From Octopus vulgaris (taxonomy: Eukaryota): 64,000 bases of DNA. Shown here piece after piece: positions 1-64,000 of this stretch. A program made the position numbers and the translations under genes. Under the pieces are notes generated by a model that worked only from the letters and a program-made list of their open reading frames with translations, was not told the origin of the DNA and ran no database searches. Positions within the stretch are counted from its first letter, which is position 1. Every line of letters starts with the position of its first letter. The stretch is from positions 98,580,001 to 98,644,000 of the forward strand of contig OX597823.1 in the NCBI GenBank assembly GCA_951406725.2, read 5' to 3'.

Positions 1-649
1 CTTGCAATCTCTAGAAATTTCTTAGAAACATTATAGGTGTTAGATCATCACAGCATTTCTTCTGTCATTGAATGAATTTTTGATGTAGATGCCAATTAGT
101 ATTGTGCCAAGCAACAGTAGCTGGAAGCATTTGTATCTGTGTCTTAAGCCTACAAATAAGTCCTAATAGAATGTTACCTACAAATAAGTCCGAATAAAAT
201 GTTCCCTGTGTCCATATTTTGACATACATTGTACATATTTTTTTCTGACATTTATCATAAATGAAATATAAAACATCTATAGCTAAAACAACTTTTCCTT
301 TCTGACTTTCTATTTCAGTTCGTTAATGAAACTATTTTTAAAAATCATCTTAAATAGATCACAAATTCTTAAGAGTTGCTTGTTTTAATAACTTAAGTAT
401 AACAAGTACTGATACTATATTCTTTCTTTGTTCCTAATCAATTTGATTATTCAGTATATAGAATAAAATTAGTTAATTTCAAATTACTTTTCTGTAGCAC
501 ATGGAACTAGATGCAAAAGGGTCTTGTAATTTATGTTTCCAAATTCTACTGAAATTGGCTTTTCTTTTTATTTTTCTCGAGTTGATATCAGTAAGATATT
601 GCAAATAATAGAATGAATATCTTAATACTTTCTTCAATTCTAGGGTCAG

Positions 650-990
650 TGAGGATGTAAAGAGCCCTGATGGAATCACTCTTTGTTTTTGGATTAGAGG
701 CAAATGTCATGTATAGGATGCCACCATTTGCTAATCACATGTCTTTGATGCTGTGATGAAGATGGAGGTTACTTCATCTGTATCTGAAATAAAGCACTGA
801 AAATCTGTCCATACAGTTTTCTACCTGTGGCTTTTGAGATGTTGCAGGGTGCTGAACTGCTGAGGAGAAAGCTTTTAACATTGTTAGCATTTCGTCTCCC
901 TGAAGTGCCAGATGATGCTTGGGAAGATGCTTGGCTATTCCAGCACCATTACCTTGCAATCTCTCCAGGTAATGTCAAGATTATGTTGGA
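650..990 (+). mobile_element. Degraded restriction-like endonuclease domain of a CRE/R2-group non-LTR retrotransposon
   Basis: Hand translation SPDGITLCFWIRGKCHV*DAT ... FLPVAFE ... EDAWLFQHHYLAISPGN resembles the RPDG.TL.PW..GK.L.WD.T / F.P.A.ET.G / L.QRLS.A.QRGN motifs; contains stops and shifts. Confidence 0.6.
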
Positions 991-1224
991 GTGTTTCAAC
1001 AACTTTAAAGGGAAATGCAAGTTTCCTCTGTTGGTGGAGTGTGTAGGTGTCTATCTTGATTATTTATTTACTGATTTTCTTTTATTTTTTCTCCATTTCT
1101 TCCATAAATTTAAAATCCCAAATTAAATCTTGAGATAATAAATATTAGAATATTTAAAAAACGATCATTTATATTTCTAACTTATGAATCTTGATACTGT
1201 GTGTAGCTAAAGGAGATTATTATT

Positions 1225-1603
1225 AAACAGCAAAGCACCATCCGAATGTGGCCAATGCCAGCGCTGTCTTGACTGGCTTCTGTGCCGGTGGCACATGACC
1301 TGCTGTGCTTGAGGAGACCTATTGAGTCAAGTACATCAACATCAAAATAAATATCAAATGAAAATTGTAGTTGTGATCTCTGTGCCGGTGGCGCGTAAAA
1401 AGCACCAACCGATCGTGGCCGCTGCCAGCCTCCCCTGGCACCCGTGCTGGTGACACGTAAAAAGCACCCACTACACTCACGGAGTGGTTGGCGTTAGGAA
1501 GGGCATCCAGCTGTAGAAACACTGCCAGATCAGACTGGAGCCTGGTGCACGTCCAACCCGTGCTAGCACGGAAAACGGACGTTAAACGATGATGATGATG
1601 ATG
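1225..1603 (+). mobile_element. SINE/LINE 3' part with RTE-type tail ending in (GAT)n
   Basis: gttggcgttaggaagggcatccagctgtag...ggacgttaaacgatgatgatg; reverse-strand copy at 26148-26415. Confidence 0.75.
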
Positions 1604-4600
1604 TAGTCGAAACTTAATATATTTTTGATAAAAAATGAAACAAACCAAAAAAACATGTCTGCAGCAGACAGAACTTCCCAGTTTTGAACTGTGGGTGTAA
1701 ATTTACAATGTTTATTTTATTTACATGGATTTATCAATGATATTTATACACTCAGTTTTTTTTTGTTTGTTTTTGTATGTACCTGTCATGTATGTCACAC
1801 TTACTTCAAAGAAAGAGGTAAAAAGGTTGAAGGGAGAGGTACAAAGAAAAAGAGAAATAAAAGGTGTTAAGCAGAGGAGGCATACTTGAAATGAGTGGCA
1901 AAGCGGGAGAGCGGGGAGGGACAGAACCAGAGGAAGTATAGTTGAAGTGAGAGGCAAAGTGGCAAACAGGGGGAAGTAAGAGAGAGAGAGAGGGGTGGTG
2001 ATTAATAGTGCTGAGAGGTAAGAGAAGTATAATGTGTTAAATGCAGAAGGACATTTAGAGGCAAAGAGACATAGAGGAAGGAGAGGGGATGGAGGGGGAA
2101 AGGAGAGAGATTTAGAGAGATAGACTAAGTGAAGGAAGAGAGTGGATAGAGAATAATAGTGAAAGATAATGAAACCATTCTCATACAGAAAACGCTGGGA
2201 AACTTTTCATTGAAAATATGGAAATTCCAAAAAGAAATGTTGCCTATCTGTCTGTCTGACAATTATTCTCTCTGTCTGCCTCTCTCTCTGACTCACACAC
2301 ATTATCTCCCCCCCCATCCCCCTCTGTCTGTCTCACTCTCAGCAAATAGCTGAGAATGTTACTGCTACTTTTCTACTGCTGAAGGGAGAGGTAAAATGTT
2401 TATCAGTATTTTCAGAGTAGACTGATGCATACATCGAAAGAAAAGTAGATACATAGATACACACATTGTTAAATTAAAAGCAGGTGAGAGGAAGGACACA
2501 GAGGAAGTGAGAGAGAAAGTGAGAGAGACGGTAGATTCATAGATCAAAAGAAAAGTTGATACATAGATACATTGTTAAATCAAAGACAAATTACTACAGC
2601 TAATATTGGATGTCACTTTCACTTTTCATTACCACATGAGGATAAAATTAACTCACAAGTGGCTGAGTACTCCACTGACATGCATACCATTAATGTAGTT
2701 CTCAGGGAGATTCAGCCTCACACAGAATATGACAAAGTTGACCCTTTCAATTACTGCTATAACTCATTTTGGCCAGCTGAGTGGACTGGAGCAAGATAAA
2801 CCTTCTAGTGGTTGGAAGAAAAAAGATTCTATATAGGGGCAGGAAAATCTTTTTAGTTGATAGGGTCACTATGGGTGTTAATCCGGTCCTAACAACAGCA
2901 TTTCTGGGTCTCACAGATCTGGAAGCCAAGCTCCCAGATAAATACCGATGCACAGTCTGTTATCAAATTGAGTATGAGTTCAGGGCAAAGTCACTACACG
3001 ATGAAATAGCAATTATTTCGTCTTAGCTTTCACTGTTTATACTAAACACATGACATTTTTGCATTATGATATGGAACATTTTCTTTTCATTTAGTCTTTT
3101 TTAAAAATGGCACTCAATTACTGAATCTTTTGACACCTCATATGTCACATATATATACTAAGACAAACACAGAGAGACATACATTCACACATGCCTCAGG
3201 CATATCTCTGTCCCTCTGTGTATGTGTTTCTCATTTTAGATGTATATGTGTATGTGTGTGTCAGTTGTCACATAAATGTATGCATACTCACACACTAATA
3301 CGCTGTCACATACACTCACATACATATACTTCTCAGCCATCAGCCTAAAGTTGTAATGAACACACACACACACTCACAGATACATACACTCATATAGAAA
3401 ATGTAACGTCATGGTGGTGGTGGTGGTATAAAATGTCATTTATGATAGTTGACTTACAGAAAGGTTATAATGTTAATTTTTGTAATGCAATATGTAAATG
3501 AAAATAAAGTTTATTTGGTAGCCGAAAGATTACTGAATCTTTTGATACCCCATACCCTAATTGGCAACTAAGTTTTTGAATGCATAAGGAACATGCACAC
3601 ATGCACTCACACACACACTGCTTTATATATTAAGATATATACATATATATATATATATATATAACATACATACATACACAGAATCTTATTTGTATTCTCT
3701 AATGCAATAATCATTGTTATAGTTGCTTGAGTTTACTTTTACAATCAATGCTTGTTGATAGGGGTTCTAAACCTGAAAGCTTTGCACATATATTGCTTAC
3801 ATGCCTAGAATTCCACTTGTATTACCTAACGCAATAATCTTTGCTTAAGTTTACTTTTATAATCTGTGCTTGGAGTTCTAAACCTGGAAGCTTAACAGAC
3901 AATGTGTAAAATCTGTAGGTGCTACCAAGAGTGGCAGGATAAGAAATCGAGCCCAGGGCAGGAAATCCAACAAGACTGAAATTGTTTCGATATTTGAGGA
4001 AATGATATGTGCTTACTAATATTGTTCCTACTCTATATTTGGCTTCTCTATTAATAGTGCTTGCAAACTTTTAACATTTCCCTTCAATATGCAGCTTACT
4101 ATTACTGCTTTGTTGCTTATAAATATGAAATCTTTCTCAATGATTTATGTTGAAAGACTGTTTCTGTGGCTTCTTTGCAAAAATGCTTCACATGATACAC
4201 AAACTGTACACCTGGAGTTCTCAGTTTTTCTGATTTCACGGCACTCTGGAAATCAAGTGAATAAAAAGAAATAAACTAATACTACACATCACATTGAAAT
4301 TTTTTGTTTTAAAAAAGTCTTTTTTAAAGTTTAAAAAAAAAAGAAAAAAACAATTTGAATGTTGCTTGCTTAGCTTGTTGTGTTAATTGTAATTGTAGAG
4401 AACAAAATTATGAATAATAACATTGTTTAAGATGTTGAAACATTAGTATGATTTTCTAAAGCTTACAATTTTAAAAACCTGCTGTTATAATTAGATACCT
4501 CTTGCAGGGCACTAGTGTGTTTCACTTGAGAACCACTACAGTACATACTAAGTTTGTTTAATATCTTTAAAATTGACTGTTAATGTTAAGTAAAACCATT

Positions 4601-5885
4601 GAAAAATGGATCCAGCTAAATACAAATTCATTTCCCTTCTTTTTTGATATTGTTGTGTTTACACATGCATAATATCTCTAAAAACTATATTGTTTTAAAC
4701 CTATTATATGTAGAATATCATACTGTTTTAAGTCAGAATATCAAAATATTTTATAATTAAATATTTTATCAGTCAATTTGATATAATATTTATTTTTTAA
4801 AATGTTTAAATAAATGTAAATGAATAAGTAAAATATTGGTAGCATTGAACTGTGTTCTCTTTATGAAAGCTTCATGTGTTAAGTTTTTGCTTTTATAAAT
4901 TTTGCATTCAGTGGGGATAAAAGCCAATAATATAAGAAAAATTATTTAGAATGTCTAAATAATTTTCCTTATATAACTGTTGTTGTCATTTGAAATTTGT
5001 TATTATTTTGAGTTTAAGATTTATAATTTACTAATGGATTAAAGGACAAATGTTTGAAATCCTTATAAGTTTTGTTCATGTGGATTTGACTGATTTTCAC
5101 ATATTTTAAAATTTTGGATTATAATTTAATATGCTGTGTCTGTATCCCAAAAGCATGTGCATAATACTGTATGATCAAAAATCTTGGCATGTTGTGTTCA
5201 TATAAACTTTGCTTTGCTATTTGCTTGTTTTGTTGTTTTAATTTGTTGAAATTATTCATACATTTTTATTTATTTATTATTATCCTACTGCATAACTCAG
5301 AGAAAACTACTTGCTACCAGTGCAGTTATTTCCTCATTAATGAATGATTAATTGTTAAATTTAGCATCCTCCCTACTTATACCTCTGTTACTATAATAAT
5401 TTACGAGGGTCTAGTGGGCCTACAAAAAGCTATAGCTATCAAATCATTTTGTACTTCATCATATAACTTTTTTTTTTATATGGAAGTTGGGGGAAAGAAA
5501 GGAAGAAACTACTTCAGTGATGAATACAAAGCTAACTGGGAAATGACTAGAAAATTGAGAGCTTATAGTTGTGAGATTTCATAGAGAAATGATTGAATAA
5601 TCACTAAGATACATAATAATACTTACAGTTACTTTGAATCAGCTTTCATAAGCTCTGGTCAACATAACTGGCATTTCTTTGAAAAGCATCTCACTCTCAA
5701 ACTGTTTTTTTTTTTGCTTGGATATTTCTGGTCTCTTCAGAGCAAGTTATACACTTGGCTGTTTTAACACTGAACATCTGTTGTTACTCTAAAATAGCTG
5801 AAGTGCAAATTGCAACAGAGTATTCTTTTTGTAGCTGAAAGGTACTCTTCCTTCATCAATAGCATTCTAGACCTCATCAAAAAGA

Positions 5886-5949
5886 AAGCCATTTAATGGA
5901 CTTGCTTAACTTTTCTGAAGAAAAGTTAAGCAAGTCCATTAAATGGCTT
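5886..5949. repeat. Perfect 31-bp inverted repeat with 2-nt spacer
   Basis: aagccatttaatggacttgcttaacttttct GA agaaaagttaagcaagtccattaaatggctt. Confidence 0.95.
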
Positions 5950-7154
5950 CTTATTATCTAGATTACAGTTACTGTGAAGCAGTGTTATTCATAGCCATAC
6001 TTCTGCCATTAATACAATAGACTTTGCTTATTTTTAAAAATTACTTACCTTTCCTCACTCATACCCTAAACTATCAGATATAATCACCTATTCATTTCTA
6101 GTTGTGTGTCTAGCCAAACATTACATGGTGTTCTTTCTGAAGAAGAAGGGCGTTGCACAGCTATTCTGTATAACTCTATTTCTTCTTATATATTCATTCC
6201 AAAGAGTATGATATGAGTATATCATAGTATACTAAGATAGCATAAATCTTATCATTCTCATTCATCCTCTCTTATTATTATGTTTAGAAAGTTCTGCTCC
6301 TTGAGTTATAGCAATTGCTTTTCTCATTAGATGTGATGAAAGATATATAATTACAGTATATATTTCAAAAACAGCAAGTCATGAATAAACTATTTACATT
6401 GGTTTCCATCATTAGTTGCTTAAGAAAATGTTAACATGATCTGCTTAATGATATTCTACAAAAGGGGTTTGATGGAAATCATGGAACCCAGTATGTCTAC
6501 CCAAATGATAAGTATAAACTAGTGTAAAATAAATACATAAAAATTTCTGAATAAACTCAGTCATCCAGCAAAAATTGATGCATAATATTTTTGCTGTAGA
6601 GGGAAGATGTTGTTAGGGAATAATGTGGAACTAATATTAGGGCTAATATTTTTAGATTCTAGAAAATAGAAAGGGATTAAGGGAAAACAATAGACAAAAT
6701 CAGGTTAAAAAATAGGCAAAACCTAAAATATATCTCCCACATATAATATATCTCCCACATTTACATGCTTTATTAAGTCTATCTTCTTCTAGTTCTTTAT
6801 CGCTTCACTTAATCCACTATCCATTATTATCGATAATAATATACTTTATCATTGATTTAAAGAATACTTTCACATATAATTCCCACTTTTAAGTTAAGGG
6901 TTATGCATGTCTGTGGAATGCTCAATCACTTACATGTTAATTCAAAAACAGGTAATTCAATTGATTGAACAGGTGAATCCTTATCATCAAACATTAGAGA
7001 AAAATAAACTCTCTCTCTCATAAATGGGAAAAGTATATATATATATATATATATATAAAAGAAATGATTGCAATTCAGTTGAATTAGGTACTTAAGTTGA
7101 AGCACCAAGTCAGCCTGGTATGATCCACACAGCTTGAAGGCAAACAAAATCAAA

Positions 7155-7605
7155 ATAAGCAACAGGATATCAAGAAGTGATGCAGTACGACCATTTCAAG
7201 CAGCTTCATTTAATTGAACAATGCAATCATTACATCAATTTAAATGAAGTGCCAGCTGATTATGGCACTTCATTTGAATTGATGTATATTTCTTTATTGC
7301 CCACAAGGGGCTAAACATAGAGGGGACAAACAAAGACAGACAAAGGGATAAAGTCGATTACATTGACCCCAGTGCATAACTGCTACTTTATTTATCGACC
7401 CCGAAAGGATGAAAGGCAAAGTTGACCTCAGTGGAATTTGAGCTCAGGACGTAACGGCAGACAAAATACTGCTAAGCATGTTGCCCAGCACACTAACGTT
7501 TCTGCCAGCTCGCCGCCTTATTTGAATTGATATAATGATTGCATTGTTCAATTAAATGGAGCTGCTTGAAACGGTCGTACTGCACCACTTCTTGATATCC
7601 TGTTG

Positions 7606-7610
<5 letters not shown>
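7155..7610. repeat. ~100-bp-arm fold-back element interrupted by a SINE
   Basis: 7155-7254 pairs with 7263-7286 plus 7535-7610. Confidence 0.9.
7287..7519 (-). mobile_element. tRNA-derived SINE family A, full length, with ~15-bp TSD
   Basis: Reverse complement of 51350-51585; TSD atttgaattgat(g/a)ta at 7272-7286 and 7520-7534. Confidence 0.85.
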
Positions 7611-7641
<31 letters not shown>

Positions 7642-9013
7642 TACATACATACATATATTCAAAAGCAGTTTTAGTTGAAACTTCCCTGCATGTTGTTTTA
7701 TTCACTTGTTTCCCATTCTGAAGTAACCTATGGCGTGCAAAAAATTTCCACCTCACCACATTTTGAGAAGCACTGACCTAAAGCATGCTTCATTTATCAA
7801 ATAGCAATTCCCTTGTCTATGCTACACGAATTATCTTCAACAATTTACGCCAAATAAAAGTAAATTTCTTGACTGTTTTCAGCCATTCTGTTGTTCTATA
7901 CTCCTAGTTAAAAAAAAGGAAAGCATTTAAAGTACCATATTGTTGTGTTGTTAAATGACCTCATTAAGATACTTCAAAGAAAACTAATATGTTTAGTGGT
8001 GCTGTCAATGTTTGTAATGCTTTTAGTCAATAGAGTGTTGATTAAGATACCTGCAGATAATTTAAGATTAAATTGGAATGAATGCATTTTATACTTTTTC
8101 CATCCTGAAAACTGACATTTCTTATGGGATAACCTGATACTTATCCTATAAAATTAATGTTTTTATACACTGTAACATTGTCCCTTCTGAAATAAACAGA
8201 ACCAACACACACAGATGCATGCATACACACAATTCGTTTCCTTTCCATCAACTCACTAAAGTAATGTTTTCAAGATATTCCAATGACAAATATTGATATT
8301 TTTGTTGTTCACTAAAATAAATTTATTTACCCTCAAAAGGGTGGTGCATAGTAGAATTGGTAGTGTTGTGATATTTAGTTATACCTCTTTATATCTTGTG
8401 TTCAGATCTCTACAAATCATTTAAAGTTACCACAATCTCGAAGCATTAATCGCTATACATTATCTATTATCCACTATAATTTCTATGCATAATTTATTTT
8501 TCACTATAATCTGTTTACATTAATTTCACTACTATTTTTGCACATTATTTATTCTTATTAAATAACTCTACACATAGTTTGGTTTTTAACAAAATCTTTA
8601 CCATTTAATTTTTATCATGATTTTTATTATTTTTATCATCACCATCAAACTATTGTACTGCCCAATATCTATAAAATACAGACTTGTTTATTAAAACAGC
8701 CAGTATGAGTAACGTGCTTTTAATATTAAGCTCTATGGAAAATTTGGAGAACTCTTAAAAGGAATGTTAGGATATTGTAACATCTCTACATTTTGTTGAT
8801 GGTGGAATGTTTTGTTATTCAATTGTAATTCAGTTTTCATCTTAAGCTGAATATTAAGTTAAATATTTTGCTTTCATGTTGTCTTAGAAAATATGGATCT
8901 AAATATCTGGCCAGTTATATGAATTCTTGAGTTCATATGACACTTAGCATTAATAATATTTATTACACTACAAACATTGTCTCCAGTTGTTAACTTAAGT
9001 CATTCTATGTCTA

Positions 9014-9241
9014 TTAACCCTTTAACATTTAAACCGGCTATATCCGGCCAAATATTTAACCTGTTCTGTGTTCAAACTGGCCGGATCTGGCTTTGCATAC
9101 TTATCCTACAATGTCATTCTAAGAATAAGCAACTACATCCTCAAAATTTTAATGCTACGATGTCTTTGCATGATTAATTCAAAACAATGTGAATAAATAA
9201 GCATTACATTTGACAGAATAATCTGAAAGCTAAACGGTTAA
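9014..9241. mobile_element. TTAA-flanked MITE (piggyBac-like)
   Basis: ttaa-ccctttaacatt ... aagctaaacgg-ttaa; second copy at 34478-34681. Confidence 0.7.
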
Positions 9242-10499
9242 ACAACATGGCATTGCCAGTGTGAAAAACAACTGAATTTCTATATTTTTCATTGCACAAA
9301 TTCTTAACAATTACATTTTTGAAAGTCAGTAATCCTGCAAAGAACTAAAGCAAACTATCTAATGTCTCAGCACAACATCTTATTCTTAATTGTTTCTTAC
9401 ACAGGCAAGGAACTTGAGATTTTTCCTCTGTTAAGAGTGGGGAGCATTATCCACTTTTCCAAAGATATTCAATTATTAGTGGTGTCTCTGAGGAATCAAG
9501 AACAAGCCATTGATCTTGCATACTACAAGACTCTATTGTGCTTATTGATTATGAAAAATAATAATAAAAGTGGGGATTTGGAAGAATAATTAGTGTTCTG
9601 ACTCTTCATGTTCTGATTTCAAATCTTACTGAGGTCAGCTTTACCTTTCACCCCAGGTCAGTACTGGGGACAATGCCTCTCACTGAAATTTCTGGCCTTG
9701 TACCTAAATTAGAAACAATCATAAATAATAATATAATGTTTCCTAATTAACTTAAGCACTGAACTGATTAAAGATCATCCTGATTTACTTGTTTGCAAAT
9801 ATGAAACTGGATTTAAAATGATTTCAGTTGTTCTTCCTAACACATCTATGTAAAATATCCTTTTGTTTTTGAGCCAATGTTTTTGGTTGCAGAGTAGGTT
9901 CTAAAAGAGATCAAGTGATAAAATATCTCATTCCAAAGTTGTTCTCAAACACACATCCTACTCATTGCAAACTGAAAAAGGTAAAAAGAAATTAGCAAGA
10001 AATATTTATTAGAAAAAAGATAAAATTAGATTCCATTCACATTAGCCATGTAGAATGTTCTGTGATTATTTTTGTGATTTGTGTGTATAGGAAACAAGAA
10101 AGAAAAATTAAATTTGTAGAGTTACAAAACAAATGAGGTTTCAAGATTATTGTTGATTATATGCTTGGAACATTCACAGTCATCTGTTTTACATTGTAAC
10201 CAAGCAAAATAGACAAAACTATGATTATAAGATATGGAAATGGTGTAGTTTTCAATTTTGCAAATGAAAGTTCAGTGAGTGAGCGTCCTTAATTTCTGCA
10301 AACATATTGATGTTTCTTGAGACGATTTATGTTATACTAAGATTTGTCAGTGAAGCTATGGATGAGAGTCTCGTTCAATGTGGCTATTTGAGTCATAATT
10401 TTTTATCTATCAGTTGTTGTTCTCTATACTTCCCTTTGATCGTTATTAAAGAGGAAGGTGGCTCCATTCACAGTGCACCACCAGTGTGTTCATTTTGGT

Positions 10500-11100
10500 T
10501 GTTTGTTTTTACCTTCTAATTGTAGTTAGCTTGTATTGAAGGACTTCTTTACAGTCTTTAAGTTTCTATGGTGATAACCATTTGTTGCATCTATCAGTGG
10601 ATAACTTTCCATGCAGTACGCATTTCGAAAGGTAATACTTTTCCATCTTGGATGTGTTGTACTCAACTTATATGCATCTTGAGAAGCCTGGCTATATTAC
10701 TGGCATTTCTTGTCACATGGAATAATTCAGCATTCATGACCACGTCTCTTATTGAATTTTATTGATTGTTTATAGATAATACTGATGGAAGAGTTCAAGG
10801 AAATGTAGAAATTGAGTCAACTTGATAGTCATTGACATGACTGTTTTATAGACTCTGATTTTTGGGACTATCATCAGATTTTTTTTTTTTTTGCTTTTCC
10901 AAGAATTCACATGTAGTTTGCTGAAGGTTCCTTTGTTCACCTTGATTAGTCTACTGTCCACTTTTTGGCCAATCTTTGGAATAAAGAAAATGCTACTTCT
11001 ATTAACGTATTACTCCACTCCAAGATGAAATTGTAGCTAATTATCTAACTGTAATCATTCATATTCCTTCTTAATGATTAGATTTTAATTCTTTGAGAAT
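10500..11100 (-). mobile_element. Degraded RTE-clade LINE ORF C-terminus
   Basis: Minus-strand fragments RLIKVNKGTFSKL..W, KIRVYKTV, LELFHQYYL, followed by decayed RM..LP..L.G.L..R..G..KD; resembles the RTE/BovB post-RT region; boundaries approximate. Confidence 0.55.
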
Positions 11101-11445
11101 ATGTGATGATATCTTGGAGCAGAGTATTGTTTTAAAAGAAATACTTTAAGGCGAACAATTACCATGATACTTTCCTCTATATATTGATGGTTAAGGTAAC
11201 GCTTTTTCTGTATAATGGAAAATAATATAGATCAGTCCAAATCTACATGAACATGCTCATATTTTAAATGAAATTTAATAATCATTAAAATTTTTTTAAA
11301 TCAATGCATCTGAGACTTTATAAGGTTATACCTATCATGACAGTGTCTCAAATTATAGAAATAGGTCTACCTTAGCAACTACTTTTAAAACATAACAATT
11401 TCAAGTTCTGAACCATCGTTAGTTTTAACTTTTTACTCCTTGCAG

Positions 11446-40324
<28,879 letters not shown>

Positions 40325-40667
40325 CAGCAGCCATTCTATGAATATGCACCACTGTAGGTGATTATTTTTCATTAAGAGTTAAGTGATCATGTACAAAATG
40401 AACAAAACTCTTGAAACCACCTCATCTTTAAGGAATTACAGCTTTGTTGGTGATAAAGAGTATGTGAGAGGCCACAGCTTACTTGATATATGCTGCTTGT
40501 ATTACTGCCACAAGGAAGCTCAAGGAAAAAGAAAAAAGAAAACAGGCTGTGATTGTATGAAAGGCAGTTGCTTCAGTAAATGGTTAACAAAAGAGCAGTT
40601 GTGTTTGGAGATGCCATTTCACAAAAGCCCAAGCTCTTTTTATAAAATAATCTTTCTTTCTTCCTTT

Positions 40668-40707
<40 letters not shown>

Positions 40708-43700
40708 GCATGTGTGTGTGCCTGTGTGTGTGCCTGTGTGTGTGCCTCTGTATATGTGTGCATGTATGCTATTGTTTCCAATTTATTCTAAAATTTCAAA
40801 TTACAAATGATTGATAAATGAATATCTTGAAAATTAGATTATATTTGTATATTTTCAATACTGAAATGAAATGATTACTTGATTGACACAAATACAACTT
40901 TAAAAAATATAAATTTAAAGTATGAAAAATACAAAAATATAGATTAAATGTTTAAAACTTTGAATGCATGATTTTTTTTTCAACTGAGATTATTATAACA
41001 TGTAACTTGTAACTTTGTAACATTATTTGGCAGTTCAAGTGTAAACACAATATTATAATAAACTTAAGTTCAAAATTACTTGCAATTCTTGAAATGGCTA
41101 TTTTGCCTTAAAAAACAATTTAAAGCTCATATCACAGTACCTTAATTAAATTAATAGATTGTTTAAATGTTCTAATATCCCCACAGAAATGTTTGTAAAG
41201 GCCTCATTGATTAGATCTAAGAAGGCTTGTCTACTGATGGAATATAATTTAATTAGCATGAAACATTAATTCTGTGAATTGTTTATCTTTCAGTGAACTT
41301 GAAATATTGAATTGTTATCAATAAAGATCCATTTCTTGTTTTTAGATCATTTCACATTCTATTAGTTTATGATGGTATTAATCCCAAATAAAACTCATGC
41401 AGGGAAATTTTAGTTGCCTTTTTCTAACCCTTGCCTCACATGCCCATGTGGGTATGGGATATAAACTTAAAAAAAAAAACCCCAAGACCTGGAAGTTAGG
41501 GCGATAATGCAAAGCATGATAAAATGATAATTAGCTAGTAATTTCCAATTTACACCAGTCATATTCCAGGCAGCTAATGCCAGAACTTGACCCAGGATTC
41601 TGGCAGCTTTAAGCTATGTTCTTTTGAGTTATATTCCTGTTATGTACTTGGGAGTCTAATTTATTAAGTTGTGCAATTTTGTTTTACCTATTCTATTCCT
41701 TAAGATATATAGATATGTTGTTTGCTAAAATAAAAAAGAATGTGTGGGAAGATTAAAGTATTTATAGATAACTATCACAATATAACTGTGTGTGATTGTA
41801 AAGCATTTTCAGAATTTATTTTTAAATATATTTTTAGAAAAAAATTAAATGAGGTTATGAATGCTAACAACACATATGAAAGATTTAAAAAGTTTATATC
41901 ATTTTTATATTTGTCATTTGTGCTTGCATCCTTATTTAATTCTTTTTTAAAAATATATAAATATGTATTCTCTTTCCAATTCTTGACAAGTCTTTTACAA
42001 AAAATTATTTATTTACAAATAAATGTAGAATAACTTCATTATCATACACTGCTTGCATTGGAAATCAAAATATATTTATAAGTTGTATACTCAGATCAGA
42101 ATTAAGGAAAAAGAAATAAGCCACTTTATTGCAGCCTTATAACAAGTAATTAATGAGTATTTAATGTCATAATAACAGCAATATTATATAACACTTTTTA
42201 GTACTGTTTTCTTTCTAAAATATTTCTACTAAAGACAGAAACCTATGTTTCTCTAAGAATATGCAAATTAATATTAATCAATCTTATAAAATACTCTTGA
42301 TATTTATAGCTCTTTTTTTTTAAAAACATTATTGGCACTAAATAATTTTGAAATTGGATTTATTTTTAGCTTATTTTGTTTAAATTAAAGTTATACCGTT
42401 GCTTTTAATGACTATATTGTATCATTTGATAATGAAAACTTGAATTGTTAATTTTAATAGCAATATTCTCCCTATAAGGACACTTCATATGTTGAAACCA
42501 ATTACATTTTAACAAATTTCTCCTAAAAATAAAGCATATTTAATTTTTAGTAGGAATGCAAATATTCCCTAAACATCTTTATCAATGCTTCTTGCATCCC
42601 TAAATGATTTCTAAGAGCTTCAGCGCCCTCTTATAATACTGTTCAGGGTATAAATTTTCAGTTTGCTTACTTCCAGAATTATTTTAAAACAGTTTTGCTG
42701 CTTCTTGTTAGTAAATGTAGCTTTACACTTGACTCTTATTCCATCAAATGCAGAAAGAATTGCCATTTTTCCATTTCTGAAGAATGTATTTTTATCATAT
42801 TAGTTTTGATTGTTGTTGATTCCTTTGTTAAGTTTGCAAGAAGGCATTTCTTGTAAATATTCCTTCTCTGTTCAATGCATGGTCTGAAGCTTAGTCTCAG
42901 CTTAGACAGTTCTACATTTTTCTTTCCTTTTTCATCAGTTTACACCTTACATGTCTAACATTTTGGTTAATGAGAAATTAAATTCTTTTTTATTATTTTT
43001 TCACCTATGTTGTTTTTACCAGTTAAATATTTGTTTCTTTTGTTTTAAATCCTTTTGAGTGAGAAATGTTCCAACCTGTAGACATTTTAATATCTAACTT
43101 ATCTAAATTGTAATTTATCTAACTACTGCTGAAAACTCATACTAATCTGTTGGTTTGTTATTTTGCTACACTTATTCATATAATTAAATGCTTTTATGAG
43201 TTAGTTAACTTTTATTTACATACAGATACTGAATTAACTACTGTGTTAAGAAATAAACATGAGTAATTATATAGTTATTAGAACTGTTTCAGTGTGCTAA
43301 ATTTCAACTTATACTTTTTATATACCTGTTTTCAATAAAAGAATATGAAATATGAAGATATTTTTCCGTTTCTTTAACTCTATAAAAATAACTCAAATAT
43401 AAATTCTCTTTATCCCTCCAAAATAAATTTTTAAAAAATACAAAAAAAAAATTATTTTTCAATTTTTCATTGCAAACAATTGTTTGAGATATTTTTGTGG
43501 ACGGGTAAATTATCGAACGCTGACTCACAATTATGATGTCTTCTCCATTGTACATTTTGTTGTTGACCAGATAGCTTTGGTCTTATCAAAATCTGTCAGC
43601 AATGCTCAACATTTTGGGAGTAGTCTTTGGAATTTGGAAAGATCATTTCAGTCTCACTGTTTAGCATCCGAGGGTTTAACAACTTATCTGTGTGGTGCCA

Positions 43701-44450
43701 AGATGTAAAGTGGAGATAGTGCACTACCATTTACACCAAGTCCTTTCAGTTGTCAAAAACATGTCTTAGTAGTTTTCAGATCTATATTCTTGTGTGTTTT
43801 AGCAAGATAGACAAAAAATTCCAAATTAATCTACTGATGATGAATATGTGGCATAAAAGTTGTTCAAAACTATCTGAAACCAACAAAAGCAACCATAACT
43901 AGAAGGCATCACAGGAGCAAACATTTTGGGGAATTTTCTTAGTAGAAGATAATTTTAGAAAATCTGGATTTAGAGTTAATCAGACTTTTAAAATAAATTT
44001 AGACTAGTTATTAAGTACAATGTATGCCAGCATTGTACTTTAAAAAAAAACAGATGTTAAACAATGATGATGATGATGATGAATAGGTCAAATTCATTTT
44101 GATTATTTTATGAATTATTCTATTGATTTGAACTACATCATATAGAATTATATTACCATCATCTTTTCTCCATTTCATTCATGTATAAAATTATTTGATG
44201 CACTAATAGTGAGCGAGAAAGAAATTTGTTTACTTACAAATGATTTCCCACATTCATCAGTACTGACAGGGCAAAAATGTTTACTGAAAATCATTTCAAT
44301 TGTAACTCTGCGCAAGATAATCCACCTACCTCAAAAAATGTAAAAAAATAAGAAAGAAATTAAAGATAAAATTATAAAAGTTTCTGAAAAATATTTTGAA
44401 AAATTCTATTTGAAAATTGTTATCAAACAAAATTAACAGAGCCATATGAA

Positions 44451-44688
44451 AATTGTTTGATGGTTGTTTCTAGCACATCTTACAAATCTAAATTGTTTGA
44501 TGACTGTTGCTAGCACAATGTGTCTTATAAAGTCTGTTTGATTGCTGCTAGTAGAATGTCTTACAAAGTCTAATTGTTTTGATGATTGTTGCTAGCACAA
44601 TTGTGTCTAGAGGTCTATCTTGTAGTTATTGAGAATGAAAATGTCTTTAAATGTCTCATTTATTTTATGGTTGTTGCTAGCACAATAG
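44451..44688. repeat. Degenerate ~40-bp tandem repeat downstream of the stop codon
   Basis: aattgtttgatg..tgttgctagcaca..tcttacaaagtct, 4-5 copies. Confidence 0.75.
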
Positions 44689-44817
44689 TTGTAGTTCTTT
44701 TATTTTATAAAGTTTTCATCAAGTGTTCCAAAACTATTTCTCAATGTCCTGTGTATTTTTTCACTTAAATCTAAAAATCAAACAAAAAAAGAAAGAGAAA
44801 AGAAAACACACATCATG

Positions 44818-44850
<33 letters not shown>

Positions 44851-47800
44851 GAATATGTTTGTAAAAAGAACTGCTCAGAAAATATTGTTTTGGGGACATA
44901 AAGTAATGCCCAAATAAAAACAAGATGAGAAAACAATGTAAGTAAAGTGTTTTTTCCTCTCTACTTCTGAACAGTTTGTTTATTGAAATATTCTTCATGA
45001 AATGAGTAGAGGGGAACATAGAGTTCAATGTGAAAGTGTTTCTATGAATGAAAACTAATTATTTAACTTTAAAAAAAAAACAATTTCACTTATACCTTTT
45101 TCCTTTTTGGTCTGGCTGTTATCTTTATGTCAAGGTTCCTAATTTTTCAGGTATCAGGCATAACTTATTGTTTTTGTTGTTTTTCTGATTTTTTTTTCTG
45201 TTATAAAGATACATAAAAGCTGACCGATAATTGTTTATTAATTTGGTCTGCTGTGATATTAGGTGTTTGAATATATTTATGGAATTTGTGATGGACATTT
45301 TAAGGAGGAATTCTTTTCAGTTTCAAAGATTTCATTGCACACATAATCTCATACACAACATGAACATCCATAACCCTACAGTAAATATTATTGTCTTTTT
45401 ATTATTTGTTTTCAAAAGCTTTTTTCATCCCGATTCAGGATTTGTTTCAGTGAGGCAAAAGAAAAACCTGAAATTTGATATTACATAACTATTTTCCATG
45501 ATAAATTACTTTTTGACTGGCTTGTTAATTGTTGATATTCAGTCAAATATCAAACAGTCTTGTGTTTAATTCAGTTTTAAGAATAAATAAAAACAAATGA
45601 AAAAAAAAACAAAACCAGACAAAAAATGCTCGAAATTTAAGAACCATATTTTTCTTTTCAGATTACAATTATTTTGCTCATGATAAAAAAATGTTTTTGT
45701 TTAAGGATCATTGAATTTCTTGTTAGCTAAAGTTTTTTCAGTGCTGACTAAAATGTTCCTTGTGTTTTTGTTATCGATTATTCAGTTACAATTGTTAACA
45801 TGCATGGATATTATCAGTCAGCTAGCAAAACAAAAAAAAAAATTGAAAGTGTGTCCTATAAGAACATGGAGTTTGTTTCTTTTACGTAATTCCCATTTGT
45901 CTATTTCTATTTCCAATCATAAACGTATACCTGAACTGAATTCTTTGTTAGAAGTTATTTTTTAATGCAATATCCATTTTTTTTTTCTTTTTGGAAAACA
46001 GAGAAAAATATTTAACAGATTTTTTAAAATCTTTTATTGGTATGTTTTCTGTTCAAATGACATTTTAATTTTATTCATCTTTACCTGTTCATATATTACT
46101 TAACTTGCAGTTATTATTATTATTTCATGACTGCATTTGCTATAGAAATGATTAAATGAGCCAAATGTGACACTAAAACCTCACTGTGTGTCTTGTAAAT
46201 TCATTTGATCATGTATAAGTTTCTAATTAATATAATCTTTACAATGAATCAAAATGATATTTTCTTTCATTTGCATTTGTTTTATAAGAAGAAAGCAATC
46301 AATTTCAATTTAAAACAGGCATTTTCCTGTGAATATAGATAAATTATAGGATTATTTGAAATTAACTGTTGTCCTTCAAGAATCACCACTTGAGAATCGT
46401 AGAGCCTCTAGCCCTTAACAGGTTAAACTTTAAGGTCTTAAAGTGAGTTTGTTGCCCACTGCAATATAAAAACTTACAAATAGTCTTATTCTTAAAGCTG
46501 TCACTGCCTTGTAGACCAATGAAGTTTAAAAACAATTCAGTGAATATTTTGTAGAAAATGTTGCTGATTCTTTGAATATTTAAGTCCTGGATCACAACAT
46601 TAAGCAGTCAATCATGCAAGTTATAACAAATCTAGTTTCTTATAATACAAAAAGGTTTTATTGGTAAATGTACCGGCTATTTAGAAAATGACTTCCTCAT
46701 AAATTAATTAATTAATTTTACAATAAACTATTTTTAGCCTTGCTCTTAGCACAATTTTACAATTTTCTTATGGTTATTACAAATTAAATATAAGAGAAAA
46801 GAGTTAGATATCAGATGTTTATCTAATTGGTAATGTAAAATATTGAAACATTAATCAATTTTGTTTTTCTGATTCTTGCTTTAAAGATTTAAAGAGAGAA
46901 AGAATGATTGTGTGTGTGTGTTTGTGTGTATATGAGTCAGCATAGATTTTTATCTGTTTTGTCAGGATACACTTTTAGAAGTTGTGATTGAATAAGGGCC
47001 TTTTAAATATGAAGAGAATTGGACCTTAACACTATTGATTTTATTTTGAGGATTTTAAACTCAAAAGTTCTTTCAATGGTTTCATTATAGATCTTAAATT
47101 CAAGATTAAATGTACTTACTCAAAACAGTAATAGAGAAGAATTTAATATAATTTGTTTTTCTATGAATGGTTCCATAAAATATAATACAAAATATCTTGT
47201 ATGAGATAATTTGATCAACTAAGAAAGTTACTTACTTGAAAGATCTGAAATAGCTGTCTAAATTAAATGTATTTCTTTCTTTAAAGTTCATCTAGATTAT
47301 TTTTTACTTAAAAACTTTCAGATACATGTGAAATTAGGTTTCCTTTTTGGTATAATTAAGAAAACAATTCATCCTTAACACTAAATCTAGTGTTAAACAG
47401 TGGAATGGTGAGATACAGAATAAAGAAATATTAAAGAAAATCCTATGTGGCTAAATTAATTAATACCATGTAATAAGAAAAATTGAAAATGCCTTAATCA
47501 CAGCACAAATTCACTCTGCTCTAGCTTTCCATCTACATATGAAATGTTTTGTGTATGTATCAGCAGAATTTCAAACAAAATTTGGTACAATGAAATGCCA
47601 TGATTTATTGTACGGTTTATCAATTTACCACACAGAATTCTTTCATTTTCTTTAAGATAATCTAAACTATTAATTCTTAGATAGGCACAAAATCTCAGAC
47701 TTGTAGTATATAACCATGATGTCATGATTTCCTCAAGAGTATTAGCTATGTAAATGAATAGAAATGGTTACAAATGGAAATCAAAATCCGATTACATGTT

Positions 47801-49292
47801 TAGTTCTCCTGAAGACTATTCATGTATCACCTACCAAAGAAAATTTATTGCCTTGGTATAAAAGTACAGCTTTTTTGGAGGAAGAAAATAGAATAATGTG
47901 ACATAATAGTGTATATAAAATAGGGAATTGGAGCCAGTTTTTTTTTTACCTCAGATCACTGAGAGTTTGCCTCTTGCAAAAAAGTTCTTACCATCAAAAT
48001 TAAGATGTTAAAAATGAAAAGGTTTTATGAACTGATAATTTGATAAAGAAGCTTTACGATAACTATTATTTCTTGCATAAAAGAATTTGCAAGATCTTTC
48101 TCTGATCTCAAAGTAAAACTTTTATCTTGATTGTTACAATGTCATCAAGGTCATTTGCTTTTTATGCATTTATCTATGTCATACAATCAGTTTTCACCAA
48201 CAATAATTTAATAATTTATATTGCCTTGAGTCTTTACAATTATATTGATAGAAATGCAAAAAAAACCCCCTTACATTGTATAAATTTAAGTGCTACTAAT
48301 TAATTTTCTAGGAAACTTTATATATTTAATATAGCCAAATTATTCCAATATTTTCCCTCTTTTTCAAAAGTCAATTCTACTTAAAAACATCTTTTCTATT
48401 TATGGGCTCCAAATATTGTATAATGTTGAGAAACAAAGAAACTTTCCCTTTACTGGTATTTATTTCCATTTTTTCTTTCTTTCCACACATATAGAATATA
48501 ATCATATAAATAAAAACACTCGTCTGATGTTTCATAAGCAAAACCATCTACTTAAATGTCTCGTCCATATTTTATCTTTTGCACAGCCCATGGCCTATAG
48601 AAACAGTCTTCTCTACGACTGTTTCTATAGGCTGTGCAAAAGATATTTTTTACTCTTTCTTTTTAATATTATTTAAGAAAAGCAAATTTTGTTTATCTTT
48701 TGGAAAAACAACTAATTCCAAACAGGATAAAATTCCAGAGCATAGATACTTCTAATTTTATAACAAAAAAAGTAGTTTAAATTTTGTTGAAAAATATTTA
48801 AGGTCAATCCATTGTTAAGTGTCACAAAAGCTAGATATATATTTTTTATAGATTAAGTACTTTTGAAAAAAAAGCATCTGTAGCCTAGTTTGATGTGCTT
48901 ATATGTTGTCTCCTGGCAACATATAGGTGTAACTCTAGAATCATATTAAGTTCAGTGTAAAATAAGAGCTAACTTTATAATATCATTTAGAAAATATTTC
49001 AATTAGATCTGAATTAAAATATGCTGGAATAACTTATTTATCGAAGTTGGTAAAAACAATGTATGAATAATACTTTTGTGAAGTACATTATGATAGAAAG
49101 GCCACTCTGTCAAGAAGTTTCTATCTTTTATATAGGTTCAACTAAATCTTTGACTCCCATTAAGACAGCATTAATCAGCTACTAACAATTTTTATCTATG
49201 TTATGTTAATAAATGTTATTTAATTAAACATACGTTGATATAAAGATATTAAATAGATTAAAAAGAGAATGTGATTTCCATATAAACTATTA

Positions 49293-49530
49293 TTTCTTAT
49301 TTCTTTGATGCACACAAGGGACTAAACATAGAGGGGGACAAGCAAGGACTGACAAATGGATTAAGTCGATTACATCGACCCCAGTGCATAACTGGTACTT
49401 TATTTATCGACCCCAAAAGGATGAAAGGCAAAGTCGACCTGGGCAGAATTTGAACTCAGAACGTAACGGCAGACGAAATACTACAAAGCATTTTGCCCGG
49501 TGCACTAACATTTCTGCCAGCTCGCCTATT
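49293..49530 (-). mobile_element. tRNA-derived SINE family A copy
   Basis: Shares tttatcgaccccaaaaggatgaaaggcaaagtcgacc...gaatttgaactcagaacgtaacggcagacg with the other two copies. Confidence 0.85.
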
Positions 49531-49840
49531 ATTTCTGCCTTGACCAAGATATGTATGAATGCCAACATAGCAGTGTTTCATCATATTTTTAAGAGTATAT
49601 TTGAACAGAATATTTAAAGATGTTTAAGAATATAAATGGTCCACCCAGCCACCTTTTATTGAAAATTGAACGCTTTTCCAATCTCAAATGCCATAATTCC
49701 CATAAGCAAGAAGTTCCCCCTTGCCTGCAGACATTATAAGCAGTCGTTTTTAGCTGTTTCCACTAACTACTGAATCTGGGTACATTATTTCTCCCTGAAT
49801 TGAAACCAATCCATTCTCAACATTACATTTTGTTGGCAGC

Positions 49841-49898
<58 letters not shown>

Positions 49899-49966
49899 TG
49901 ATTATTTTAACATGCAAATATGATATGACCATCCAAATAAGTTGTACATACACACATACACACACA

Positions 49967-51247
49967 CATTGGGTCAAGCCATAAATAATGTGGTTTTCTT
50001 TTAATTGCATGAACTAAAAGTTAGAGGGGGATGGGATAAACTACCTGCATCAACTTGCCATAAAAGCAGGTAGTAATTTTACCTTATTCTTAGTGCAAGT
50101 TTTGAAGAGTGCAGTTTGATTTTAACAGTTATTTTTTCAAAGCTGTAATGGAAGTGACAAAGGTGCGTATTCGTCATATTTTGCTTTATGAGTTCAATAA
50201 AGGCAACAACGCAATGGAAAGTGCAAGGAATATTAGGTAAGTAGCTTGCTTACCAACATGGTTCCGGGTTCAGTCCCACTGCATGGCACCTTGGGCAAGT
50301 GCCTTCTACTATAGCCTTGGGCCGACCAAAGCCTTGTGTGTGGATTTGGTAGACGGAAACTGAAAGAAGCCTGTTGCATATATATATATATATATATATA
50401 TATGTAATTATATATTTGTGTTTCTCTGTTTGTCACCCCAACATCGTTTCACAACCAATGTTGGTGTGTTTACATTCCCATCACTTAGCAGTTCAGCAAG
50501 AGAAACCGATAGAATAAGTACTAGGCTTACAAAGAATAAGTCTTGGGGTCGATTTGCTCAACTAAAGGTAGTGCTCCAGGATGGCCGCAATCAAATGACT
50601 GAAACAAATAAAAGAATAAAGAATAGTAGATGAGGATTGGATAATAAGCATAAGCCATTGTCAGCAGTGTTTCCAGAAATTCCGAGCTGGAAACTACAGC
50701 CTAGAAGATGAGCCTCATCCTGGAAGATCTGTAGAGCTTGATGAGGACGTCTGCAAAACCTGGTGGAATAAAATCCCATCATAACAGTTGAGGGACTAGC
50801 AGAGAAGCTTGGATTTAGTCATTCAAGTCAGTACCATCTTTGGTTTCAGGATGAAAGGTGTTCTTCTATCAGGATAATGCTCAGCCACATACAGCAATGA
50901 TGACAGTCCAAAGGCTGGAACAGTTTGAATGGGAAGCGATACCCCTCCCACCGTATTCACTGGACATTGCCCAATCTGATTATCATTTATTCCGCCGTCT
51001 TCAAAATCATTTGGACGGAAAAAATTTGAATTCTGTAAATGAGGTTAGAAAAGTACTGGATGTGTATTTTTCATCATGGACAAGTGAATTTTGGAAGAGG
51101 GGCCTTGCAAGTCTACCAGATAGGTGGAAGAGCATTGTTGAAAATGAAGGAGCATATATTATAGATTAAAAAAGAACTTCGTTTATCTTAATTTTGAAAA
51201 ATTAAAGAAGTACAAGAGAATCACATTATTTATGGGACGACCTAATA
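49967..51247 (+). mobile_element. Decayed mariner (Tc1/mariner) transposon with both TIRs, internal deletion and SINE insertion
   Basis: TIRs cattgggtcaagccataaataatgtg (49967) and cacattatttatgggacgacctaata (to 51247); N-terminus MEVTKVRIRHILLYEFNKG at 50148; catalytic motifs QDNAQPH and PYSLDIAQSDYHLF in ORF 50858-51169. Confidence 0.9.
50236..50626 (+). mobile_element. SINE family B copy nested in mariner transposase
   Basis: Family B sequence interrupts the mariner N-terminal coding region after ..ESARNI. Confidence 0.85.
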
Positions 51248-51349
51248 TATATATTATACATCAAAGAATCTATACATTTTGCAATGCACATGTTCAGAAT
51301 ATCATTTCTAACAATATCCTTGTCTCCTCCAAAATAGAATTTCCACATT

Positions 51350-51588
51350 AAGGTGGCGAGCTAACAGAAACGTTAGCACGCCGGGCGAAGTGCTTTGCGG
51401 TATTTCGTCTGCCGTTACGTTCTGAGTTCAAATTCCGCCAAGGTCGACTTTGCCTTTCATCCTTTCGGAGTCGATAAATCAAGTACCAGTTACACACTGA
51501 GGTCGATGTAATCGACTTAATCCCTTTGTCTGTCCTTGTTTGTCCCCTCTATTTTAGCCCTTTGTGGGCAATAAAGAAATAAGAAATA
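51350..51588 (+). mobile_element. tRNA-derived SINE family A copy
   Basis: A-box-like ggcgagctaacagaa, B-box gagttcaaattcc, central gcctttcatcctttcggagtcgataaa domain, A-rich tail. Confidence 0.85.
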
Positions 51589-52356
51589 AATTTTCACATT
51601 GATTCTGATAGTTCTTCAGACATAATGTAAGCACCCTGCAAAACAGGGATATGTTTCCTGCTAACCTAAATTTAATATAGAAATCTGTGTATGCATTTGT
51701 AGACATTAATATTTGCACATATTATTTGTTAAGTATAGCATATTTCCAAACAGTGTTTTGTTTGAATTACATTTCAGTATCATGTTTGACTTATATATGT
51801 ACACACATACATACGTCTGTGTAAGATGTTGAAAATGGAGGCAAAGATTATATGTGCGTGCATACATTTGTTGTGACTATCATTTACCTTGTACATTTCT
51901 TTGTTGTCCCTCCATCCACTATGCTACCTTTTTTGTTACCCCTCCCCACATACATACATACATACATGCACACACACATACATATATATACCCACAAATA
52001 ATGATATATTCATGTGTGTGTGTGCTTGCATGCGTACATGTATTAAAAACTTGACTATACTCCTGTTTTTATCTTTTATATTAAGAACTTTTCAGATTTC
52101 TTAATTAGTCCTTTATTAATGTTCCCAAGTCTTTTAACATTCTAGACTTTTTTCAGTCTATTGTTGCCATTTTATTGCGAGCATTTTTTAGATGAATGTT
52201 GGCACATCTGCTTCTTATTCTTTATTATTAAACTCGACATTGTTCAGAAAATAATTTGTCTGTAGTTTGTTGCTAGGGATATGTTATCGATCTCAGAGCA
52301 AAAATTCTGCATTGTATTTAGCTCTTCCAACTAATCTTTTAGTATAAGATAGATGT

Positions 52357-52667
52357 ACATTATTTACATTTGATGGATATTTGTCCTCATCTTGTTTGTT
52401 GTTAACACAATGTTTCGGCTTCATCAGGTGTCTTGGAGAAATTTTGAACCTGGGTTCTCATTCCTAAGGTATTTTTTGATATTATTATTATTCAGGTCAC
52501 TGCCTGGAATTGAACTCATAATCTTGGAGTTAGTAGCCTGCGTGCTTAACCATTACACCATATGTGGCAATTATGGAGTGAATTTTAGGGCTTATAAATC
52601 TAATATTTTCCTATCCTTCCTTAATACCAGTTCCCATATGCTATTCAAATCTACACTCAGGCAGTGA

Positions 52668-52706
<39 letters not shown>

Positions 52707-52874
52707 CATCGAAAAATACCTTAGGAATGAGAACCCAGGTTCAAAATTTCCCAAAGACACCTGATGAAGGCTGGAGGGTATATCAGCCGAAACGTGTTAA
52801 CAACAAACAAGATGAGGACAAATATCCATCAAATGTAAATAATGTAGATAATTCATGTCTTAATTATGGAACTG
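52357..52874. mobile_element. Inverted-repeat retroelement with tRNA-like head and hammerhead-like tail, 12-bp target-site duplication
   Basis: TSD taagatagatgt at 52345-52356 and 52875-52886. Arms 52357-52506 and 52658-52846 are reverse complements. CTGATGA A GGCTG..CAGCC GAAAC at 52761-52793. A/B boxes lie on the minus strand at 52506-52560. Confidence 0.7.
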
Positions 52875-54298
52875 TAAGATAGATGTGTTATCAATAATGT
52901 TTTGTATGATATGCTGTAACTGCAATGGCTTCTTGTTATAAATGTCAATTGGACCATCTGTCAAATTTTATGAATTTCAAGTTGTTCAATCAACCGTACT
53001 ACTTATGAACTGTGACTGAGTTTGGAAGCAGGCATGACTGAGTTAAAACAATTTACTTTGCAATCATGAAGTCCTCAGTTCAATCCTGCTGAATGGTAAC
53101 TTAACCTCAGATTGTAAGTCTGAAGGAATTTGTGTAGACAGAAACCGTGTAGGAACCCAATTGATCCATGGAACATGTAATTCAAAAGTCCAGCCTTTGA
53201 ATTCCATGGCAATACTGATTTTATCATCTAAAGGCATACATTTTTTGTAAAACACTCAATCATTTTGTGCATTAATTCGATGAACAGTTGTTTTCCCAAC
53301 CAGCTGCTCATGCATCAAAATAGATATGCGAGTCCATTGTTATGTTGGCTGAGGTGTTCCATCAACATACTCCTTAGACTAAGCAGGTTGCTGTGTGTTA
53401 AATGAATCTAAAAATATCCAATACAGTCTGTTGACAGACTGTCTCGCAGATTTTGTCTACCCTGTTTCACACAGGTTTACTCAAGGTTATTGTAGAAGTC
53501 ACTTGCCCAGGATTACTAAACATTAGGATCTAAGCTGGTACAGCATATTGTGATAGTGAAATGAACTGAATTTCTTAACATTCAGCCGTATATGCACAGA
53601 TCTCCTTGTTTGTAAATGTATGTCCAGCTGGTAAGATAGTGTAACAAGACCTACTGGTGTTGCAACACTATAATAACAGCTAATTACAAAAATTAAGCCA
53701 TGTCAACAACAAAACTCTGAGTTAATTAATAAATACCAGCTGACCGGCTTATTTTACAAACGCAGATGCAAATGAGATTTATGAACTTCATAACTGTTTC
53801 TTGGCAACTGAGGACATATGTAATGAACATAGCCAGTGCAAAAATGAGATGGTTTTACAATTAGAAGTATTTCTGTCTTGTACAGAGTTCTCAAAGATTT
53901 AGGATAATAGTACAAAATCATAACTGCTAGATAATGTACTCTACTAAAACTAGTTAGATTTTAACGGTCAGCATTTGTTTGTTGTTGAAAGAAAACTATT
54001 GTTAGAATGAATTAGAAACATGCAGATCATTGCCATAATACATCTGCTTTTATGGCAGGCATCAACTGTTGCAATGATTCACTCAGAAGATAGGATTACT
54101 GAAATCTGGAAACTTTTATTGTCCCAAACATGGTGTAAAAGAAAAATTTAGAAAATATAAAAAGTCTTTCATAAAAAAAAACAAACTGCTGCACAGTTGC
54201 CTTCTTAAAAGAAACCCCGCCACACACACAGACATATAAAGACATGCTCATATGCATATATCCTCCACCCAACAATATATAAATATATATATATATAT

Positions 54299-54820
54299 AT
54301 TTCCTGTGTTTCTGACGAAGAGCTCCGCTCGAAATGTTAAACCCTCCTTCTTTCCTGAACGTCCAATAATACTATACTTGTTCCACGTCCTCGCGTTGTT
54401 TTCTCTTTGTGTTTTTATGTTTGGATTAACTTTATATACCACACGCTCACACGGACCTCGGCCTTCTGACTGACTTGGATAACCAATTTCTGGATTTTTA
54501 CACCTACGGATTACTGTTATCATTCATCCGGAGTACATCACTGTAATCGTGATTGGAAATCAAAAAATTTGTCCATGACTCTTCCACTTTTTCCTCGTCC
54601 TCTTTTTACCTTTCTGCTTCTACTTCCACTTTTCTTTTCCTCTGTCTTCCCTTCCTTGGATCTTTCCTTTTCCTATGTTTCTGAAGAAGAGCTCCACTCA
54701 AAACGTTAAATCCTCCTTCTTTCCTTCTTTCCTGAGCGTCCAATAACACTATACTTGTTCCCCGTCCTCGTGTTGTTGTGTTTTCTCTTTGTGTTTTCAT
54801 GTTTGGATTAACTATATACT
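54299..54820 (+). mobile_element. Tandem (369-nt period) hammerhead-bearing repeat, Penelope pLTR/retrozyme-like
   Basis: GTTT CTGACGA A GAGC tcc GCTC GAAAT GTT AAAC at 54308-54342, repeated with decay at 54677-54711; ~135-nt direct repeat; starts in (TA)n. Confidence 0.65.
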
Positions 54821-55146
54821 CTTTACTCTTACTCTTTTACTTGTTTCAGTCATTTGACTGCGGCCATGCTGGAACACCACCTTTAGTTGAGCAAATCGAC
54901 TCCGGGACTTATTCTTTGTAAGCCCAGTACTTATTCTATCGGTCTCTTTTGCCGAACCGCTATGTGACAGGGACGTAAACACACCAGCATCGGTTGTCAA
55001 GCAATGCTAGGGGACAAACACAGACACACAAACATATATATATATATATATACAATGGGTTTCTTTCAGTTTCCGTCTACCAAATCCACTCGGAACCATG
55101 TGGTTGGTAAGCAAGCTACTTACCACACAGCCACTCCTGTGCCTAT
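54821..55146 (-). mobile_element. SINE family B copy (internal deletion)
   Basis: Closely matches 39635-40027. Confidence 0.85.
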
Positions 55147-55879
55147 ATATATATATATCATTATCAAGGTCATCATCAATATTTTAACATCCACTTTTCC
55201 ATGCTTGTATGATTCAAACAAAACTTGTTAAAGCAAGTTTTCTACAGCTGGATATTCTTCCAGTCACCACCCTTCACCTGCAAGCTAGTATGTACTTTAG
55301 TTCTTCAAATAGTCACAGCCCAATGGCTGGACATAATTTCATGGAATATTACAAACAGTTGATAGCTTTTGTATGAAAGGTGAAATTGTTTGCAAATGGC
55401 ATGAAAGTGTTAAGACAAGGACACACATGCACACACACACACACATATACAATGGTAATGTAGTTTAGAGGTTCACTTGACATTTATGTCATTTCAGGTT
55501 TAGTTCTACTGTGCAGCAACCTAATCACATACTTTCTGTTATATAACCAAAGCCTTATAAATGGATTTAGTTGACATCATATATGTGTGTGTGTGTCTGT
55601 ATTTGTGTGAATAATTTTGTATTTCCTTCATGTCTATGTGTCTGTTTCACTCATTGGTTATAAACAATGACTGCAGATGGTGTCATTTGCTTGCAGTCCA
55701 TTACAAAAGCTTGCCTGGGCTTCTTAGTAAGTCCTGACATGTGCGGAATGAGCCTGACATGTGTGACTTTTGTCAACAAAAGGCTCATTTCGCTGTGTCC
55801 AGGCTTTTTGCTGCTTGATAGCCTTGGAGATTATTGAATGCTTGAAAAGTTCCCTAGAAATGTTAGTTTCTGTTGCGTC

Positions 55880-56790
55880 AGACATCTAATTAACAGTGGA
55901 ATAGGTGTTTAGAGAGCGTGGTAGCTAAAGTAAGAACAGATTGAAAGAAGTTGAAGGAGCTGTGATTTATGCCCTCAACAGAGCACTTCTTAAGGATGAT
56001 GGGCACATTGTGCACGGCATGTCTATGAAATGCAATGTTGCATGAGAGTGAAACGTGGCTCTTGAACAGAAATAATTTGCAGGGACTTGAAACAATTGAA
56101 GCAAGCATGCTTCATTTGATGTGCAATGTAAGTATGCATGAATGATGAAGTATGAAAAAACTGAGAGAGCAACTGAGTATAAGAGGAATCAGATGTAATG
56201 TGCCAGAGAAACGTCTTGTGTGGAAATGTGATACGTCAATGTGTCATCTCCAAATATTCACTTGATATATGGAGTAAGAAGTGGTGCACACTTAAAGTTC
56301 ATGGAACTTGTGGAGGGAATGAATACTGATTGAAAGACATTGCTTCTTGTAGTGGCAGAAAGAGACATGATGATTCATGACACTGGAAAAGATTCATGTA
56401 GCAGTGCAAGCATGGCAAATCAAAAGTTACCAAAATAGTGATGGAGACTGAGACATATATGTTGGTGAACAAGCAAAGCTATGGAATAGTGAGGTCCCAA
56501 AAGTTGTGGCAAGAACAGGAATTTTCCTCAAGTGCTGATGCCACTAATCACTATAAAAGTGGAAGGACATAGAATGTCTCTGGTACTGGTGCTAAGAAAA
56601 CAGCACAGTAGTTGGTGTGAAGAAGGGCATCCAACCATAGAAACCAAGTGAAACTGAAACACAACAATGGAGTCCCATTCTCTGACATGTCTAAATGAGC
56701 AGTACCACTGAGTATGTGCTGATCCTAACTGGCAATTTATCTACCACATGCCAGCAGAGAATGTAGATGTAAAACAATGAAGATGAGAAA
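55880..56790 (+). mobile_element. Degraded RTE-type LINE 3' end plus tail fragment
   Basis: MLHESETW at 56035-56058 (cf. MLYGSETW); gaagggcatccaaccatag tail motif at 56623. Confidence 0.55.
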
Positions 56791-57589
56791 TATGTATGTA
56801 TGCATAAATGTGTATAAATATCCCTCATTAGGCCTCGTTTCCTTTGTAGTAGTAGGTGCATAATAAAATGATGACAATAAGAGATTTTTCACTTTCATTT
56901 TTCAGATGCTATTCTTTTCACTTTTAAGTTTCATATGCCATTGTTTAACTTCCCTGTTATTGTTTTCACTGTAAGTCTATGTTTTCAATCAATATTTACA
57001 AACAAACAATGGCAAATCACTGACTGAAAGAAGTTCACAATTACTGATGTAAGTAAGTTCATAATTTACTGTCAGATGTATCTTCATAAAGTTCACTTCA
57101 ACCTGTACGGTTTTGTGTCTTTCTGTTGTTGACGGTTTCTGGTTCCTTCGATACTGGCTCTTTGGTTCACTGAGTGACTAATTTCGCTTCAACCCATACA
57201 ATACTTTATTTTTCATTAAAATTTTTTATTTACTTTCTGCCCATCATATTAAGAAACATAATTTCCATTACCATAATTTCTGCACAAAATGGAGAAAATG
57301 AAACAAATATGGAGTGGGGAAAATTTCTCAAAAATAACCCCCAATTGTTTTTCCCCCAAATTCCTATGTCCTTGGAATCTATACAGTCCAAGGTATATTT
57401 GCAGACAATTTCATTGGGAGAGCACAGAAATCTGTAGTTATGCCAATTTGTCTACAATGTCAAGGTCAGTCAAAAGAATGCCTCTGTCTAAGGAAAGAGA
57501 GATTGCTGCAGAAAGGGAAGCATACCAAGAAACAGACTGTGCACAACAAAAGTCAGAGCATCTCAAAGTGATGAACAGAGGTATGCACA

Positions 57590-58968
57590 ACTGACAAGGA
57601 ATAGCATCTCCACCACAAAACGAAGAGCAGTTGCAACAGCTCAGAGAAGCAACTTCTATGAAGCAGCTTTCAATTATGATCATTATGCAGATCATTATAC
57701 CGATAATACTAGAGTTTCCATTGGTGCAGTGATAATTGAGTGCATACATTGTAAAGCAAAGAAGTAGTCTGGAGAGACACCTGGACTGTGCTGCAGTGGT
57801 GGAAAGTTTATCCTCCAACCTCCAGAGCCATTGAAGAAACTGTTGCCATCAACTGACCAAGACTCCAAGCACTTCCAAAACAAAATTAGACAATACAATG
57901 CTGCACTACAGATGACATCATTTGGAGACATAAGAAATATAACTGAGCCAGGATTCATACAAACTTTCAAGGTCCAAGGTCAAATTTATCATCGGATTGG
58001 CTTTCTACTACCTCTGTCAAATGAATCACCAAAATCCCTTCAAATATATTTTATGGATGATTCTCAACAAAAAGGCTAAAAGAGGTGCAAGAACATTTAC
58101 GGCATCAGGATGAACATTGTAGTGTCTCTGCAAAAGATGCTGCATAACAACAACAACCTGATCAGAAGCTTCAAGACTGCACTTGAAACAATTCCACATG
58201 ACTCCATCGATTACAAAATAGTTGTCAGATCAGACAAGAAACCATCTGGTCAGCATGGAGGGAGGTTTAATGTGCCAACAACAAATGAAATGGCTGTGCT
58301 TCGGGTTGGGCAAGAACACAACAAGCGTGACATTGTCATCCATCTCAGAGTCAGCATACTGACAGACACAGTCCAACTACAAATGGAAGTTCCCAAAGAT
58401 ACCACACTTCAGGCGCTGTCAAGATGATGAATTCGCTACAAGACTGCTATACAATGAAGTTCCACAATTCCATACCTGGTACCAAAACTGATGGAAAAGA
58501 TGTGCACTTGGAGTACCCACACATCATCTGGGAATCAAGAAAACAGACACACTTGGCAGAGTCTATGTTGTCCATCCCAACAACTCAGAGTGCTTCCATT
58601 ACACCATGTCAAGAGACCCACATCATTTACAGCATTATGTACGGTTGATAGCACAATATGTCGAACATATCGCTAGGCTTTCCGTCTCAGAGGTCTTCTT
58701 GAAAATGATGCACACTGGGATGTCACTCTGAGAGAGGCACAAATGTGCAAGTCTCCTATGCAGCCGAGAAACCTCTTCTCCATCATGGCAACATGATGTC
58801 TTCATTCCAAGGATGCCTCTCATCTCAAGTGATCTTCCCTTTCAGTTCAAGAGACTGCAGTTTTCTGTCAAACTAAGCTTTACAATGTCTATCAACAAAG
58901 CACAAGGTCAATCACTAAAGGTGGTGGGACTTAACCTCCTTCAACCTTGCTTCTCACATGGTCGGCTG

Positions 58969-58970
<2 letters not shown>
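57590..58970 (+). mobile_element. Helitron Rep/Helicase remnant (fragmented, internally deleted)
   Basis: C..C/ETPGLCC..GK zinc finger, FQNKIRQYNAALQMTSFG, FKVQGQIYHRIG, RFNVPTTNEMA, PTSFTALCTVD, GLLENDAHWD, and PIF1-type QFSVKLSFTMSINKAQGQSL..FSHG.LY. Confidence 0.92.
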
Positions 58971-59000
<30 letters not shown>

Positions 59001-59030
59001 AATACATATATGCATGCATACATACATACA

Positions 59031-59062
<32 letters not shown>

Positions 59063-59407
59063 AATATATATAGTTGTCTAATAAGTTTTCATAAGTCAGA
59101 AAAAAAGAGGTGGTTGTATATGAAATAATAAATTAGGAATATTTTCTACAATATAATTGATGCAGTCTGGTAACAGTCAATTCATGAAACTGAATTGTTT
59201 TGTATTGAGAAACCTGCCAAGTCTGAATTGAATTCATAGAATACTATTCCCACTTTTGAAGATAGTTACTGCTTTCCAAATCAACTAACAAGATTTTGGT
59301 TTTCCCAGGGATTTAGTGGAAGACATTTGCCCAAGTTAAACAAACTGTGACTGAACTCGAACCCATGTGATCTTCTAATCATACAGCTATGCCTATGTCT
59401 ACACATC

Positions 59408-59437
59408 TATATATATATATGTGTGTGTGTGTGCATG

Positions 59438-59478
<41 letters not shown>

Positions 59479-59481
59479 GTG

Positions 59482-59544
<63 letters not shown>

Positions 59545-59577
59545 CATATAAAATATATATATATATATATACACAAA

Positions 59578-59631
<54 letters not shown>

Positions 59632-59645
59632 TATATATATATATA
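59408..59645. repeat. Long compound (TA)n/(TG)n microsatellite
   Basis: Direct inspection. Confidence 0.95.
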
Positions 59646-59687
59646 AACAAGTTATATAAGTTTTCAACAGCGATTTAGCACCGACAG

Positions 59688-59874
59688 ACGCCATGATAGA
59701 TCATTAGCTACTACACACATTTTTTTTTCTCTTGTTTTTTTCTGTGTATCTTTCTGTAGAAGAGTGTTGTCTCGAAACGTAAAAGACTTTTTCTATTCCT
59801 GAGTGTTATACTAATACATTTGTTTGTTTGTACACCACCTGCCTTCGTCTTTTGTTTATTTTCGTAAACTTTCC

Positions 59875-59880
<6 letters not shown>
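59688..59880 (+). mobile_element. Fragment of a second hammerhead-bearing repeat family (core mutated CTGTAGA)
   Basis: TCTTT CTGTAGA A GAG tgttgt CTC GAAAC GTA^ AAAGA at 59749-59786, with complementary stem I TCTTT/AAAGA; ends in (TA)n. Confidence 0.6.
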
Positions 59881-59923
<43 letters not shown>

Positions 59924-60085
59924 GGTTTGTTGCCAACTTAATGTGGCAGTCCCAAGAAATGGAAGAATGCTACTGCTATTTAGCCCCAAGAAACACCGTT
60001 TCTACTTGGCTACGTGACACAAATGTGCTGTGACTTTAAGTTTCCAAAGAAGGGAGATAAGCACTTCCACCCAACAAAGCCAGCA

Positions 60086-60125
60086 CCAGAGACTAGTTTC
60101 AGAGAGTTGCCCTTCATCAGTCTGG
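60086..60125 (-). ncRNA. Minimal type I hammerhead ribozyme (intact core)
   Basis: The minus strand reads CCAGA CUGAUGA AGGG caacu CUCU GAAAC UA GUC^ UCUGG. Stem I is CCAGA/UCUGG, the CUGAUGA and GAAA boxes are conserved, stem II is present, palindromic ACUAGU replaces stem III, and the cleavage triplet is GUC. Confidence 0.85.
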
Positions 60126-60419
60126 AGCGCTTGGCTTTGCTAGCTGTCGGTGCTAAATCGCTGTTGAAAACTTATAGCATTTCAAGTGAAATAAATTTAC
60201 TGATCTACAAAATTAGAAATTCTGCATTTCTAAATCTCTCAGAGAGAGTTATGCAGTAGCAGCATGATAAAGTGATGGTTTGTTGCCAACTTAATGTGGC
60301 AGTCCCAGGAAGGGGAAGAATGCTGCTGCTGTTTTGTAGATCAGTGAATTTATTTCATTTGAAATTCTATAAGTTTTCAACAGTGATTTCGCACTGACAG
60401 CTAGCAAAGCCAAGCTACT

Positions 60420-60460
60420 CCAGACTGAGGAAGGGCAACTACTCTGAAACTAGTCTCTGG
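60420..60460 (+). ncRNA. Minimal type I hammerhead ribozyme (second copy, intact core)
   Basis: CCAGA CTGAGGA AGGG caacta CTCT GAAAC TA GTC^ TCTGG; fits CUGANGA...GAAA...NUH. Confidence 0.82.
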
Positions 60461-60658
60461 TGCTGGCTTTGTTGGGTGGAGGTGCTTATCTCCCCTGTTT
60501 GAAAACTTAAGGACACAGAATGCTTGTGTCACGTAGCCAAGTAGAAACGGTGGGGCTAAATAGCAGCAGCATTCTTCCCTTTCCTGGGATTGCCACATTA
60601 AGTAGCTGCTACTGCATAACTCTCTCCAAGAGATTTAGAAATGCAATATTTCAAATTT

Positions 60659-60689
<31 letters not shown>

Positions 60690-62065
60690 ATGCGTATATA
60701 AATGTATGTATATATAATATACGTGTGTGTGTGTGTATGTGTGTGTATATATATATATATGGATGTTTATGTATGTATGTGTGTATTTATATGTATGTAA
60801 GCATATATATGTGTGTGCTTTTGTGAGTATATATGTATGTATAATCAAATAATCACCTACAGTGAATTAGTTCTTAATGTCTTCAGCACAAACCAAAATA
60901 AGGAACTTCATGATATTACTAAAGTCAACTGTAAGTCCTTTAACATCATTACTATTAAATACCACCATCTCTTTGGGAACAGGAGTGAATAACATTCTAT
61001 GAAAAAAATACTGAAAAGAAAAGACGAAATGCAGCTTGCAGTTTCAGAGAAATCAAATTACCATGATATAATAAAATATAATGCCCGTAGACTGCAGGCT
61101 GTTGAAGTTTCACATTGGAGAGTGTCGAAAGGTTTATGGCTGCATTTCTCTCTCAAAAGTTTTTCTTATCATCCATGAAAATCACATAAAAAATGTCTAA
61201 CATGGGATATTTGTAAGCATACATTACAACATAATTAGAGGTCAGCAATGCTCTACTGTGGTAGAGGATTGCTGACCTCTAGTTATGTTTTTTTATGGCT
61301 TGTTGTAAATCCATTTTGGAAAAATACTCCATTTCTCCATTTCTCACAAAGTTTTGTAAATCTGGGTTAGGAAAGTCATTAGAGAGCTTATGGCTGAAAA
61401 GCTTTGAAACAGATGTCTGCAATGAGAAAGGGACCATGCTCATAATCAACTTGGTGACCCCCATATGTCTTATTCATTCTCTCCCATCTCTCTCTTTATA
61501 TGTGTGTGTGTGTGCATGCGTATGTGTGTGTATGTGTGTGTGTGTCCATGAATGTATGTGAGTATGTATATATATGTCCAAGGTGGGGGGTGTCTGGTTT
61601 TGACTGTATGTTTTCACTTATAAGTTGCATGTATCAATTGCATTTGTAGCATGAAACCATTTTATTACCGAATACCGAAACACATATAGCAAATGTAATA
61701 AAGGAATCCAAGTTCACACACACATGCACACACACGCGTGCATACACACACACTCATAATACCACCACCACCAACAACAACACACACCTACATGCAAACA
61801 CACGCAAGCACACACAAAGATGTGCACTCATTTCAAGATGTAGAGTTACTATGTGATTCACAAAGGCAAAGATGGTCAACATTATGCTCAAGGGACAACC
61901 ATAAGTAAACATACATATATGTATGCATATATGCACAAATACATACACACACACACATATATGCATATATATATATATAATTAAATAAGGGTAGAAATTG
62001 ATATTAATCAATTAAAACCAGTGGTCTAGCATATTTTTAAAAAATCCGATTAAAAATTTTTTTAC

Positions 62066-62144
62066 ATGCAAAATTTAGAGGACTGACCGACATCTATATC
62101 TAGCATAAGGGCTGTCTACTTTTAGTGGTCAGTCCTCTAAATTT

Positions 62145-62149
<5 letters not shown>
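62066..62149. repeat. 23-bp inverted repeat next to (TA)n
   Basis: atgcaaaatttagaggactgacc ... ggtcagtcctctaaattttgtat. Confidence 0.85.
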
Positions 62150-62190
<41 letters not shown>

Positions 62191-62623
62191 TGTATATGAT
62201 CTTAGCCTAAAGGCCATACACACACTTATATAACAAAATAAATATAAATGTAAATGTGCCCTTAGTCAGTTTTGATGAAGAGTTGTACTCTAATCAACTG
62301 AAGTACTTGTTTTGTCATTGAGAAGGTAATTCCTTTGATCAAGCAGCTGCATTTCTCATTAAATTACAGCATAAACTGGCAGTGTTTTCCAAAGATCTAT
62401 ATATTCTTAATCTAATTCTCATGCACAATCAATACAAAATACAGAAGTGAGAAAGCTGGCCGTTTGTATTACAGTCAGTGTCTCTTGAACAGTTTACCAC
62501 ACAGTTTCTGTGTCTCCCATTTCATTCCAGTGGCTCTGATCAAAGACACTGATGCATGATGCTATTTAATGAACCCAGACCCTCATGAATACAAAGCAAA
62601 TTTTTTAACCACTCTGCTATGCC

Positions 62624-62659
<36 letters not shown>

Positions 62660-63429
62660 ACAAAACCTCAAAAAATTAGAAACCATTATATAAGCATTAT
62701 CCAAGCATAATAAGATTATCTAGGAAGTAAATCAACCAATATCAATATAAGTAATAACTATAAATCATGAGTCCACAATCACTTTCAGCTTTACGAGAAT
62801 GAAAGACAACTTAGAATAACAATATCCCAAGAAATAAAAAATTCACAAATAAGCATATCAAATATACATTCCCATCATCAGCTGCCAAATGGACATTACT
62901 ATGGTTTCAACACCTGAGCAGTACTACTCAATCCTATGGAGTCAACATCATTAAAACATAATACTGCCTGGAACCAATAGAAATTAGCAGGAGCAAAATG
63001 CTATGTGTGTATGTGTATATCTGTATGTATTTTTATGTGTGTATATATATATATATGTTTGTGCTGATACATATATGTATGTATATATGTATGTTTGTAT
63101 ATCTATGCATAGAATTGTATGCTTACACATGCATTCTCTTACATCCTTATACAGAGACATTTTAGGCATGTAAGCTACTCTGCAAGAGAGGATAATAATA
63201 GTATTATTATTAATTCTTTCCAATCTAGGCAAAAAAAAACGAAACTTTAGAAGAAGAGTTTAGTTGATGAAAACAACCTCGACTGGTGCTTTATTTTATC
63301 AATCATGGAAGAATAACTGACAAAACTGATTTTAACAGGATTTGAACTAAGACTGTAAAAACCCAGAACACAAATAATGTCTGGCATTTTTTCTGATGTT
63401 CTAACAGTTCTACAAAGCCATCATCTTTA

Positions 63430-63479
63430 TGATGATCATGATGATGATGATAGTAGTAATAATGATAATAATAATAATT

Positions 63480-63510
<31 letters not shown>
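63430..63510. repeat. (GAT)n/(AAT)n trinucleotide microsatellite
   Basis: Direct inspection. Confidence 0.9.
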
Positions 63511-64000
63511 AGGGACCCAGATAGTTGCCTTGCAACCACTAGAAGCAATGTATGTTAGAGACTATAAAATAGGTACTTGAAAGATTTACTGTTTAAAAAC
63601 TCACAAAGGCTTTCTCCACCCCTCATTTTTTTCTTTTCTTCCAAACTCAATCATATCGTTTAGTATCTTTATCACTTAAATTGTTTCTCTCTCCCCCATC
63701 ATTTGCCTTCCACTTGTGTAAATTTTTCTTCGGTTCTCTTGAAATTTCACCGTTTAAAAATTTATTTCAAAAAATCATTTCTTAACACTGAACACAGTAA
63801 ATGTTTTATTTTATTTATTTATTAATTTTTATTTGTCTGATCATTAACTTAACTGATTTAAACTATTTGGCCAACAATAATTGAGTGTGAAAGACATTGT
63901 GAGGTTTTTCTCTTCGTTGTTCAGACAATTTGTTCAGGAATTTTTTCTTAATTCCTATATTGGCTTTTTTTAAAAAAATAACTGTAAAAATATTTTTTAA

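Follow-up and report, generated by a model that had tools for sequence, protein, structure and literature searches.

How does a 353-nt repeat carrying a hammerhead ribozyme come to lie twice at one site, in opposite orientations and in what look like two different circular permutations? The question is raised by positions 59,919-60,659 of a 64,000-nt stretch of Octopus vulgaris DNA (contig OX597823.1; hereafter the window), for which an original prediction had proposed a non-autonomous, self-cleaving RNA family copied from a circular or multimeric template. Comparison with the unit confirmed the anatomy then described, in which a unit on the minus strand is accompanied by a short tandem piece and by an arm in inverted orientation. 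The full 353-nt unit, called u1-353, occupies 59919..60271 (-); its 3′ end at 59919 is the tail-less end of the family and lies on a (TA)n tract (59880..59918), the likely target. On the 5′ side of this unit is a 5′-truncated partial tandem piece of 63 nt (u291-353; 60272..60334, -; 92% identity), which overlaps by 3 nt, at the junction of the two arms, with an inverted, 5′-truncated arm composed of u60-336, a 24-nt deletion and u9-60 (60332..60659, +; 89% identity). The deletion spans the unit junction, and the plus arm has another deletion of 7 nt. The ~60-nt tail (u9-60; 60605..60659, +), recognized from the unit comparison and the table of ends, is present only on the plus arm, whose 3′ end is the tail end of the family and abuts the right-hand (TA)n tract (60660..60676); the sequence thus bears out the claim that both outer ends lie on (TA)n. 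The hammerhead region of the window contains no ORF of 150 aa or more. We read the locus as a single old insertion belonging to a dispersed 353-nt repeat that encodes no protein.

Each long arm holds a type I hammerhead, at 60070..60140 (-) and 60405..60477 (+), with both cores as originally read (CUGAUGA and CUGAGGA; stem II AGGG-loop-CUCU; GAAAC-UA-GUC), and the cuts predicted at 60091/60090 (-) and 60455/60456 (+) agree with sequence and fold. Compared with most copies, the minus-strand hammerhead has lost one base in the stem I bulge and one in loop II. Canonical type I hammerheads are defined by an extended helix I with an internal loop, a 4-bp helix II and a palindromic helix III of 1-2 bp (PMC4209133). 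Fold and alignment place here an extended helix I with its internal loop, a 4-bp helix II and a helix III of 1-2 bp with a palindromic loop. The motif is a canonical type I hammerhead, predicted to be self-cleaving, and not the minimal form typical of Penelope-like elements (PLEs) that had been proposed. A check with Rfam models returned no hammerhead family for the window copies, either at E≤1 or at E≤10; these models need not cover the present form.

The ribozyme is conserved beyond the window. The core CUGANGA...GAAA, the NUH cut site and the three helices are found in both window copies, and the core is intact in 52 of the 80 family copies that run through the ribozyme; stem III reads ACUAGUC in 42 of these 52, and the stem II variants AGAG/CUCU and AGGG/CCCU occur in 20 and 6 copies, respectively. 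For 60 of those 80 copies, 92.5% of the cells at paired positions are paired, and pair 10.1-11.1 is A-U in 55/60 instead of the usual G-C. Double-sided changes amount to 17 cells vs 10.2 in shuffles (2/500), mainly at one stem II pair, in a test that is inflated by the relatedness of the sequences. Two cores are predicted to cofold via the ACUAGU palindrome. Note that the axolotl HHR_Amex1, which has a weak palindromic helix III, cleaves 6% as a monomer and well as a dimer (PMC7229834). The fold of the unit (-113.7 kcal/mol; z -5.6; 0/100 shuffles as good) includes the formed hammerhead and leaves it free. In the predicted fold, a read-through RNA of the whole locus is one long hairpin on either strand that buries the hammerhead, and the locus is accordingly predicted to be a dead product, with its ribozymes on opposite strands and hidden in that hairpin.

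The search for further copies of this repeat, hereafter family A, covered the 2.8-Gb genome (227 contigs) and returned 2658 first-look candidates, which are not copy numbers; among the 40 that were scored, the best are 83-90% identical to the window unit. An exact-pattern search of the genome gave at least 5 matches. Assembled contigs from four sequencing runs also match the family, but such contigs are uninformative about expression, strand, ends or circles and carry no weight here in either direction. Four DNA queries and one pattern yielded a pool of 125 loci, reduced to 91 by de-duplication and comprising 130 arms of at least 60 nt; the 91 loci are the best-scoring matches and no random sample. 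Family A copies have a mean identity of 87% to each other, which indicates that the family is old. The unit is short and non-coding, without LTR, ORF, PBS or PPT (the last two judged by eye), and each unit has a single type I hammerhead. The 91 loci and 130 arms bear out that the family is multi-copy and ORF-less and that it conserves a type I hammerhead with a palindromic stem III. No PLE-type RT/GIY-YIG ORF is joined to the unit in any of the 91 loci, including 1.5-kb flanks; the view that the copies are not merely termini of full-length Penelope elements holds for the copies inspected, none of which is flanked by an ORF.

The 3′ ends of the 130 arms lie at u350-8 (54 arms), at u56-69 (45) or elsewhere (31, several of them at the LINE site described below), such that 99/130 arms end at two fixed sites, the unit end or the ~60-nt tail, and the 5′ ends are scattered over the whole unit. 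(TA)n is found at 52 of the 99 canonical 3′ ends vs 5.9% of flank positions. Divergent two-armed insertions make up 38/91 loci and convergent ones 0/91. Where both ends are canonical, one arm is tailed and the other tail-less in 19 of 21 loci (binomial p 1e-4), a rule to which the window locus conforms. From these end counts, the two apparent 'permutations' can be read as the outcome of random truncation at the 5′ side of arms that stop at one or the other fixed 3′ site. The plus arm of the window is indeed exactly one permuted monomer, as had been noted; this looks coincidental, since the arm stops at the fixed tail site of the family and 5′ ends fall unit-wide. Free circular permutation had been expected more generally, with shared fixed ends named in advance as the outcome against it, and the table of ends compiled for the 130 arms gave fixed 3′ ends (99/130).

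Arms longer than one unit number 37/130 (the longest 837 nt), the longest array has 2.4 units, and long tandem arrays are absent from the 91 loci. Only 6/130 arms measure about one unit; three of these have the standard phase, and the LINE site forms the end of two. The ribozyme is traversed by 80/130 arms and two hammerheads are spanned by 5/130, the window locus not being among the latter. Part of the proposal of a circular or multimeric template therefore stands, namely that the template exceeds or runs across one unit (37/130 arms); permutations as evidence for a circle do not, given the 99/130 fixed 3′ ends. Arms of the same locus are 88.5% identical vs 86.3% across loci (higher in 37/49 pairs), a weak same-template signal, and tandem pieces are barely closer to each other than cross-locus comparisons (21/32), which as a same-template test is likewise weak. 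We observed no significant pile-up of family A 5′ ends at the cut site (5/130 within u177-184; p 0.18). Four loci carry ~70% relatives of the unit junction region (L021 568-649, L024 2643-2787, L180 3216-3378 and L300), likely representing, on sequence grounds, more families of the same kind.

A sister family, family B, has a 352-nt unit colinear with that of family A (3499 and 2828 candidates in two genome searches; loci L235 1-1156, L055 2264-2959 and L273-L292). Its hammerhead has the same position and the same core layout, stems I, II and III all differ from those of family A, and the family A hammerhead model detects it at E 2e-5 to 2e-3. A young subfamily (95-98% identity; palindrome ACUCGAGU) has the core CCGAUGA in 23/23 matched cores, where older family B copies have CUGAUGA; because of this replacement, recent spread may not require strong cleavage. 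We analysed the ends of 20 hand-picked young loci (35 arms), four of which were picked for a 5′ start near the cut. The pattern of family A recurs: 31/35 arms end at B351-2 or B45-49, 14/20 loci are two-armed, and one tailed plus one tail-less arm is found in 11/11 loci with two canonical ends, with a tail of 45-49 nt vs ~60 nt in family A. About 4 of 45 truncated B arms start at 177-183, other positions clustering equally, and the junctions near the predicted cut start between 3 nt ahead of it and 1 nt past it. Locus L235 is a young insertion with two full B units, 98.9% identical, and an inverted arm of 1.3 units. At this locus, a truncated copy of the 811-aa PLE follows immediately on the 3′ side of family B, across a short TA tract.

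Two young autonomous families in the genome, with open frames of 717 aa (18947 candidates; 3 copies read, L196-L198) and 811 aa (6178 candidates; 6 copies read, L246-L251), are taken here to be PLEs because of the motifs of an RT and of a C-terminal nuclease that they contain; a Pfam scan of the two proteins gave no match. The 811-aa PLE has inverted 5′ copies and (TA)n ends, with a ~38-nt tail in 3/5 scored copies and without it in 2/5. In the 3 and 6 copies read, neither family has DNA similarity to the unit, the family A hammerhead model matches neither, and a simple pattern scan detected no canonical hammerhead after the ORF of either; an autonomous partner for the unit was thus not found among the two PLE families read.

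We propose, with a probability of about 0.8, that family A is a non-autonomous hammerhead element, an animal non-LTR retrozyme, copied by a PLE reverse transcriptase/endonuclease into TA microsatellites. We hold PLE mobilization itself to be just as probable, because the fixed 3′ ends, the one-tail-per-insertion arms, the (TA)n targets and the partial tandems all match PLE marks, and because the 811-aa PLE of the same genome shows tailed and tail-less (TA)n ends and inverted copies. Tandem master copies would be transcribed, and two hammerheads, pairing via the ACUAGU palindrome, would release unit-length RNA; we lean slightly towards the ligation of this RNA into a circle as the intermediate. 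A PLE protein would bind the structured region around the unit junction and nick both strands of the (TA)n target, reverse transcription would begin on each strand from a different one of two internal sites separated by ~60 nt, and each cDNA would pass the unit boundary, either round the circle, along a multimer or through template jumps. The cDNAs would stop early and their truncated 5′ ends would be joined, giving back-to-back arms.

A PLE could also move the same element without a circle, from an uncut linear multimer or a template-jumped monomer, the hammerhead being weak or serving some other step. Such a route would suit the anole PLE, which in vitro uses unprocessed RNA and inserts ribozyme mutants (PMC11167929), and the failure of 8/9 Xenopus retrozyme dimers to cleave in vitro (bioRxiv 10.64898/2026.07.22.740005); it would also suit the U4C variant in the core of young family B, and PLEs with ORFs of several kb likewise give partial tandems. 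However, the extended stem I, loop II and the palindromic stem III are conserved between families A and B, a family that loses its 5′ parts must rebuild multimers such as the young B dimer of L235, and comparable units of coral, mussel and axolotl yield circles (PMC7229834). We regard this linear route as a serious possibility that falls somewhat short of even odds. That the copies are pLTRs of a full-length autonomous Penelope element missed in the searches is improbable. PLE pLTRs do carry hammerheads, PLE copies are mostly 5′-truncated and vertebrate retrozymes are pLTR homologues (bioRxiv 10.64898/2026.07.22.740005), but copies extending 5′ of a full unit run into a further 3′ end of the unit itself, whose start also makes up the tail; the only foreign sequence shared at 5′ junctions of the 130 arms, among the matches listed, is the LINE insert, and the ribozyme has the canonical form instead of the minimal one of PLEs.

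The first reading of the locus, in which reverse transcriptase starts anywhere on a circular RNA and leaves freely permuted monomers, has become very improbable: the window plus arm does start and end at u60, and 31/130 arms end off the main sites, but the two sites that take 99/130 of the family A 3′ ends and 31/35 of those of young B, together with the scarcity of arms of about one unit (6/130), argue against it. Still less credence goes to mobilization by a LINE (L1/Tx1, RTE or CR1) of a SINE-like element whose inversions arose through twin priming. L1 also shows one-sided truncation with inversion, and an L1/Tx1-type family is associated with the repeat; here, however, each arm has its own 3′ end, the arms overlap and poly(A) is lacking. 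Twin priming on one RNA, as in L1 inversions, would not give one 3′ end per arm plus an overlap. The LINE, moreover, sits inside the unit with a target-site duplication, as a parasite of it.

This LINE-like insert interrupts several family A copies at u127, ~55 nt upstream of the cut. Its target site (u127-137, AGCTAGCAA), occupied by the ORF1-only LINE in other copies, is empty in the window (60135..60146, -). The three full inserts, read end to end (L199 5496-7443; L206 798-2669; L211 5951-7809), measure 1.86-1.95 kb, encode an ORF1 with a CCHC knuckle (zf-CCHC) and are flanked by a duplication of about the target motif; none of the three contains an ORF2, and at one LINE locus a zf-RVT piece lies 1.7 kb from the junction. 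The best homologues of a neighbouring LINE protein are from Octopus sinensis and O. bimaculoides. When loci were searched by the LINE 3′ end, 12/30 run into the unit at or just past the target site (9/27 without the three discovery loci), a share above the >20% of target-flanked copies used as a criterion for such elements (PMC4494074); 5 further loci of the same 30 show the target motif followed by another copy, and a second LINE subfamily among them has no such target. A wider set of 20 ORF1-similar loci comprises one with the unit at the 5′ junction, one with the motif in tandem, one with a related unit and 17 with no sign of either. Since only 1/20 of these loci has the unit at its 5′ junction, targeting appears restricted to one LINE subfamily, a putative L1/Tx1-type subfamily inserting at one retrozyme site. 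Tx1 elements that target other transposons are known, i.e. Tx1L in Tx1D and Tx1-Mar in Mariner-N4_AMi; they resemble the present case in that a LINE subfamily occupies one site of another mobile element with a short duplication (PMC4494074). The putative Tx1-type LINE described here differs in its target, a hammerhead retroelement, and in its ~1.9-kb copies with ORF1 only. Our literature searches turned up no paper on a Tx1 element that has a hammerhead or Penelope repeat as its target.

Other repeats lie next to the locus. At 59685-59878 (+), a 5′-truncated second repeat of 194 nt (5157 candidates; 90-95% identity) stops at a fixed 3′ position on (TA)n and contains a motif that resembles a minimal hammerhead but has a variant core (CUGUAGA-A-GAGC-GUAG-GCUC-GAAAC-GUA). 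In the window copy, stem II of this motif is decayed; on sequence the repeat is probably another Penelope-type terminus. Its assignment to family A was rejected, and it forms a separate family. Fused to it via a CAG overlap are 33 nt identical to u96-128 (59655-59687, +), which end at the site of the LINE subfamily; this piece is unique to the window locus among 40 matches. Further upstream, 58300-58970 (+) is a decayed coding fragment, the last part of which presumably corresponds to the end of a Helitron PIF1-type helicase. Two open frames, both K/S/E-rich and without a Pfam match, are probably giant exons of a host gene: one of 2131 aa at 11412-17807 (+) and one of 1115 aa with a 26-aa tandem repeat at 17654-21001 (+).

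Non-LTR retrozymes are known from coral, mussel and axolotl (Cervera & de la Pena, 2020, PMC7229834; for a review of retrozymes, see PMC7761336), and their connection with PLEs has been drawn from co-occurrence and from homology to pLTRs in 35 species, of which none is given as a mollusc in the parts of the preprint at hand (Li, Clavereau & Pollet, 2026, bioRxiv 10.64898/2026.07.22.740005). Family A shares with the animal elements a non-coding unit of 150-450 nt, a GC content below 45%, one canonical hammerhead, tandems, PLE co-occurrence and, as in HHR_Amex1 of the axolotl, a helix III that is weak and palindromic, and differs in occurring mostly as dispersed insertions of 0.3-2.4 units with inverted arms and without long arrays. 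Its insertions resemble those of EN+ PLEs, for which the marks were described by Craig et al (2021, PMC8557442): partial tandems, an inverted 5′-truncated arm, a tail at one end, two 3′ sites and AT-rich or microsatellite targets (PMC8557442, PMC11167929). Unlike these PLEs, family A lacks an RT/GIY-YIG ORF, its hammerhead is canonical rather than minimal, and its tail is ~60 nt (45-49 in family B) vs 30-40. In work with a purified PLE, both strands of AT-rich DNA were cut and extended, and two internal RNA start sites defined the tail (Frangieh et al, 2024, PMC11167929); in the sections of that paper at hand, the two strands did not differ in vitro and ribozyme cleavage was not required. Non-autonomous PLEs of Chlamys, such as MRC1, also consist of ORF-less units in partial tandems of the pLTR type that a PLE mobilizes in trans, but, as far as described there, they are without a canonical hammerhead and resemble their autonomous partner at the 3′ end (PMC8557442). 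The Octopus vulgaris repeat annotation mentions Penelope and L1-Tx1 and, in the portions of text and supplement available, not ribozymes (PMC13282606), and our search of main texts, repeat databases lying outside it, found no cephalopod family of this type. As judged by such comparisons, family A is likely an addition to the known animal retrozymes, the type of element itself being known.

The link between retrozymes and PLEs has so far come from co-occurrence and pLTR similarity, and here the insertions themselves bear Penelope marks. Together with the near-strict rule of one tail per insertion, seen in two families, these marks provide independent genomic support for the link and constrain how PLEs prime on the two strands, and 'permuted' copies are no longer proof of a circle. 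With a LINE subfamily that hits one site of a ribozyme retroelement, the known targets would gain a further class. These elements might even form a three-tier parasite system, in which circular hammerhead RNAs are copied by a PLE that uses a different one of two start sites for each target strand, and a dedicated ORF1-only LINE, lodged 55 nt upstream of the cut, depends on the retrozyme for its transcription and on the host ribozyme to terminate its RNA. We consider this complete scheme rather unlikely; if it were true, the near-identical dimers of the young sister family and the intact PLE ORFs present in the same genome would make the PLE-retrozyme partnership testable in vitro.
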